Shown piece by piece: positions 1 through 64,000 of a stretch of DNA of 64,000 nt. The position numbers and the translations under genes are program-made. Numbering within the stretch: the first letter of the stretch is position 1; each line of letters opens with the position of its first letter. The stretch covers positions 150,213 to 214,212 of the forward strand of contig JANNSJ010000058.1 in assembly GCA_031402435.1 (NCBI GenBank). Reading direction: 5' to 3'. This stretch comes from Bacteroidota bacterium. Lineage in GTDB: Bacteria; Bacteroidota; Ignavibacteria; UBA10030; UBA6906. A model generated the notes under the pieces. The model was not told where the DNA came from and searched no databases. It worked only from the letters and a program-made list of their open reading frames with translations.

Positions 1-2
1 AC

Positions 3-209
3 CATAAGGGAGATCGTACAAAGGCGCTGGAATGTTTTCAAAAAGCTGTCAAGTACTCACCAAACTATGCAAACGCGCATAACAACATCGGGATTGTGTT
101 TCTGGATTTGGGAAAGCAGGAAGCGGCAATGACGAGCTTCGTGCGTGCTGCCAGGCTGGGATCTGCAGAGGCTCAAAAGCTGCTGAGTTCGAAGGGATTC
201 TCTTGGTGA
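3..209 (+). CDS. TPR-repeat protein, C-terminal fragment (5' truncated by window edge)
   Basis: Open frame from position 3 reads HKGDRTKALECFQKAVKYSPNYANAHNNIGIVFLDLGKQEAAMTSFVRAARLGSAEAQKLLSSKGFSW*, a typical TPR pattern; TGA at 207-209. Not in the ORF track. Confidence 0.75.
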   Translation, partial: HKGDRTKALECFQKAVKYSPNYANAHNNIGIVFLDLGKQEAAMTSFVRAARLGSAEAQKLLSSKGFSW

Positions 210-385
210 TGGCCCCCTTATCGAGATGCCATGATATTGAAGGAGCGCAGGCAGGATTCAAGCGGGTCACGTCTTGAGGAAGGTGAATGGCAAAAGGTAT
301 TCGCGGACTTGACAGTTGTTCAGGACTTTCGTAGCATTGCAGCGCAACAGTACGCGATTTCCCAACCATAATCAAGGAGTTCGAT

Positions 386-811
386 ATGAACAAAAAATTC
401 TGGACTGGTTTTGTGGTGGTGTTTGTGGCGATGGAGGTTTTGATGTTCATTATTCATGGCGTCTTGCTTGAGTCCGCGTATCAGGCAACGAAGGAAGTGT
501 GGCGACCCGACATGATGTCCCTTATGTGGATCTACCATGTCCTTGCTGTCATTGGCGCGTTTTTCTTTACACTTATTTTTTCCAAGGGATATGAAGGTAA
601 GGGCGTAATGGAAGGTGTGCGCTACGGGCTTTACGTCGGGATCTGGATGAGTTCAGGAATGGCGTACGGCAGCTATTCCATGATCAACATTCCTTACTCG
701 CTGGCATTGCAATGGTTTTGCTATGGACTGATCGAATACATTATCTACGGCATCCTGCTTGCAATGGTGTTTGGCAAACAAGCAACAGTCACGCCCGTTT
801 CCAAAGCCTAA
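386..811 (+). CDS. Small integral membrane protein (about 4 TM helices), unknown function
   Basis: 141 aa ORF with four hydrophobic segments; AAGGAG RBS upstream; followed by a terminator. Confidence 0.75.
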   Translation: MNKKFWTGFVVVFVAMEVLMFIIHGVLLESAYQATKEVWRPDMMSLMWIYHVLAVIGAFFFTLIFSKGYEGKGVMEGVRYGLYVGIWMSSGMAYGSYSMINIPYSLALQWFCYGLIEYIIYGILLAMVFGKQATVTPVSKA

Positions 812-834
812 TGTCTCTGTCTGTGTGCAGTGCA

Positions 835-870
835 TAACGCGTCTCCACTAGGGGACGCGTTACTATTTTT
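835..870 (+). terminator. Rho-independent terminator
   Basis: TAACGCGTCTCC-ACTA-GGGGACGCGTTA stem (one G-U pair) followed by CTATTTTT, just after the stop at 811. Confidence 0.65.
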
Positions 871-938
871 TAGGAGTTTCTCCCTGCCACTCTCCGCACG
901 CTTGTTTTCTTTTTATTATTGTGTTGGTACACTACCTC

Positions 939-1943
939 ATGGCGAAACGAAAACAGCATCAAGAAACGCTTTCCCTTTTTGGTGACATTCCCGCACCGGT
1001 TCCTCCTCCTACTGACTATGTTCTTCACAACAGTGGCCGCTTGAGGCAGTGGGCGAGCAAGGGGATTCATTTCGGAGGATCATCGTGGAAATATCCCGGA
1101 TGGAAGGGAGTCATCTACAGCAAACACTACAAGACGAAGAAATCATTCAATGAAGAGAGTCTCGCGGAATACTCTGAGTTGTTCTCAACGGTGTGTGCAG
1201 ATTTTGCCCTGTATGATTACCCCGATCAACAGCAGATGAAACTCATTCATGACTCAACAGTGGATACATTCAAAGTCTCGCTCAAAGTCACGGACCGTAT
1301 CACCATCAAACGCTACCCATCGCTGCCGCGTTTTGGCCGGCTGGCAGGAACAGAGAACCCGGATTTCCTGAACGTGGAGTTGTTTGAAGATGCGTTTCTG
1401 AAACCGCTTGAGGGGTTGAAGAACAAACGCGGTGCGATCATTTTTGAGTTCTCAACATTCCATCCCAACAGCGGAGTCACGTATGAAAAATTTGTCGTTC
1501 GTATGAATGCGTTCCTCTCGAAACTCCCGAAGGGATACGAATATGCCGTAGAGTTGCGTAACAGTGAGTTCCTGACAGGAGAGTACCTGAAGATGCTTGC
1601 ATCCAACGGTGTCGCGCACGTTCTGAACAACTGGACAAGAATGCCGCCGATCATTGATCAGATCAGAATTGCAGGCGTGCTTACCAGTTCGTTTTCCGTT
1701 GCACGGGCACTGCTCAAACCCGGCAGAACATATGAGGAGGCCGTGGAGTTGTTCCAGCCGTACGACAGAGTGAAGGAGGAGAATACCGAATTGCGCATGG
1801 GGTTGGTTGAATCAGTACATCGGTGTATCGCAGAAGGGACGACGCTCTATGCCTATGTGAATAACAGGGCGGAGGGGAATTCGCCAAAAACAATTGAAGG
1901 GATACTGGACATGCTGGATACGTATCCGGCGGAAAAGCTGTAG
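939..1943 (+). CDS. DUF72 (YecE-like) TIM-barrel protein
   Basis: Motifs GGSSWKYPGW, FKVSLKV, YAVELRN and YVNN match the DUF72 pattern. ATG at 939 preferred over the upstream near-cognate start at 921. Confidence 0.85.
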   Translation: MAKRKQHQETLSLFGDIPAPVPPPTDYVLHNSGRLRQWASKGIHFGGSSWKYPGWKGVIYSKHYKTKKSFNEESLAEYSELFSTVCADFALYDYPDQQQMKLIHDSTVDTFKVSLKVTDRITIKRYPSLPRFGRLAGTENPDFLNVELFEDAFLKPLEGLKNKRGAIIFEFSTFHPNSGVTYEKFVVRMNAFLSKLPKGYEYAVELRNSEFLTGEYLKMLASNGVAHVLNNWTRMPPIIDQIRIAGVLTSSFSVARALLKPGRTYEEAVELFQPYDRVKEENTELRMGLVESVHRCIAEGTTLYAYVNNRAEGNSPKTIEGILDMLDTYPAEKL

Positions 1944-2007
1944 GATTTTGCCAGCGCAATACACCAACTATCGTTCATCATTGCGGCCTCAGGCAAAGCC
2001 TGCGACC

Positions 2008-3414
2008 CTATTTGAGAAGAATAAACTTCTTCGCACTTGAGAAGTTACCCACATCCAGCCGATAGAAATACACACCACTCGCCAGGCCATCTCCACGGAA
2101 TTCCACTTCATGGTATCCCGCCTGCAATTGTTCGTTGACGGGTTGTGCTACTTGTTGGCCGAGAGTGTTAAATATTGTCAGCGTGACGAACGAACTGCGT
2201 GGAAGCCCATAGCGAATTGTCGTTGTAGGATTCCAGGGATTCGGGTAGTTTTGGTCCAATACAAATTCTGTCGGGCGCGACAACTGTCCGCCAAGCCTGA
2301 GGACAATCGCTGCCTTTGGGTCCGTAATGGTTATTGACCCGTTGCTTTTCAATCGCACTTCCTTGTTTCCGATAATAAGGGCTGCAGCTATCGACTGGTC
2401 TTTCATCTCCCACGTCATCGTGAGCGGATATTGTGCGTAGGATGCACGAATGGGGACTTCCTTTATCCCCCCTCCTTTCTTCACGCATTCCAGTATTCGG
2501 TTTGTTTCAAACCTTGCGTCAAAGATGCCTGCCGGTGGTGGTGGTGGGAGCTCGAAGTAGTCCAAGTCCTTCTTTTCGAGTGACTCAGAAGAGAAGTACA
2601 GAGTCTGTTGTGCGCCACTCAAATCTGAGATTGTAATCGTCCCAGCCCTCTCAGTTACAGACGAAAGGGGTGAGGCCTCTTTGTCAAGAGGCGAAACCGT
2701 TGAAAGTATCAACATACCCGCAGAGCCGGCCCTCACCCAATAGCCTTTAGCGGGCCTCAAGCTGTCGGTAATCTGATACGTTCCGTTGTATCCGTAGAAA
2801 GGCGATTGGATTATTCCCTGAGGGATTTGTTGGACAGCCGCGATCGACAGAGGTACCGAGAGTGCACCAATAACGTTCCAATCCGGTTGTACAATAATCG
2901 TATCCAACGTTCGTTGCACTCCCCCGATTGCGATGGTCTGTTGACTATTGAATTTTAGCATGTAGCCAACACCGTTCAGCAAAGTGTCTTTTCTCACGTA
3001 TCCGAGCACCGCGTTAAACTCGTAGGCGTAGCCGGCGGCCGTCGTAAAGATGGACCCCTTTCGTCGATCACCGACCGTCAGGGGAACCGATACTAGATTC
3101 CAACCATTTACAACCCCATAGTAGCTGGTACCGGCAACATAGACCAGGCGCGACTGAACCACGCTGGCCTGGTATCCGGGCCTGTAGAGCCTGGCCTTGA
3201 AGGTTGTTGTGGCAGAAATAGTAACCAGACTGTTTCCATATACAACAAACGGACTTGTTCGATCCGGGGTTGATCCATCAACCGTGTATCGCAGTGTATC
3301 GCCGGGGAGTAGGTTTTCGATATTGGAATTGGAGCGAATACTCCCACCTGCATTTCCCGAGTGGACGAGAATACATGCTGCGACCGCGAATCCAAAAACT
3401 ATTCGTTTCGGCAT
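2008..3414 (-). CDS. T9SS type A sorting-domain protein with N-terminal FN3-associated (CHB_HEX_C-like) domain
   Basis: Signal peptide; LRYTVDGSTP...TTFKARLY module; GWNLVSVPL and DWNVIGALS repeats; C-terminal LDQNYPNPWNPTTTIRYGLP...SGVYFYRL...KKFILLK. Confidence 0.85.
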   Translation of the reverse strand: MPKRIVFGFAVAACILVHSGNAGGSIRSNSNIENLLPGDTLRYTVDGSTPDRTSPFVVYGNSLVTISATTTFKARLYRPGYQASVVQSRLVYVAGTSYYGVVNGWNLVSVPLTVGDRRKGSIFTTAAGYAYEFNAVLGYVRKDTLLNGVGYMLKFNSQQTIAIGGVQRTLDTIIVQPDWNVIGALSVPLSIAAVQQIPQGIIQSPFYGYNGTYQITDSLRPAKGYWVRAGSAGMLILSTVSPLDKEASPLSSVTERAGTITISDLSGAQQTLYFSSESLEKKDLDYFELPPPPPAGIFDARFETNRILECVKKGGGIKEVPIRASYAQYPLTMTWEMKDQSIAAALIIGNKEVRLKSNGSITITDPKAAIVLRLGGQLSRPTEFVLDQNYPNPWNPTTTIRYGLPRSSFVTLTIFNTLGQQVAQPVNEQLQAGYHEVEFRGDGLASGVYFYRLDVGNFSSAKKFILLK

Positions 3415-3657
3415 TGTTGATCTTTTTACGAAACTGAAAGGAAATCGATTGGTCTGTGCAACGGACTTTTGACTACTTCAAGCGAGCAATTGGATGCTAC
3501 TCAAACCAAACTTAGCAAGATCTGGGGGTAAACTCAAGGAGAAAATTTTGAATTTGGCCATCGAGCAATATCGCGTAACGAAGAAGGATCAGACATGATA
3601 CACAAAAATCCAGCCGTGAGGTTATGGCTTGGGGGCCGGTTGGCACCCAAAAGCTGG

Positions 3658-3686
3658 TTGTCTTCTGGCTGTTTGTTTTGTATATT
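3658..3686 (+). promoter_or_regulatory. Candidate sigma70 promoter for tRNA-Pro
   Basis: TTGTCT-N17-TATATT ending 23 nt upstream of the tRNA. Confidence 0.5.
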
Positions 3687-3709
3687 CTTAAGGTCAACAA
3701 TGAGTTACA

Positions 3710-3783
3710 CGGAGCGTAGCGCAGCCCGGTAGCGCACTTGCTTGGGGTGCAAGGGGTCGCGGGTTCAAATCCCGCCGCTCCGA
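3710..3783 (+). tRNA. trnP: tRNA-Pro (anticodon GGG)
   Basis: Cloverleaf: acceptor CGGAGCG/CGCTCCG, anticodon arm CTTGC-TTGGGGT-GCAAG, T-loop GGTTCAAATCC; CCA not encoded. Confidence 0.97.
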
Positions 3784-3789
3784 CAAACG

Positions 3790-3827
3790 AAGGCATCGGC
3801 AATCAGCCGGTGCCTTTTGTTTTCTTT
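3790..3827 (+). terminator. Rho-independent terminator after tRNA-Pro (possibly bidirectional)
   Basis: AAGGCATCGGC-AATCA-GCCGGTGCCTT followed by TTGTTTTCTTT; lies between convergent genes. Confidence 0.75.
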
Positions 3828-3838
3828 ACTGTCGTGCT

Positions 3839-4846
3839 TCATTGTCCATCAGATAACGCCACTGGAGCAAACACCTCCCCCAAGTTTTCTGGTAATGGAG
3901 CGACAGACGAACTTCGGTATATGTTGCCCTTGAGGGTTCCTGCGATAACACTTCCATTGCCACCCATTCTCAAACAACGTATTGCGTCGTCCGTAAGACT
4001 TCCTTGAACCTTTGCCCACGTCGCCGCATTATTTGATGAGCAAAACACGCCGCTTGTTGTGCCGACAAAGAGTTGTTCATGCAAGCAAACGGCCAGTGAT
4101 CCGGCGCTCTTGTTCGTGAGTCCGTTGTTCATCTGAGCCCACGTTACACCATTGTCCTGTGAGCGATACACTCCGCCTCCATTCGTGGCCGCAAAGAGAT
4201 TGCCGCTCGGGTGTCCGGTAATTTCCCAAACATCAAGACAAGTCAATCCTTTGTTGACCGCTCTCCAGTTCTTTCCATGGTTTGTTGAAAGAAAAATACC
4301 ATCCTTCGTTCCCGCGAGAATATCATTGTTCGAATTCGCCGTAATGGTGGCAACATAACAGCCATTCAATCCCGTTGCAACCCACGTCTCGCCATTATCG
4401 AGAGAACAGTACACGCCATGGCTCGAAGTCCCCGCGTACAGAGAACCATCTGGCGCAATTTCAAGAGAAACGATCTCAGTGCAATCCAGTCCGGTATTTG
4501 ATTGCACCCATCCGGAGATGTTGCCATCGTTTCGGTATACACCGCCGCCGAAGGTTCCGGCGAAGATCGTCCCGCGTGTATTTGCAACGAGAGCGAAAAC
4601 ATCCCTATCGGTTAATCCCGCGTTACGATCTGTCCATGTTTCACCCTGGTCAATGGACATGAAGACTCCCCCGCCAAAGGTCCCGGCGTAGATATGGCCG
4701 TTCGGCGTAACCGATATTGCCTGAATCGGAGTCTTTTCGAGAAACGGAGCAGAGCTTTTGGGATGTTCCTCAGATGTAGCGCGTGGTGAAAGGTGGGCAA
4801 GCAAAAATGAAAGCACTAACAGTGCCACAGCAATACGTCGGCTCAT
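3839..4846 (-). CDS. Secreted beta-propeller protein (BNR/Ycf48-like repeats)
   Basis: Signal peptide, then about seven ~41-aa repeats of type IFAGTFGGGV(F/Y)xSxDxGxTW; GGAG RBS before the ATG at 4846. Confidence 0.85.
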   Translation of the reverse strand: MSRRIAVALLVLSFLLAHLSPRATSEEHPKSSAPFLEKTPIQAISVTPNGHIYAGTFGGGVFMSIDQGETWTDRNAGLTDRDVFALVANTRGTIFAGTFGGGVYRNDGNISGWVQSNTGLDCTEIVSLEIAPDGSLYAGTSSHGVYCSLDNGETWVATGLNGCYVATITANSNNDILAGTKDGIFLSTNHGKNWRAVNKGLTCLDVWEITGHPSGNLFAATNGGGVYRSQDNGVTWAQMNNGLTNKSAGSLAVCLHEQLFVGTTSGVFCSSNNAATWAKVQGSLTDDAIRCLRMGGNGSVIAGTLKGNIYRSSSVAPLPENLGEVFAPVALSDGQ

Positions 4847-5034
4847 GGTACACTCCATTCTTATTGAATCTTGATGAATGACCGAACCAGACTGCTGTAC
4901 CTAATCCCGGTAGAACGCTGTTACCTGCTCACTAAGACGAGTGGATGGTAAGAAAGTTTCAATATGAAAGGGCAATCTTCATACAGGTACAGGTTTCGGA
5001 GCGGAGTAAAAGGCGGGTGTGACTGTGGATGGAT

Positions 5035-5060
5035 AAGTCCCGCCCGGCGTGGCGGGACTT
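5035..5060 (-). terminator. Perfect GC-rich hairpin downstream of merR-like gene
   Basis: AAGTCCCGCC-N6-GGCGGGACTT, 10-bp perfect stem 2 nt past the stop codon; no clear U-tract. Confidence 0.45.
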
Positions 5061-5062
5061 CG

Positions 5063-5446
5063 TCAGTTCAATTTGACCAGCAACTCTTCGAGGAACTTCT
5101 TCACTTCGACTACGTCAGTACGGAGTTGCTCATCGGTGATTTTGTTTTTGGGCTTCGGCGAGTCGATGAGAACAAGTTGCTCGCCGGTATCATCCTCAGG
5201 TGTATATGCCTTCAGTACCTGCTTTGCACCCTCAATCGTATATCGTTCATCACGCAGCAGTTTCTTGATATAGAGGATGAGTTTGATATCCCGGTTGGTG
5301 TAGATGCGGTTACCCGCGCGGTTCTTTGCGGGTTTCAATTGCTCAAATTCCGACTCCCAATACCTCAGTACATATTGCTCGAGGTCCGTGATCTTGCTGA
5401 CCTCGCTAATGGAGTAGTAGAGTTTCTTGATACCGAGAGATTTCAT
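5063..5446 (-). CDS. MerR-family transcriptional regulator (short type)
   Basis: YYSISEVSKITDLEQYVLRYWESEF...GNRIYTNRDI...YTIEGAK winged HTH pattern. Confidence 0.9.
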   Translation of the reverse strand: MKSLGIKKLYYSISEVSKITDLEQYVLRYWESEFEQLKPAKNRAGNRIYTNRDIKLILYIKKLLRDERYTIEGAKQVLKAYTPEDDTGEQLVLIDSPKPKNKITDEQLRTDVVEVKKFLEELLVKLN

Positions 5447-5559
5447 AGCGCCTCGCAGTGGTGTTCCACGTTCAATATGGTCAAAAAGTACGTAATCCGT
5501 GTTTGAGATGCAAACTATTGCAGAGCAACCATTTCGGTGGGCCGGGATCGTCCTATGGC

Positions 5560-6126
5560 TTATTTCTTTACCTTGCTTTTCGAAATCCGCACATCAATTT
5601 CCTTGAGTTTTGCAAGCTCGCTTGAGGCCTTTTCCAATTCTGCTTCCAGCTCTTGCACACGTCGGCCCCTCGATGCGACTTCGCCCATTTGTTTCCTGGC
5701 AACAGCGACAAGGCTATCGGCGACAAATTTTTCTCGCCTCAGTGAATCGCGCAATTCGCCCACCCGATCAACCATCGTCAGGTACATTTGAATGATCTGC
5801 TTTTCTTCCGGGGATTGGGTGAGGCGAAGGTAGGTGTCCAACCAGTAGCGTGATGCGCTATCGTTTGCTGCCGGATTGGAAGGAGCACTCAACAGGAGAG
5901 CAGTCTTTCTCACTGCACCGGGATGCACACTTGTTGAGGTATAATGCTCTGCGACAATCATATACTCGGTTGTTGCCTCTCGTAAAGCAAATGAGCGTTC
6001 CAATGTATCAGCACGAGCCATATGTCGGTGTGCCTGGAACTCGGCATCGCTGATGGTACTGCTCGATGTGCATCCGTAGAGGAAGACAGCAACGAGAAGG
6101 GTATAGAGGCTGCTATGCCAAGCCAT
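5560..6126 (-). CDS. Lipoprotein with helical/coiled-coil C-terminus, QseG/YfhG-like
   Basis: Start MAWHSS (ATG 6126) overlaps the kinase stop; lipobox VFLYGC; C-terminal coiled coil ending LAKLKEIDVRISKSK. Confidence 0.7.
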   Translation of the reverse strand: MAWHSSLYTLLVAVFLYGCTSSSTISDAEFQAHRHMARADTLERSFALREATTEYMIVAEHYTSTSVHPGAVRKTALLLSAPSNPAANDSASRYWLDTYLRLTQSPEEKQIIQMYLTMVDRVGELRDSLRREKFVADSLVAVARKQMGEVASRGRRVQELEAELEKASSELAKLKEIDVRISKSKVKK

Positions 6127-7636
6127 CGGCAGACCTTTGTGATTGGGCAATAGCCGGAGTAGATGGCGCCAGTGTCGCCAGATCTGCTGCAGGGAAATCC
6201 ACACAAAACGTGGAGCCGGCTCCGAGCGTACTCGTCGCCGTTACGGCCCCACCCTGCCCTTCGACAAAAGCCTTGACAAGCGCAAGACCGAGCCCCGTAC
6301 CTTTGGCGCCTACCTTTGATGCGTTTGAAGCCTGGTAGAATTTGACAAAAATCTTCGGCAAGTCCTCGGAGGCAATGCCGATGCCGGTGTCGGCAATCGA
6401 GACACGAGCGCCGTTGCCATGTCGGGCAACGTTGATGGTGATTGTTCCATCCTTGTCTGTGTACTTGATTGCATTGCTTACAAGGTTGCTGAACACCTGC
6501 GAGAGCTTTTCCACATCGGCCATGATGTATGGGATGGGGCTGGCGGAAACTGCAATATGGACACCTTTTCGTTCTGCAAGTACCTGTGCATCTTCCACAG
6601 CAGCGGCAACAATGGAGAGCAGGTCGGCGAGGACAAGTTCGTATTCCATTTTACCGGCTTCGATCTTTGCAATATCAAGAAAGGCATTCGTAAACTTGAT
6701 GAGTTTGTCAATGTTGCCACGCATGGAGCCGAGCAGCCGGAGCTGTTCCGGGTTGAGTCCGCCAAGTTTTTGTTCGGAGAGGATATACTGTGCAGAGAGG
6801 ATCGTCTGCAACGGTGTGCGCAGTTCGTGTGAAATCTGACGCATCATTGCGGCTTTGTACTCATTGATTTGCCGCAGTTGATTGCTCATATCGTTCACGG
6901 CGTCTGCGAGGAGAGAAGTCTCATCGTGAGACGTTACTTTGATCTGGCCGAACGAGCCCCTTGCAATCTGCTGGGTTCCGCGAATCACCGCTTCGATTGG
7001 GTGCGTAATGGTACGTGTGATAAAGAACGCGATAGTTAACGCGACCAGCAGTGTTCCGAACGTCAGAATTAGTGCTACCCGCGCCGACTGTTGTGTCGTC
7101 AACTCTACATTCGCCATTGCCTGGTCGATGGATGCCTGACTGAGTCGCATGAACCGATCCAGAGCCTCATGAAGAATGGGAAATGATTCGAACTGACCCT
7201 GGTCAAATGTTGGCGGGGCATTCTTGTTTGATTTCCTTGTCGTTGCCCTGGACAGAACCTGTTCTCCGATCACGGCAGAAGCAAAGACGTCATGTTTTGA
7301 GCGAACCATCTGAAGGAGTTCATATCGCGCAGCGTCGGTCTGCACACTGATAAGCGAATCAAGTTCTTCGGTGAGTCGTGAACTGCCGTCGGAAAACATT
7401 GCAAAATAGGTATTGTCGTGAGCGATCAGGTACTTGCCCGCATCCTGTTCCTCTTCATACAATCTCGTCCGGATCCCCTTCGCAAGGTTGATGGAGAGGA
7501 CGTCCGACGACAGTGTGGTATGCGCTGCATTGGAAACGAGATTGAGCTCGTACACCATGTAGGCGTTTACACAGATCATGATCGCGATGATTGTCAGGAA
7601 TCCGAGCATCATTTTCTTATAGATTGTCAGTCTCAT
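6113..7636 (-). CDS. Membrane sensor histidine kinase (2 TM, periplasmic helical domain, HAMP, HisKA, HATPase)
   Basis: H-box QISHELRTPL, N-box NLVSNAIKY, G1 DTGIGI, G2 GTGLGL. Confidence 0.92.
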   Translation of the reverse strand: MRLTIYKKMMLGFLTIIAIMICVNAYMVYELNLVSNAAHTTLSSDVLSINLAKGIRTRLYEEEQDAGKYLIAHDNTYFAMFSDGSSRLTEELDSLISVQTDAARYELLQMVRSKHDVFASAVIGEQVLSRATTRKSNKNAPPTFDQGQFESFPILHEALDRFMRLSQASIDQAMANVELTTQQSARVALILTFGTLLVALTIAFFITRTITHPIEAVIRGTQQIARGSFGQIKVTSHDETSLLADAVNDMSNQLRQINEYKAAMMRQISHELRTPLQTILSAQYILSEQKLGGLNPEQLRLLGSMRGNIDKLIKFTNAFLDIAKIEAGKMEYELVLADLLSIVAAAVEDAQVLAERKGVHIAVSASPIPYIMADVEKLSQVFSNLVSNAIKYTDKDGTITINVARHGNGARVSIADTGIGIASEDLPKIFVKFYQASNASKVGAKGTGLGLALVKAFVEGQGGAVTATSTLGAGSTFCVDFPAADLATLAPSTPAIAQSQRSADGLA

Positions 7637-8010
7637 GAGGCCCCTTCTTCAATAACCACCATTGCCACTACGTGGCTTTCGGAATGAGACAAGGAAACAA
7701 AGATGGATGCGTGGGCAAGTGTTTCGCGTAACCGTCCGTAGAGTGTAATATGTGGTTGCCCAAGTGCATCATTCATGACTTCCACGTCCTTCCATGCAAA
7801 ATCGCCGCTCCATCCCGTCGCCAACGCCTTGCTGACGGCTTCTTTTGCCGCAAATCGTGCAGCAAAATGCTGTACCATATTGTGTTTCGATTGACAATAA
7901 CGGATCTCTTCCTGCGTGAACACCTTGTTCAGGAAATTGGTGCCAAGGTTGTCAATACTCTTCTGTACTCGCTCAATCTCCAGAATATCAACACCAATCC
8001 CCTTGACCAT
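7633..8010 (-). CDS. acpS: Holo-[acyl-carrier-protein] synthase
   Basis: GIGVDILEIER, FAARFAAKEAVSKAL, VSLSHS. Confidence 0.95.
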   Translation of the reverse strand: MVKGIGVDILEIERVQKSIDNLGTNFLNKVFTQEEIRYCQSKHNMVQHFAARFAAKEAVSKALATGWSGDFAWKDVEVMNDALGQPHITLYGRLRETLAHASIFVSLSHSESHVVAMVVIEEGAS

Positions 8011-8012
8011 AC

Positions 8013-8711
8013 CTATCCGGAATGTTGTGAACGTTGATTTTCCATCTCGATCACTCCAAGCAACTCGGCGATGTCGTTGAGTTCGTAGTTCGCGTTCGAG
8101 TTGACGGTGCCGAACGTGTCGCCGTACCGGGCAAACACGGTTGTCATTCCCACAGCGGCGGCACCCACCATGTCACGCTCGGCCCAATCACCCACCATAA
8201 TTGCTTCGTGTGGTTCGATGTTGAGCCGTTCAAGCGTTTTGCGAAAAGGTGCGGGGCTGGGTTTCCGTTCACCCGTATCCTCGAACGTCACCACGGAATC
8301 AAAAATGTGGTGGAAGTTGAGATAACACAGCCGCAGCCAGGCCTCTCTCCCCGGTGCATCCGATACCACGGCAAGCTTGAAACCTCTCTTTACCAGTTTA
8401 ACAAGCGTGATGTTGACATGTGGATAGGGAACAAGTGCTGCCTCGCGGGCTCTTCGGTATGCAATGATCCCGGCGGAGAGAATCTTATAATCAACTTTCT
8501 GAAAAATGTCGTAGAGGAGTTGATCGAAGACATTCTGAAACTCGATCCCCTTCTCCTTATAAATTGCATCGATGCGTGCCTGTGCCTCATCGGGAGAAAG
8601 TGTCAGCCCGGCGTCGATCATGAAGTGAATGGCCGCACTGATTGCCTCACGCTTCATCTTCATGAAGTCCACCAGTGTGTTGTCCAGGTCGAAGATGATG
8701 CCTTTGATCAT
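8013..8711 (-). CDS. HAD-superfamily hydrolase, subfamily IA
   Basis: Motif I FDLDNTL, motif II VVSD, motif III/IV RKPSP...MVGDWAERD. Confidence 0.9.
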   Translation of the reverse strand: MIKGIIFDLDNTLVDFMKMKREAISAAIHFMIDAGLTLSPDEAQARIDAIYKEKGIEFQNVFDQLLYDIFQKVDYKILSAGIIAYRRAREAALVPYPHVNITLVKLVKRGFKLAVVSDAPGREAWLRLCYLNFHHIFDSVVTFEDTGERKPSPAPFRKTLERLNIEPHEAIMVGDWAERDMVGAAAVGMTTVFARYGDTFGTVNSNANYELNDIAELLGVIEMENQRSQHSG

Positions 8712-8980
8712 CGGTCAGCCTGTGCCGAGCGCGCAACTTCGTCCTCAATGTACTCGCGGACTGCAGGCTTGATGAATACATTGTCGAGCCCAATCTCACT
8801 GAGCGCAAGTGCGAACACGGAGGTTTTCTTGTTGGGCATGAGGCGTTTGTTGATCAGCAGTATTTTGTCAGTCTTCAGGATGCAATAGCCCCCCTCGAAG
8901 TCGCCTTTCTCATACCGTACCGCCAGGCCAAGTTGTGCGGCGAGTTGTTCGAGTTCCGTCACCAGCTCCTCGTGTCTCAT
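8708..8980 (-). CDS. Small conserved hypothetical protein (ImmA/IrrE-like fold without HExxH)
   Basis: 90 aa from ATG 8980; 4-bp overlaps with both neighbours; GGYC...LLINKRL...FALALSE. Confidence 0.75.
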   Translation of the reverse strand: MRHEELVTELEQLAAQLGLAVRYEKGDFEGGYCILKTDKILLINKRLMPNKKTSVFALALSEIGLDNVFIKPAVREYIEDEVARSAQADR

Positions 8981-9498
8981 ACTGTATATGGTTGCTTCTT
9001 CTTGAGTGGTTGAAATACCGCCAGGGCAATGATTGTGTAGTAGCACAATGTTGCAATGAGCGGTGTACCTGCGAGAGCGTCGAGTCGCGCAAGAAACAAT
9101 TCCCGGAACACGATATTATCGGCCGTCGTGAACAACTCTGTGTACACCATGGTTCCATCGAGGTAGCTTGTGAATGCTTCGACGGGAACAAAGAGATAGA
9201 ACAGGATAGCGCTCATCATCAGCCAGCCATGTTCCTTGAGTTTGAACGGGCTTGTTGCAAGGAAGACGATACTGCTGACAAGAGAGACACAATAACTCAC
9301 CATCACGAAAAGAGACGCAAACGAAAGCAGCCGGAAGATCTCACGCTCCGCGTCGGGGGCAATGTATTCCTCGAACTCAAGGGTTCCAAATTTCAACAGG
9401 TCGTTTCCAATAATCGCCCTGATATGGGAACCGCCAAGCCATAGCGTGGCCGAAATTATAAACATAAACAGTGCGATACGCCATGTCGTAGACTGCAT
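8977..9498 (-). CDS. Integral membrane protein (about 4 TM), unknown function
   Basis: Hydrophobic helices from MQSTTWRIALF; stop overlaps the next start by 4 bp. Confidence 0.75.
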   Translation of the reverse strand: MQSTTWRIALFMFIISATLWLGGSHIRAIIGNDLLKFGTLEFEEYIAPDAEREIFRLLSFASLFVMVSYCVSLVSSIVFLATSPFKLKEHGWLMMSAILFYLFVPVEAFTSYLDGTMVYTELFTTADNIVFRELFLARLDALAGTPLIATLCYYTIIALAVFQPLKKKQPYTV

Positions 9499-9632
9499 AA
9501 TGGACCGGTCAGTTCGTGGGGGGTGGCTGGACCTGGTTAGTGGAAGCGAAATCCACCGCACTCATGCTTCAAATGTACCATTTTTCGGGAGTGATTTCAA
9601 GGAAGCTCATCTGTAGGTAGTGCCTGCAGGCA

Positions 9633-10070
9633 CTACCCATCTGTATGTGGATGCTGGTCGGGGTGGTCGATAAGCCAGTTTTTGTACCAGCTTAAATCAT
9701 AACACAACGCAAGCAAGTGTTGCAAAGAATCCGGGGTCATGCTCAGGTACGTGAATGAAAATTGCTGTCGTGTTGCTGCCGGGGCGTCTTGGAGTAACGC
9801 GCGCAACAGCGCCGTTGCCCTGTCGATAGCCTCGGTAAACTCGCGGGAAAGCTTCTCAAACCCATCTCCGTCGTTGCCGATGCGCGTCATGATACCCAAT
9901 GTCTTTGAAGCGAACTTTGCAAGAAAGCTGAGCTTCTCCAGGGCTTCATGCTGTTTGTTCGCTGTAGAAAGCTCAATCAGAATACCGAGATCATTCCGGC
10001 GCGTAAGCTTGTATTGCGAGAGAAGGTCGAGGGATGTCAGAAGTTCCACTGTTGATTTACGGAGTTGCAT
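9633..10070 (-). CDS. Hypothetical alpha-helical protein
   Basis: 145 aa from ATG 10070 (MQLRKSTVELL); this start avoids overlap with the divergent kinase. Confidence 0.65.
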   Translation of the reverse strand: MQLRKSTVELLTSLDLLSQYKLTRRNDLGILIELSTANKQHEALEKLSFLAKFASKTLGIMTRIGNDGDGFEKLSREFTEAIDRATALLRALLQDAPAATRQQFSFTYLSMTPDSLQHLLALCYDLSWYKNWLIDHPDQHPHTDG

Positions 10071-10280
10071 GGTGCTATTACGTTGAGGCGAGAAGTGTTT
10101 GAACTGGCCATAAGACTGTGTAACCGCCATAATATAGAAGAAGCCGGATGTACATACAACATCCTGGAACTTTTGAATGGGATCCATGTCTTTACTGTGG
10201 TAGAGTTGCTTCGTTGCTTCTTCTGCAACCAATGGGTAACTTTGGATGAAATGCACAAGGTACAATACATCAATCAGGCT

Positions 10281-11867
10281 ATGGATCTGTTCCAGCGACT
10301 ACCGTTATCGAAAAAGATATTGCTCGGTATTCTGCCGCTGTTCCTTCTCTTCATCTCGGTGAGTGTGGTACTCCAGAATCATTTTCAGGAACAGGAAATG
10401 ATGGAGCAGGCTCAGGCGTCGGCTCACACCTATGCCGATATCATCAAGGAATCTCTCGTCAGCATGATGGTGAATAACCTGGAGGTGGACAACAGTTTTC
10501 TTGAACGCCTGAATGTGTTGCAGCAATTCGACACCGTTCATATTCTCGTCAACGATCTTCACGTGCGCGATGAACTCCTGACCCCAAAACGTATTCAACG
10601 GATCGAAACAAAGCTCAAAACACTCCAACCGCACGACTCTCTGGAGCAAAAGGTATTGGTGTCTGGGCAGCCTTTGTTCATTCGCAACGGTGATCATTTT
10701 CGCGGCGTCATTCCATTTACCGCAACCGAAGTGTGTCAGAAGTGTCACGCCGTTCCTATAGGCTATACACTCGGTGCCACGGATTTGCACATTTCTCTTG
10801 AACGGATTTCCCGGGTGGCGGCGGGAAACTGGAAACGGTCATTTATTATCTTTCTTGTCTTCACCGGACTGGTCATCGCCTTTGCAACATTCATGTTCAC
10901 GCGCTATGTATCGACACCGATTGAGCAATTGGTCGTTGCGACACGAGAGATCAGCAGGGGTAACCTGGAGTATACGATCAGCGCGGGTGAAGCAGATACC
11001 CACGTTTCCTCCTCGCACGATGAGCTGACGTTTCTTGGCCGCATGTTCGACTCAATGAGGGAGTCGCTGAGAGAGAAGATCAACCAGCTTGATCATGCCA
11101 ATGCAAATCTCTCGGAACGAAACAAGGAGGTCGAAGATGCGCTGCTGAAGTTGAAGCAGGCCCAGGAGGAGCTTGTGCGCAGTGAGCGGCTCGCGATTAC
11201 AGGCAAAATGACCGCACAACTCTCCCATGAAATCAACAACCCTATCCACAACATCCAGAGCCTCCTCGAGTCTTCGTTGCGAAAGGTGAATGGAAACCAG
11301 CAAGTGCAAGGCCTGATCGGTGTAGCGTTGGAAGAGGTCTCCCGCATGGCACAGTTGACGCGACAGATGCTGGACTTCTACCGTGGGTCCGTAGTGGATA
11401 TACCCCACGAGCTCGTGGACATGCGCAGCCTGCTATCTGAGGTGACAAGGATGAACGAGGAATCCCTTGCAAAGAAACATATCACCATCGCGCTGAATAT
11501 GCCCTCATCTCTCCCGTTGATTGAAGGGTCCCCGGATAAGTTGAAGCAAGTATTTCTTAACCTGATACTGAATGCTCGAGATGCCATGCCGAACGGAGGG
11601 ACGATTGCCGTCGGAGCCCATGCTGCGCGCGGGAGATTGGCTATTGATGTCCATGATTCCGGCATCGGTATTCCGCCGGAAAACATGGGGAGAATCTTCG
11701 ATGCATTTTTCACAACAAAGAAGGAGGTCAGCGGCGTAGGGCTGGGGTTGTCAGTGACATACGGTATTATTCAGCAACATAAGGGATCCATTGAGGTAAC
11801 GAGTGTGGCGGGAGAGGGAACGACATTCACAATTCAATTGCCAACAGTTGGTGAAACCCATGAGTGA
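10281..11867 (+). CDS. Sensor histidine kinase with periplasmic heme-c (CxxCH) sensor domain (DUF3365/Tll0287-like), HAMP, HisKA, HATPase
   Basis: TM1 after MDLFQRLPLSKK; periplasmic EVCQKCHA; TM2; H-box LSHEINNP; NLILNARDAM; DSGIGI; GVGLGL. Confidence 0.92.
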   Translation: MDLFQRLPLSKKILLGILPLFLLFISVSVVLQNHFQEQEMMEQAQASAHTYADIIKESLVSMMVNNLEVDNSFLERLNVLQQFDTVHILVNDLHVRDELLTPKRIQRIETKLKTLQPHDSLEQKVLVSGQPLFIRNGDHFRGVIPFTATEVCQKCHAVPIGYTLGATDLHISLERISRVAAGNWKRSFIIFLVFTGLVIAFATFMFTRYVSTPIEQLVVATREISRGNLEYTISAGEADTHVSSSHDELTFLGRMFDSMRESLREKINQLDHANANLSERNKEVEDALLKLKQAQEELVRSERLAITGKMTAQLSHEINNPIHNIQSLLESSLRKVNGNQQVQGLIGVALEEVSRMAQLTRQMLDFYRGSVVDIPHELVDMRSLLSEVTRMNEESLAKKHITIALNMPSSLPLIEGSPDKLKQVFLNLILNARDAMPNGGTIAVGAHAARGRLAIDVHDSGIGIPPENMGRIFDAFFTTKKEVSGVGLGLSVTYGIIQQHKGSIEVTSVAGEGTTFTIQLPTVGETHE

Positions 11868-13296
11868 CATGACAAACGCGGCCGTTCGTGCACCCGGTAG
11901 CCGGGAGCGTATCCTTGTTGTCGACGACGACAAGGCATTTCGCGTTGCGACCCAAACCCTTCTGGAGGACGAGGGGTACCGGATTTCTCTCGCTACGAAT
12001 GCCGCCGAGGCGTTGTCCGTTCTTGATCAGGACGAGTTCGATCTTCTGTTAACTGATATGGTCATGGAAAACATGACAGGTATGGAGTTGCTCAGGAACG
12101 TCCGTCGTAAATTCCCCGACCTTCTCGTGATTATGGTAACGGGCTTCGGTTCTATTTCAACTGCCGTGGAGGCCATGTATCATGGCGCTGCCGACTACCT
12201 GACGAAGCCGTGCAACAATAATGAACTATTATTGAAAATCAAAAAGGCACTGGATTCACAACAGAAGGATCGGGAGTTGAAGATGTTGCGGGAAGAAATC
12301 CGCAGCACCTACAGTTTTGGGAATATTGTAACGCGCAGCGACAAGATGAAAGATATCCTTCGGCAAGTCCGCCAGGTTGCCGATACCGATGTTACCGTGT
12401 TGGTCCAGGGTGAAAGCGGCACAGGAAAGGAGCTCGTTGCACACGCGTTGCATTACAACAGCAACCGTGCCGCTGGGCCATTTATCGCGGTGAATTGTTC
12501 CGCCATACCGGAGAACCTGTTGGAGAGTGAGCTCTTCGGATACGAGAAGGGTGCTTTTACCGGAGCGATGAAACAGAAATCCGGCAAGTTTGAGGATGCA
12601 CATACCGGCACACTTTTCTTGGATGAGATCGGCGATATTTCTGCTGCGGTTCAGACAAAGCTGCTGCGGGTTCTTCAGGAAAAAAAATTCGAACGGATCG
12701 GAGGCAATGCTTCGCTCACCGTCGATACACGCGTGGTTGCGGCGACAAATCGTGATCTTGAGATGATGATGCGACAAGGTGACTTTCGCGAAGATCTGTT
12801 CTATCGACTGAACGTGTTTCCGATTGTCCTCCCCCCATTGCGAGAGCGACTCGAAGATATTCCCCTGCTCACCGAACACTTCATGCAACGCCACTCTGAT
12901 CTCGCAGGGGGTCGCGTGAAATTCATTGCACCGGCTGTCATCAGCGATATGATGAACTATACGTGGCGGGGAAACATACGAGAGCTGGAAAACCTTACAA
13001 AACGAGCAATGATAAAAACGATTGGCGACACGGTGAATTCCATGGAGGTGCCAACCAGCGAAGGTCATCCTGCGCAGCCATCAACAGACCCTGCACAAAC
13101 AGTCAATCTGAATACTCCGTACAAGGATTACCTCTCTACCATTACCCGTGATGCCGAAGAGAAATATCTTGTTCGCATGTTACGTCTTTATAAAGGCAAC
13201 ATCAATCATATTGCCAGGATGATGGACGTGGATCGGAAGACCATTTATCGAAAGATGGCCGAGTACTCCATCGACCCATCCACATTTAGAGAGTAA
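11860..13296 (+). CDS. Sigma54-dependent (NtrC-family) response regulator
   Basis: Receiver (VVDDD, LLTDMVM), GESGTGKE, ESELFGYEKGAFTGA, LFLDEIGD, WRGNIREL, C-terminal Fis-type HTH; 8-bp overlap with the kinase. Confidence 0.95.
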   Translation: MSDMTNAAVRAPGSRERILVVDDDKAFRVATQTLLEDEGYRISLATNAAEALSVLDQDEFDLLLTDMVMENMTGMELLRNVRRKFPDLLVIMVTGFGSISTAVEAMYHGAADYLTKPCNNNELLLKIKKALDSQQKDRELKMLREEIRSTYSFGNIVTRSDKMKDILRQVRQVADTDVTVLVQGESGTGKELVAHALHYNSNRAAGPFIAVNCSAIPENLLESELFGYEKGAFTGAMKQKSGKFEDAHTGTLFLDEIGDISAAVQTKLLRVLQEKKFERIGGNASLTVDTRVVAATNRDLEMMMRQGDFREDLFYRLNVFPIVLPPLRERLEDIPLLTEHFMQRHSDLAGGRVKFIAPAVISDMMNYTWRGNIRELENLTKRAMIKTIGDTVNSMEVPTSEGHPAQPSTDPAQTVNLNTPYKDYLSTITRDAEEKYLVRMLRLYKGNINHIARMMDVDRKTIYRKMAEYSIDPSTFRE

Positions 13297-13358
13297 ATCC
13301 TCATTAAACTCACGCGTGGCAACAATGTCCCACACTTGCAGGCTCCCGGCGGTAGCAT

Positions 13359-13376
13359 TGTGGCAGAATAGCCACA
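13359..13376. promoter_or_regulatory. Candidate upstream activator sequence for the sigma54 activator
   Basis: Perfect inverted repeat TGTGGC-N6-GCCACA ending 69 nt upstream of a -24/-12-like element. Confidence 0.45.
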
Positions 13377-13444
13377 CCATTGATCTTCTGTACTATCTTT
13401 TCCCCTAACGGCTCCAATTTTATCAGTTCTTTTGACCAAGTGCC

Positions 13445-13461
13445 TTGGCACGCGTGTTGAC
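13445..13461 (+). promoter_or_regulatory. Candidate sigma54 (-24/-12) promoter of the ECF sigma gene
   Basis: TTGGCACGCGTGTTGAC: perfect -24 block and correct spacing, but GA instead of GC at -12. Confidence 0.4.
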
Positions 13462-13516
13462 ATACCACAGGTACAGCATTTCCACAACACCCGTTCATCG
13501 ACATACACTATTTATT

Positions 13517-14107
13517 ATGGCAGCGCGAACGTTATTCGAACAGGAAGCGCTCCCTCAGCTTGGAGCCCTTAAGAATTTTGCTTTCCAGTTGTGCCGGGAC
13601 GAACAGTATTCTCGTGATCTCGTTCAGGAGACGCTGTTGAAGGCGTATACATATTTCCATACCTATCGAGAGGGCACAAACTGCCGGGCATGGCTCTTCC
13701 AGATCTGCAAGAATTCCTATTTTAATGAGGCGAAGAAGCGAAAATACCAACCGGCGGCAATCGATTTTCAGGAACTGGAGTCGGGTGAGCGTTCCGGAAA
13801 GAGTGAAGACGGCGGACGAAGTCTGCACATTCTTATGAGTGAGCGCCATTCTGGATCCTTGTATACAGGTGTATTGGGTGATGAGGTGGTGACTGCTTTT
13901 GAGACTCTTCCCGCGGATTACCAGACAGTGTTGATCCTATGTGATATGGAGGGCTATACCTACGAAGAGATAGCAGGCTTTATGCAAACTCCTGTTGGAA
14001 CGATTCGGTCGCGCATTCATCGCGGTCGAAAGATGCTGGGATGTCAACTCCGTGACTATGCCGGCACACGTGGATACAAGATACAACAACAATCTCTATC
14101 CAATTGA
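13517..14107 (+). CDS. ECF sigma factor (SigR/SigH-like sequence)
   Basis: FEQEALPQL, DLVQETLLKAY, GTNCRAWLFQI; region 4 YEEIAGFMQTPVGTIRSRIHRGRKML. Confidence 0.9.
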   Translation: MAARTLFEQEALPQLGALKNFAFQLCRDEQYSRDLVQETLLKAYTYFHTYREGTNCRAWLFQICKNSYFNEAKKRKYQPAAIDFQELESGERSGKSEDGGRSLHILMSERHSGSLYTGVLGDEVVTAFETLPADYQTVLILCDMEGYTYEEIAGFMQTPVGTIRSRIHRGRKMLGCQLRDYAGTRGYKIQQQSLSN

Positions 14108-14141
14108 GTGATATGGGAAAGCTACGGCACGAGAAACGCAC

Positions 14142-14312
14142 ATGAAAATTGAAACAAATAGTATCGTCACGTCTCGGGAAATCAAGGGAAAACGGCTTGG
14201 CGGGAAAGATCTGCCATTTTGGAGAAGAGAGAGCCGCGTCAGCTATGTGTTGGCGCTTGCGTTGATATTGCTTGGCTTGGTGCTGGCACTTATTCTGCAG
14301 ACCTTCGCGTAA
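14142..14312 (+). CDS. Candidate 56-aa single-pass membrane microprotein
   Basis: ATG 14142 to TAA 14312 gives MKIETNSIVTSREIKGKRLGGKDLPFWRRESRVSYVLALALILLGLVLALILQTFA: basic N-part and one clean C-terminal TM helix. Below the ORF-track cutoff. Confidence 0.5.
   Translation: MKIETNSIVTSREIKGKRLGGKDLPFWRRESRVSYVLALALILLGLVLALILQTFA
14283..14299 (+). promoter_or_regulatory. Candidate sigma54 (-24/-12) promoter of the cytochrome-porin operon
   Basis: CTGGCACTTATTCTGCA: GG-N10-GC spacing, one mismatch to TGGCAC-N5-TTGCA. Confidence 0.45.
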
Positions 14313-14473
14313 CCATGTTATGTGTGGAACTCTTGGTTCATAATGACAGCCTGAAATAACATAAAGAACATGAGAGCAGATGGGTTGCTTCCAACCGGGA
14401 CCTTCTTTATATTTCCACATAACGTGTTCAATAAGGTCTTATCGTTCTCCAACCCAATAGAAGGAATTGATCG

Positions 14474-15595
14474 ATGAAGTTTCCTCTTCGGATTGCGGTG
14501 ATACTTGTGGTGGGTCTGTTCAGCAGCATCCCCGCGTATGCTCTGCCACGATTCGCCGCTCGTACTGGCGCGAAGTGCCAGTCATGTCATGTCAACCCTT
14601 CCGGCGGGGGTATGCGTCAAACATTCGGCGTACAGTATGGTCGGGAGACGCTGCCCGTTCCAACCTGGTCCGAGGAATTTGGGCTCGATGAGTTCTCTAC
14701 GAAACTGACGGACTTTGTCTCTGTTGGTGCGGATTTCAGGACGTTGTTCTTCTATCAGCAAAACCCTGATACGGGAACTCCACCGAAATCTGTGAAGGGG
14801 GCAAACGCTTTTTGGGAAATGCAAGGCGATGTGTACATGAGTTTTCGATTGGCAAAAAAAGTAAGCATCTATCTTGATAAGGGGATTTACACAGGTTTTG
14901 AAATCTTCGGTCTGCTGAATGTTCTTCCTGCGAATGGTTACATCAAAATCGGGAAATTTGTTCCCAACTATGGAATGAAAACTGATGATCACCGTACCTT
15001 TATTCGTACACATACCGGCTTCAGCGCAGAAACCGGTCGCCCCGAGTTGACCGGAGCGGAGGTTGCCGTTCTACCCGGACCGATTTCCATTACAGGAGGC
15101 GTGTATAATTCTTCGGATGGGTTTGGTGTGGGAACCGGCAACAGCAAAGCCGTACTGGGAAGGGCAGAGGGAATGTTCAAAGCGTCAGAGGACATTTCCA
15201 TCGGGGTTGGAGGAAATGTTTTTACAAAGATGAATACCGCAAGCCAAAGGACAACGCTGTTCGGTGGATTCGGCTCGTTCAGCTATCAGGACTTCACCGT
15301 TCTTGGAGAGGCAGACCTTATTCAGAATAAGCTTGCCGGAACGAAAATCACCGGTCTTGTAACATTTGTCGAACTCAACTATGTTCTGACGCCCGGACTG
15401 GACTTGAAGGTGGGATACAACTTCTACGACCCCAACAAGGATTTGAAAACAGGTTCATTATCGAAGTACAGCATTGGATTGGAGTTCTTCCCGATCTCCG
15501 GTGTTGAGGTGCGGCCCGTCTATAATATTGTAAAGGAAGAGCCGGCAGATGTAAAGAATGATGAATTCCAACTTCTCTTCCATTTTTATCTGTAA
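14474..15595 (+). CDS. Fused monoheme cytochrome c - outer-membrane beta-barrel (Cyc2-like architecture)
   Basis: Signal peptide, then ALPRFAARTGAKCQSCH; the rest is alternating beta-strand sequence ending in an OMP-type terminus (LLFHFYL). Confidence 0.8.
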   Translation: MKFPLRIAVILVVGLFSSIPAYALPRFAARTGAKCQSCHVNPSGGGMRQTFGVQYGRETLPVPTWSEEFGLDEFSTKLTDFVSVGADFRTLFFYQQNPDTGTPPKSVKGANAFWEMQGDVYMSFRLAKKVSIYLDKGIYTGFEIFGLLNVLPANGYIKIGKFVPNYGMKTDDHRTFIRTHTGFSAETGRPELTGAEVAVLPGPISITGGVYNSSDGFGVGTGNSKAVLGRAEGMFKASEDISIGVGGNVFTKMNTASQRTTLFGGFGSFSYQDFTVLGEADLIQNKLAGTKITGLVTFVELNYVLTPGLDLKVGYNFYDPNKDLKTGSLSKYSIGLEFFPISGVEVRPVYNIVKEEPADVKNDEFQLLFHFYL

Positions 15596-15625
15596 TAATT
15601 GCAACGCAATAGGGGAGTCTGTTTT

Positions 15626-16330
15626 ATGTTAAGACGCGTACTTTTGGGTGCAATAGAACTTTCGTGCTTTATCCTTCTTATCAATAGCTGTAAGGACATG
15701 GGGAGTGAACTGCCGACGCCTGCACGTCCTGTTCTTGTATCCACCCAATCATCAGTAAACCTTAGCCCTTCGGGACAGGCGACTCTCACCATTAGCGGAG
15801 GAAACCCTCCGTATACGGTAAGCAGCGATCCTGATCCAGCACTTGCAAGTGTTGCATTGAACAACCTTGTAAACGGTACCGCCACACTGACGATTACTGC
15901 CTCAGCTTCCGTTGTGACACCCGGGACCACGTCGGTAAAAATCAAAGACACCGACGGTGACGCGCCTGCTCACGAGGAACAAGAGATAACAATTATTATT
16001 ATCGTCAATCCGGTTCCCATATCATTCTCGTCTCAAATCCAGCCGATCTTTACGACAAATTGTACGGATGCCGGTTGTCATCCCGGCGGTGGTGCACCAT
16101 TCTCTTTGCAGGCTGGCGCGAGCTATGGGAATCTTGTTGGGGTAGCAGCGACCAACGGACCTTGTGCGGGTGATCTGCGTGTGCAACCATCGAATGCCAG
16201 TGGGAGCGCTTTGATAAAACGCCTCAACGGAACATGCGGGCAACGAATGCCGCTTGGAAGTCCATCCCTGCCGTTGGCCCAGATACAATTAATAAGCGAT
16301 TGGATTAACCAGGGTGCGAACAACAATTGA
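15626..16330 (+). CDS. Lipoprotein with Ig-like domain and C-terminal cytochrome c domain (atypical CX4CH)
   Basis: Lipobox INSC; IQPIFTTNCTDAGCH; distal RMP; ends DWINQGANNN. Confidence 0.8.
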   Translation: MLRRVLLGAIELSCFILLINSCKDMGSELPTPARPVLVSTQSSVNLSPSGQATLTISGGNPPYTVSSDPDPALASVALNNLVNGTATLTITASASVVTPGTTSVKIKDTDGDAPAHEEQEITIIIIVNPVPISFSSQIQPIFTTNCTDAGCHPGGGAPFSLQAGASYGNLVGVAATNGPCAGDLRVQPSNASGSALIKRLNGTCGQRMPLGSPSLPLAQIQLISDWINQGANNN

Positions 16331-16385
16331 GAACCATTGGGGGATTGAGAGTTCAAATGCATTGTGATGATTGGAGGGAAGAGAT

Positions 16386-16754
16386 ATGAGTCGATATTAT
16401 GCATCCGTTGTGATTGGTCTTGTGTGTCTCAGCGTGTTGATAGGCTCATGTAAGGATGAGGGGCAGCCGAATTCCCCTTCGACACCGGCGGGGTCTTTGT
16501 TGACAGCAACTCCAGCCGGTGTAACGGTAGGAGCGGGTGGATCACAAAATGTAACAATCACCGGGGGGACACATCCGTATACGGCGCAGCCGCAAAATCC
16601 GGGTCTTGCTTCGGCTCAGGTTATTACAAATGCTGACACTGCCGTCATAATGATAACGGGTGTTTCCACTGCGACCGGGTCAACATCAGTGATTGTAAAA
16701 GATGCTTCAACACCCCAGAAATCTGCAACGGTCGGAGTGAACAAGACCCCGTAG
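16386..16754 (+). CDS. Small lipoprotein, paralog of the N-terminal Ig-like domain of the preceding protein
   Basis: Lipobox IGSC; shares SCKDxG, TPA, TI(S/T)GGxxPYT, PxLAS and TSVxxKD with 15626..16330. Confidence 0.75.
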   Translation: MSRYYASVVIGLVCLSVLIGSCKDEGQPNSPSTPAGSLLTATPAGVTVGAGGSQNVTITGGTHPYTAQPQNPGLASAQVITNADTAVIMITGVSTATGSTSVIVKDASTPQKSATVGVNKTP

Positions 16755-16819
16755 TTGTAGTCGATGGCAGTTGTTTGTAGAGAAATCAGTATTCATCAAA
16801 AAGAAACCAGGAGGAAAAC

Positions 16820-17251
16820 GTGAGGTTCCATGCAGCCGCAATTCTTGCCATATCGTTGTCAATAGTTGTGAGTTCTTCGTTCGGTCAAGAAGGTCAGGTG
16901 AAAAAGTCGTCAAAGAACAAGACAAGCTCACCATCATTCAAGAAAGATATCTTTCCTATTATCAAAAAGAACTGTATGCCCTGCCATGCCGAGGAGAATT
17001 TCAATCCGAGCGAACTTTCCATGGATGACTATGACAAGCTACAGGCTGGCGGGAAGAACGGCACGGCGTGGGTTGTGGGGAAACCCGACGAGAGTCTTAT
17101 TGTAAAAAAGCTTGGCAATGAGCCACCGTTTGGTGATAGGATGCCACTCAACTCCAAGCGGAAGATCACAGAGGGTAAAGCCAAATGGCTTACGGACGAC
17201 GAGGTCAAAACAATTGTGACGTGGATTGATGGGGGAGCAAAAAATAACTAG
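16820..17251 (+). CDS. Periplasmic monoheme cytochrome c (planctomycete cytochrome C / PSCyt1-like)
   Basis: GGAGG RBS and GTG start; signal peptide; DIFPIIKKNCMPCH; GDRMP; ends TWIDGGAKNN. Confidence 0.85.
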   Translation: MRFHAAAILAISLSIVVSSSFGQEGQVKKSSKNKTSSPSFKKDIFPIIKKNCMPCHAEENFNPSELSMDDYDKLQAGGKNGTAWVVGKPDESLIVKKLGNEPPFGDRMPLNSKRKITEGKAKWLTDDEVKTIVTWIDGGAKNN

Positions 17252-17279
17252 CGTTCTGTTGAAAGCGATGCACAAGACT

Positions 17280-17311
17280 TCCCCGGGTGGACGGCCCGGG
17301 GATTTTTGTTT
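17280..17311 (+). terminator. Rho-independent terminator closing the cytochrome operon
   Basis: CCCCGGGT-GGACG-GCCCGGGG followed by ATTTTTGTTT. Confidence 0.75.
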
Positions 17312-17366
17312 TCGGGCATCATTGATTATATTGTTTACATAATTTCCTTGAAGAGCATGCATCACC

Positions 17367-19757
17367 ATGTTTAGAGAACATCAAAGCCTGAGCGTCAAGA
17401 GCGTCTTTGACAGCATCAAGCTGACGTCGGATTCCCTGCTGCGCCTGCTTATTGCGGCTTCACTCGTCGTGCTTCTTGCGGTGATGTTCCCGCGCGGTGA
17501 GGAGATTGATGTTGATTATAAAGTCGGGGCTGTATGGTCGCAGAAGGACGTCATCGCACCAATTTCCTTTGCTCTCTTGCGTGAAGCGCGAGAATACGAG
17601 AAGGATGTAGAGCACGCAAAGCAATCGGTGTATCCTGTGTTCGAGCGGGACGCAGCAAGCGAAAAACATCAACATGAAAGGTTGAACGGGTTCTTTGAAC
17701 ATTTGGATAGTACGCTTGACGCCAGAGGGACGCTGAAGCAAAGCCAGAAGGAGCGACGCCCGTCGTTGCCCCGCGATTCGACAACCTTTGGTCGCATATC
17801 GCAGCGTATGGAAATTCCCCTTGCAGACGGTGAATGGGAAACTCTTGCAGCACTGAGAATGTCGGGTGGCATTGAACAACTAAAGCACTCACTCGTCGTT
17901 GCGTTACAGGAATTTCATACCGTCGGTGTGCTCGACCGTCTCAAGAGCAGCCTTGTACGTCCCATCATTGCTCTGCGCAAAGGCTCGCAGGAAGAGATCA
18001 TCCCGGTGGCACGCCTGTATGATCCTGGTGATGTGCAGGAGCTTCTTGATAAGTTTCTTGTACTGTCTTTCAAGGCAGATATCAAAATCCGTTCCCTGGC
18101 ATACAAGATCGGCATTACGCTCTTCGAACCAAATATCAGGTTCAGCGAAGCCGCGACACGACAGGCAATGGAAGCGGCGATCAGCACCGTTTCCCGGACG
18201 AATGGGTTTGTACAGGAAAACGAACGCATTGTCAGCAAGCACGAGCGGATAACCCCGGAGATCAAGTTGAAACTTGAATCGCTTGAACGCTCGCGTGCCG
18301 AGCGCGGGTCAAAGAGGGACTATTCACTCCAGCGATTCGGAATCGTGCTTCACGTTGTGATTGTCGTAATGCTGTACGGCATTTATTTGTATCTTTTCCG
18401 AAAGCGGATTTTTTGGAACAACCGCCACCTCGCGCTCATTGCGTTGTTGATGGTGATGGAGGGTTTCTTCGCATACGTCACCAGGGAAATGGATGTCAAC
18501 GCTCCGATTGAGTTCCTGATCTTTGTCCCGGCGGCTTCAATGCTCTTGACGATCATTTTCGACTCACGGGTGGGGTTCTATGGTACGGTCATCATCTCGT
18601 TGCTGGTTGCAGGAATTCGCGGGAATGATTATGCCATAGCGCTGACATCCATCATTGCGGGCGCCTTGGCGGTTTATACCGTGCGAGACATGCGCAACCG
18701 GTCACAGATCTTCCGCTCTCTCGGATTCATCTTTCTTGGATATGTGCTTTCGATTGTCGCCCTTGGTGTTGAACGATTTGCATCCGCAAGCACGCTTGTG
18801 GAGCAGCTTGTCTATGGGCTTGCCAACGCCATCGTGTCACCTGTGTTGACCTATGGACTCCTGATCTTCTTCGAGCGCGTCTTCAGGGTGACTACCGACC
18901 TGACGTTGATGGAACTTTCGCACTTCAATCATCCACTCCTGAAAAAACTCTCCGAACAGGCGCCCGGCACGTATCATCACAGCCTGACGATAGCGACGCT
19001 TGCCGAATCCGCCGCCTCTGCTGTTGGAGCAAACGAAGTTCTTGCGCGGGTAGGGGCACTGTTTCATGATATTGGCAAACTAGTGAAGCCGATGTATTTT
19101 TCGGAGAATCAAAAAGGATCGCGCAACAGGCACGATAAACTCACTCCGCGGATGAGTTCACTGATCATCTCCGCGCATGTGAAGGAAGGTGTGGCCCTCG
19201 GCGAGGAACATAGCTTGCCACGGGAAGTGATCGACTTTATCCCGATGCACCACGGGACAACACGGATCGAGTACTTTTATAACAAGGCCATGAATCTCGC
19301 CAGTCAGTCCGATGATGAGACAAAGATCGAGGAGATCAATGAACAGGACTACCGGTATCCCGGCCCGAAGCCGCAAACTCGCGAAACGGGAATTCTGATG
19401 CTTGCCGATGCCGTGGAAGCGTCCACGCGGACACTGGATGATCCCTCACCACAAAAATTGGAAGGCGTCATCGGAGAAATTATCAAGAAGAGGTTTGAGG
19501 AGGGCGAGTTGGACGAGTGTCCGCTTACGCTCAAAGACCTGACGAAGATACGTGCTGCGTTCCTCAATGTGTTGGTAGGAATACATCATACTCGCGTCAA
19601 GTATCCTGAGTTGCCAAAGAAGAGAACCCCCAGACCCAAGCGAGCTACACAGCTCTCCGGGCTGGCGTCACAAGATGTGTCGGCAAGTTCACCAATAACA
19701 CCGGCCTCACCGGACGCTTCGGGCCAAACAGAGAATGGAACGCAGAAGACAGAATGA
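17367..19757 (+). CDS. 7TM-HD (HDIG) membrane phosphohydrolase, PgpH-like
   Basis: N-terminal TM, large extracellular domain, 7 TM block, then HHSL...LFHDIGK...MHHG...MLADAVEA. Confidence 0.9.
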   Translation: MFREHQSLSVKSVFDSIKLTSDSLLRLLIAASLVVLLAVMFPRGEEIDVDYKVGAVWSQKDVIAPISFALLREAREYEKDVEHAKQSVYPVFERDAASEKHQHERLNGFFEHLDSTLDARGTLKQSQKERRPSLPRDSTTFGRISQRMEIPLADGEWETLAALRMSGGIEQLKHSLVVALQEFHTVGVLDRLKSSLVRPIIALRKGSQEEIIPVARLYDPGDVQELLDKFLVLSFKADIKIRSLAYKIGITLFEPNIRFSEAATRQAMEAAISTVSRTNGFVQENERIVSKHERITPEIKLKLESLERSRAERGSKRDYSLQRFGIVLHVVIVVMLYGIYLYLFRKRIFWNNRHLALIALLMVMEGFFAYVTREMDVNAPIEFLIFVPAASMLLTIIFDSRVGFYGTVIISLLVAGIRGNDYAIALTSIIAGALAVYTVRDMRNRSQIFRSLGFIFLGYVLSIVALGVERFASASTLVEQLVYGLANAIVSPVLTYGLLIFFERVFRVTTDLTLMELSHFNHPLLKKLSEQAPGTYHHSLTIATLAESAASAVGANEVLARVGALFHDIGKLVKPMYFSENQKGSRNRHDKLTPRMSSLIISAHVKEGVALGEEHSLPREVIDFIPMHHGTTRIEYFYNKAMNLASQSDDETKIEEINEQDYRYPGPKPQTRETGILMLADAVEASTRTLDDPSPQKLEGVIGEIIKKRFEEGELDECPLTLKDLTKIRAAFLNVLVGIHHTRVKYPELPKKRTPRPKRATQLSGLASQDVSASSPITPASPDASGQTENGTQKTE

Positions 19758-20656
19758 ACGATCACGTAAGAGATTATATTCATTACTTGCAGTTGGAAAA
19801 GAACGCTTCGAAGAACACCGTCGCATCATACAGCCTTGATATTAAGAGATACGTGGAGTTTCTTCGGGCCCATCGTGTGAAGGCTCTCGAAGCAGTGACG
19901 GAAGTGCATATGTCTCGCTTCATGACTGCATTGCACCATGAAGGACTATCCCCCCGATCTGTGACGCGGACACTTTCTGCAGTCAAAGGTTTTCACAAGT
20001 TTCTGGTTGGAGATGGTCTCGTTCACGCGAACCCGGCCGATAACATTGACCGCCCAAAACTTCCGCGCTCGCTCCCTGACGTATTAAGTCAACCCGAAGT
20101 GGATGCGATCTTAAATCAACCGGTTGCACTGCCGAACGACAAGCGCAACCTGTGGCTGCGCGACAAGGCGATTCTCGAGACACTCTACGCTACCGGCATG
20201 AGGGTGTCCGAAGTAATTGGCCTGAAGCAGGCAAATGTCCTGCCGGAGGAGGGAATCGTTCGCGTCTTTGGCAAGGGATCGAAGGAACGGATTGTGCCCA
20301 TTGGCGGTTCTGCACTACGATGGATTGCCCGTTATCAAAAGGAAGTACGAGGTCTTCTTGTTAAGAAAGGGAAATCGCAGGACGCCTTGTTCCTGAACGT
20401 CCGTGGAACGGCAATGACGCGTATGTCCGTCTGGAACATCGTCCAGGAATACACCACGAGCGCCGGGATTACGAAGGATGTGCATCCGCATACGTTCCGC
20501 CATTCATTTGCGACACACCTGCTCGAAGGTGGTGCGGATCTCCGCGCTGTGCAGGAGATGCTCGGGCACTCGGATATTTCAACGACACAGATTTATACTC
20601 ACATTGATCGTGAGTACCTGAAGGAAGTCCACAAGACATTTCATCCGAGAGGATGA
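19754..20656 (+). CDS. xerD: Site-specific tyrosine recombinase XerD
   Basis: RDKAILETLYATGMRVSE, GKGSKER, HPHTFRHSFATHLLEGGADLRAVQEMLGHSDISTTQIYTH. Confidence 0.93.
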   Translation: MNDHVRDYIHYLQLEKNASKNTVASYSLDIKRYVEFLRAHRVKALEAVTEVHMSRFMTALHHEGLSPRSVTRTLSAVKGFHKFLVGDGLVHANPADNIDRPKLPRSLPDVLSQPEVDAILNQPVALPNDKRNLWLRDKAILETLYATGMRVSEVIGLKQANVLPEEGIVRVFGKGSKERIVPIGGSALRWIARYQKEVRGLLVKKGKSQDALFLNVRGTAMTRMSVWNIVQEYTTSAGITKDVHPHTFRHSFATHLLEGGADLRAVQEMLGHSDISTTQIYTHIDREYLKEVHKTFHPRG

Positions 20657-20683
20657 CAATTGAATACCATCACGGAGAAAGGT

Positions 20684-22147
20684 ATGAGTACTTCATCCAA
20701 ACGTAATGGGTATCCCACGACAGTTGCCGCGTTGCGCGACCAGGTCGTTGGGATTGACACGAAAGTTCCAGTGCTCGGTGACAGTGAACGCCCGTATGTA
20801 TTTCTCGATAACGGTGCAAGTACGCCAACGTTCAAGCGGGTGATGCAATGCATCCAGGAGTTCATGCCCTGGTATTCGGGTGTCCATCGCGGCACCGGAT
20901 TCAAATCGTGGGTGGCAACCGATGCATACGACAGGGCACATGAAGTCGTGGGCCGGTTTGTTGGTACGGATCTCTCCTCGAATATTGTGACGTTCACCAA
21001 GAACACGACGGAATGTGTCAATAAACTTGCCAGCAGGTTCATGTTCCAACCGGGCGACATCGTTGTGACGACGTCGATGGAGCATCATTCCAATGACCTC
21101 CCATGGCGGAAGTATGCAACAGTGATTCACACGCCTCTTATTGAACATGGATACCTCGATCTGAATGCCCTTCAGGAAATTCTCCTTGAATTCAAAGGAA
21201 AAGTGAAACTCGTCGCTGTCAACGGCGCGTCGAATATTACCGGCATATGTTCCCCTATTCATCAAATTGCAGAGATGTCCCACGCAGTCGGAGCGATGAT
21301 CTTTGTCGACGCCGCCCAACTTGTGCCGCACCGCAGTGTCGACATTTTGCCGAATGACGATCCACAACACATTGATTTCCTTGCGTTCAGCGCGCACAAG
21401 ATGTATGCGCCGTTCGGCACAGGCGTTTTGATCGGTCCGAAGAAGTTCTTTGAAGAGAGTGAGCCTGACGCCGTAGGCGGAGGTGTTGCAGCAATCGTTA
21501 CGCTTGACGATGTACAATGGAACGAGGCACCGCACAACGACGAAGCCGGCAGTCCAAACGTTGTGGGCGGCATTGCCCTCGCGGAAGCATGCTGCATGTT
21601 ACAGGCTGTAGGGATGGACGCAATAGCAGAGCACGAGTTGCATCTCCTTGAATATGCGTACAAAAAACTGGGGAACATTCCGGGAATCGTTTTCTATGGG
21701 CCAACTGAGCGGCTTGAGGATAAAGTCGGCGTGATCGCGTTCAACATGCGGGGCATGCATCCTGGGCTTGTTGGTGCAATCTTGAGTGTGGAGGGCGGCA
21801 TCGGTGTGCGCAATGGATATTTTTGCGCGCAACCGTACGTGAAGAAGCTGCTCAATGTGGATGATGGCGCCGCAATGGTCTCTGGTTGCGGAGTCGTGAC
21901 GTCCGATGTGACAACATTCCCGGGCATGGTGCGGGCAAGCTTCGGATGTTATTCAAATGTAGATGATGTCGATGCATTGGTGGACATGCTTGTCCGTATC
22001 AGTCGCAATGAATACAAAGGAAAGTATACGCAGGATCCCGCAACAGGAAGGTTCTCGGCTGATGATTTCTCGGTGTCACTGCAGTCGTACTTCCCGTATC
22101 TCATGACGGATTCGCTTCACGAAGGTCAACACTCTGAGGCTTCATGA
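20684..22147 (+). CDS. Class V aminotransferase / cysteine desulfurase (SufS/CsdA-like)
   Basis: FLDNGAST, VDAAQ, FSAHKMYAP (PLP lysine), VRNGYFCAQPY (catalytic Cys region), VRASFG. Confidence 0.9.
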   Translation: MSTSSKRNGYPTTVAALRDQVVGIDTKVPVLGDSERPYVFLDNGASTPTFKRVMQCIQEFMPWYSGVHRGTGFKSWVATDAYDRAHEVVGRFVGTDLSSNIVTFTKNTTECVNKLASRFMFQPGDIVVTTSMEHHSNDLPWRKYATVIHTPLIEHGYLDLNALQEILLEFKGKVKLVAVNGASNITGICSPIHQIAEMSHAVGAMIFVDAAQLVPHRSVDILPNDDPQHIDFLAFSAHKMYAPFGTGVLIGPKKFFEESEPDAVGGGVAAIVTLDDVQWNEAPHNDEAGSPNVVGGIALAEACCMLQAVGMDAIAEHELHLLEYAYKKLGNIPGIVFYGPTERLEDKVGVIAFNMRGMHPGLVGAILSVEGGIGVRNGYFCAQPYVKKLLNVDDGAAMVSGCGVVTSDVTTFPGMVRASFGCYSNVDDVDALVDMLVRISRNEYKGKYTQDPATGRFSADDFSVSLQSYFPYLMTDSLHEGQHSEAS

Positions 22148-22812
22148 TTGACCAGCTCTATATTCTTCCTATCCTTCTTTTCTCGGTGATTATTCACGAA
22201 GTTGCACACGGCTATATGGCGCTGAAGTTGGGCGACCCGACCGCACAATCACTCGGCAGACTGACGCTCAATCCTCTGCCTCATATTGATCTCATCGGCT
22301 CGATCATCGTGCCATTGATTTCCCTGGTGAGCGTTGGGTCTGTGTTTATCGCGTGGGCAAAGCCCGTTCCCGTGAATCATGGAAACTTCGTCCATCCCCG
22401 GCGCGACGATTTTCTCGTTTCGATTGTTGGACCCGGATCGAACATTGTTCTCGCGTTTGTCTGCTGCATTGCAGTGATTGTTCTTCGGTCTGTGGCGGCG
22501 CTACTGAATCCGGAACAACCCTCACTCGCAACCGATGCTGTGGAATTTTTTCTGAAGATGTTCTACGGAGGGATTTATCTGAACATTGTTCTTGCCGTTT
22601 TCAATCTTCTCCCCGTACCTCCCCTGGATGGGTCGCACGTACTCGCCGCGTTCCTTCCGGCCCGCCTTGCAAATGGCTACCGCAGTATCGGTTTTGCTGG
22701 GATACTCCTGTTGATTGTGTTGATGCGCGTCCCGCTCGTGAACGAGACATTCTACGCGATCATCAGGGGGATCTTTGTACCGTTTAATATGCTCATGTTG
22801 CTGTTTGTCTAA
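22144..22812 (+). CDS. Site-2 protease family (M50) membrane metalloprotease
   Basis: HEVAH zinc motif; FNLLPVPPLDGSH. Confidence 0.9.
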   Translation: MIDQLYILPILLFSVIIHEVAHGYMALKLGDPTAQSLGRLTLNPLPHIDLIGSIIVPLISLVSVGSVFIAWAKPVPVNHGNFVHPRRDDFLVSIVGPGSNIVLAFVCCIAVIVLRSVAALLNPEQPSLATDAVEFFLKMFYGGIYLNIVLAVFNLLPVPPLDGSHVLAAFLPARLANGYRSIGFAGILLLIVLMRVPLVNETFYAIIRGIFVPFNMLMLLFV

Positions 22813-22824
22813 CGACCGAAACCC

Positions 22825-24087
22825 GTGCAAGAGTTTACATACCGTGATAACGAATTGATGGTGGAAAAGCTCAGGCTTCGTGATTTGGCCGAGAAGTTCG
22901 GTACGCCTTTGTATGTGTACAGCAGGCGTTCCGTCATCGATCATTGCCGCCACATTGAACAAGCATTCGGCGGGTACGAACACCTGACGTGCTATGCAGC
23001 GAAAGCGAACAGCAATCGGGCGCTGCTAAAGGTGATTGCTGGCGAAGGGCTTGGCGTCGATGTCGGATCTGTTGGTGAGTTGTATCTCGCACTTGCATCC
23101 GGGTTTCCATCGGAGAAGATCACGTTCAGTGGAGTTGGTAAACGCGACGATGAAATTGAATATGCGCTGACCAAGGACATCCTGGTTTTTAACGTCGAAA
23201 GTAGGGAAGAGATCGAAGTTCTCGATCAGATTGCAGGTAGACTTGACAAATCAGCGCGCATCCTTCTGCGTGTAAATCTTGATATTGACGCGGGTGGCCA
23301 TTCCTACATCTCCACAGGTCTGAAACAAAACAAGTTCGGCATCGAACAACGTCACGCTCTCGAAGTGTTGCAATGGGCTCAACGACTTCCACATATCGAA
23401 GTACGCGGGATCCATAGTCATATCGGTTCCCAAATTATCAAGACAGAGACATTCAGCGCTGCTGCTCGCTCACTTGTTGCACTTGTGCAGCAATTGCGAG
23501 CCGCGGGTGTGCCGGTGCATGATCTGGATTTCGGCGGCGGATTCGGTGTGCAGTACAAAGGATATATCAACCATCCCGGTCTCCCCGTCGAAGAGCCGGA
23601 GGAATCCAACCTGTCGGCAGCGACGCTCGTGAAGGCAGTGATTCCACTTCTCAAAGACATCGGGTGCCGTATCTCCATTCAGCCGGGCAGATCCATTATT
23701 GCGCATGCCGGGGTTTTGCTCACGAAGGTTCTCTACCGCAAGGTGAGCGATGAAAAGGTATTTATTGTGGTGGATGGGGGTATGAATGATCTCCTCAGGC
23801 CAAGTTTGTATCATGCCCACCACCAGATTGTTCCGCTGAACGTTGACGGGGCATCGCATGAGATGGTCGATGTTGTTGGCCCTCTTTGTGAGTCGGGAGA
23901 TTTTCTCGCCCTTGACCGGGTGCTGCCTGGCGTAAAACGTGGTGACTACCTTGGTGTCATGTGTACCGGTGCATATGGGTATGCCTTGGCATCGAACTAT
24001 ATTGCAAGGCCACGCGCAGCAGAGGTGCTCGTGGACGGAGAACATGCCACAGTGATTCGTGAGCGCGAAACCATTGAAGAACTTTGA
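22825..24087 (+). CDS. lysA: Diaminopimelate decarboxylase
   Basis: YAAKAN, HSHIGSQ, DFGGGFG, GPLCESGD, GAYG; adjacent to asd. Confidence 0.95.
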   Translation: MQEFTYRDNELMVEKLRLRDLAEKFGTPLYVYSRRSVIDHCRHIEQAFGGYEHLTCYAAKANSNRALLKVIAGEGLGVDVGSVGELYLALASGFPSEKITFSGVGKRDDEIEYALTKDILVFNVESREEIEVLDQIAGRLDKSARILLRVNLDIDAGGHSYISTGLKQNKFGIEQRHALEVLQWAQRLPHIEVRGIHSHIGSQIIKTETFSAAARSLVALVQQLRAAGVPVHDLDFGGGFGVQYKGYINHPGLPVEEPEESNLSAATLVKAVIPLLKDIGCRISIQPGRSIIAHAGVLLTKVLYRKVSDEKVFIVVDGGMNDLLRPSLYHAHHQIVPLNVDGASHEMVDVVGPLCESGDFLALDRVLPGVKRGDYLGVMCTGAYGYALASNYIARPRAAEVLVDGEHATVIRERETIEEL

Positions 24088-24108
24088 ACACAAAAACATT
24101 CAGAGCAT

Positions 24109-25104
24109 ATGCGAACATGTAATGTAGCAGTTGTCGGCGCGACAGGCCTGGTCGGCAGGAAAATGATTCAGGTATTGCAAGAGCGGAAATTCCCCCTCGG
24201 GAACCTTGTGCTGCTTGCATCTAAACGCTCGGCGGGAAAGGAAGTCAACGTTGCGGGTACGATACAAAAGGTACAAGAACTCACACCATTGTCGTTCCAT
24301 GGAGTTGACGTGGCGTTATTCTCTGCCGGAGCCTCGGTCAGCAAGGAGTTTGCTGCGCATGCCGTGCAGTCAGGAACGCTTGTCATCGACAACAGCAGCG
24401 CGTTCCGCATGGATGAACATGTACCGCTTGTTGTTCCGGAAGTCAACCGCCAGATGATCTTCCATCACAAGGGAATCATTGCCAACCCGAATTGTTCCAC
24501 TATACAAATGGTTGTGGCATTGAAGCCGTTGCATGATCGATGGAAAATCAAGCGCGTTGTTGTTTCGACGTATCAATCTGTAACCGGAGCAGGACAAAAA
24601 GGGCTTTCCCAGCTTGAAGAAGAAGTTGCCGGCAAGACGGTGGGAGAAATGAAATTCGCTCATCAGATTGCATTCAATGCCCTCCCGCACGTCGACGTGT
24701 TTTTTGATGATGGGTATACACGGGAAGAGCACAAAATGGTGAATGAGACGAAGAAGATCATGGGAGACCCTTCGATTCACGTGACTGCCACCTGTGTTCG
24801 TGTCCCCGTATGGGGTGGACACAGTGAGGCGGTGAATGTTGAATTTGAACATCCGTTTGATCTGTCAGAACTGCGGGAAGCGCTCTCTCGTGCGCCGGGT
24901 GTTGTTGTTGTGGATGACCCGTCCAACGCACTATACCCGATGCCGATCACGGCGTGGGGTCGTGATGAAGTATTCGTTGGACGGTTGCGCCGCGACGATA
25001 CTGTACCGAGTGGTTTGAACATGTGGGTGGTCTCTGACAACCTGCGTAAAGGGGCTGCAACGAATGCCGTGCAAATTGCCCAGGAGTGGCTGAAAGGAAA
25101 TTAA
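24109..25104 (+). CDS. asd: Aspartate-semialdehyde dehydrogenase
   Basis: VGATGLVG, NPNCSTIQ, SDNLRKGAATNAVQIA. Confidence 0.97.
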   Translation: MRTCNVAVVGATGLVGRKMIQVLQERKFPLGNLVLLASKRSAGKEVNVAGTIQKVQELTPLSFHGVDVALFSAGASVSKEFAAHAVQSGTLVIDNSSAFRMDEHVPLVVPEVNRQMIFHHKGIIANPNCSTIQMVVALKPLHDRWKIKRVVVSTYQSVTGAGQKGLSQLEEEVAGKTVGEMKFAHQIAFNALPHVDVFFDDGYTREEHKMVNETKKIMGDPSIHVTATCVRVPVWGGHSEAVNVEFEHPFDLSELREALSRAPGVVVVDDPSNALYPMPITAWGRDEVFVGRLRRDDTVPSGLNMWVVSDNLRKGAATNAVQIAQEWLKGN

Positions 25105-25105
25105 C

Positions 25106-25678
25106 ATGCATCGACAGCGAAGGGTCGGGATGGGTGAGTGGAAGTTGCCTGTGTATGCCGCGATCCTTTTCTTCGTTTCTCTCTGTGTGCCGGGGTGTTT
25201 GTTCGTACGAACGACCGAGCATATCTTTACAGTGAGGGAGGATGGCTCCGGTGAGGGAGTGATTCACCTGACCGACATCCGTTCAGACGCCACCACCGAC
25301 TCTCTCGTGAAACGAGACTTTGATGACATGATGACAGCGTATGGTTCAAAGAAGGTTTCAGAATTTGAAAGACGCGGACGGACGATCACGGCAAAGCGCC
25401 TGCGTGTCCGGGGCGATACACTGATGGCGGAGATTACCTACGCGTTCCTATCGCCCGAAGCGATCGACGGCCTGCGCATCAACAACGACGAAGTGTCAAT
25501 GATGTTTGCTCCTGAACGTGAAGTGATTCGCACCAACGGTAAAGTGAGCACAACGGACAAGCAGGAAACCCGTATCGTGTGGCCCCGGGACGCGACGCGA
25601 TTTGTATACGAAGTACGCGAAAGGGAACTGCCGCCGAGCGTGCCAATGGCATTTCTGTATCAAAAGTATGCTCGTTAA
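25106..25678 (+). CDS. Putative lipoprotein, unknown function
   Basis: Hydrophobic leader ending in VPGC; starts 1 nt after the asd stop. Confidence 0.7.
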   Translation: MHRQRRVGMGEWKLPVYAAILFFVSLCVPGCLFVRTTEHIFTVREDGSGEGVIHLTDIRSDATTDSLVKRDFDDMMTAYGSKKVSEFERRGRTITAKRLRVRGDTLMAEITYAFLSPEAIDGLRINNDEVSMMFAPEREVIRTNGKVSTTDKQETRIVWPRDATRFVYEVRERELPPSVPMAFLYQKYAR

Positions 25679-25741
25679 CTGCAAAAGCTTCATCCTGAGT
25701 TGATTGAAACTCAGTTCTGTTTTCGGTATTATCAACACGTT

Positions 25742-26494
25742 ATGACTTCCTCACAAATAACTTCTCAGCTTGTCGATGTCTGTCACCGGTTGTACAACGG
25801 TGGCATGGTCACGGCCACCGACGGAAACGTGAGTGTCCGGCTACCGAACGGCAACATCCTCACGACCCGCTCAGGTATCAACAAAGGAATGGTGGCGGAG
25901 AACGATTTCGTTGTTGTCACATTGAACGGAGAACAAATCAGTGGAAGCGGCAAGCCGTCGACGGAAGTGGGAATGCACTTGTTCATCTACCGTGAACGGC
26001 CTGACGTGCATGCCGTTGTGCATGCGCATCCCGTCTACGCAACAGGATTTGCAACTGCAGGAATCGGCCTTGATGCGTGTGTGTTCCCGGAGGTTATCGT
26101 GGGACTTGGCGCTGTTCCGCTTGCCGGGTATGCAACGCCCTCAACGCCGGAAGTGGCTGCATCGCTGGCGCCGTTCGTGAAAACAGCCGATGCGATTCTC
26201 CTCGCCAACCATGGAGTGGTAACGTATGGCAGCGAACTCTATGAAGCATATTTCAAGATGGAGAAAGTTGAGCATGCCGCCCGCATTACGTTCGTGGCAA
26301 CAATGCTTGGCGGGGCACGCACCCTAACGAACGAAGAACTGAACAAGTTACGCAGTGTAAGTGTACAAAGTTACGGCAAGGATTTCTCTACGAAGATTGC
26401 TTGCGAGCTTGACGAGCCGGGAAACTCCGATGTTTCTGAAGAACAGGTGAAAACATACATTGCTGAAAAGCTTCACGCTCTTGGCCTCCATTAA
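25742..26494 (+). CDS. Class II aldolase/adducin family protein
   Basis: ATDGNVSVR, KPSTE, HLFIY...VVHAHP, LLANHG metal ligands. Confidence 0.9.
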   Translation: MTSSQITSQLVDVCHRLYNGGMVTATDGNVSVRLPNGNILTTRSGINKGMVAENDFVVVTLNGEQISGSGKPSTEVGMHLFIYRERPDVHAVVHAHPVYATGFATAGIGLDACVFPEVIVGLGAVPLAGYATPSTPEVAASLAPFVKTADAILLANHGVVTYGSELYEAYFKMEKVEHAARITFVATMLGGARTLTNEELNKLRSVSVQSYGKDFSTKIACELDEPGNSDVSEEQVKTYIAEKLHALGLH

Positions 26495-26529
26495 TCCATC
26501 ATCCAATCCAATATAACCAACACGTTTCA

Positions 26530-27645
26530 ATGGCAAGCAGGATCAGAGTTGGCGTCATTTTCGGCGGTCGTTCAGGTGAACATGAAGTCTCGCTTGTCTC
26601 CGCCACATCACTCATCAATGCGCTCGATAAGGAAAAATACGAAGTCATTCCGATTGGCATTACGCAAGCTGGCCGGTGGCTCAGCTCTGGAAGAGCCCTG
26701 CAACTGTTGAAGTCCAAAGAGGGTCTCGAGCAGGAACCCGAACGTTTTCTTGCGCCCGAACCGAACCGCCAGGCGTTGGTATCCGTTAACGGTGAAAGCG
26801 ATTCACAGCTTGACGTTGTGTTTCCTCTTGTTCACGGCACGTACGGTGAGGATGGGACTCTCCAGGGATTGCTGGAACTTGCAAATATTCCATATGTTGG
26901 CGCGGGAGTACTTGGCTCGGCGGTCGGTATGGATAAGATTGTCCAGAAACAACTCTATGAACAGGCGGGGATTCCCGTTTCGAAGTACGTCTGGTTTCTC
27001 TCCAGCGAGTGCAAGGCAAAACCAAAGAGGGTTGTGGCTGAAGTTGAGAAGAAGCTGAAATATCCCGTCTTCACAAAACCTGCGAACACGGGATCAAGCG
27101 TTGGCATCACGAAAGCGCACGACAGGGAGGAACTGGTCGAAGGGATTGCGATGGCCGCCTCATATGACAGAAAAATTGTCGTTGAGCAGGGAGTAAGGAA
27201 TGTTCGCGAGATTGAATGCAGTGTGCTCGGAAACGACGATCCGATTTCTTCTGTGCCTGGAGAGATCATCCCTTCAAATGAGTTCTATGACTACGATGCG
27301 AAGTACGTAGATGGGAAGTCCACATCGGTGATCCCGGCGAAGCTGCCGAAGAAGGTCGTAAAGGAAATTCAAAAACTGGCGGTGCAGGCGTTCAGAGTGC
27401 TTGATCTTGCGGGGATGGCACGTGTGGATTTCTTCGTCACGAAAAAAGACACGATCTATCTTAATGAAGTCAATACCATTCCCGGCTTCACGTCCATCAG
27501 CATGTATCCGAAGCTGTGGGAAGCATCGGGGGTTTCGTACAGCGAGTTGCTCGACCGCTTGATTGCGCTTGCCATTGACCGGCATCGCGAGAAAAACGCG
27601 ATCCAAACAACATATCAACCGGTGAAGGACTGGTACAACCAGTAG
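26530..27645 (+). CDS. ddl: D-alanine--D-alanine ligase
   Basis: [37 protein letters not shown]. Confidence 0.95.
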
Positions 27646-27654
27646 GCGACATCT

Positions 27655-28059
27655 CTACCGTGGTCGCGCTTCAAACCTTCCGGAGGCCATGATTCCGGCG
27701 AATCCAATCTGGGTCCAGGAACCAAAGTAGCCTCCACGTTGAATCATACCATCAACGATGTAGTTGTTATCAGCATAACCCGGATACAGATCAACAACAA
27801 TCCTTCCATTCTCGATACTCCCGCGTAATTCCCCGGTTCCTCGCGTTGAGAGTTGCCATGTGCCTGTGACATGTTCCGGGTCGCTCACATTGAGCAGCAG
27901 CCAGCCGGTTTCGTCGATGCGCTCTGTGCTGTCGTAGCTTGTGTAGACAAATGCACCGGTTGGCACCGGAGGTGATGGCACTGCTGTGGTTTCGGAATCC
28001 CTGCAGCTCCATCCAAGAATCACGCTCAACAGTATTGCCAACAGTGTTCGTATTCTCAT
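27655..28059 (-). CDS. Putative small beta-rich lipoprotein
   Basis: GGAGG RBS before ATG 28059; lipobox-like LGWSC. Confidence 0.65.
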   Translation of the reverse strand: MRIRTLLAILLSVILGWSCRDSETTAVPSPPVPTGAFVYTSYDSTERIDETGWLLLNVSDPEHVTGTWQLSTRGTGELRGSIENGRIVVDLYPGYADNNYIVDGMIQRGGYFGSWTQIGFAGIMASGRFEARPR

Positions 28060-28140
28060 AACCTTTCCTCCTGTATTGTCTCTCGTAAATGTAGTCCGCC
28101 GCCGTGAATTTATCAACGTTTATGTGACGAGCCGGTCACC

Positions 28141-28169
28141 TTGAAAACACACGAAATAAGTAGTACATT
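28141..28169 (+). promoter_or_regulatory. Candidate sigma70 promoter of ftsB-like gene
   Basis: TTGAAA-N17-TACATT ending 9 nt before the ATG. Confidence 0.45.
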
Positions 28170-28178
28170 GACACCACA

Positions 28179-28523
28179 ATGGATAACCTTTTCTACCGCA
28201 AAGACAAGAAGTCGTTTGATGTTCGGGCAGCGCTCAAAAAGCTCCTCAAGAACAAGCGCGCCGTGCTTGGCCTCGTGGTAGGCGTTCCGCTCACGCTATT
28301 CCTGCTCTTCGGAAGTCATGGCATCATCCAGCGGTTCGGGCTCAAGAGCCAAAAGGCGGAGTTGGAAGCAAAAATTGAGCAGGCCAACGCTGAGACAAAA
28401 TTACTCCAGGCAGAATCCAAAGCGTTGGATGGCGACAAGAAAGCCATAGAGAAAGTCGCACGGGAAAAGTACGGGATGATTCGTGAAGGAGAAACGGTCT
28501 ATAAAGTCAGAAAGAAGAATTGA
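28179..28523 (+). CDS. ftsB: Septum formation initiator (FtsB/DivIC family)
   Basis: Single TM, coiled coil, AIEKVAREKYGMIREGETVY. Confidence 0.8.
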   Translation: MDNLFYRKDKKSFDVRAALKKLLKNKRAVLGLVVGVPLTLFLLFGSHGIIQRFGLKSQKAELEAKIEQANAETKLLQAESKALDGDKKAIEKVAREKYGMIREGETVYKVRKKN

Positions 28524-28538
28524 AAGGCGCATCGACCA

Positions 28539-28601
28539 CAGATTACCGATTACAGATCATCATCTCCTCCCGGCATTCACTGTAATCCGAGATTTGTAAT
28601 C
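28539..28601. repeat. Heptamer repeats in inverted arrangement
   Basis: CAGATTA CCGATTA CAGATCA followed by two GTAATC copies (reverse complement of GATTAC). Confidence 0.4.
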
Positions 28602-28604
28602 CCC

Positions 28605-29930
28605 ATGGATCTTTTCGCGTCAACATCTTCACCAACCCCACCATCCAAATCTGAAGCACCACTCGCAGAACGCGTACGCCCGCATACTCTCGAAGAGTTT
28701 GTCGGACAGGAACATCTGCTCGGTGAAGGGAGTCCGCTCCGCGTCCTGATCGAAAGCGATCAGCTTCCCTCGATCATTCTCTGGGGACCGCCCGGCAGCG
28801 GCAAGACAACGCTCGCCCGTATCATTGCCAAACACACCGCCGCGGATTTCTTCCAACTCAACGCTGTCTCGTCCGGTGTGAAAGATGTTCGTGAAGTCAT
28901 CGAGCGCGCCGAGGCAAACCGGAAACATCTCGGCAAACGCACGGTGTTGTTCATTGACGAGATTCATCGCTTCAACAAGGCGCAACAGGATGCACTGCTC
29001 CACAGCGTCGAAGATGGTGTGATCACGTTGATCGGCGCAACGACGGAGAATCCGTCCTTTGAAGTCATCTCGCCGCTCCTCTCTCGCAGTCGCATTTATG
29101 TTCTTGAGCCTCTCACTCCCGAGCATCTCAACCGGATCATTGACCATGCATTGACGACGGACGTCAAACTCAGCAAGCACTCGATAGTTGTGAACGACCG
29201 TGACTACCTGATGCTGCTTTCGGGCGGCGATGCAAGGATGATGCTGAACGGGTTGGAGACGGCGATCAGTTTGTCAAAACCCTCGGCACATGCAAAGCGC
29301 ATCGTCGGCAAGAAGCAAATTGAGGAAGCATTCCAACGTAAATATGTCCGGTACGATAAGGGAGGAGAGGAGCACTATAATCAGATTTCCGCGTTCATAA
29401 AGAGCGTTCGGGGAAGCGATCCCGATGCCGCCGTGTACTGGATGGCTCGAATGCTGGATGGGGGAGAGGACCCGAAGTTCATTGCGCGCCGGTTGATTGT
29501 TCTTGCATCGGAAGACATTGGCAATGCCGATCCGCAGGCGCTTGTGCTGGCAACTTCCTGCTTCACGGCGGTTGACTACATCGGCATGCCGGAGGCGCGC
29601 ATTATCCTCTCACAAACTGCAACATACCTTGCCTCCGCTCCGAAGAGTAACGCGTCCTACGCAGCAATCAATCAGGCGATGGCGGACATCAAGAACATGC
29701 CGGACAACCCAGTGCCATTGCATCTTCGCAACGCGCCAACCAAGCTGATGGAAACGCTGGGATACGGCGGGGAGTACAAGTACAGTCATGATTTTGATCA
29801 GCATTTCGTTGAACAGCAATACCTGCCCGATAATCTGAAGGGGAAGATCTATTACCATCCTACCGATAATGGGGAAGAGAAAACCATTCGGGAGAGGCTG
29901 AATAGCTGGTGGAAGTCGAGAAAAAGATGA
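28605..29930 (+). CDS. rarA: Replication-associated recombination protein A (RarA/MgsA)
   Basis: [44 protein letters not shown]. Confidence 0.95.
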
Positions 29931-29937
29931 AACAAAC

Positions 29938-29973
29938 TAGTCATTAGTCACTGGTCGATTAGTCAATAGTCAA
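29938..29973. repeat. Short tandem heptamer array (TAGTCAN x5)
   Basis: TAGTCAT TAGTCAC TGGTCGAT TAGTCAA TAGTCAA in the rarA-lptD spacer. Confidence 0.6.
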
Positions 29974-30002
29974 AGAGTTATTAGGTAGAAAAGTAGAGAG
30001 TT

Positions 30003-32588
30003 GTGAAGGTTCATTCGCTGACATATTGGGTTTTCTTTCTGGGTGTTCTTGCTGTGATGATTCCATCCGGATCGTTTGCGCAGGAGCGTTCCATCGCGGA
30101 TACAACCCTTGCCTTGGTTGCAGATACATCGAAGGTAAAAGCCGACACGACCAAAACAGTGAAGTCTCCGTCGGGGGTTGATTCGGTGGTGACGTACTCA
30201 GCCGTTGATTCGCTTGTGTACTCCCTGCGAACCAAGACGATGTACCTCTACGGCAAAGGAGATATCAAATATAAAGAGCTTGGCTTGAAGGCGGAGAATA
30301 TCGACATCAATCTGAACACATCCACACTCAATGCAGTTGGTGTGCTTGATACCGCCGACACGACAGGAAAGAAATTCCGCGGTCAGCCCGATCTCATCGA
30401 TAGCGGCGAGAAATATCACGGCTCGAAGATCACCTACAATTTCAAATCCAAGAAAGGGAAGATCACTCTTGGGGAGACGGCAATGGAAGAGGGGCTGTAC
30501 TACGGCGAGCAGATCAAGCGGGTCGATACCGATGTGTTGTTTGTTGGGGAGGGAAAATATACAACGTGCGAGCTTGAACATCCTCACTATTACTTCGGCA
30601 GTCCCGAGATGAAAGTAACAGTGAAGGACAAAGTGGTTGCACGTCCGGTGTACCTGTATCTTTCTGACGTTCCCGTGTTTGCTTTGCCGTTCGGGATATT
30701 TCCAACAGATCGTGGTCGGCGCTCCGGTCTCATCGCGCCCGCGTACGGCGAGAGCGGAAGGGGCAGGTATCTCATGCATCTCGGTTATTACTGGGCGATC
30801 AGCGACTATATGGATCTGAGTCTCCGTGGCGATGGGTATACCAAAGGAAGCTGGGTGCTCTACTCGGACTATCGTTACGCGCTCCGGTACAACTTCGTTG
30901 GCGGTTTAAGCGGATCATACGCGAAGACCATCTCCGGACTGCGCGGCGATCCCGGATACAGCCAGGAGACGCAGTTCAACGTCCGGATGAACCACAATCA
31001 GGACATCAATCCGACGACGCGGCTGGTGGTTGACTTCACATTCTCCAGCGGGAATTACTATCAGCGTACAAGCAACAACCTTCAAGATCTTCTCCGACAA
31101 AACATCATCTCCAATGCAACGCTGACCAAGTCATGGGAAGGTACGCCCAACAGCATGTCGATGAATATCCGTCGTGATCAAAATCTCCGGGATGGATCGG
31201 TCAGCGAGGTGATTCCAAGCCTCTCGTTCAACGTCGGCCAGAGTTTTCCCTTCCGTTCGAAAAAGCGAAGCGGCGGGGAGGACTCGCAGCAGTGGTATGA
31301 TCTGATTGGCTACTCCTATGGAGCGCAGTTCCTCAATGTACACAACAAGGTTCCCGTTCCCGACAGTCTCGGCGGCGGCTTCTCGCACAACGAGCGTCGT
31401 GGAATCCAACACACCGTTTTAATCAGTGCATCACCAAAGTTGAGTTATTTTACGATCACGCCATTCTTCAACTATGCTGAGAAATGGTACGACAAGCAGA
31501 TCGAGCGCAGATTCAACCCGTCCGACAGTACAATAACCACGAACGACGTAAAAACCGTGAAGGCCGTCCGGTACTATGATATGGGAGTATCAGCAGCGAC
31601 GAAGCTGTACGGCGTGTTTCAGCCGGGCATTTTTGGTATTAAGGGAATCCGTCACCAGCTTTCTCCGAGTCTTTCCTATACGTACCAACCGGACTTCTCC
31701 CAGCCCAAGTATGGCTACTACGGAACGTACCGCAATGCCGCGGGAGTTGAGCAGAAATACAACCTCTACGAACGTGAAGTGTTCGGTGGATCACCCGCCG
31801 GTGAACGTCAGGCAATCGGATTGAACATCGGCAACGTGCTTGAGATGAAGATGGCGGGGAATGACAGCTCCGGTGAGGACCGGAAGTTCACCCTGCTGAA
31901 CCTTGGCGCCGGCATTTCCTACAACTTTGCTGCCGACAGCCTGCGGTTCAGCGAGCTCGGCCTTTCGTACCGGACAAACATCGGGGAGAAATTTAATATC
32001 GGCGGCAATGCGTCGTACAACCTGTACAAGTTTGAAGTTGATCAGAAAGGCATTGGGCGGCGCGTCAACAAATTTCTCATCAACACGCAGGGACGGCTTG
32101 CGCAGTTGACGAACTTCAGTATCAGCATAGGCACGAGCCTGAGCGGTGAGAAGAAGGAAACCAAAGCCGGACCGATACGAACTGCTGAGGATTCGATCGC
32201 GCAGTTTCAAAAGGGGGGCTACGTCGGGTTGTATGACCAGGAGGTGCCCGACTTCAGCATTCCCTGGAACCTTGACCTCACGTGGAATTTCAGCCAGAAC
32301 CAGTCCGACCCGCGTTTCAAGTCCCGCAGCTCAAACATCTCGGCGGCTCTCGGCTTCAACCTGACGGAGTTCTGGAAGATCAACGCAAGCACAAGCTACG
32401 ATGTGATCAATCGGGAGTTCGCCGCGCCGCAGGTGACGGTCTACCGCGACCTGCATTGCTGGGAGCTGAACTTCAGTTGGGTGCCAACGGGGGCATACCG
32501 GAACTACCGCTTCGAGATCAAACTGAAGGCGCCGCAACTGCGTGACGTGAAGGTGACGAAGCAGTTTAATTCGAGGGAGATATTTTGA
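30003..32588 (+). CDS. lptD: LPS-assembly protein LptD (Bacteroidota/Chlorobi type)
   Basis: Signal peptide, OstA-like N-domain (YTTCELEHPHY), long beta-barrel, C-terminal RDLHCWE motif. Confidence 0.85.
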   Translation: MKVHSLTYWVFFLGVLAVMIPSGSFAQERSIADTTLALVADTSKVKADTTKTVKSPSGVDSVVTYSAVDSLVYSLRTKTMYLYGKGDIKYKELGLKAENIDINLNTSTLNAVGVLDTADTTGKKFRGQPDLIDSGEKYHGSKITYNFKSKKGKITLGETAMEEGLYYGEQIKRVDTDVLFVGEGKYTTCELEHPHYYFGSPEMKVTVKDKVVARPVYLYLSDVPVFALPFGIFPTDRGRRSGLIAPAYGESGRGRYLMHLGYYWAISDYMDLSLRGDGYTKGSWVLYSDYRYALRYNFVGGLSGSYAKTISGLRGDPGYSQETQFNVRMNHNQDINPTTRLVVDFTFSSGNYYQRTSNNLQDLLRQNIISNATLTKSWEGTPNSMSMNIRRDQNLRDGSVSEVIPSLSFNVGQSFPFRSKKRSGGEDSQQWYDLIGYSYGAQFLNVHNKVPVPDSLGGGFSHNERRGIQHTVLISASPKLSYFTITPFFNYAEKWYDKQIERRFNPSDSTITTNDVKTVKAVRYYDMGVSAATKLYGVFQPGIFGIKGIRHQLSPSLSYTYQPDFSQPKYGYYGTYRNAAGVEQKYNLYEREVFGGSPAGERQAIGLNIGNVLEMKMAGNDSSGEDRKFTLLNLGAGISYNFAADSLRFSELGLSYRTNIGEKFNIGGNASYNLYKFEVDQKGIGRRVNKFLINTQGRLAQLTNFSISIGTSLSGEKKETKAGPIRTAEDSIAQFQKGGYVGLYDQEVPDFSIPWNLDLTWNFSQNQSDPRFKSRSSNISAALGFNLTEFWKINASTSYDVINREFAAPQVTVYRDLHCWELNFSWVPTGAYRNYRFEIKLKAPQLRDVKVTKQFNSREIF

Positions 32589-32589
32589 G

Positions 32590-33663
32590 ATGATAGCACT
32601 CAAACGTGCTCAGATGGGAAAATTTATCATACTAAGCCTATTTCTTTCGTTTCAAGCCACTTCACAAACGGGAATCATTGTTCAACATTGGGTGCAAGAA
32701 TATCAGCATCGTGGAAGGATCATTCATGACGTAGTTATCGATCCGTCTGGTAATATTCATTCGGCAGCAATCAGTATCCCATCCGTTGAGATGTCTGGAG
32801 GGGTTTTGTTCTATTCCAAAATTGGAAAGGACGGAGAAGAGAGCCAAGAAACAAGAGTGTCCCGGGGGACGGTGAGCCGTTCTACGATTGTTCTAAACAG
32901 ACACGGCGATGCCTTTCTCCTCTATAGCATTGGTACATACATGTACTACGCAGTCTTTGGCAAAGACGGAACGATGAAAACCAAGATGAGCCAACCGGTT
33001 TCGAACCATGAATCCGGAACCGATTATGCCGTGGATTTCGATGATGATGGATCTTTAGAGATATTCGATCGGGCTAACTCAGATTTGTACTGGAAGATTG
33101 ATCGGTGGGGAGCCATTGTGGATCATAAAAAGACTCCTCCCCTCGGATTGAGGGTCCCAACCAACGGTTTCGTTGCTAAGAAACTTGATGCTAACTCCTG
33201 GCTTCTTGTATGGCACCCTGAGAACTACGAGCTAGGCACCTTTGATTTTGACTCAATCCAAACCATGATTGTTGGAATGTCGCCGATCCAAATCAAATCG
33301 CCGGTACAATCTCACGCCGTGAAAAATATAGCTGATGCGATCATTGAAAATGTTGAGATTGAACGTACCGAAATGGTGCGAGCTTCAGACGGAGCGTTCT
33401 TGTTTATACCGGTTAAAAGGGGAGAGATGGCAAGGATGTACAGAATTAGATTTGATAAGGAGGGAAATATCCGCTCGTCCAGGAAGAATCATGTTCCACT
33501 TATTGGCTATTCAGAATTATTGCTCAGGAATCAGTCAATCAGACTTGGGAAACAGAGAGCGGATGAAGGGAGCGCAGAGAGACTCGCTTTCTTCTATGGA
33601 TTTACTCCTGGTGGGGAACTGTACTACGAGCGAACCGATTTGAAGTTAAAGCAGAGCAAGTAA
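32590..33663 (+). CDS. Exported hypothetical protein (orphan, AT-richer than flanks)
   Basis: 357 aa ORF 1 nt after the lptD stop; signal-peptide-like N-terminus; no recognised motif. Confidence 0.7.
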   Translation: MIALKRAQMGKFIILSLFLSFQATSQTGIIVQHWVQEYQHRGRIIHDVVIDPSGNIHSAAISIPSVEMSGGVLFYSKIGKDGEESQETRVSRGTVSRSTIVLNRHGDAFLLYSIGTYMYYAVFGKDGTMKTKMSQPVSNHESGTDYAVDFDDDGSLEIFDRANSDLYWKIDRWGAIVDHKKTPPLGLRVPTNGFVAKKLDANSWLLVWHPENYELGTFDFDSIQTMIVGMSPIQIKSPVQSHAVKNIADAIIENVEIERTEMVRASDGAFLFIPVKRGEMARMYRIRFDKEGNIRSSRKNHVPLIGYSELLLRNQSIRLGKQRADEGSAERLAFFYGFTPGGELYYERTDLKLKQSK

Positions 33664-33737
33664 TACGCAGCTGATCTTGGATTGTCCAGTCAATGATCAC
33701 GAATTTAGTTGGATGCAGCAAAACAGTAGTCTCGTTG

Positions 33738-35000
33738 CTATGCCGACTGTTTCCGCTCCTCATAACTGTAAAGCGGCTCGGTCTTGTGTAGCACCGAGTC
33801 GCGTGTAATTGTGCAACCGGAGACCTTTGCTCGGTCGGGGAGGTTGTACATGATATCCAGCATTACCTCTTCAATGATCGATCGCAGTGCCCGTGCGCCG
33901 GTGCCGCGTGCGATTGCCCTCAACACAATTTCCCGTAACGCCCCATCTTCAAATTCGAGGTCTACACCTTCCATTCTGAACAGCTTGTTGTATTGCTTGA
34001 TGATGGCATTCTTCGGCTGCGTGAGAATGTTCAGTAGAGCGTCCTCACTCAGCGAGTGAAGTGGTGCAACAAGCGGCAATCTGCCAACGAACTCAGGGAT
34101 GAGTCCGAACTTCACGAGATCGTCCGGCTGAACGAGGGGTAGAAATGAATCTGCGGTTTCTTCTTTTTTACTACGGACATCGGCTCCGAAGCCCATCGGG
34201 TTCTGGTTCACCCGCCGCGCAATGATCTTCTCGAGTCCATCGAATGCGCCGCCGCAAATAAAGAGAATGTTCTTCGTGTTGAGATTGATCAGGCTCTGCT
34301 CGGGGTGCTTGCGTCCGCCCTTTGGAGGAACGCCGGCGAGTGTGCCTTCCAGGATTTTAAGCAACGCCTGCTGCACGCCTTCACCGGAGACGTCACGGGT
34401 AATGGATGCGCTATCGCTCTTGCGTGCAATCTTGTCAATCTCATCAATGTACACGATGCCGCGCTCAGCCTTCTCGATATTGTATTCGGCATTCTGCAGA
34501 AGATGGACGAGAATCGTTTCAACGTCATCACCAACGTAACCGGCTTCGGTCAGCGTTGTTGCATCAGCGATGGCGAACGGAAGGTCGAGAATCTTCGCCA
34601 GCGTTTGAGCAAGAAGGGTCTTGCCTGTTCCGGTCGGGCCAATAAGCAGGATGTTGGTCTTCTCAATCTCTACATCATCAATATCATAGAGCCGATCCTT
34701 GGCGTCGATGCGCTTGTAGTGGTTGTACACTGCAACGGCCAGGCTTTTCTTCGCCTGTTCCTGTCCGATGACGTATTCATCGAGGGCGTTCTTGATTTGA
34801 ATTGGTGTGAGTGTTGCCTTGGGGCCACGTCGGGTCGAGAACGCAGCAAGGTTGTTCCTGATAATATCGACGGAGCTGGATACGCAGATGTCGCAGATGT
34901 AGACATCCGGTCCGGCAATGATGCTCTGGACTTCTTCAGGAGTTCTTCCACAGAATGAACAGTGGATTTTCTCGCCGCCTCTCGACTTGGTTGGTGACAT
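33738..35000 (-). CDS. clpX: ATP-dependent Clp protease ATP-binding subunit ClpX
   Basis: CSFCG...ICDIC zinc finger, [29 protein letters not shown]. Confidence 0.98.
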
Positions 35001-35018
35001 GTCGTTTCGCCCCGCTGG

Positions 35019-35636
35019 TTACTTTTTAGGTTCGTCGGCTTTCTTGGTGAACACGTTGTCAATCAGGCCGTATGTTTTTGCATCTTCGGAAGACATGTAG
35101 CGGTCGCGGTCCGTGTCTCTTTCCAGTTGCTCGACAGGCTTGTTGCAATGTTTGGCAAGGATCTGGTTCAGTCGTTTCTTCGTGAGGAGAATCTCCTCGG
35201 CCTGAATGCTGATATCCGACGCCGTGCCCTGCACTCCGCCCCACGGCTGATGAATCATGATGCGTGCATTCGGAAGCGCCGCCCGTTTGCCTGCTGCACC
35301 GCCGGCGAGCAATACTGCGCCCATGCTTGCCGCAAGTCCGATACACGTGGTTGCTACGTCCGGCCTAATGTACTGCATGGTATCATAAATTGCCAGCCCT
35401 GCGGAAACACTGCCGCCCGGGCTGTTCACATAGACGTTGATATCCTTGTCGGGGTCTTCCGACTGGAGGAAGAGAAGCTGTGCGATCGTCACGCTTGCGA
35501 CACCGTCATCGATCGGCGTTCCGATGAACACGATGCGCTCCTTCAGCAAGCGCGAGAAGATATCGTATGCGCGCTCGCCCCGGCCCGTTTGCTCGACAAC
35601 CATTGGTACCAATTGGTTCACAATTTTAGAGCTCAT
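35019..35636 (-). CDS. clpP: ATP-dependent Clp protease proteolytic subunit
   Basis: [22 protein letters not shown] (catalytic Ser), MIHQP (His). Confidence 0.98.
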
Positions 35637-35676
35637 TGTATCCTTTCCTTTTCAGTATAGATGATAAGAATTCCTT

Positions 35677-36954
35677 CTACGCCTCGCGTTGTTCCTCAAT
35701 CACCTTGTCGGTAATCTTCACGTTGGATTTCAGAAATGCCATGATCTTGTCGGTGAGAAGACGCTCGTTACCGGCATTGGACATTTTGTAATACTCAATC
35801 AGCCGTTCTTTGTCCACACCGATGCGAACTGCGTCGGCTTCTGCAAGCTTTTCGAGTTCCTCTTCGGTCACCGTGATCTTCTCGACCTCTGTTATACATT
35901 GCTTCAGCAATGTCCACTTAGCTTGCCAGATGGCATACTCGCGGCTCTCTTCGCGGAACTTCTTCTCGTCGAAGTTCTTCGGAAGTTTCTTGTCGCGTGC
36001 CTTGTTCTTGACATCATCGACAAACGCGTCGAGAAAGGAGTTCACCATCGACTCCGGCACGGGAAACTCGTGCATCTTCACCAATTCCTGTGCGATTGCG
36101 TCGTCTACTTTTCGCTCGGCCTGTTCTGACCAATAGCGCTCGATATCCTGGCGCATATTCTGCTTGAATTCCTCCGGCGTGGAGAATTTCTCCGCAGAAA
36201 TCTTCTTCACCAACTCCGCATCGAATTCCGGAAGGTTGAGCTTCTCGATCTTCTTGACGGCGATGGAAAGGTTGACCGCGTGGGAATGGTCGCCGTGTTT
36301 CGATTCAAACGTCGCGCGGTACGTTTCTCCGACGGTAGCGGATTTCAACGCGTCCTTGATTTCCTTTATCAGGGTTGGATCAGACAGGGTGAAGCGCGTG
36401 TCCACAGATTTTTTGCCGATGACCGGCGCCCCGGTCTCATCGAGTTCATGGGCATCGGCGATGACGACATGTTCTTCATCGCTGACCGACTGCACTTCAG
36501 TGCTCGTACTATTTGATTGCCTGAGGTGATGGAGTTCGGCGTCGATCTCGGCATCCGCCACCTTGTGAACCGGCCTCTCAACATGGATGTTCTTGAACTT
36601 GCCTAACTCGATTTCCGGTTTCACGTCGTACTGGATTTTGAAGCGGAAATGGTCGCCACGCTTGAAGTCCATATCGACCATTGATGGCGTTCCGAGCGGC
36701 GTGATATTCTTCTCGATCATCGCCTTGCGGTAGACTTCGTTCGCCACTTCATCGAGTGCTTCATGTTCAATGGCATCCCCGTACAGTTTCTTCACGAGGT
36801 CCATGGGGGCTTTTCCCTTGCGGAATCCCTTCAGTTCAACTTTTGGTTGGTATTTCTGGTAGGCGGCGGTAAAATGCGGCTGCAACTCATCATTCGACAC
36901 ACTGATATCAGCTTCGTGGCGAACTTCGGAGATGGGATTGATGGTAATTTCCAA
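35677..36954 (-). CDS. tig: Trigger factor
   Basis: GFRKGKAP ribosome-binding motif; tig-clpP-clpX synteny; TTG start at 36954 with AAGGA RBS. Confidence 0.93.
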   Translation of the reverse strand: MEITINPISEVRHEADISVSNDELQPHFTAAYQKYQPKVELKGFRKGKAPMDLVKKLYGDAIEHEALDEVANEVYRKAMIEKNITPLGTPSMVDMDFKRGDHFRFKIQYDVKPEIELGKFKNIHVERPVHKVADAEIDAELHHLRQSNSTSTEVQSVSDEEHVVIADAHELDETGAPVIGKKSVDTRFTLSDPTLIKEIKDALKSATVGETYRATFESKHGDHSHAVNLSIAVKKIEKLNLPEFDAELVKKISAEKFSTPEEFKQNMRQDIERYWSEQAERKVDDAIAQELVKMHEFPVPESMVNSFLDAFVDDVKNKARDKKLPKNFDEKKFREESREYAIWQAKWTLLKQCITEVEKITVTEEELEKLAEADAVRIGVDKERLIEYYKMSNAGNERLLTDKIMAFLKSNVKITDKVIEEQREA

Positions 36955-36983
36955 CGTCTCGCTTCCTTTTTGATGATTGTTGA

Positions 36984-37034
36984 GTGGGCATAGAGGGATT
37001 TGAACCCCCGCGAGCCTCCTCACTAGATCCTAAG
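36984..37034 (-). repeat. Displaced 3' half of tRNA-Leu(TAG) (att direct repeat)
   Basis: 51 bp, 47/51 identical to 42935..42985; runs from the anticodon loop to the acceptor 3' strand. Confidence 0.9.
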
Positions 37035-37050
37035 AATATTGCTAGAGAGG

Positions 37051-37080
37051 AATATACCATTTCCAATTCAGTTTCAGCAA
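37051..37080 (-). promoter_or_regulatory. Candidate outward-facing promoter at the island edge reading into tig
   Basis: Minus strand TTGCTG-N18-TATATT with extended -10 (TGnTATATT). Confidence 0.45.
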
Positions 37081-37416
37081 CTTTTCCTTGTCCAAAATCT
37101 GTTTTCGGCGCCAATCAACTGATCGGTGGTAAGATTTTGGTAAGGTTTGTATCCAGCAGTGATGTTCTGCAATTGCTATTGGAAGATTATGGTAGGAATA
37201 TTCTTCATGAATTTCCAGTGGCAGCACCATGTAATAGAGTCATGTTCCCAACCTTCTCTATACACCCCGATCTTGGAATTCTGCTCCTGTGCCATGTCCC
37301 TCGCATCTCAAGGTCACAAACAGCCGCCCTACTCCTCAAGGGGATGAAACCCGCTATGACAGGCAACTGGGGCCGGATCGAACTGTTTGTCGTGGCTGCC
37401 GGCAACGAGGCGGGTA

Positions 37417-37445
37417 TTGACAAGACTGGTTTATTCCTTTACTTT
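37417..37445 (+). promoter_or_regulatory. Candidate sigma70 promoter of the island ECF gene
   Basis: TTGACA-N17-TACTTT ending 44 nt before ATG 37490. Confidence 0.55.
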
Positions 37446-37489
37446 CAATCAGTTGAATAATTGTTCTTGCACCAATCTCTAAACCACTC

Positions 37490-38059
37490 ATGCCCGAACG
37501 CCCGCCACTAGACATCACTCTACTGTTGGAAGATTGCATCAACGGGAGAAAAGGGGCCGTTGATAAGCTCCTTCCTCTGGTTTATGGAGAGCTGAAAAGA
37601 ATAGCGTCGAAGTATCTACGCGATGAATATCGTCAGCATACATTCCAAACCACTGAGCTGGTTCATGAAGCCTACATGAAACTTATCGGCGGAGAGAATA
37701 TCAATTGGCAGAACAGGGCGCATTTTTTTGGGATAGCAGCAAACTCGATGCGCCAGATTCTCGTCGATTATGCCCGAAAGCGCAATTCTCAGAAAAGGGG
37801 AGAAGGTCAAACCATTCTCTCACTCAATGAAGCTTTGGGGATTGCGGTTCAATCAGACGAAGACATACTCGCACTTGATGAAGCTCTGAAAAAGTTGGAA
37901 TCATTTGACGCGGGATTAAACAAGATTGTTGAGTTGAGATTCTTTGCGGGACTCAATGTCGAAGAAACGGCAAGTGTACTCGGTAGTTCTGCTTCTACTG
38001 TAAAGCGAGAGTGGAGTTTAGCAAGAGCCTGGTTGTTCCGGGAACTGGGAAAGGAATAG
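37490..38059 (+). CDS. ECF sigma factor, TIGR02999 / ECF43-like (kinase-associated)
   Basis: LLPLVYGELKRIA, FQTTELVHEAYMKL, WQNRAHFFGIAANSMRQILVDYAR, VELRFFAGL, STVKREWSLARAWL. Confidence 0.92.
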   Translation: MPERPPLDITLLLEDCINGRKGAVDKLLPLVYGELKRIASKYLRDEYRQHTFQTTELVHEAYMKLIGGENINWQNRAHFFGIAANSMRQILVDYARKRNSQKRGEGQTILSLNEALGIAVQSDEDILALDEALKKLESFDAGLNKIVELRFFAGLNVEETASVLGSSASTVKREWSLARAWLFRELGKE

Positions 38060-38220
38060 GGCGATTCCCACCGAATAATGAATATATGAGACTTTCCCTG
38101 AATAACCCTTTGACGAGAAAGCCCTCCTTACAAAGTGATTTGACCCCGTTTTTCAAATTCTACGCATGTATTTGTAGAACGGTGCTCACCAAACTCAAAT
38201 CATTCATCAAAGGAGGCTTT

Positions 38221-40176
38221 ATGAAAGTGTCAACACGTATTGTATTTATTGCCTGTTCCCTTTTCGTTCAATCATTGACAGCTACGTCGCAGTTTCTTCA
38301 GGAAAGGAAACTCATTGGCGGGCCTGCCGTCGGGTCGGCTGTATATCAAGGTTATTCAGTTTCACTTTCAGCCGATGGGAATACAGCGATGATGGGTGGG
38401 ATAGGTGACAATGCGAATGCCGGCGCAGCATTTGTATTCACCCGAAGCAGTTCCAGTGGCGCGTGGGTTCAGCAAGGAAATAAACTTGTCGGCACAGGCG
38501 CTGTTGGGAGCGCAAGCCAGGGCTTTGCTGTCGCCCTTTCTGCCGATGGGAATACGGCTATCGTGGGTGGATTGGGTGACAATACTTTCGCCGGCGCAGC
38601 GTGGGTCTTTACCAGAAGCGGCGGCTCATGGAGTCAACAAGGAAACAAGCTCGTCGGTACAGGAGCAACCGGTGTGGCACAACAAGGGAATGCTGTTGCA
38701 CTCTCAGCCGATGGGAATACGGCCATCATCGGTGGATATCGTGACAACACTTTTGCAGGTGCAGCATGGGTTTTTACGCGAAGCGGCAGCGTCTGGAGTC
38801 AGCAAGGGAACAAACTTGTCGCCACAGATGCCGTCGGGTTCGCGAGGCAAGGGATTTCTGTTGACCTTTCATCTGATGGCAATACCGCTATCGTTGGCGG
38901 GCATACGGACAATGCAAACGCGGGAGCAGCGTGGATATATACGCGTATTGGCGGATCGTGGTCACTGCAACGTAAGCTCGTTGGCACAGGCGCTGTAGGG
39001 AGTGCACGACAGGGTCGCTCGGTTGCCCTTTCAGACGACGGGAATACTGCTCTCGTTGGTGGATATGAAGACGATGCTTCGGCGGGTGCTGTTTGGGTAT
39101 TCACGCGAAGTGGCGGCGTGTGGGCTCAGCAAGGAAACAAATTTCGCGGCACAGGCGCTGTCGGAAATGCAAGTCAAGGGCTTGCTGTCTCTCTTTCAGG
39201 CGATGGCAATACTGCTCTCGTTGGCGGCATTGATGACAACGCCTTCGCGGGCGCAGCGTGGATATTCACGCGCAGTGGCGGTGTGTGGTCTCAGTTAGGA
39301 AACAAACTCTTCGGCTCGGGCGCTGTCGGGAATGCAAACCAAGGCGGTGCTGTTGCCATTTCATCGAGCGGGAATAGGGTTATCGTTGGTGGGATAGCTG
39401 ACAATGCTAACTTTGGTGCTGCCTGGGTGTATTCGCGTGACGGCTCAACGTTCTCACGCACCAATCTGAACAAGTTTATTTTTGATAATCAACTCGTGTT
39501 TGATACGATTCAAGTTTCATCGAATTCCCCACTCGCCACAATTGTTCGCGATGTGGATGTGTCCGTTATTATCACTCATCCGAACGTCAGCGATTTGGAA
39601 ATCTCTCTTGTGCATCTCGGCGTTACAGATACACTGGTCTACCAAGTGGGAGGAACCGGCGATAACTTTTCCGGGACAGTGCTTGATGATTCTGCAGTAA
39701 CACCGATTGCAAACGGTGTAGCCCCATTTAGCGGTCGCTACATACCAACCAGACCGTTGGCTCAATTCAATTCGCTCGACGCTGCGGGTTCGTGGATCCT
39801 CCGTGTGTTTGATCGAGCAACAGGAAATACTGGAACGCTGAGCGGATGGTCTCTTACACTTGGCACTTCTGCCGGTCCGACATCTGTTGACCGGATTTCT
39901 CACGAAACGCCGGAGGGGTTTGTGTTAAAGCAGAACTATCCGAACCCTTTTAACCCGTCAACAACAATTAGTTTCTCGATTCCGCGTTCTGCGGCAGTGT
40001 CTCTAAAGGTGTTCGACCTTCTTGGCAAAGAAGTTGCGACGCTCGTACGCGAGGAGTTGAAGTCTGGAAGCTACGAAACAACCTTCGAGGGCAATGGGCT
40101 GTCGAGCGGCATGTATTTCTATCGTCTCGAAGCTGGCGGATTTGTTCAGACGAAAAAGCTTGTATTGCAGAAGTGA
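38221..40176 (+). CDS. T9SS-secreted protein: 7 FG-GAP-like repeats, proprotein-convertase P-domain, T9SS CTD
   Basis: AAAGGAGG RBS; seven ~55-aa repeats (VALSADGNTAIVGG..DN..AGAAWVFTRSGG.W.QQGNKL); ITHPNVSDLEISL...GSWILRVFDRATGNTGTLSGWSL; QNYPNPFNPSTTISF. Confidence 0.9.
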   Translation: MKVSTRIVFIACSLFVQSLTATSQFLQERKLIGGPAVGSAVYQGYSVSLSADGNTAMMGGIGDNANAGAAFVFTRSSSSGAWVQQGNKLVGTGAVGSASQGFAVALSADGNTAIVGGLGDNTFAGAAWVFTRSGGSWSQQGNKLVGTGATGVAQQGNAVALSADGNTAIIGGYRDNTFAGAAWVFTRSGSVWSQQGNKLVATDAVGFARQGISVDLSSDGNTAIVGGHTDNANAGAAWIYTRIGGSWSLQRKLVGTGAVGSARQGRSVALSDDGNTALVGGYEDDASAGAVWVFTRSGGVWAQQGNKFRGTGAVGNASQGLAVSLSGDGNTALVGGIDDNAFAGAAWIFTRSGGVWSQLGNKLFGSGAVGNANQGGAVAISSSGNRVIVGGIADNANFGAAWVYSRDGSTFSRTNLNKFIFDNQLVFDTIQVSSNSPLATIVRDVDVSVIITHPNVSDLEISLVHLGVTDTLVYQVGGTGDNFSGTVLDDSAVTPIANGVAPFSGRYIPTRPLAQFNSLDAAGSWILRVFDRATGNTGTLSGWSLTLGTSAGPTSVDRISHETPEGFVLKQNYPNPFNPSTTISFSIPRSAAVSLKVFDLLGKEVATLVREELKSGSYETTFEGNGLSSGMYFYRLEAGGFVQTKKLVLQK

Positions 40177-40226
40177 TTAATCGTGTAGCGCAAATGCAGT
40201 TTCTTATCATTCTCGATTGAGCGACA

Positions 40227-42794
40227 ATGGATGAACGAACCTGGTCTGATGTAAAGACGATATTCTTTCACGCAGTTGATTTAGGGCCCGGCGAGAGGGA
40301 AGAGTACCTGAAGGAACATTGCAAAGGTGCCGCGTTGCAACAGGAACTCCATTCCCTCCTTGCCGCGCACGATAAGTCCGAGAAGTTTCTCGAAGGTTCA
40401 AGCATTCCCACCAGCTCGGCAACTGACAATCACAATGTCTTCGTCGGCAAGATGTTTGGCAAGTATACGATTGAAAAACTCATCGCCAGGGGCGGCATGG
40501 GGCTGGTGTATCTTGCTTTCCGTGATGATGCAGTGAAGCAGAAGGCTGCGGTAAAAATAATCAACCCGGGGCTTGCTTCCGGCATTGTGATAAAGAGGTT
40601 TCAGAATGAACGGCAGACGCTCGCCAATCTCAATCATCCGAATATATCGCGTCTGCTTGACGGTGGAATCACAGAAGATGGCATCCAGTTCTTCGTGATG
40701 GAATACATCGATGGTATTCCCATCGATGAGTACTGTGACAATAACAAACTCAACATCAGGGAGCGGCTGAGACTCTTTCTGAAAGCTGCTTCGGTCGTTC
40801 AGTTTGCACATCACAACCTCGTCGTTCATCGAGACCTCAAGCCGCGCAATATTCTTATCACGAAGGACGGAGAACCAAAACTCCTCGATTTCGGAATCGC
40901 CAAGATCTTGACCCCCGAAGGTGAGCAGCAGGAAACATTAACCCAGAAGGGAACATGGAATCTTACTCCTGAGTTTGCAAGTCCTGAACAGGTCAAGGGA
41001 GAAGCAATCACTACCGCAAGTGATGTGTATTCTCTTGGTATAGTTCTCTACAGGCTTTTGACCGGACATACTCCGTATAGAATAACAAGCCCGCTGCATT
41101 CCGATATTCGAGCGATCGTCACGGAAACAGAACCCCGCAAGCCCAGCGAAATCATCTTTCAGCCAATCGAATCAGAAGGCGGCGATACCGTTACAATCAA
41201 TCCTGAATCAGTGGCAATGGCAAGAGAAGACAGTATCGGGAAACTTCAAAAGACTCTGGCTGGTGAGCTTGATACCATTGTTGCGATGGCAATCCGAAAG
41301 GAACCCGAAAGGAGATATCCCTCAGTTGATCACTTCGCTGAAGATATCAGAAGATATTTGGACAACAAGCCCGTGTATGCGCACAAGGATACGTTCGGAT
41401 ATAGAAGCAGGAAATTCATAAGGAGGAACAAGACTGCTGCAGGATTCATCTCGACAATATCGCTGGCAGTCCTGTTGGGCATAGCTGGAATCGTCTGGCA
41501 ATCTCAACTGACTGCACGGGAAAGAGACATCGCAAAGCTTGAAGCGGAAAAGGCAAACAGGATAAAATCTCTGTTGCTGGAAATGATCTCGTCTCCCGAT
41601 CCGAGAAAGGACGGCCGCAAAGTCACGGTGATGGATGTTCTTCACGGAGCCTCGCATCGTATGTCGGTTGAATTGGCCGGTCAGCCACAGATTGAAACCG
41701 AGATGCGGTCAATGCTCGGGAATACGTATCAAAACCTTGGCATCTATGATTCAGCCGAGACTGAATTCTTCAAAGCCCATGAACTGACAAAGAAACTTTT
41801 TGGTGAACGTAGCAAAGAGACAGCGATGAGTCTCCAGTCTCTCGGGCTTGTGTACCAATACCGGGGCGATTTGGAAAAGACAGAACAATACTTCAAGCAG
41901 TCCCTTGAGATGATGAAATCAGTAGAAACAAAACCCTCATTCGAAACTGCACTTATGCTGGATGCATACGGCACACTCATGTCTGAAAAGGGGGACTATA
42001 AAAAAGCGGAAGAACTCACCATGGAAGCCTTAAAGATTGGCGAGGCAATACGAGGGGCTGACGATCCGAAGGTTGCGGAGTTCAAGAACAACCTGGCAAC
42101 CTCGTACAACTATCTGAAAAAACCGGATAAAGCTGACTCGTTGTACAGAGAAAGCCTGCAGGTGTTTCGAAAGCACTACGGCAACTCACATTTGCTGGTT
42201 TCGAGCAGCCTGAACAATCTCGCGTTCATTAACATTTTCAAAAAGGATCATTCAGGTGCTTTGCCTCTGCTTGTGGAATCGTTGAATATCAAACGGGCAA
42301 TTCTCGGTGAAGACCACCCCGATCTTATTCTCGCATATTCGAATGTCGGCAGTACATACTTTAACATTCACCAGTACGAAAAAGCCGGAGAATTCATGAA
42401 GGCTTCCGTTGATGTCGGTCTCAAGAATTATGATGAAGACAATATCAGCCTGAGTCGCTCATACATGTGGTACGGGAGAATCTTCGATGCAAGGGGAGGG
42501 CTTGACAGTGCAATTTTCTTTTTGAGGAAGGCGTATCACATTCGAAAGAGAGAACTGGGTGCTAACAATAACATAACGCTGGCAACGCAGAATCAATTGG
42601 GCAAGAGCCTTCTCCACAAACGAGATTTTGTTGATGCTGAAAAACACCTGCTTGAGAGTTACAAAGGGTTTAGTGATGTTGCAGGAAAGGATGATGACTC
42701 CACCCAGAAGGCTCTCATCGCATTGGTTGATCTTTACAAAGCGTGGAGGAAAAAGGACAAAGAAGATTACTATGCTGCGTTGATTCAGAAGTAA
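40227..42794 (+). CDS. Hanks-type Ser/Thr protein kinase with TM segment and extracytoplasmic TPR domain
   Basis: ARGGMGLVY, AVK, HRDLKPRNIL, DFGIAK, TPEFASPEQ, DVYSLG; TM around AVLLGIAGIVW; TPR-like repeats after it. Confidence 0.95.
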   Translation: MDERTWSDVKTIFFHAVDLGPGEREEYLKEHCKGAALQQELHSLLAAHDKSEKFLEGSSIPTSSATDNHNVFVGKMFGKYTIEKLIARGGMGLVYLAFRDDAVKQKAAVKIINPGLASGIVIKRFQNERQTLANLNHPNISRLLDGGITEDGIQFFVMEYIDGIPIDEYCDNNKLNIRERLRLFLKAASVVQFAHHNLVVHRDLKPRNILITKDGEPKLLDFGIAKILTPEGEQQETLTQKGTWNLTPEFASPEQVKGEAITTASDVYSLGIVLYRLLTGHTPYRITSPLHSDIRAIVTETEPRKPSEIIFQPIESEGGDTVTINPESVAMAREDSIGKLQKTLAGELDTIVAMAIRKEPERRYPSVDHFAEDIRRYLDNKPVYAHKDTFGYRSRKFIRRNKTAAGFISTISLAVLLGIAGIVWQSQLTARERDIAKLEAEKANRIKSLLLEMISSPDPRKDGRKVTVMDVLHGASHRMSVELAGQPQIETEMRSMLGNTYQNLGIYDSAETEFFKAHELTKKLFGERSKETAMSLQSLGLVYQYRGDLEKTEQYFKQSLEMMKSVETKPSFETALMLDAYGTLMSEKGDYKKAEELTMEALKIGEAIRGADDPKVAEFKNNLATSYNYLKKPDKADSLYRESLQVFRKHYGNSHLLVSSSLNNLAFINIFKKDHSGALPLLVESLNIKRAILGEDHPDLILAYSNVGSTYFNIHQYEKAGEFMKASVDVGLKNYDEDNISLSRSYMWYGRIFDARGGLDSAIFFLRKAYHIRKRELGANNNITLATQNQLGKSLLHKRDFVDAEKHLLESYKGFSDVAGKDDDSTQKALIALVDLYKAWRKKDKEDYYAALIQK

Positions 42795-42935
42795 TCTGGA
42801 CGTGGATTTGCAAACGTGCAGCAACAGCAACTTGACTGAAAGAGGAGTGCGGTGGAGGGGCTCAATATTGCCGGGAACGATTGTATGAATAGGTAAGATT
42901 CGGGGAACCCGGGAAAATGATACAGAAAACCTAAG

Positions 42936-43017
42936 TGGGCATAGAGGGACTTGAACCCCCACGAGTTTCCTCACTAGATCCTAAGTCTAGCGCGTCTGCC
43001 AATTTCGCCATATGCCC
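42936..43017 (-). tRNA. trnL: tRNA-Leu (anticodon TAG)
   Basis: Reverse complement GGGCATATGGCGAAATTGGCAGACGCGCTAGACTTAGGATCTAGTGAGGAAACTCGTGGGGGTTCAAGTCCCTCTATGCCCA; long variable arm; loop CTTAGGA. Confidence 0.97.
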
Positions 43018-43042
43018 ATGACAGTGCTGCTGTGGGGTGAAA

Positions 43043-43071
43043 AAGATAACCAATTTTTGAGGGAACTTCAA
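43043..43071 (-). promoter_or_regulatory. Candidate sigma70 promoter of tRNA-Leu
   Basis: Minus strand TTGAAG-N17-TATCTT ending 25 nt upstream of the tRNA. Confidence 0.5.
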
Positions 43072-43103
43072 GGAAGGTTCAGAGGAGAACCGGGTGCTTG
43101 TGG

Positions 43104-44840
43104 CTACTTGAGTGGCAGCGTCAGTCGTATTGTGGTGCCGACATTTTCAACCGACTCTATCTCGATTTGACCACCATGGTCGTCGATAATTTTCTTCACG
43201 ATCGCGAGACCAAGTCCTGTGCCGTGCCGTTTTCCATGGGTGAAAAATGGTTCGAACACTCTTGCCTTGATGGAATCCGGAATTCCTTTCCCGGTATCGG
43301 TGATACTAATCTGAATACCATTACCACTCTGTTCCGTGCGGATGGTAAGTGTTCCGCCATCGGGCATCGCATCGGCTGCATTGCCGGCGAGATTGTAGAG
43401 CACGCGCTCCATTTTTGCCAGGTCAAGTGTACACATGCCCGTGTACTGAAAATCCCGGACGATGGCGATGCGTTTTTCCCGGAAGTCTGCCTCAATGAAC
43501 TTCAATGACGCATCGATAATGTCAATCAATTTGACGGATTCGATAGTCATCTCACTCACTCCGCGGGAGTAATCGAGAATCTCCTGCGTCATCTTCACAA
43601 ACCGATCCACCTGGTGCATCATCTCATCTGCATATTGAGATACTTCGGCGTCCGGGACCTTGCGTTTGATAAGCTGGGCATACAAACGCACGATGCTCAT
43701 CGGGTTTTTGATATCATGGATGATGGTTCCCGCCATGCGACCGACCATGGAGAGTTGTTCACTCTTCATCATTTCCTGTGCAAGGCGTGCATTCTCCAGC
43801 GCAATGGAGGCATGGATTGACAGTGCGTCGATGAAGGATGCATCGTCAGCAGTGAACGCCCCCTGTTTCTTGTTGAGGAATTGAAATACGCCGACAATCT
43901 CATTCTCTTTGTTCTTGAGCGGCATGCAGAGCACATTGTGAGTATGGTATCCGCTTTTTTTGTCAATTTCCGGGTTGAACCTGGGGTCGCCATAAGCGTC
44001 AGGGATGTTCACGGTCTCGCCGGTCTTTGCAACATACCCAGCGAGGCCCTTGCCAACGGGCAAGCGGATTTCCGTTATGTCTTTTCCCTGGGCGGCCTTG
44101 GCCCAAAGTTCTCCTCGTTCTTTGTCGAGAAGATAAAGCGTCCCCCGCTCCGCCTGAATGCTGTTCGACGCCGCGTTGAGAATAAGCACCAGCAACTTGT
44201 CAATGTCGATCGTGGAATTGACGATCTTGCTCGCTTCGATGAGCAGGCTCAGGCGGTCGAGCTTGGCTTTCGAGGAGATGACATTCCGCTCCAGTTCGCT
44301 GACAAATGTCTGGTCAATTGTGCGGAGACGAAGGGCGAGGTTCTTCAGCAGGTTGAACGTGAAAGCGTCACTCTCCGCGATGAGTGATCGAAATTCACTG
44401 GAACTGAAGAACACGATGGTGCAGGGATCCACTGCTTCGGCGCGAGCCGACCGGGAGAGTCCGTCCAATATGGAAAGCTCCCCAAAAAAATCCCCCTCGT
44501 GCAGCACTGCAAGGAGCGATTCAATACCGTATTTGGTATATTTCTTTATGCGAACCCGGCCGCCGAGAAGCAGGTACAGGTAGCGTCCCTTGGTCGACTC
44601 GTCGAAGATAATGTCACCGGCTTTGTATTGGCGCACCACAAGTTTGGGGATGATGGACTTCAAACTTTTCGGGTTGACGCCGGAGAAGAGTACGTTCCGC
44701 TTGATTGCCTGAAGGGTGTTGCCGTTCGGTTGTATAAGGCGCCGGGATGGCTTGGTTGGTGGTTTTCGTACCGGAGATGACCGTTTTGCAGCGGATCGTT
44801 TTCGCTTGGCGATTGCGTTGCCGCTTTTTTTCTTCTTCAT
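43104..44840 (-). CDS. Cytoplasmic histidine kinase: cNMP-binding domain, GAF, HisKA, HATPase
   Basis: cNMP motifs LLGGRVRI, GDFFGELSIL, RSARAEA; GAF (GKGLAGYV, DAYGDPRFNPEIDKKSGY, LCMPL); HDIKNP; GTGLGL. Start placed at MKKKK (44840). Confidence 0.9.
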   Translation of the reverse strand: MKKKKSGNAIAKRKRSAAKRSSPVRKPPTKPSRRLIQPNGNTLQAIKRNVLFSGVNPKSLKSIIPKLVVRQYKAGDIIFDESTKGRYLYLLLGGRVRIKKYTKYGIESLLAVLHEGDFFGELSILDGLSRSARAEAVDPCTIVFFSSSEFRSLIAESDAFTFNLLKNLALRLRTIDQTFVSELERNVISSKAKLDRLSLLIEASKIVNSTIDIDKLLVLILNAASNSIQAERGTLYLLDKERGELWAKAAQGKDITEIRLPVGKGLAGYVAKTGETVNIPDAYGDPRFNPEIDKKSGYHTHNVLCMPLKNKENEIVGVFQFLNKKQGAFTADDASFIDALSIHASIALENARLAQEMMKSEQLSMVGRMAGTIIHDIKNPMSIVRLYAQLIKRKVPDAEVSQYADEMMHQVDRFVKMTQEILDYSRGVSEMTIESVKLIDIIDASLKFIEADFREKRIAIVRDFQYTGMCTLDLAKMERVLYNLAGNAADAMPDGGTLTIRTEQSGNGIQISITDTGKGIPDSIKARVFEPFFTHGKRHGTGLGLAIVKKIIDDHGGQIEIESVENVGTTIRLTLPLK

Positions 44841-44979
44841 AACAAGTAATGCGCGTTCGTTGGTACACCAGCATTTGCCCGGATCATCAACCGCGGTTCT
44901 TCGGTGATGTCGGCGCAACAAGTACATTGCATTTGCGTGATATAATAGGTAAATCACTTTCCAGAGTCAACCAGACCAG

Positions 44980-45903
44980 ATGCCTTCAGACATAGTTCTG
45001 CGAACATATGCTCTCGGTAAGCGCTACAAGGAACGATGGGCAGTACGAACGCTCAATCTTGAAGTGCCGCGCGGTGAAGTATTCGGGTTTCTCGGCCCCA
45101 ATGGAGCCGGAAAGAGCACCACGATCAGGATGCTGCTCTCACTGGTGACGCCGAGTGAGGGTCGTGTAGAGTTGTTCGGCTTGGAACTGCACAAACACCG
45201 GCATGATGTGCTTTCTCGCGTCGGTGGGCTGGTTGAACGAGCAGACTTCTATCCTTATCTCTCCGCGAGAAGGAACCTGGAGATTGTTGCCTCACTCATC
45301 GGCGGATTGCAGCACCATGCTATTGACGAAGTCCTGGAGTTGGTTGGCCTTCTTCAGCGCGCAGAGGACAGGGTCAAGACGTATTCACATGGGATGAAAC
45401 AACGCCTCGGCATTGCACAAGCGCTGCTCGGCAATCCGGAATTGATTATTCTCGACGAACCCACAACCGGCCTTGACCCGCAAGGCATCAAAGAGGTGCG
45501 GGAACTTGTCGGACGTTTGTCATCAGAGCGTGCACTCACCGTCTTTCTTTCCTCACACTTGCTCAGCGAGATTGAGCAGACAGCAACCAGTATGGCGATC
45601 ATCAATATGGGTGAGTTGGTGGTGCAAGGGAAGGTGACAGAGCTGCTGAGTACCGGTGAAAGTTTTGTCAAAATCGATGCACGTCCATTCGAGGAAACCC
45701 GGACGCTTATCGGGCAGCAACGGTTCGTTAAGAGCGTGAAGCACATCAACGGAATTCTCGAAGTGAGCATGCCGCTCGACCAGGTGGGCACCCTCAATAG
45801 GCTCCTGGTGCATGCCGGCATTGAGGTGCACTCATTGATTCCACGACGTTCGCTTGAAGATTACTTCCTTTCCATCACTGAAGGTACCACAGACATTCGA
45901 TAG
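44980..45903 (+). CDS. ABC transporter ATP-binding protein
   Basis: GPNGAGKST, YSHGMKQRLG, ILDEPTTGLD, SSH. Confidence 0.93.
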   Translation: MPSDIVLRTYALGKRYKERWAVRTLNLEVPRGEVFGFLGPNGAGKSTTIRMLLSLVTPSEGRVELFGLELHKHRHDVLSRVGGLVERADFYPYLSARRNLEIVASLIGGLQHHAIDEVLELVGLLQRAEDRVKTYSHGMKQRLGIAQALLGNPELIILDEPTTGLDPQGIKEVRELVGRLSSERALTVFLSSHLLSEIEQTATSMAIINMGELVVQGKVTELLSTGESFVKIDARPFEETRTLIGQQRFVKSVKHINGILEVSMPLDQVGTLNRLLVHAGIEVHSLIPRRSLEDYFLSITEGTTDIR

Positions 45904-45910
45904 GGTTCCC

Positions 45911-46747
45911 ATGCTGTTGATCTTGAAGCACGAACTCCTCAAAACATATTTGAAGTGGCGGACGTACATCGGCTTCATTGCCATTCTTGTCCTCGTGCCG
46001 GTTGCTGAAGTTGCGCTGAAACTCGAGGGTGGGTCCATGATCCAGCGGATGACAAGAGGGATTGACGAGGACTTTCTTCTCGTTGGCAATTTGTTCAACG
46101 GGTACTTCGTCACGCAGTTCATCATGAACGCCCTGTGGGTGCATATTCCGTTTCTTATCAGTCTGGTTGCTGGAGACCAGCTTGCCGGTGAGGCCACCGG
46201 CGGAACGTTTCGATTGCTCCTTATCCGACCAGCATCGCGCGGGCGGATTCTACTCACCAAGTACATCACCACGCTCTTCTATGCATTTACTCTTGTGGTG
46301 TTCCTTGCTCTTGTGAGTCTTGGTCTCGGCCTGACGTTGTTCGGCTCCGGACCTCTTCTTGTTATGGGAAAGACATTCACGATTGTCGCCGCCAACGAGT
46401 TGGCGTGGAGGATGGCCCTCGCATTCGGGCTTGCGACATTCAGCATGTGGTGTGTTGCATCGCTCGCGTTCCTGTTCTCATCGTTGGTCGAGAATGCCAT
46501 TGGCCCTATCATTGGCACCATGGCTGTGATTATCACGATGTTGATCATCTCCAATATTCCGGTCGAGGTCTTCAGGTCGATTCGTCCCTACTTCTTCACG
46601 CATTATCTCACTATTTGGCAAAAGGCGCTTGACGACCCGATTCCCTGGAAGACCATCGGGAACCATCTTGCCATCATCGGTGCCCATTGCATTGGATTTT
46701 ACATTATCACTTGGTATATTTTCGTCAGGAAGGACATTCTCAGTTAA
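45911..46747 (+). CDS. ABC-2 type transporter permease
   Basis: About six TM helices; LAGEATGGTFRLLLIRPASR motif; directly follows the ATPase. Confidence 0.85.
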   Translation: MLLILKHELLKTYLKWRTYIGFIAILVLVPVAEVALKLEGGSMIQRMTRGIDEDFLLVGNLFNGYFVTQFIMNALWVHIPFLISLVAGDQLAGEATGGTFRLLLIRPASRGRILLTKYITTLFYAFTLVVFLALVSLGLGLTLFGSGPLLVMGKTFTIVAANELAWRMALAFGLATFSMWCVASLAFLFSSLVENAIGPIIGTMAVIITMLIISNIPVEVFRSIRPYFFTHYLTIWQKALDDPIPWKTIGNHLAIIGAHCIGFYIITWYIFVRKDILS

Positions 46748-46805
46748 GGGCGGTCCGGTTCAAAACGCCACATCACCTCTCACAGCCACCTTAAAGGATT
46801 TGACA

Positions 46806-47981
46806 ATGCAACTCGATCTCATTCAACAAGCGTTACGGGAACGGAAGCTCGGCGGCTGGCTGTTCTGCGACTTCCATAATCGTGATCATCTCGCGTATCG
46901 CATTCTGGGACTCGACCCCACAAAGATGACGACGCGACGATGGTTCTATTTCATTCCGGCGAAAGGTGAGCCCCGAAGGCTGGTGCACAGTGTCGAGAAG
47001 ATGAAGCTTGAGACACTACCCGGATCGAAGGCAGTGTATCTCCCCTGGGAACAGTTGCATGCCTCACTGAAAAAAATGCTTGGCAGTCCAAAGAAGATTG
47101 CCATGCAATATTCCCCCAAGAACAATATACCGGCTGTATCAATGGTAGACGCCGGCATTATTGAGCTTGTGAAAGGTTTTGGGCACAAGGTTGTATCGTC
47201 TGCGGATCTGGTGCAAATGTTTGAGGCGGCAATTGGTCAGGAAGGATACAGACTCCACAAGGACGCTGGTGTTCTTGTGGACCGTGTTCGTGCCGAGGCC
47301 TTCGACCAAATCAGAAATGCCGTCGCCACGAACAGCAACATGACGGAGTATGACGTGCAGCAGTTCATCATGCGCCGATTTGCCGAGAACGGATTGACGA
47401 CTGCCGACCCGCCCATCGTTGGAACAAATGACCATCCAGCCGACCCTCATTTTGAATCGACACCGTCGAACGCACGGGCTTTCAAAACGGGAGATACTGT
47501 GCTGATAGATCTTTGGGCGAAAAAGAATGTGCCCGGTGGAATCTACTATGATATCACATGGGTCGGCTATATCGGAAACGAACCGTCAAAAAAATATTTG
47601 GAGATTTTCAATATTGCAAAGAGTGCCCGCAATACCGCCATCAAATTCGTGATGGACAAGTTCGCGAAGGGACAAACCTGTTGCGGTTGGCAAGTGGACG
47701 AGGCATGTCGTAATGTAGTGAAGAAAGCGGGATACGGAAAGTATTTCGTCCACCGCACCGGACACTCGATTGGAGAGGAAGTCCATGGCAACGGCGGGAA
47801 CATTGACAACCTTGAAACGAGAGATGACCGCGAGCTTATGCCCGGCAGTCTCTTTTCGATTGAACCGGGCATTTATCTTGAAGGTGAAATGGCAGTCCGG
47901 ACAGAAGTGAATATGTTTGTCCGCCATGATGGAGTGCCGGAGGTAACGGGAGAGATACAGGAAGAGTTGGTGAGGATATAA
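46806..47981 (+). CDS. M24 family metallopeptidase (Xaa-Pro aminopeptidase-like)
   Basis: LIDLW...YDITW, HRTGHSIG, SIEPGIY, VRTE metal ligands. Confidence 0.9.
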   Translation: MQLDLIQQALRERKLGGWLFCDFHNRDHLAYRILGLDPTKMTTRRWFYFIPAKGEPRRLVHSVEKMKLETLPGSKAVYLPWEQLHASLKKMLGSPKKIAMQYSPKNNIPAVSMVDAGIIELVKGFGHKVVSSADLVQMFEAAIGQEGYRLHKDAGVLVDRVRAEAFDQIRNAVATNSNMTEYDVQQFIMRRFAENGLTTADPPIVGTNDHPADPHFESTPSNARAFKTGDTVLIDLWAKKNVPGGIYYDITWVGYIGNEPSKKYLEIFNIAKSARNTAIKFVMDKFAKGQTCCGWQVDEACRNVVKKAGYGKYFVHRTGHSIGEEVHGNGGNIDNLETRDDRELMPGSLFSIEPGIYLEGEMAVRTEVNMFVRHDGVPEVTGEIQEELVRI

Positions 47982-48032
47982 AAACACGAAATTGAATTAC
48001 CCACACAATCCTCAATTATCAAAGGAGCCCGC

Positions 48033-49382
48033 GTGAGCTTATCCGACCGCATTCACGAAATCCGAACCGGGTTTCACAAAACGTTTTGGGTTGCGAATAC
48101 GCTGGAGTTGTTCGAACGCCTGGCGTTCTACGGCTCGAAAGCTGTGCTAACGGTATATCTTGCCACAAAGGTGGGGCTCGGCGACGATGCCGGAACCCTT
48201 GCCGGTTTTTTCAATCTTGTGCTTTATTTTATGCCGGTGTTGGGGGGCGTATTTGTTGATCGTTACGGCTTTAAACGCACATTGATTGTATGCTTCGCGT
48301 TTTTTACGGTTGGATATTTCCTGATCGGTTTAGCCGGATTGGAATTTGGGCAACATATCGTCGGAACGATCGGAACAAAACCCTATATCATCGGCGTGCT
48401 GCTTCTTACGGCAATCGGCGGTTCACTCATCAAACCCTGCATCGTGGGCACGGTTGAAAAAACCTCGACACCGCAGCTCAAGTCGCTTGGCTTTTCCATC
48501 TACTATACTCTCGTGAATCTTGGAGGGGCGATTGGTCCGATTCTGGCACTCCAGGTGCGCAAGAATATCGGTATAGAATACGTGCTCGTCATGTCGTCAA
48601 TCACTTCACTGCTTCTGTTGCTGGGAACGTTGTTCTTTTTCAGGGAACCGGAAAGCCACGACGGAACAACAACGCCACAGTTGTCGTTCGGTAAAGTGTT
48701 CAACAACATGCTGCTCGTGTTTACCAATTCCCGGTTCATGATTTTTCTTCTCATCTTCTCCGGCTTCTGGGCGATGTTCTGGCAGATATTCTATCTTTTC
48801 CCATTTTACATTCAGAATGTTCTCATGTTCCCGGATTTTGAAATTCTTGAGACAGTTGATGCATGGACGATCATTCTCGTCAGTGTCCCGATTGCGGCAA
48901 TGGCAAAGAAACTCAGTCCCATTATTGCCATGACATTGGGCTTTGTTATTGCAAGTTGTTCGTGGTTGATCATCGCGTATATGCCAAATGATTTCTTCCT
49001 TGTGCCCATTGTGGCTGACGTGCTGAATTTCATTCTGCAGATCTTCAGCAGTGAGTCGGTATTCGGCCCAGCTGCCACAGTTGCCGCCATTGCGATGATC
49101 TGCTTTGCGGTCGGTGAGGCAACCCAGGCGCCGCGATATTATGAATACGTCGGGGCGCTCGCGCCGAAGGAGCAGGTTGGGACATTCATGGGCTTTGCAT
49201 TCCTGCCGGTCGCAATCGGTTCGTTTGCCGCGGGTGTGCTGTCCGATTTCCTGCGACACAACTATCTGGAAGCGACGATGAACCCGCAGATGATGTGGAT
49301 TATTCTCGCCGGCATTGGCTTCGGCTCGACGGCATTGATGTTGGTATATAACTTCACTCTTGCAAAGAAACGTTCTGTGTAA
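48033..49382 (+). CDS. MFS transporter, POT/PTR (proton-dependent oligopeptide) family
   Basis: N-terminal ELFERLAFYG (ExxERFxYYG-like); GGSLIKP; FSIYYTLVNLGG; multiple TM helices. Confidence 0.88.
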   Translation: MSLSDRIHEIRTGFHKTFWVANTLELFERLAFYGSKAVLTVYLATKVGLGDDAGTLAGFFNLVLYFMPVLGGVFVDRYGFKRTLIVCFAFFTVGYFLIGLAGLEFGQHIVGTIGTKPYIIGVLLLTAIGGSLIKPCIVGTVEKTSTPQLKSLGFSIYYTLVNLGGAIGPILALQVRKNIGIEYVLVMSSITSLLLLLGTLFFFREPESHDGTTTPQLSFGKVFNNMLLVFTNSRFMIFLLIFSGFWAMFWQIFYLFPFYIQNVLMFPDFEILETVDAWTIILVSVPIAAMAKKLSPIIAMTLGFVIASCSWLIIAYMPNDFFLVPIVADVLNFILQIFSSESVFGPAATVAAIAMICFAVGEATQAPRYYEYVGALAPKEQVGTFMGFAFLPVAIGSFAAGVLSDFLRHNYLEATMNPQMMWIILAGIGFGSTALMLVYNFTLAKKRSV

Positions 49383-49428
49383 ACGAAATCAGTATTCAAG
49401 CCTCATTCGTCAAACAGGAAAGATTGCC

Positions 49429-51726
49429 ATGGGACGTCTTCGCGTAGTCGTGTTCATTCTCCTTTGTGCTTCATCGGCAACCTCACAAGTATCGCGGGTG
49501 GATTTCCGTTTTGATTTCATCAAACATCAGGCGGAGGCACTGGACAAATTCGCCGAACCGATCCTTGCAACAATCCGCTTCACAGAACGACCCGATGAAA
49601 CCCTGCTTGACAGACTTGAGCAATTGGGGTTACGCTTCCAGTACTTCAACGGCGTCCGGCTGGCTAGCGAAACGGTGTTCCCCGTTCAAATGACATTAGA
49701 CATGCTCCCTGCACTCGAACAAATCAGCGAGATTGCCGCGGTTCAGCCATCATGGCGACCTGTGCGTGTGCCGCCGCTTGATGTGAGCAGACAACAGGTT
49801 CAGGCAGACACAGCGTGGCAACGTAACGACCAGCGTGGACAAAGGGTTACAGGCAAGGGTATCATTATCGCCGACTTCGATACCGGCGTTGATTTCTTCA
49901 ACCCGATGCTCTGGTTCGCTGATGGCGATACGTTGAATTGGATTGATGTGAATACCAATACAGTGTTCGACCCCGGAATTGATGCAGTGGACAAGAACAA
50001 TAATGCCACCGCCGACGCTGGAGAGATACTGCGCTACAGGGAGATTTCATACTCAGCCAACATTGCCGGTGTGTACGACGTGAACCTTGACTTTCTCTAT
50101 AATGACGTGAATAATAACGGTGCGAGAAATCAAGGTACCGCTGGGGGATTCTCCGAGACGTCGCCGACCTACGGTGAGCAATGGTTTATTACGCTCGATG
50201 CTAACACCAACAACAGGCTGGATGTCGGTGAGCGACTTGTCGGATTAAAGACGTCAAAGATCCGTGCAATACGTGAAGCGAATGGAACAATCAGGCGAAG
50301 GGGAGTGGATCTGATCAGCGCCACGCCGGATAATCCGGGCTATGGTGGCCATGGAACATCCGTCTCGGGAATCGCCATTGGCGGTGTTCCTGGTGTACAC
50401 CGGCTGGCAGGGATTGCTCCTGGAGCCGAGATGATGTTCGGGACCGTCAATTATCTTTCATCACCAAGATTCTTCACCGAACTTCCGGTGCTTATGACAT
50501 GGGCACAGGCGGAAGGCGCGGACATCATGCTTGTGGAAGATGGCGAGTGGGTCTGGGAGTATCTTGATGGCTCTTCCAACGAAGAGATTATGATCAACCA
50601 ATTCGCAGCAGCAGGTATTACGCAAGTGATGCCTGCGGGGAATCTCACCGGCGGTGCAATGCAGAAGACAATGATGGTGAACGCGAATGATTCGACCACC
50701 GCAACGTTTACAGGCGGCTCATCGACGAGTGTGTGGCCCTCAGTGCGTTGGATGGGCGGTGTCAATGATGTTGTGGCGAAGCTTCAAGTGGGTGCCAGCA
50801 GCTTTGTCACATTGCCGGGCGACGGTTCGACCATTACCATAGGAACCAAATCAGTCTATTCCAACAAGAGCGTTTCATCCCGCGGCACCGTGATGATGAT
50901 AGTCTCCATTGCCTCCAGCGGCTCAACAACGTACAACCTTCGCGTTGCCAACACGACAGCTTCCCAGATCCGCATCGAGGGGATGCTGGGTGACGACGGG
51001 TTCTCCTGGAGCGGACTGGCTCGCTGGAGCGCTCCGACGGAGAATAACACTGCAACCTGGCCATCGACCGCCGACAGTGCAATCGGAGTTGCGGCGTATA
51101 AAAGCAAATCCAACAATACTGATATCAACACATTCAGCGGAAGGGGATCGAGAATTGACGGTGCCCGCACAGTTGATGTGGCGGCGCCGGGAAGCACGGT
51201 ATATTCCATTGGCTTGAATACGACGTACGTGGGCTTCGGCGGAACAAGCTCTGCCGGTCCGCATGTAGCCGGTGCGGCGGCACTCATCCTCCAATCGGAC
51301 ACAACGCTGCGGCACAGGGACGTCAGGCGTCTACTGCGAGCAGGCGCAATCACAGATCAATACACGGGCATCGTCCCGAACACAACATGGGGATACGGCA
51401 AGTTGCGGATCAACAACTCGCTCGGGTTTGCCACTGCGATTACCGAAGAGCCCGCCATTCCTTCGTTCATTGCGCTTGCACAAAACTATCCAAACCCATT
51501 CAACCCATCGACCACGATTCAGTTTGAATTGCCAGCACCCGGCTATGTGAAACTCAGCGTCTTTGATATGCTCGGCCGGGAAGTGCGGACTCTCATTGAT
51601 GAGTATCGCTCCACAGGGCAACAGATTGTGCGTTTTGACGCGACGAATCTTGCCAGTGGAGTATACTACTATACGCTCAAACGTGAGGGATCTGCTCTCA
51701 CGAAACGTATGATTCTTTTGAGGTAG
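49429..51726 (+). CDS. S8 (subtilisin-like) serine peptidase with T9SS CTD
   Basis: Triad motifs IADFDTG, GHGTSVSG, GGTSSAGPHVAG; QNYPNPFNPSTTIQF tail. Confidence 0.9.
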   Translation: MGRLRVVVFILLCASSATSQVSRVDFRFDFIKHQAEALDKFAEPILATIRFTERPDETLLDRLEQLGLRFQYFNGVRLASETVFPVQMTLDMLPALEQISEIAAVQPSWRPVRVPPLDVSRQQVQADTAWQRNDQRGQRVTGKGIIIADFDTGVDFFNPMLWFADGDTLNWIDVNTNTVFDPGIDAVDKNNNATADAGEILRYREISYSANIAGVYDVNLDFLYNDVNNNGARNQGTAGGFSETSPTYGEQWFITLDANTNNRLDVGERLVGLKTSKIRAIREANGTIRRRGVDLISATPDNPGYGGHGTSVSGIAIGGVPGVHRLAGIAPGAEMMFGTVNYLSSPRFFTELPVLMTWAQAEGADIMLVEDGEWVWEYLDGSSNEEIMINQFAAAGITQVMPAGNLTGGAMQKTMMVNANDSTTATFTGGSSTSVWPSVRWMGGVNDVVAKLQVGASSFVTLPGDGSTITIGTKSVYSNKSVSSRGTVMMIVSIASSGSTTYNLRVANTTASQIRIEGMLGDDGFSWSGLARWSAPTENNTATWPSTADSAIGVAAYKSKSNNTDINTFSGRGSRIDGARTVDVAAPGSTVYSIGLNTTYVGFGGTSSAGPHVAGAAALILQSDTTLRHRDVRRLLRAGAITDQYTGIVPNTTWGYGKLRINNSLGFATAITEEPAIPSFIALAQNYPNPFNPSTTIQFELPAPGYVKLSVFDMLGREVRTLIDEYRSTGQQIVRFDATNLASGVYYYTLKREGSALTKRMILLR

Positions 51727-51756
51727 GATCCGTGTAAGAGAGATGATCCAATCCAG

Positions 51757-51828
51757 TTGAACTCCGTCGGGTGACGGCAGTTCAATATCAGGACCAGCGG
51801 CACACATGGCAGTGTGCCGTTACTCTTT
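51757..51828 (+). terminator. Two tandem hairpins after the S8 gene
   Basis: TTGAACTCCGTC-GGGT-GACGGCAGTTCAA (one bulge), then CGGCACAC-N6-GTGTGCCG followed by TTACTCTTT. Confidence 0.5.
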
Positions 51829-51909
51829 CAACTGTTTTGTCGAACTTTCCTGACAAACCACCCGCCATTGAAATGTCAACCAGATGATTTGTAAACTCAA
51901 GTATCTTCG

Positions 51910-54834
51910 ATGCTCATGAGTTCATCCATAAGGCTTCTTCGTTTTGTCGCTCTGCTTTTCCTTGTCCGGGCAATATGTTCGCATGAGTGTTTTCCTCAAA
52001 CCTATCCAACAAAACTCTACACAACCGCCGACGGTCTCCCACAGTCATCCATCACTTGTATTTTTCAAGATGGACGAAGAAATATCTGGTTTGGATCATG
52101 GGGAGGCGTGGCACGGTATGATGCCAAGAAATTCTGGAGCCATCAGAACAGTTCAATGCACGTCCAGAGTCTTTGCGAAGACAGCACCGGGACGATCTGG
52201 ATCGGAACGTACGGTCTCGGAATTGCGCGGGTTGGACGAGGAGATACATCGTTTACGTGGTTGAACAAGTCTTCAGGGGAACTTCCTTCGGACAACGTCC
52301 TCTGCCTCTTACGGGATACACATAACAGACTCTGGATAGGCACTGACAAAGGTTTGACAGCTCTGTCTCCCGACGGACGTATGTTCCGCGCGACCGTTCA
52401 CAGTGGTCTTCCAAATGATCAAGTGAATACTCTGGCAGAGGGCAGGGACGGCACAATCTGGGTTGGAACCCTGAAAGGATTTGTGGGATGCAAGCTCGAC
52501 GATTCAATCTCAGTTGTCACAAGCGTGTTCGCATCGTACGCAGCTATTCTTTCCATGGCATCATTACGCAATGGCGATGTCCTTGCCGGTACGTATGCGC
52601 ATCAATGCGGCGTGTTGCGATGGCGGGAAGGCAGGTTGGATACACTGGTGTACACGAATGTTCCTCTCAAGGTCATGGGGATTCTTGAGGATAGCCGCGG
52701 TATGTTATGGCTTGGAACAAGCGTTGGACTGAAACAGGTAACCAATGGACATCTCCAATCAATTCCCCTTATGAACCTGCCAAGTTCATACATAGGTGCG
52801 CTTCTCGAAGATCACGAGGGATCGATCTGGTGTACATCAGAGAACGGGGCGATACAACTGCCGACATTGTTGTTCAAGAATTACACCATGAGCACCGGTC
52901 TTCCCGGCCCGCAGGTTATTTCACTTTACAAAGACGCCGAGCGAACTCTCTATCTTGGGACGTACAAAGGTGCGTGCATTCTTCCCGACTCCGGCGTGGC
53001 GAGGACGATAGATGTCTCCGATGGGCTGCCGCACAATTCTGTGTTTGCGTTTTGTGAAGTCTCTCACGGAGAAATCTGGATAGGGACAAACGATGGAGTG
53101 AGAATCCTGAGCCACGGAAAGCTTGCAAGAACCGGAATTGCAGAATTGGATAATTATCCTGTGTACCGAATCATCAAAACAAAGGATGGAAAAATATGGT
53201 GCAGCAGCCGCGGGAAGGTTCTCCTGATTTCGGGTCGCAGGATTGAGAAAACCCTTAGAGAGCAGGAAGGCATTCCCGATGTATCCATCACCGTTATGTA
53301 TCTTGATACGTCCAGCAGGCTGTGGCTTGGAACCGAAAACCATGGCGTTGGCCTGTACGATGGCATCCATAGTGTTACTTGGTGGACGGATCGTGATGGG
53401 CTTCCGAGTAAGTGGATTCATTCTATTGCAGAAGATGATCGGGGCACGCTCTGGGTTGCCACACGCGAGGGAGTGACACAGTGGAACGGACATACATTTG
53501 AAGCAATTCACACTCCGGAACCGACATTGAAGAATACTGCTGTTTCTGTTGTTATCCCCGGTGATTCCGGACGCGTCTGGTTTGGTACTCAGAATGGCAT
53601 CTATGAATGGAAGGACTCCATACGGCAACATCTCGCTTACGAGGATGGCCTTTCTGCAGACGGCGTACGATGCGGGATGTTCAGTCGCGAGGGAAACCTT
53701 TTGGTTGGAACAGTGGGTGGACTTTCACAGCTTGATTATTCAACCTACCGTCATATACTTCCTTTGCCGGTCGTTTACGTTGAAGGGATTAAAGTGGACG
53801 GTAACGATGGCGAGTATGCGTATGCCTCGAAACTCCGGTATGATGAGAACACGCTGACCATTGGTTTTAACTCGCGCAGTTTCAAGAATGAACGGCAGAT
53901 GAGTTTTCAGTGGATGCTTGCAGGGTTTGACAGGGGATGGCAGATACCCCAGTTTCAGCGGGAGGTACGCTACACGCATCTTCCGGCTGGAGAATACAGG
54001 TTCCTGGTGCGAGCAAAGAATCGCGGCGGACAATGGTCAGAGCCGGTGGCGCATGCGTTTGTCATCACCCCTCCGTTCTGGGAGAGATGGTGGTTTCGTA
54101 TCAGCGTCGCTCTCGCGATCATTGGATTTGCTGCATTGATCTATCGCCGACGTATAGGAGCCCTTGAAGCGGAGAAACGGACGCAGCAGGAATTCTCGTT
54201 GCGTCTCATGGAATCTCAGGAGAACGAGCGCAAGCGCATCGCAGGTGAGTTGCACGACAGTCTCGGCCAGAACCTCCTTGTCATCCGGAACAGGGCGCTG
54301 CTCGGATTGAAGGACGCTGACTTGAGCAAGCAAGCGCGGGACCAGCTTGATCAGATTTCTTCCGTTGCGACTCAAGCGATTGATGAAGTGCGCGAGATCT
54401 CCTACGATCTTCGTCCGTACCAGCTCGACCGACTCGGACTGACCAAGGCGATCCAGTCAATTACATCCGGCCTTGCTTCTTCCGTGCAATTCTCAATGGA
54501 TGTTGACTTCATTGACGACACGATTGAGAAGGATCAGGCCATTCATGTATATCGCATTGTGCAGGAGGCGATCAACAACATCCTGAAACACGCGGGAGCA
54601 ACTGAAGCAAGTGTCGTGATTCGCGCGGAAGGAAACAGCGTTCGCATGATCATCAGCGACAATGGAAAAGGCATGCCGGCAACATCGTCGGACTCGAATG
54701 GAAAGCTCGGGTTCGGACTTGTGGGTCTTGGCGAACGTGCCAAGGTACTATCCGGTGCGATGACGATTGATTCGACGCCTGGCAAAGGAACCACACTGAC
54801 GGTTATCATTCCGAGGATAAAGAAAACACCATGA
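51910..54834 (+). CDS. Sensor histidine kinase with two-component regulator propeller repeats, Y_Y_Y domain, HisKA_3, HATPase
   Basis: Repeated DGLP...D..G.IW.GT; YTHLPAGEYRFLVRA; TM; RIAGELHDSLGQ; YRIVQEAINNILKH; DNGKG; GFGLVG. Confidence 0.93.
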   Translation: MLMSSSIRLLRFVALLFLVRAICSHECFPQTYPTKLYTTADGLPQSSITCIFQDGRRNIWFGSWGGVARYDAKKFWSHQNSSMHVQSLCEDSTGTIWIGTYGLGIARVGRGDTSFTWLNKSSGELPSDNVLCLLRDTHNRLWIGTDKGLTALSPDGRMFRATVHSGLPNDQVNTLAEGRDGTIWVGTLKGFVGCKLDDSISVVTSVFASYAAILSMASLRNGDVLAGTYAHQCGVLRWREGRLDTLVYTNVPLKVMGILEDSRGMLWLGTSVGLKQVTNGHLQSIPLMNLPSSYIGALLEDHEGSIWCTSENGAIQLPTLLFKNYTMSTGLPGPQVISLYKDAERTLYLGTYKGACILPDSGVARTIDVSDGLPHNSVFAFCEVSHGEIWIGTNDGVRILSHGKLARTGIAELDNYPVYRIIKTKDGKIWCSSRGKVLLISGRRIEKTLREQEGIPDVSITVMYLDTSSRLWLGTENHGVGLYDGIHSVTWWTDRDGLPSKWIHSIAEDDRGTLWVATREGVTQWNGHTFEAIHTPEPTLKNTAVSVVIPGDSGRVWFGTQNGIYEWKDSIRQHLAYEDGLSADGVRCGMFSREGNLLVGTVGGLSQLDYSTYRHILPLPVVYVEGIKVDGNDGEYAYASKLRYDENTLTIGFNSRSFKNERQMSFQWMLAGFDRGWQIPQFQREVRYTHLPAGEYRFLVRAKNRGGQWSEPVAHAFVITPPFWERWWFRISVALAIIGFAALIYRRRIGALEAEKRTQQEFSLRLMESQENERKRIAGELHDSLGQNLLVIRNRALLGLKDADLSKQARDQLDQISSVATQAIDEVREISYDLRPYQLDRLGLTKAIQSITSGLASSVQFSMDVDFIDDTIEKDQAIHVYRIVQEAINNILKHAGATEASVVIRAEGNSVRMIISDNGKGMPATSSDSNGKLGFGLVGLGERAKVLSGAMTIDSTPGKGTTLTVIIPRIKKTP

Positions 54835-55487
54835 ACGAGATCAGGCTTATCATCGCTGATGACCACCCGCTGTTCAGGAAGGGGCTGCATGAAATCATCC
54901 AATCGGATGGAACGTTGCAGATCGTTGGTGAATGTGGCGACGGGGAAACATCTCTTGCGCTGATTCAGCAACATGCGCCTGCTTTGGCGATTCTCGATAT
55001 TGACATGCCAAAGATGGGCGGACTTGCTGTTGCGCGTGAGATGCGGAAGCAGAACCTTGAAACCGACGTGATCTTCCTGACGATGTACAAAGAAGAAGAC
55101 CTGTTCACCGAGGCGATGGATGTTGGGGCGCGTGGGTACGTTCTCAAGGACAGTGCTGTGAACGACATCCTTAACGCTATCCACACCGTTGCCGATGGGA
55201 AATACTACATCAGTCCCGCGCTCTCTGACCACCTGATCAAGCGAAGCGCACGAGCGGAGAAGCTGCTGCGCCATACGCCTTCACTCGAAGACCTAACACC
55301 CGCCGAATTGCGCATCCTCAAGCTCATTGCCGAAAACAAGACAAGCAAGGATATTGCCGAGGTTCTCTCGATCAGTCCAAAGACCGTGGAGAACCACCGC
55401 ACCAACATTGCAGCAAAACTCCACCTGCGCGGAAGCCATAGTCTGTTGAAGTATGCGCTTGAAAACAAAGTGGCGTTGACAAAGTAA
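54831..55487 (+). CDS. NarL/LuxR-family response regulator
   Basis: IADDHPLFRKG, ILDIDMP, LTPAELRIL...ISPKTVENHRTNI; 4-bp overlap with the kinase. Confidence 0.95.
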   Translation: MNEIRLIIADDHPLFRKGLHEIIQSDGTLQIVGECGDGETSLALIQQHAPALAILDIDMPKMGGLAVAREMRKQNLETDVIFLTMYKEEDLFTEAMDVGARGYVLKDSAVNDILNAIHTVADGKYYISPALSDHLIKRSARAEKLLRHTPSLEDLTPAELRILKLIAENKTSKDIAEVLSISPKTVENHRTNIAAKLHLRGSHSLLKYALENKVALTK

Positions 55488-55518
55488 TCGTTCGCGCATA
55501 GGTGTTTCCCCCCACCCT

Positions 55519-55537
55519 TTTTGAGGGTGTCCGCCTC
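55519..55537. promoter_or_regulatory. Candidate operator copy 1 (TTTGAGG-N3-TCCGCCTC)
   Basis: Contains the inverted repeat GAGG-N7-CCTC; a near-identical copy lies at 59351..59369. Confidence 0.35.
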
Positions 55538-55590
55538 TTCTTGTTCTTCCTTCCTCGATGTACCTTCCTCAAGCCGATTCCAGCCCACTC

Positions 55591-55956
55591 ATGTGTATGC
55601 TCATCCAGATCGTTGACGACAGTCCCAACATGCGCGAGACTATCAAGTCTGTACTCAGCGGGCTGCACGCGGAGTTCATCGAGTCAAGCGATGGAGATGA
55701 AGCCGTGGAGCAACACGCCAGATGCAAGCCCGATCTCGTCATCATGGATATCCGCATGCAACAGATGGATGGTATTGCGGCAACACGTGCCATTCACAGG
55801 AAGTCACCCGGTGCGCGGATAGTGATCATAACCCAGTACGACGACAATGACTTGCGCAGCGCGGCACATGATGCAGGCGCGATGGGATATATTCTCAAGG
55901 ATGATCTCTCTCAACTTCTCGATATCATCCACCAGTCTCCGGATGGTTATGCATGA
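55591..55956 (+). CDS. Stand-alone receiver (CheY-like) protein
   Basis: IVDDSPNMR, VIMDIRM, IVIITQY, YILKDD; no output domain. Confidence 0.85.
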   Translation: MCMLIQIVDDSPNMRETIKSVLSGLHAEFIESSDGDEAVEQHARCKPDLVIMDIRMQQMDGIAATRAIHRKSPGARIVIITQYDDNDLRSAAHDAGAMGYILKDDLSQLLDIIHQSPDGYA

Positions 55957-55995
55957 GGTGTGTGTGCCCAATGCAATCCTCGTGAATGCAGAGTG

Positions 55996-58053
55996 ATGAC
56001 ACGTCTGTTGATTCTTTTCATAGCCTTGTCCTTGATTGAGACAGGGCGTTCACAAACACAGGATCTTGTTGTAACGATGGAAAATAACGGTGATTGGATT
56101 TCAAGATTTGAACCTCTGGCATTCGCATTGAGCAGACCGATTGCAAGCAACGAGCAAGTCACGCTCATCATTGGAACAACGGACGTGACAAACCTTTGCA
56201 TCATCAACAACGACACCATGAGTTATACTCCGCAGACGCTTCCCCTTCCGTCCGGTTCAATCAATGTCTCGGTGTTTCTTGTAACTCCCGATGGAATGTG
56301 GACGTCCGTTGGGAGCTTCACGCTGAATGTTCGAACCACCACAGGGCTTGAGAAATCGTTCGTAACGCCATCGGTCACAGTGTCCAACAAGGGGCAGCTT
56401 GCTGAAGGCCACTTCCCCGATGCGAACGCGCCGGTACGAAGAAGGTTTCAGGAACTCAACGGACAGATGGCATTGAAAGTTGATGTTGAGCGAAGCGGGG
56501 TTGCCCTGGGTGTTGGATTCAACATCGTCGGCGCATCGTTGAAAGAAGAGGCTCTGCGCTTTGGCGAGAAAGGCGAGAACGCATCGAAGATCGACCTCGC
56601 CAGTTACGTCGTCGAGACGCGTACTGGAAGAACCATACTCTCCGCGGGGCATATCAGCCATGGGCGGCACCGGCATCTTCTGAGCGGCTTTTCGAGTCGT
56701 GGAATTTCAGCAGCTACTGCAATCGGGGCGTTCGCCGATCTGTCAGGAGCAGTTCTGAATGGCACGAACATCGTTGGATGGGATAATGTTTTCGGACTTC
56801 ACAATCCAAAGCACAGGATATACAGTGGAACACTTGGACTCGAAGCGTTGCCGGAAAACCCCGGGACAATACGCGTCGAAGGATCGTACGCGTCCGCGTC
56901 CCAACTGCCATTGGGTGGTTTCAATCAGGGGCAAATCAATGACGCTGAAAAAAGCAATGGCGGCAGTATCAGGATGCTTCTCTCCGACCCTGGGAGAAAC
57001 GTAACGGTTGATGCCGGGTTTGCCAGGACGCGATTCACAAACCCGGCGGATCCTTTGCTCTCTCAGGGTGGCGAGATCGTTCCCGTTCAACCCACGACAC
57101 GTCAGGCCAGATATGCCGATGTTTCCTGGGACGTGTTCCGGAATGCGACGTTTCTCGACATTCTTCAGGCAAGGTTGAATGTGGCTTTTCGTCACGAACG
57201 AGTTGATCCTCTCTATCGGGCTGTTGGCGTAGGCACAAGAGCGGACAATCTTCAAAACACGTACGAACTTCACGGCGGAGTAGGGCCGGTTCAATTGGAC
57301 CTGACACATCTACGGTCGGAAGATAATCTCGCGGATGTCCCGTCTGTTCTTAAATCTAAAACGCGTCAGACGGGAGGAAACGTTGTTCTTTCTCCTTCCT
57401 CTGTACCGGATATGCTACCAGCGTGGCTGCCGACATTTTCGTATGGCTTGAATAGTACTCACCAGTTTGGTGTGAGCCTGCCCAGCAACAGCGACATTAC
57501 GCCTGAAAGGGTACCTGACCAGGTGACCACTTCACACACCGCAGGAATCGAATGGCAGGGAAGCAGCATAAGGGCAAGCTATCGCGGAGCATTCACCAGA
57601 CAGGATAACCGACAGATTGGAAGAGAGAATGCGGATGCCGTCAACCGCGCGAACGGACTGAATATTTCGCTCTCTCCAGTCACACAGATCTCGGTCAATC
57701 TCGAAGGGCTGCTTGAATCAAGCGAGAGTACCGAGTCGGGTTCCATCATTCGCACCAGGCGGACGGGGGCGGGCGTCCTCGCACAGCCGTTTGCGGGTTC
57801 GAGCGTTTCACTCAACGCGTCGCTTTCAACTTCAAAACCCGATGATGGCTCAAGCAACCAACAACAGGCGTCATTCTCTCTTGAAACATCGTATGCCTTC
57901 GATCTTTCATCTGCATTTGTATTCAAGTGGCGTGGCCAGGCATTTGTCCGGTATTCATGGAATGAGTTCAAGTCACGGGACGAGGTTTTCAACATCGACA
58001 CCAGGACACGGGTGTGGGTAGTGAACACCGGCATTTCATGTACTCTTTTCTGA
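55996..58053 (+). CDS. Putative outer-membrane beta-barrel protein with N-terminal Ig-like domain, unknown family
   Basis: Signal peptide; ~90-aa beta-sandwich; long run of amphipathic strands; terminal Phe (GISCTLF). Confidence 0.7.
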   Translation: MTRLLILFIALSLIETGRSQTQDLVVTMENNGDWISRFEPLAFALSRPIASNEQVTLIIGTTDVTNLCIINNDTMSYTPQTLPLPSGSINVSVFLVTPDGMWTSVGSFTLNVRTTTGLEKSFVTPSVTVSNKGQLAEGHFPDANAPVRRRFQELNGQMALKVDVERSGVALGVGFNIVGASLKEEALRFGEKGENASKIDLASYVVETRTGRTILSAGHISHGRHRHLLSGFSSRGISAATAIGAFADLSGAVLNGTNIVGWDNVFGLHNPKHRIYSGTLGLEALPENPGTIRVEGSYASASQLPLGGFNQGQINDAEKSNGGSIRMLLSDPGRNVTVDAGFARTRFTNPADPLLSQGGEIVPVQPTTRQARYADVSWDVFRNATFLDILQARLNVAFRHERVDPLYRAVGVGTRADNLQNTYELHGGVGPVQLDLTHLRSEDNLADVPSVLKSKTRQTGGNVVLSPSSVPDMLPAWLPTFSYGLNSTHQFGVSLPSNSDITPERVPDQVTTSHTAGIEWQGSSIRASYRGAFTRQDNRQIGRENADAVNRANGLNISLSPVTQISVNLEGLLESSESTESGSIIRTRRTGAGVLAQPFAGSSVSLNASLSTSKPDDGSSNQQQASFSLETSYAFDLSSAFVFKWRGQAFVRYSWNEFKSRDEVFNIDTRTRVWVVNTGISCTLF

Positions 58054-58061
58054 GATCAATT

Positions 58062-59321
58062 ATGAAGTGTTGCTTTGTCAGTCTTCTTTCGATATTCACG
58101 ATAGCCAACATCGGCGCGTATGCTGCAATTAAGGTTCATCCCCATTGGGTTAATGTGAACACGACCGGCGCAACGACGGTGTTTCTCACGTTTGGAGGAG
58201 TTGCCGGATTCGTCCCGGGTGAATCAGTGTGGTGCGGAGAAATTATGGACGCCGCTCCCGACATCGGCTTGAAGCCGGTACAGGGAACAATCTTCGGCAC
58301 GCTCCCGGCAAGATTGAACCTCTCGACATTCAGCGGCAATGGCGGGTTCACGGACATCATGTCCATCCCACCGTCGGTGTCGCGACGTGCATACCAGGCA
58401 GCCGCTGCAGGTGCGCGGTCAACGTTCTTCTATGTACGCCGGTTCATCAGCACGACGGGCGGTCCGGACGAATATGTTGCCGTGACATGTGAGTTGACCG
58501 GCGGTGGAGCACGCTCGCCGTTCGCCCTGACAAATATCGAGCTTTCATTCGAGAGCCATGACAATCTTCCTTCAGTGAAGGAAGGAAGTGTGGCGCCGTC
58601 GGTTTCAGCATCAATCATCTACAACGGAACCGGACAATTGCATGGAAGGTGGGAGATTGTTCGCCCCGGTGATGTGCCTCCATCAGAACAAGACCTTCTC
58701 ACTGAAGCAACGCTCCCGCTTGAGCAGCGGTCGCAGCAACGACGGTACACGGTGATGGAACGCTTCAGTGTTTTCCTGCCGCCGACCGGAACCTTCACAT
58801 TGCGCGGCCCCGAGCCATCAAAACTTCCCACCGGCGTCAGCGGGCTCTATATGATTCTCCTTCGCATTGAGACATCGGTGGATGTTGAGTCAACTTCTGA
58901 TCTTGTCGAAGCAGGCGCAGGTCCGGCGTCTGTACAGGCCGGAGGTGTAGCAGGATTTCCCATTCCCCCTCTTCGGTATTTTGTGGGAGGAGCGCCGGAT
59001 CTGCGCGTCAATACCATCAACCTCCTCTCACCGGTGGATAGGGTGACTGCCACGCCTGGATTGCCCATTGACCTTTCCTGGATGGAAATCCGTGAAGGTG
59101 CTCTCTATCGTGTCGTCGTCATCGACGCGTCGAATGAAATTGTGGTGTCGGCGCTCCTTCGACCCGGCGTTGGAGCGTACAGGCTGTCCCCATGGATTTG
59201 GACAAAGACGGATGCGCGGCATGTTTTGTGGAGCGTCGAAGCTCTCAACGATCTCGGTGATGTGGTGAGCAAGAGCGAATGGCGAACCGTGTTCCGCGAT
59301 ACTCATGAGCAAAAGAAATGA
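58062..59321 (+). CDS. Exported hypothetical protein with C-terminal FN3-like domain
   Basis: Signal peptide; 8 nt after the barrel stop; C-terminal INLLSP...DLSW...YRV...WSVEAL pattern. Confidence 0.7.
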   Translation: MKCCFVSLLSIFTIANIGAYAAIKVHPHWVNVNTTGATTVFLTFGGVAGFVPGESVWCGEIMDAAPDIGLKPVQGTIFGTLPARLNLSTFSGNGGFTDIMSIPPSVSRRAYQAAAAGARSTFFYVRRFISTTGGPDEYVAVTCELTGGGARSPFALTNIELSFESHDNLPSVKEGSVAPSVSASIIYNGTGQLHGRWEIVRPGDVPPSEQDLLTEATLPLEQRSQQRRYTVMERFSVFLPPTGTFTLRGPEPSKLPTGVSGLYMILLRIETSVDVESTSDLVEAGAGPASVQAGGVAGFPIPPLRYFVGGAPDLRVNTINLLSPVDRVTATPGLPIDLSWMEIREGALYRVVVIDASNEIVVSALLRPGVGAYRLSPWIWTKTDARHVLWSVEALNDLGDVVSKSEWRTVFRDTHEQKK

Positions 59322-59350
59322 TTGAAAGAGTCTTACAAGCCGTGGAAGGG

Positions 59351-59369
59351 TTTGAGGAGCTCCGCCTCA
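59351..59369. promoter_or_regulatory. Candidate operator copy 2 (TTTGAGGAGCTCCGCCTCA)
   Basis: TGAGG-N7-CCTCA inverted repeat ending 55 nt upstream of ATG 59425. Confidence 0.35.
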
Positions 59370-59390
59370 CCGACCGGCAAGAGTTTTATG

Positions 59391-59460
59391 TTCACTATGT
59401 CATTATCAACCAGGAGATGCATCAATGAAGTCCACAATGCGATGGTTTGCCCTTGCTCTA
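59391..59460 (+). repeat. Duplicated 5' leader / RBS / signal-peptide segment, copy 1
   Basis: 59412..59460 matches 60349..60397 at 43/49 positions; TTCACTAT..CATT..ATCAAC is also shared upstream. Confidence 0.8.
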
Positions 59461-60243
59461 ATTGTAGGAACAGTCGACACTGCATCTGCCGACAACATCT
59501 CCAAGACTTTTGAGTTTGGTGCAGGTACACCACAACCCCGCTCTCACGTCAGAACTTTTGATATCCCATGCAACCGCGAGATTGCTGCTGTAGTGAAATT
59601 CCAAAGGTTGGGATCCGTCAACGCCAACAACGATATCCCGATCATCATCGAGGTGCATGAACCGGACCTGGTGGCAGGGCAAGAGAATTCGGTGTACTAC
59701 GAAGAGAGCGCCATGGCCAAACTCACCGAGCAAACCGTTATTGTGCGCGTTCCAGGAAAAAGTCGCGGATGTTCTCTGCCGTGGCGAGTCAGAGTCAGAT
59801 ATGCCGGTGAAGGTGCGGCTCCATCCCGCGTATTTGGCAGCATCAGAATCGATTTCGACGGCAGTCAGAGAAACGTCAACTTCGAAACCGTGGGGATAGC
59901 CGGGAAAGGCAGAGTTAAGCAAAGCAACACGGACGCTTTTGGCCTTAAGCAAGGTGTTGTCGAAATCACTGCGACGTGGTATCACTTCATCGGAGGGATC
60001 CAGTTTATAGGACCCAATCCGATAAAACTTGAAATCAGCCTGGTGGATCCAAACGGAACGGTTGTGAAAACGGTCAAAGCATATTCGAGTGACGAACTCA
60101 GAGGTGAGTTGACGAAATTCAAACTGACGTATCAAGTTACGAACTGCATTTCCGGCAAATGGAAATTGAGCGTCTTTAACCCAACAAATGATGACGCGAA
60201 CTTCAGAAGTGTCAATGCCACGTTTACGCCCGGTTGCCCGTAG
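59425..60243 (+). CDS. Secreted beta-sandwich protein, unknown function (4 Cys)
   Basis: AGGAG RBS; signal peptide MKSTMRWFALAL; two beta-rich halves; ends PGCP. Confidence 0.75.
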   Translation: MKSTMRWFALALIVGTVDTASADNISKTFEFGAGTPQPRSHVRTFDIPCNREIAAVVKFQRLGSVNANNDIPIIIEVHEPDLVAGQENSVYYEESAMAKLTEQTVIVRVPGKSRGCSLPWRVRVRYAGEGAAPSRVFGSIRIDFDGSQRNVNFETVGIAGKGRVKQSNTDAFGLKQGVVEITATWYHFIGGIQFIGPNPIKLEISLVDPNGTVVKTVKAYSSDELRGELTKFKLTYQVTNCISGKWKLSVFNPTNDDANFRSVNATFTPGCP

Positions 60244-60325
60244 CTGGCTGGGAACACAAAACGAGGCACGACAATCGTCGAGCTCTCAACGATCCTTACG
60301 ATGTAGATTTGTCAATGGCATCACA

Positions 60326-60397
60326 TTCACTATTCCATTCATCAACAAAGGAGATACATCAATGAACACCACAACACGTTGGTTTGCCCTTGCTCTA
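60326..60397 (+). repeat. Duplicated 5' leader / RBS / signal-peptide segment, copy 2
   Basis: Partner of 59391..59460. Confidence 0.8.
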
Positions 60398-61534
60398 CTC
60401 GTCGGTCTCGTATGGGAGACGAGTATGGCGGGAACGGTAATTGGGACAGTCGGGAAGACTTGCTATCCACCCACATTTGCCCAGTCAAACACTGCTCTGC
60501 TGGATGTTGGCGGCGATTGGATAGAGAATATTGATAGAGTCACGTCCCCGGCCGGTGTCAGCGTCACCATCGTTGCCAAGTACAACGGCTCTCAGGGTAA
60601 CCCGCGCAACTTTGGAGGAAAAGGAATGGTAACACTCAAGATCGGGACAAGTAATGCATCGCCCGGTACCAAGACAATTAACCTCATCAACGATCCTGAT
60701 CTGGGAGTGGGGGGAGAAACATTTTCATTTACCATTACCGTCGCGGCACTTCCGACCGTGACAAGTGTGGATGTGCCAACTCCGGCTGATGCATTCCAGG
60801 ATATCACCGTAACCCTCACCGGAACCGGGCTTCAGGGTGCTGTGGACCCCGCGTCCGGCGCCATAGTCATTGACAACCTGGTCCCGTTCATCACCATCGG
60901 TGGTACCGCAACCGTGAGTAGTGTCCGTGTGCTCAATTCATCGGAAACGTCGTTACAGGCAAAGATAATTTTCTCCGCCCTCATACAGGATGCAACCGTC
61001 GAGCTGACCCTCAAAAGCAATGCGGCATGCAGTCCTCTCAGTAACACCATCTCTCCGGGCGGGTTCAAGAAAAAGGTGCGTGTCAAGAGCAGCAACGTCA
61101 AGAACTATGTCGAATCTTTCGTCTTCCCTCAAGGAAGCACATTTGACAGAAACAGCATCGGGACAATAAACCTCAATCTGTTGTTCGCAGCACCCACGAA
61201 CACGCAAACGAGAACAAGAACGGGGGCACTGATAACAATTACAGGGCCCACGAACGCTACTCAAAACTCCACGGTCTTCTATAAATTCGTCCCGTCAAAT
61301 GCATTTACAAGGCCCGATGGAACCCCATTCCCGACAATAACCGGTGGTTTTATTCAAGTAAAAGCAAACCCTGGAGAAGACGTTATCCCGATTTCGTTTA
61401 AGGTTGTTGATTGCCTCGGAGGTCAGCCCGGCCAGGTGAACACGGTAAAGATCCAGACATGGATGCACACCACAAACACAAACCTTCCACCAAGCTTTGT
61501 CGAGAAGACATTCAGCGTTCGGTGTATTCAGTAG
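60362..61534 (+). CDS. Secreted Thr/Ser-rich multi-Ig-like protein, unknown function (4 Cys)
   Basis: AAGGAG RBS; signal peptide MNTTTRWFALAL; IPT/TIG-like ITVTLTGTGL segment; ends VRCIQ. Confidence 0.75.
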   Translation: MNTTTRWFALALLVGLVWETSMAGTVIGTVGKTCYPPTFAQSNTALLDVGGDWIENIDRVTSPAGVSVTIVAKYNGSQGNPRNFGGKGMVTLKIGTSNASPGTKTINLINDPDLGVGGETFSFTITVAALPTVTSVDVPTPADAFQDITVTLTGTGLQGAVDPASGAIVIDNLVPFITIGGTATVSSVRVLNSSETSLQAKIIFSALIQDATVELTLKSNAACSPLSNTISPGGFKKKVRVKSSNVKNYVESFVFPQGSTFDRNSIGTINLNLLFAAPTNTQTRTRTGALITITGPTNATQNSTVFYKFVPSNAFTRPDGTPFPTITGGFIQVKANPGEDVIPISFKVVDCLGGQPGQVNTVKIQTWMHTTNTNLPPSFVEKTFSVRCIQ

Positions 61535-61552
61535 GAAATATTCCTCATGCTT

Positions 61553-61588
61553 GGCCGGGCATTCTCGGATGTCCGGCCGTGTTTCTTT
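61553..61588 (+). terminator. Terminator-like hairpin after the secreted-protein cluster
   Basis: GGCCGGGCAT-N6-ATGTCCGGCC followed by GTGTTTCTTT. Confidence 0.55.
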
Positions 61589-61700
61589 CGAGACGGTGAG
61601 CAGTGGAGGGCAAACGGTTCATGGCCGGGCGCTGTTGAGAAGTGTGAAGAAAGATCGGATGGCTGCTCATTGCTCTCATTCTTCTGCAAACACTGGTTTG

Positions 61701-61730
61701 GGGCTCCGCGAGGAGCCCTTTTCATTTTCT
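61701..61730 (+). terminator. Rho-independent terminator with GNRA tetraloop
   Basis: GGGCTCC-GCGA-GGAGCCC followed by TTTTCATTTT. Confidence 0.65.
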
Positions 61731-61757
61731 CGCGAGTTAGACAATCTTCAGCTGCTC

Positions 61758-61785
61758 TTGACATTGAGTTAGATTTGTATAAATT
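61758..61785 (+). promoter_or_regulatory. Candidate sigma70 promoter of the DtxR-feoB operon
   Basis: TTGACA-N16-TAAATT immediately upstream of the operator. Confidence 0.5.
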
Positions 61786-61789
61786 ATGT

Positions 61790-61805
61790 TTTAGGTATAC
61801 CTAAA
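61790..61805. promoter_or_regulatory. DtxR/MntR-type operator
   Basis: Perfect 16-bp palindrome TTTAGGTATACCTAAA between the promoter and ATG 61823; resembles the TTAGG...CCTAA boxes of the DtxR family. Confidence 0.8.
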
Positions 61806-61822
61806 CAATTACTGGCAGAACG

Positions 61823-62476
61823 ATGCGTAATATCAGTACCGAGGATTACATCAAGGCAATCTACAAACTTGAGCATGGCGGTGGGAACGTCACCACATCG
61901 GCCCTCGCGACACAGTTGCAACTCGCAGATGCTTCCATCACCGATATGGTCAAAAAGCTCTCGGAAAAGGGGCTTGTCCACTACAAGCGCTATCAAGGTG
62001 TGGGGCTGACAGCCAGGGGGAAGCGCATGGCGCTCAAGATCGTGCGGCGGCATCGGCTCTGGGAGATGTATCTTGTGAAATTCCTTGGCTTTTCGTGGGA
62101 CCAGGTACACGATGAGGCGGAACGCCTTGAGCATGTGACGTCGGAAGAGATGGAAGCACGGCTCGACCGGGCGCTTGGCTCTCCGTCGGTCGATCCGCAC
62201 GGTGATCCCATTCCTACCGTTGATGGGGATCTTAATCATCCGGAGTATACGGCACTGTCCGACTCTGAGGCTGGAGCCGTTGTGCGTGTGTTACGTGTCA
62301 GCGATCAGGATTCCCAGATACTCCAGCATGCAACGAAACTCGGGCTGGGTTTGAACAAGAAACTCACTATCAAAGAGAAGATGACATTCGATGGATCGAT
62401 GGTGGTAAAAGTAGCTGGCAAGGATCATTTTATCAGCAAAGAAGTGGCAGGCTCAATCTTTGTTGAACCAGCCTAG
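61823..62476 (+). CDS. mntR: DtxR/MntR-family metal-dependent repressor with C-terminal FeoA domain
   Basis: [37 protein letters not shown], FeoA-like C-terminus. Confidence 0.93.
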   Translation: MRNISTEDYIKAIYKLEHGGGNVTTSALATQLQLADASITDMVKKLSEKGLVHYKRYQGVGLTARGKRMALKIVRRHRLWEMYLVKFLGFSWDQVHDEAERLEHVTSEEMEARLDRALGSPSVDPHGDPIPTVDGDLNHPEYTALSDSEAGAVVRVLRVSDQDSQILQHATKLGLGLNKKLTIKEKMTFDGSMVVKVAGKDHFISKEVAGSIFVEPA

Positions 62477-62509
62477 TACTTTTGATGTTTCATTGAGGTT
62501 TGAATAACT

Positions 62510-63541
62510 ATGATAAACCCACTGATGGCATTGCTCGTTGCGTTCGCGGGATTCACTTTGCTTGGAGTGATACTCTGGCCAAAACGGGGTGTTGTTGCCC
62601 GCTGGCAGATCGCGAAACTCAACCATACACGCGCACTCATTGAGGACGCGTTGAAACACTTGTATGACTGTGAGTACAGGATGCTAGTGTGTACGCGGCA
62701 GAGCGTTGCCGGCGCTCTCGGGATTTCCGGGGATGACGCGGCGGCTGTTCTTCTCAAGCTGGAAACCCTTGGATTGCTGAAGACGCTTGGTGACGGTCTC
62801 CAACTGACAGGCGACGGTCGTTCGTATGCACTCCGCATCATCAGGGTTCACCGACTCTGGGAGCGGTACCTTGCCGATGAAACCGGTATGGCGGAAACGC
62901 AATGGCATGCCGAGGCTGAGCACGCTGAACACGTGATGACGCTGGATGAAGCAGACGCGCTCTCTGCGCAGATGGGGCATCCTCGTTTCGATCCGCACGG
63001 AGATCCCATCCCAACTTCCAGCGGGGATCTTCCCACCCCACGCGGACATTCTCTGACGCAACTTCAGCCAGGGGGGAGGGGCCAGATCGTCCATATCGAG
63101 GATGAACCCAACGCGATATATGCAAAGCTCGTGGCGCAGGGGCTATATCCCGGAGTCAAGATTCTGGTTCTTGACAAAAGAGACGACAGGATTCGGTTTG
63201 AGGCAGACGGGGTTGAGAATGTTCTGGCGCCTGTTGTCGCAGCGAATGTCACGGTGGTTCCCCTGACGGCCGAGGTGCCGATGGAAGGTCCTCACGAATC
63301 TCTTGCAGACCTGAAACTCGGGGAGTCGGCGCGTGTTGCCGGTATTTCCCGAACATGCCGGGGACAGCAGCGAAGACGCCTCATGGACCTCGGGATTATC
63401 CCCGGGACACTGATTAGCGCCGAAATTCGAAGCGCAAGTGGCGACCCCACGGCATATTGTATCAGAGGCGCCACTATTGCATTGCGGAACAAACAAGCGA
63501 GGATGATACACATCCATAGCGGGAAGGAAACCATTCAATGA
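62510..63541 (+). CDS. Membrane-anchored DtxR-family protein with two FeoA domains
   Basis: N-terminal hydrophobic helix; IEDALKHLY; [10 protein letters not shown]; HAEAEHAEH; DPHGDPIP; two FeoA repeats ([18 protein letters not shown]). Confidence 0.88.
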
Positions 63542-64000
63542 CAACTCAGACACCTGGCTCTTGCGAGACGTGTCCAGTCCATAACCTTGGCAACCTGATC
63601 AAGCTGGGTGTGGACATGAAAGGGAGTGACTTTGTTGTTGCACTTGCCGGCAATCCCAATACCGGCAAGAGCACGGTATTCAATGCGATGACCGGGCTGC
63701 GCCAACATACCGGCAATTGGCCCGGGAAGACGGTGGTGAGGGCAGAAGGTGGTTTCATGTTTGGCGGTAAGCGCTACAAGATCGTAGACCTGCCGGGAAC
63801 ATATTCGCTGCTATCAACAAGCACTGATGAAGATGTTGCGCGCAATTTTATTCTCTTTGGTCAGCCGGATGTCACCATTATTGTTGCCGATGCGACCCGA
63901 TTGGAACGCAATCTCAATCTTGTGTTGCAAGTGCTGGAGATAACGGACCGTGTTGTGGTGTGCCTCAATCTGACTGACGAGGCAGAGCGTCACGGGATCC
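63538..64000 (+). CDS. feoB: FeoB N-terminal GTPase domain (3' truncated by window edge)
   Basis: ATGA overlap with the previous gene; reads [13 protein letters not shown]...[19 protein letters not shown]...GNWPGKTV...VDLPGTYSL...DATRLERNL. Not in the ORF track. Confidence 0.93.

What the first reader, a model, noticed from the sequence alone, without database searches (positions are those of the whole stretch)
37490..42794. Phosphorylation-activated ECF43-type sigma / Hanks kinase module with a secreted cargo gene between the two partners
Seen: the ECF has QTTELVHEAY in region 2.2 in place of DAED. The kinase has the N-terminal helical extension (TWSDVKTIFFHAVDL...LHSLL), an intact catalytic core, a TM segment and external TPRs. 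There is no anti-sigma. Established: ECF43 sigmas such as Vibrio parahaemolyticus EcfP are activated by kinase (PknT) phosphorylation of a Thr in this deviant motif. Inference: a self-contained, horizontally moved sense-and-secrete unit in which the TPR domain detects a ligand and the phosphorylated sigma induces the sandwiched T9SS protein.
Basis: partly seen in the sequence, partly recalled or inferred. Interest (0 to 1): 0.65.

Follow-up and report, generated by a model that had tools for sequence, protein, structure and literature searches.

The report
Mobile kinase-switched sigma module with secreted cargo
A 5.9-kb inserted block carries a sigma factor of the known kinase-activated type, its membrane sensor kinase and, between them, a secreted propeller protein with its own conserved promoter, giving a compact, testable signal-to-secretion circuit that moves between bacteria.

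Summary
Gene 37490-38059 is an ECF sigma matching PF07638 and TIGR02999, with QTTE where other ECFs have DAED. Gene 40227-42794 is an intact Hanks kinase with a PknS-like N-terminal extension, one membrane segment and TPRs beyond it. Gene 38221-40176 encodes a signal peptide, a seven-bladed integrin-like propeller, a P-domain and a T9SS sorting tail. No anti-sigma gene is present.

New evidence:
1. The block is an insertion. In 18 of 23 relatives tRNA-Leu(TAG) sits just upstream of tig. Here it lies 5.9 kb away, and a 52-nt tRNA fragment abuts tig.
2. The same three genes (75-81% protein identity) occur in another genus, in a different context, where tig is only 55% identical.
3. All 12 loci whose sigma is at least 73% identical hold one to three T9SS-tail genes between sigma and kinase, with varying passenger domains. 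All sigmas at 66% or less are directly followed by the kinase.
4. Every cargo gene is preceded by TTGAyC-N17-CGCATG (38140-38179). This element is unique in this genome. A motif-only metagenome scan recovered only such modules.
5. The sigma gene has a housekeeping-type promoter.

Verdict: a known ECF43/kinase switch in a new variant, with a private promoter and an exchangeable T9SS cargo slot. Phosphorylation, promoter use and the signal remain untested.

The parts
36983..37034 (-). 52-nt fragment of the 3' half of tRNA-Leu (from the anticodon loop to the 3' end). This is the distal att-like repeat, abutting the start of tig.
   Evidence: Direct repeat D4, 92% identical to 42934-42985. It aligns with the tRNA-Leu of relatives from the anticodon loop onward and differs at 4 positions. 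ARAGORN finds no full tRNA here.
37035..37489 (+). Non-coding left arm of the insert. It holds a housekeeping-type promoter for the sigma gene: TTGACA at 37417-37422, a 17-nt spacer, and TACTTT at 37440-37445.
   Evidence: It is unique in the genome, and its ORFs have no Pfam match, so no integrase remnant was found. The TTGACA-N17-TAyTTT element is conserved upstream of 15 of 16 related sigma genes.
37490..38059 (+). ECF43-type sigma factor, 189 aa. QTTE occupies the sigma-2.2 position (residues 53-56), and T55 is the predicted phospho-acceptor.
   Evidence: literature.
38140..38179 (+). Conserved promoter-like element in front of the cargo gene. TTGACC is at 38140-38145, followed by a 17-nt spacer, CGCATG at 38163-38168, then TATTTGTAGAA. 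A conserved 5' leader and ribosome-binding site follow, up to the ATG at 38221.
   Evidence: There are 14 copies in front of 14 cargo genes in 12 loci. The element occurs once in the own genome and in 2 of 277 genomes of the order. A motif-only metagenome scan gave 4 copies, each in front of a T9SS-tail gene.
38221..40176 (+). Cargo protein of 651 aa: signal peptide, seven-bladed FG-GAP (integrin-alpha-like) beta-propeller, P-domain-like beta-sandwich, and T9SS type A C-terminal sorting domain.
   Evidence: In the AF2 model, blocks covering residues 31-400 mostly have mean pLDDT above 85. The top Foldseek matches are integrin alpha propellers, E 1e-17 to 3e-19. The orthologue in G181 is 81% identical.
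40227..42794 (+). Receptor Hanks-type Ser/Thr kinase of 855 aa: PknS-like N-terminal helical extension (about residues 1-70), catalytic domain, one membrane segment (about 405-427), and a TPR domain predicted to be periplasmic.
42935..43017 (-). Intact tRNA-Leu(TAG). Its 3' 52 nt (42934-42985) form the proximal att-like repeat.
   Evidence: Its 3' half is identical to that of a same-genus relative.

Best explanation
This is a 5.9-kb horizontally acquired module, inserted into the 3' half of tRNA-Leu(TAG) upstream of tig. It encodes a complete signal-to-output circuit of the ECF43/Hanks-kinase class.

Proposed mechanism:
1. The sigma gene is transcribed from a housekeeping-type promoter (TTGACA-N17-TACTTT), so a pool of inactive sigma is present (inferred).
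2. The membrane kinase has a cytoplasmic catalytic domain with a PknS-like N-terminal extension and a periplasmic TPR domain. It responds to an unknown envelope or external cue and phosphorylates the sigma at T55 of the QTTE motif, and perhaps at a linker Ser/Thr such as T114 (inferred from EcfP/PknT and EcfK/PknS).
3. Phosphorylation supplies the negative charge needed to bind the RNA polymerase beta' clamp (established for EcfP; inferred here).
4. The holoenzyme then uses the private promoter TTGACC-N17-CGCATG at 38140-38168 to transcribe the gene for a T9SS-exported integrin-like propeller protein. With no terminator and only 50 nt between the genes, it probably also transcribes the kinase gene downstream, which would give positive feedback (inferred).

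Shown here by comparison: the insertion, the module's transfer between genera, the strict link between this sigma clade and intercalated T9SS cargo genes, and the one-promoter-per-cargo rule.

In relatives the slot between sigma and kinase holds one to three different T9SS proteins, while the kinase's sensor domain stays conserved. The switch is therefore generic and the output exchangeable.
For: Class membership:
- PF07638 and TIGR02999 score above their cut-offs.
- QTTE occupies the DAED position and is conserved in 117 of 120 homologues.
- The kinase aligns with PknS (9EED) over residues 5-379, including the N-terminal extension. PknS has the same architecture: an 83-aa extension, kinase domain, membrane segment and periplasmic TPRs.

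Insertion and transfer:
- 52-nt tRNA repeats flank the block.
- tRNA-Leu lies directly upstream of tig in 18 of 23 relatives.
- The sigma is present in only 9 of 41 relatives.
- The G181 module is 77%, 81% and 75.5% identical (sigma, cargo, kinase), against 55% for tig, and sits in another context.
- An independent Logan contig spans tig, the insert and the tRNA.

Cargo link:
- All 12 sigmas at 73% identity or more have T9SS-tail genes between sigma and kinase. Every sigma at 66% or less for which a same-strand downstream kinase was found has it within about 400 nt, apart from three loci with 1.0-8 kb gaps that hold no T9SS-tail gene or motif.
- About 5% of this genome's genes carry the tail, with at least 150 ORFs, so this is not chance.

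Promoter:
- 14 of 14 cargo genes carry the element about 80 nt upstream, and loci with two cargo genes carry two copies.
- The element is unique in the genome.
- The motif-only scan found 4 of 4 copies in front of T9SS-tail genes. On two of the three contigs a sigma lies upstream and a kinase downstream.
- In G007, a 59% identical cargo homologue lies divergent from another sigma-kinase pair and has TTGCCC-N17-CGCATG upstream.

Other support:
- The sigma gene's own promoter is of a different, housekeeping type, conserved in 15 of 16 related sigma genes.
- T9SS machinery is present: SprA scores 855 bits.
Against: - No experiment and no RNA data: only DNA runs hold this sequence. The transcription start, the dependence on this sigma and the phosphorylation are all unproven.
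- The element's second block, CGCATG, is not a textbook ECF -10 sequence. I could not obtain a published ECF43 promoter motif for comparison, because Iyer et al. 2020 is not held.
- E56 keeps one acidic residue. In EcfK (QATE) the T51A variant remains functional, so the sigma may have basal activity.
- In one relative (L036) a hairpin followed by a T run, read by eye, follows the cargo gene. Co-transcription of the kinase gene is therefore not general.
- No integrase is present, and the relative G181 has no flanking repeats. The mobilisation mechanism is unknown.
Confidence: 0.7

Rival explanations
1. The sigma-kinase pair is a normal ECF43 switch, but the cargo gene is an unrelated passenger. 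On this view the conserved 40-nt element is the site of another regulator or a housekeeping promoter variant, and the sigma's real targets lie elsewhere.
For: The second block, CGCATG, is not a typical ECF -10 sequence. The first block, TTGACC, resembles the housekeeping -35 sequence seen in front of the sigma gene. There are no expression data.
Against: The element occurs only inside such modules. It is found once in this genome, in 2 of 277 genomes of the order, and in 4 of 4 metagenome copies. It travels with the sigma to new genomic sites in the window and in G181. It is absent from loci whose sigma is 66% identical or less. A different sigma-kinase pair with a divergently placed cargo homologue has the same two-block layout. 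No other regulator gene is part of the 5.9-kb insert.
Confidence: 0.15
2. The three genes are a vertically inherited chromosomal locus. On this view the tRNA fragment is a remnant of a duplicated tRNA gene, not a sign of insertion.
For: There is no integrase. GC content (0.46-0.55) is close to that of the flanks (about 0.52).
Against: In 18 of 23 relatives, including same-genus genomes, tRNA-Leu lies directly in front of tig. The repeat starts exactly in the anticodon loop and runs to the tRNA 3' end. The sigma is absent from two of three same-genus genomes. The module proteins are 75-81% identical to those of a genus whose tig is 55% identical.
Confidence: 0.05
3. The sigma is constitutively active because E56 is retained, and the kinase has other substrates. 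For example, it could act on the T9SS or on the cargo's export rather than on the sigma.
For: EcfK, with QATE, tolerates T51A. Hanks kinases are often multi-substrate (general knowledge).
Against: The first and third DAED positions remain uncharged (Q53, T55). The Thr is conserved in 117 of 120 homologues. Kinase and sigma are co-inherited in all complete loci examined. The kinase carries the N-terminal extension found in PknS, the cognate kinase of an ECF43 sigma.
Confidence: 0.1

Closest known systems
EcfK / PknS of Xanthomonas citri (ECF43 sigma plus TPR receptor Hanks kinase controlling the anti-amoeba T6SS; PDB 9EED; PMC13147305)
   Same: - The kinase architecture matches: an N-terminal extension of about 80 aa, a Hanks domain, one membrane segment and periplasmic TPRs.
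- Our kinase residues 5-379 align with PknS residues 8-364 (E 4e-41).
- The sigma keeps an acidic residue at the fourth motif position (QATE in EcfK, QTTE here).
- There is no anti-sigma.
- In both, the output is a secretion-related function encoded beside the pair.
   Different: - The output here is one T9SS-exported propeller protein rather than a T6SS gene cluster.
- The cargo lies between sigma and kinase, with a private promoter.
- The host is a different phylum (Ignavibacteriota-type).
- The module is a small mobile insert.
EcfP (VP0055) / PknT (VP0057) of Vibrio parahaemolyticus (Iyer et al. 2020, as summarised in PMC8999054 and PMC8103513)
   Same: - The sigma-2.2 DAED motif is replaced (STTA in EcfP, QTTE here), with the second Thr as the phospho-acceptor.
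- The sigma is intrinsically inactive until phosphorylated.
- The locus tags suggest that one gene (VP0056) also lies between the Vibrio partners. This is an inference from tag numbers and was not checked.
   Different: - EcfP has no acidic residue left in the motif, whereas E56 is kept here.
- EcfP's regulon confers polymyxin resistance; here the only candidate target is the adjacent T9SS cargo gene.
- I found no mention of an exchangeable-cargo arrangement or a private promoter in the reviews and papers I could read.
tRNA-targeted genomic islands
   Same: The insert sits in the 3' half of a tRNA gene, starting at the anticodon loop. The tRNA is reconstituted and a displaced partial copy forms a direct repeat. 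Relatives have the empty site.
   Different: There is no integrase or other mobility gene, and the insert is only 5.9 kb. The second copy of the module, in G181, has no tRNA and no flanking repeats.
PorX/PorY-SigP control of T9SS genes in Porphyromonas gingivalis (from memory, not checked here)
   Same: An ECF sigma is linked to type IX secretion in the same superphylum.
   Different: SigP is not ECF43. It is controlled through a two-component system and drives T9SS machinery genes, not a single cargo gene. No Hanks kinase is involved.

Membership tests
ECF43 sigma factors (kinase-activated ECFs) | ECF architecture (sigma-2 plus sigma-4 only), matching the family models used for this group (PF07638 / TIGR02999) | tested here: met
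   PF07638 scores 183.5 bits (cut-off 21.1) and TIGR02999 scores 207 bits (cut-off 126) over residues 8-186. That these models correspond to ECF43 is my recollection, supported by the motif and the gene context.
ECF43 sigma factors (kinase-activated ECFs) | The DAED motif of sigma-2.2 is replaced by uncharged residues with a conserved Thr (consensus QTTA, second Thr phosphorylated) | tested here: met
   QTTE occupies residues 53-56, directly before LVHEAY. An acidic fourth position occurs in 15.8% of ECF43 members, including EcfK. QTTE is present in 117 of 120 homologues.
ECF43 sigma factors (kinase-activated ECFs) | A co-encoded Hanks-type Ser/Thr kinase and no anti-sigma factor | tested here: met
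   The kinase lies 2.2 kb downstream on the same strand. No other ORF in the insert has a Pfam match. For nearly all of the 100-odd related sigmas examined whose contig shows a same-strand kinase downstream, that kinase is directly adjacent or separated only by cargo genes.
ECF43 sigma factors (kinase-activated ECFs) | Assignment by the ECF Hub group HMMs | not testable with these tools
   The ECF Hub models are not in the libraries offered.
ECF43 sigma factors (kinase-activated ECFs) | Phosphorylation of the sigma-2.2 Thr by the cognate kinase is required for activity | not testable with these tools
   This needs a kinase assay with phospho-MS and reporter assays.
PknS/PknT-type receptor kinases | An intact Hanks catalytic core | tested here: met
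   Pkinase E 1.7e-40. HRDLKPRN (201), DFG (221) and SPE (252) are present, along with a GGMGLVY glycine loop and an AAVK lysine.
PknS/PknT-type receptor kinases | An N-terminal helical extension of about 80 aa before the kinase domain | tested here: met
   Residues 5-99 align with PknS residues 8-105, E 1.5e-4 for this piece alone. PknS has an 83-aa extension predicted as 3-4 helices.
PknS/PknT-type receptor kinases | A single membrane segment with an extracytoplasmic TPR domain | tested here: met
   There is one hydrophobic stretch, about residues 405-427, preceded by KFIRRNK. TPR_12 matches at E 2.5e-49 and TPR_10 at 5.8e-34, over residues 476-790. The topology is read by eye; no membrane predictor was run.
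T9SS type A cargo proteins | An N-terminal signal peptide plus a C-terminal TIGR04183/PF18962 sorting domain, in a genome with T9SS machinery | tested here: met
   TIGR04183 scores 47 bits (cut-off 23) at residues 573-650. The N-terminus MKVSTRIVFIACSLFVQSLTATSQ looks like a signal peptide (read by eye). SprA scores 855 bits, and the genome has at least 150 tail-bearing ORFs.
tRNA-integrated genomic islands | A direct repeat of the tRNA 3' part at both ends, and an empty site in relatives | tested here: met
   The 52-nt repeat is 92% identical. In 18 of 23 relatives tRNA-Leu(TAG) lies directly upstream of tig.
tRNA-integrated genomic islands | An integrase gene next to the tRNA | tested here: not met
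   The insert holds only the three module genes. The arms (455 nt and 140 nt) have no Pfam match and no similarity elsewhere in the genome.

The most novel reading that the evidence does not exclude
In Ignavibacteriales, one clade of kinase-gated ECF43 sigma factors may have become a portable private switch with an exchangeable output slot. T9SS surface or secreted proteins of unrelated folds (integrin-like propellers, BNR/sortilin propellers, an S8 protease, and 850-aa proteins with no Pfam match other than the tail) are plugged in between sigma and kinase. Each comes behind its own copy of a promoter-plus-leader cassette (TTGAyC-N17-CGCATG ... AAATCATTTAAT ... AAGGAG). The whole unit moves between genera. 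The kinase's periplasmic TPR domain stays 56-65% identical across cargo types. It would therefore sense something common to all of them, such as an environmental cue or the state of type IX secretion, rather than the cargo's own ligand.
Probability: 0.35. Interest if true: 0.7.

Novelty: new variant of a known kind. Interest (0 to 1): 0.55.

Why it matters
- ECF43/kinase pairs are numerous, but only two have been studied, and the papers I could read give little on their target promoters and regulons. This module offers a minimal, closed circuit: one sensor kinase, one sigma, one candidate promoter that is unique in the genome, and one output gene. All of it lies on 5.9 kb that could be moved as a block into a laboratory host.
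- It links kinase-switched sigma factors to type IX secretion cargo. It also suggests how surface proteins can be placed under a private switch and exchanged or transferred as cassettes.
- If confirmed, the promoter would give a defined recognition sequence for an ECF43 subclade. It would also provide an orthogonal, phosphorylation-gated expression switch for Bacteroidota-like hosts.

Tried and rejected
- Integrase or other mobility remnants in the insert arms: none found by Pfam or by blastn/tblastx against the own genome.
- Flanking repeats or a tRNA at the second copy of the module in G181: none at the module's boundaries.
- Expression data: only DNA metagenome runs hold the sequence. No RNA runs exist, so no transcription start could be read. 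No reads or contigs show the empty site in the same samples.
- An RNA-element reading of the conserved leader: no Rfam match, and folding is no better than shuffled sequence (z -0.17).
- The original EcfP/PknT paper (Iyer 2020) is not held. I therefore could not compare the element with any published EcfP promoter motif, and the Vibrio gene order rests on locus-tag numbers only.
- A strict two-block search (TTGNCC-N16-18-CGCATG) in about 90 other ECF43 loci gave only the G007 locus and one likely chance hit. The motif is thus specific to this subclade, not to ECF43 in general.
- The first tig translation used a wrong frame. The first script assumed one file per locus.
- The sigma has no solved relative by sequence in the PDB.
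- Base composition does not mark the insert clearly.
Full report
**1. What is there**

The stretch 37490-42794 holds three same-strand genes.

The first gene, 37490-38059 (189 aa), matches PF07638 (E 4.7e-54) and TIGR02999 (E 2.1e-61), both far above their cut-offs. Residues 53-62 read QTTELVHEAY, so QTTE stands where most ECF sigmas have DAED.

The literature held here describes ECF43 sigmas as lacking DAED. Their consensus is QTTA, the second Thr is conserved in 88% of members, and that Thr is the one phosphorylated in EcfP (STTA) and EcfK (QATE, T51). 15.8% of members keep an acidic residue at the fourth position (PMC8999054; PMC13147305). T55 is therefore the predicted acceptor, and E56 makes this sigma resemble EcfK more than EcfP. 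QTTE is present in 117 of the 120 closest homologues.

The third gene, 40227-42794 (855 aa), encodes a Hanks kinase. The Pkinase domain matches at E 1.7e-40, and HRDLKPRN, DFG and SPE are present. It has one hydrophobic segment (about residues 405-427) and a long TPR region (TPR_12, E 2.5e-49).

Its residues 5-379 align with residues 8-364 of PknS of X. citri (PDB 9EED, E 4e-41). The first 100 residues alone still find PknS (E 1.5e-4). PknS is described as having an 83-aa N-terminal extension, a kinase domain, a membrane segment and periplasmic TPRs. The architecture is therefore the same.

The middle gene most likely starts at 38221, behind AAGGAGG. It encodes 651 aa with these parts:
- a signal-peptide-like N-terminus;
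- seven 55-aa FG-GAP repeats, seen as a 165-nt DNA period;
- a P-domain;
- a T9SS type A sorting tail, TIGR04183, 47 bits against a cut-off of 23.

An AlphaFold2 model built on 14 homologues gives a confident seven-bladed propeller: over residues 31-400, 10-residue blocks mostly have mean pLDDT above 85. Its best structural matches are integrin alpha propellers, with Foldseek E values of 1e-17 to 3e-19. The genome encodes SprA (855 bits) and at least 150 tail-bearing ORFs, so it has a working-looking T9SS. No ORF with anti-sigma features is present.

**2. The block is an insertion**

Just left of the sigma gene, at 36983-37034, lies a 52-nt copy (92% identical) of the 3' half of the tRNA-Leu(TAG) gene. 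The intact gene sits just right of the kinase gene, at 42935-43017 on the minus strand. The repeat runs from the anticodon loop to the 3' end of the tRNA.

I fetched the tig locus from relatives. In 18 of 23, a tRNA-Leu(TAG) lies about 50-100 nt upstream of tig on the same strand; in one same-genus genome the gap is about 560 nt. In the window the tRNA is separated from tig by the 5.9-kb block, and only the fragment abuts tig.

The intact tRNA's 3' half is identical to that of a same-genus genome. The fragment differs at four positions. The arms of the insert (455 and 140 nt) are unique in the genome and have no Pfam match, so no integrase remains. A Logan contig from a public freshwater-sediment run spans tig, the insert and the tRNA without a break, which argues against mis-assembly.

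**3. The module moves between genera**

The sigma is found in only 9 of 41 relatives, and in one of three other genomes of the genus, where identity is 55%.

A genome of another genus in the same family (G181) carries the same three genes in the same order. Identities are 77% for the sigma, 81% for the cargo and 75.5% for the kinase. There the module lies between phytoene-synthase/rhodanese genes and a hybrid histidine kinase, with no tRNA-Leu or tig nearby. Trigger factor of the two genomes is only 55% identical. Other genomes of that genus lack the module's promoter element.

**4. The sandwich is the rule for one sigma clade**

Among 80 loci from species-representative genomes, the kinase gene follows the sigma gene directly in about 65. 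I added loci from the large protein collection and tabulated more than 100 sigmas.

- All 12 sigmas at 73% identity or more to ours have a 2.1-6.3 kb gap before the kinase.
- Every sigma at 66% or less for which a same-strand downstream kinase was detected has it within about 400 nt, apart from three loci with gaps of 1.0, 2.6 and 8 kb that hold no T9SS-tail gene and no copy of the element.

The gaps of the high-identity clade hold one to three genes that all end in the T9SS tail but differ in their passenger parts. They include 845-853-aa proteins with no other Pfam match, BNR/sortilin-type propellers, 505-aa FG-GAP proteins, an S8 peptidase, and the FG-GAP/P-domain protein seen here. Since about 5% of genes in this genome bear the tail, this is not chance.

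Most of these loci lie downstream of carA-carB. They are followed by a second sigma-kinase pair without cargo (sigma about 65% identical, kinase about 39%). This suggests a tandem duplication followed by the insertion of cargo.

Across cargo types the kinase's catalytic domain is 76-84% identical to ours and its TPR domain 56-65%. The TPR domain of the second-pair kinase is only 27% identical. The sensor is therefore conserved while the output changes.

**5. A private promoter**

The window and the closest representative locus (L036) have different cargo genes but share a 40-nt element upstream of them: TTGACCCCGTTTTTCAAwTTCTACGCATGTAyTTGTAGAA.

- It occurs once in the 4.04-Mb genome, even allowing 7 mismatches in 28 positions.
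- It occurs in 2 of 277 genomes of the order, ours and G181.
- In the 12 module loci I found 14 copies. All are on the coding strand, and all but the G181 copy (207 nt upstream) lie about 75-110 nt upstream of a cargo start codon.
- Loci with two intact cargo genes (L128, L130) have two copies.
- None lies in front of a kinase gene.

TTGA and CGCATG are invariant. The spacing between TTGAyC and CGCATG is 17 nt in 13 of 14 copies. A conserved leader with a ribosome-binding site follows.

A scan of the metagenome collection with the motif alone returned three contigs with four copies. Each copy lies about 40-80 nt upstream of a T9SS-tail ORF as called by my script (one call probably starts too early). 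In two contigs the sigma is visible upstream and the kinase downstream.

A 59% identical homologue of the cargo lies divergent from another sigma-kinase pair in G007 (sigma 57% identical). It has TTGCCC-N17-CGCATG in front of it.

The sigma genes themselves, of both pair types, carry a different, housekeeping-like element, TTGACA-N17-TAyTTT. It is present in 15 of 16 cases; in the window it lies at 37417-37445.

No terminator-like structure separates sigma, cargo and kinase in the window, and cargo and kinase are 50 nt apart. In L036 a hairpin followed by a run of T, read by eye, follows the cargo gene.

The leader matches no Rfam family and does not fold better than shuffled sequence.

**6. 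Mechanism proposed, and what is shown**

Shown by comparison:
- the insertion;
- the transfer between genera;
- the clade-specific intercalation of T9SS cargo genes;
- the one-element-per-cargo rule;
- the element's restriction to these modules.

Inferred from the two studied ECF43 systems:
- The sigma is made constitutively and is inactive.
- The kinase, on an unknown periplasmic cue, phosphorylates T55, and possibly a linker residue; KRGEGQT114 resembles the EcfK linker sites.
- This allows binding to the beta' clamp.

Inferred from anatomy:
- The holoenzyme uses TTGACC-N17-CGCATG to transcribe the cargo gene.
- In this genome it probably reads on into the kinase gene.

The cargo would be exported by the T9SS and displayed or released as an integrin-like binding protein. 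Its ligand is unknown.

**7. Comparison and novelty**

The pair passes every testable membership feature of ECF43/PknS-type systems. It should be filed there as a member.

In the papers I could search I found no description of three things: the clade-wide placement of T9SS cargo genes between the partners, their private promoter cassette, and the module's mobility. The Vibrio locus tags (VP0055, VP0057) hint that a gene between the partners is not unprecedented, but I could not check this.

Earlier notes of this scan describe the same theme in other genomes (e1-3699558, e1-2400284). They are unverified AI notes, but they suggest the pattern recurs. I rate the finding a new variant of a known kind and of moderate interest. 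Its value lies in being a closed, portable and directly testable circuit.

Noticed in passing
L036:10844-13984; L128:15405 onward; L126:15881 onward; L130:16117 onward; L133 (reverse strand) 9803-10372: In most relatives the cargo-bearing module is followed at once by a second ECF43 sigma-kinase pair without cargo. Its sigma is about 65% identical to ours and its kinase about 39%, with the TPR domain at 27%. This looks like a tandem duplication. The targets of the second pair are unknown.
   Followed up: partly
L132:141-5475 (same locus as L002, genome G007): A 59% identical homologue of the cargo lies back-to-back with an adjacent-type sigma-kinase pair. It has TTGCCC-N17-CGCATG in its upstream region. 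The sigma-cargo link therefore extends beyond the sandwich clade.
   Followed up: partly
L036:5700-5880: A run of about 170 nt, almost all C, lies between the sigma gene and the cargo promoter element in a long-read MAG. It is either an assembly artefact or a true homopolymer tract. The cargo ORF there also seems frameshifted.
   Followed up: no
L012:944-1500 (genome G002, same genus): The spacer between tRNA-Leu and tig is about 560 nt here, against about 50-100 nt in other relatives. It has no long ORF on the tRNA/tig strand. It may be a scar of another insertion at the same site.
   Followed up: no
window 38140-38179, in run X5: One contig of another freshwater-sediment metagenome matches only the 40-nt promoter element and diverges on both sides. 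The element therefore exists in further organisms with other flanks.
   Followed up: no
window 43104-44957 (-): Just beyond the tRNA lies a 617-aa sensor histidine kinase with cyclic-nucleotide-binding-like and GAF-like regions (read from the translation). No response regulator is next to it. It is not part of the insert.
   Followed up: no
window 33738-36951 (-): An ordinary tig-clpP-clpX operon. Its ancestral upstream neighbour, tRNA-Leu, was displaced by the insert, so tig's native upstream region is now the insert's left arm.
   Followed up: partly
L125, L126, L127 (gaps between sigma and kinase): Several cargo genes in long-read or metagenome assemblies are split into two or three ORFs. 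These are likely frameshift errors or decaying cargo copies. One array (L127) includes an S8 peptidase with a FlgD_ig domain but no detected tail.
   Followed up: no
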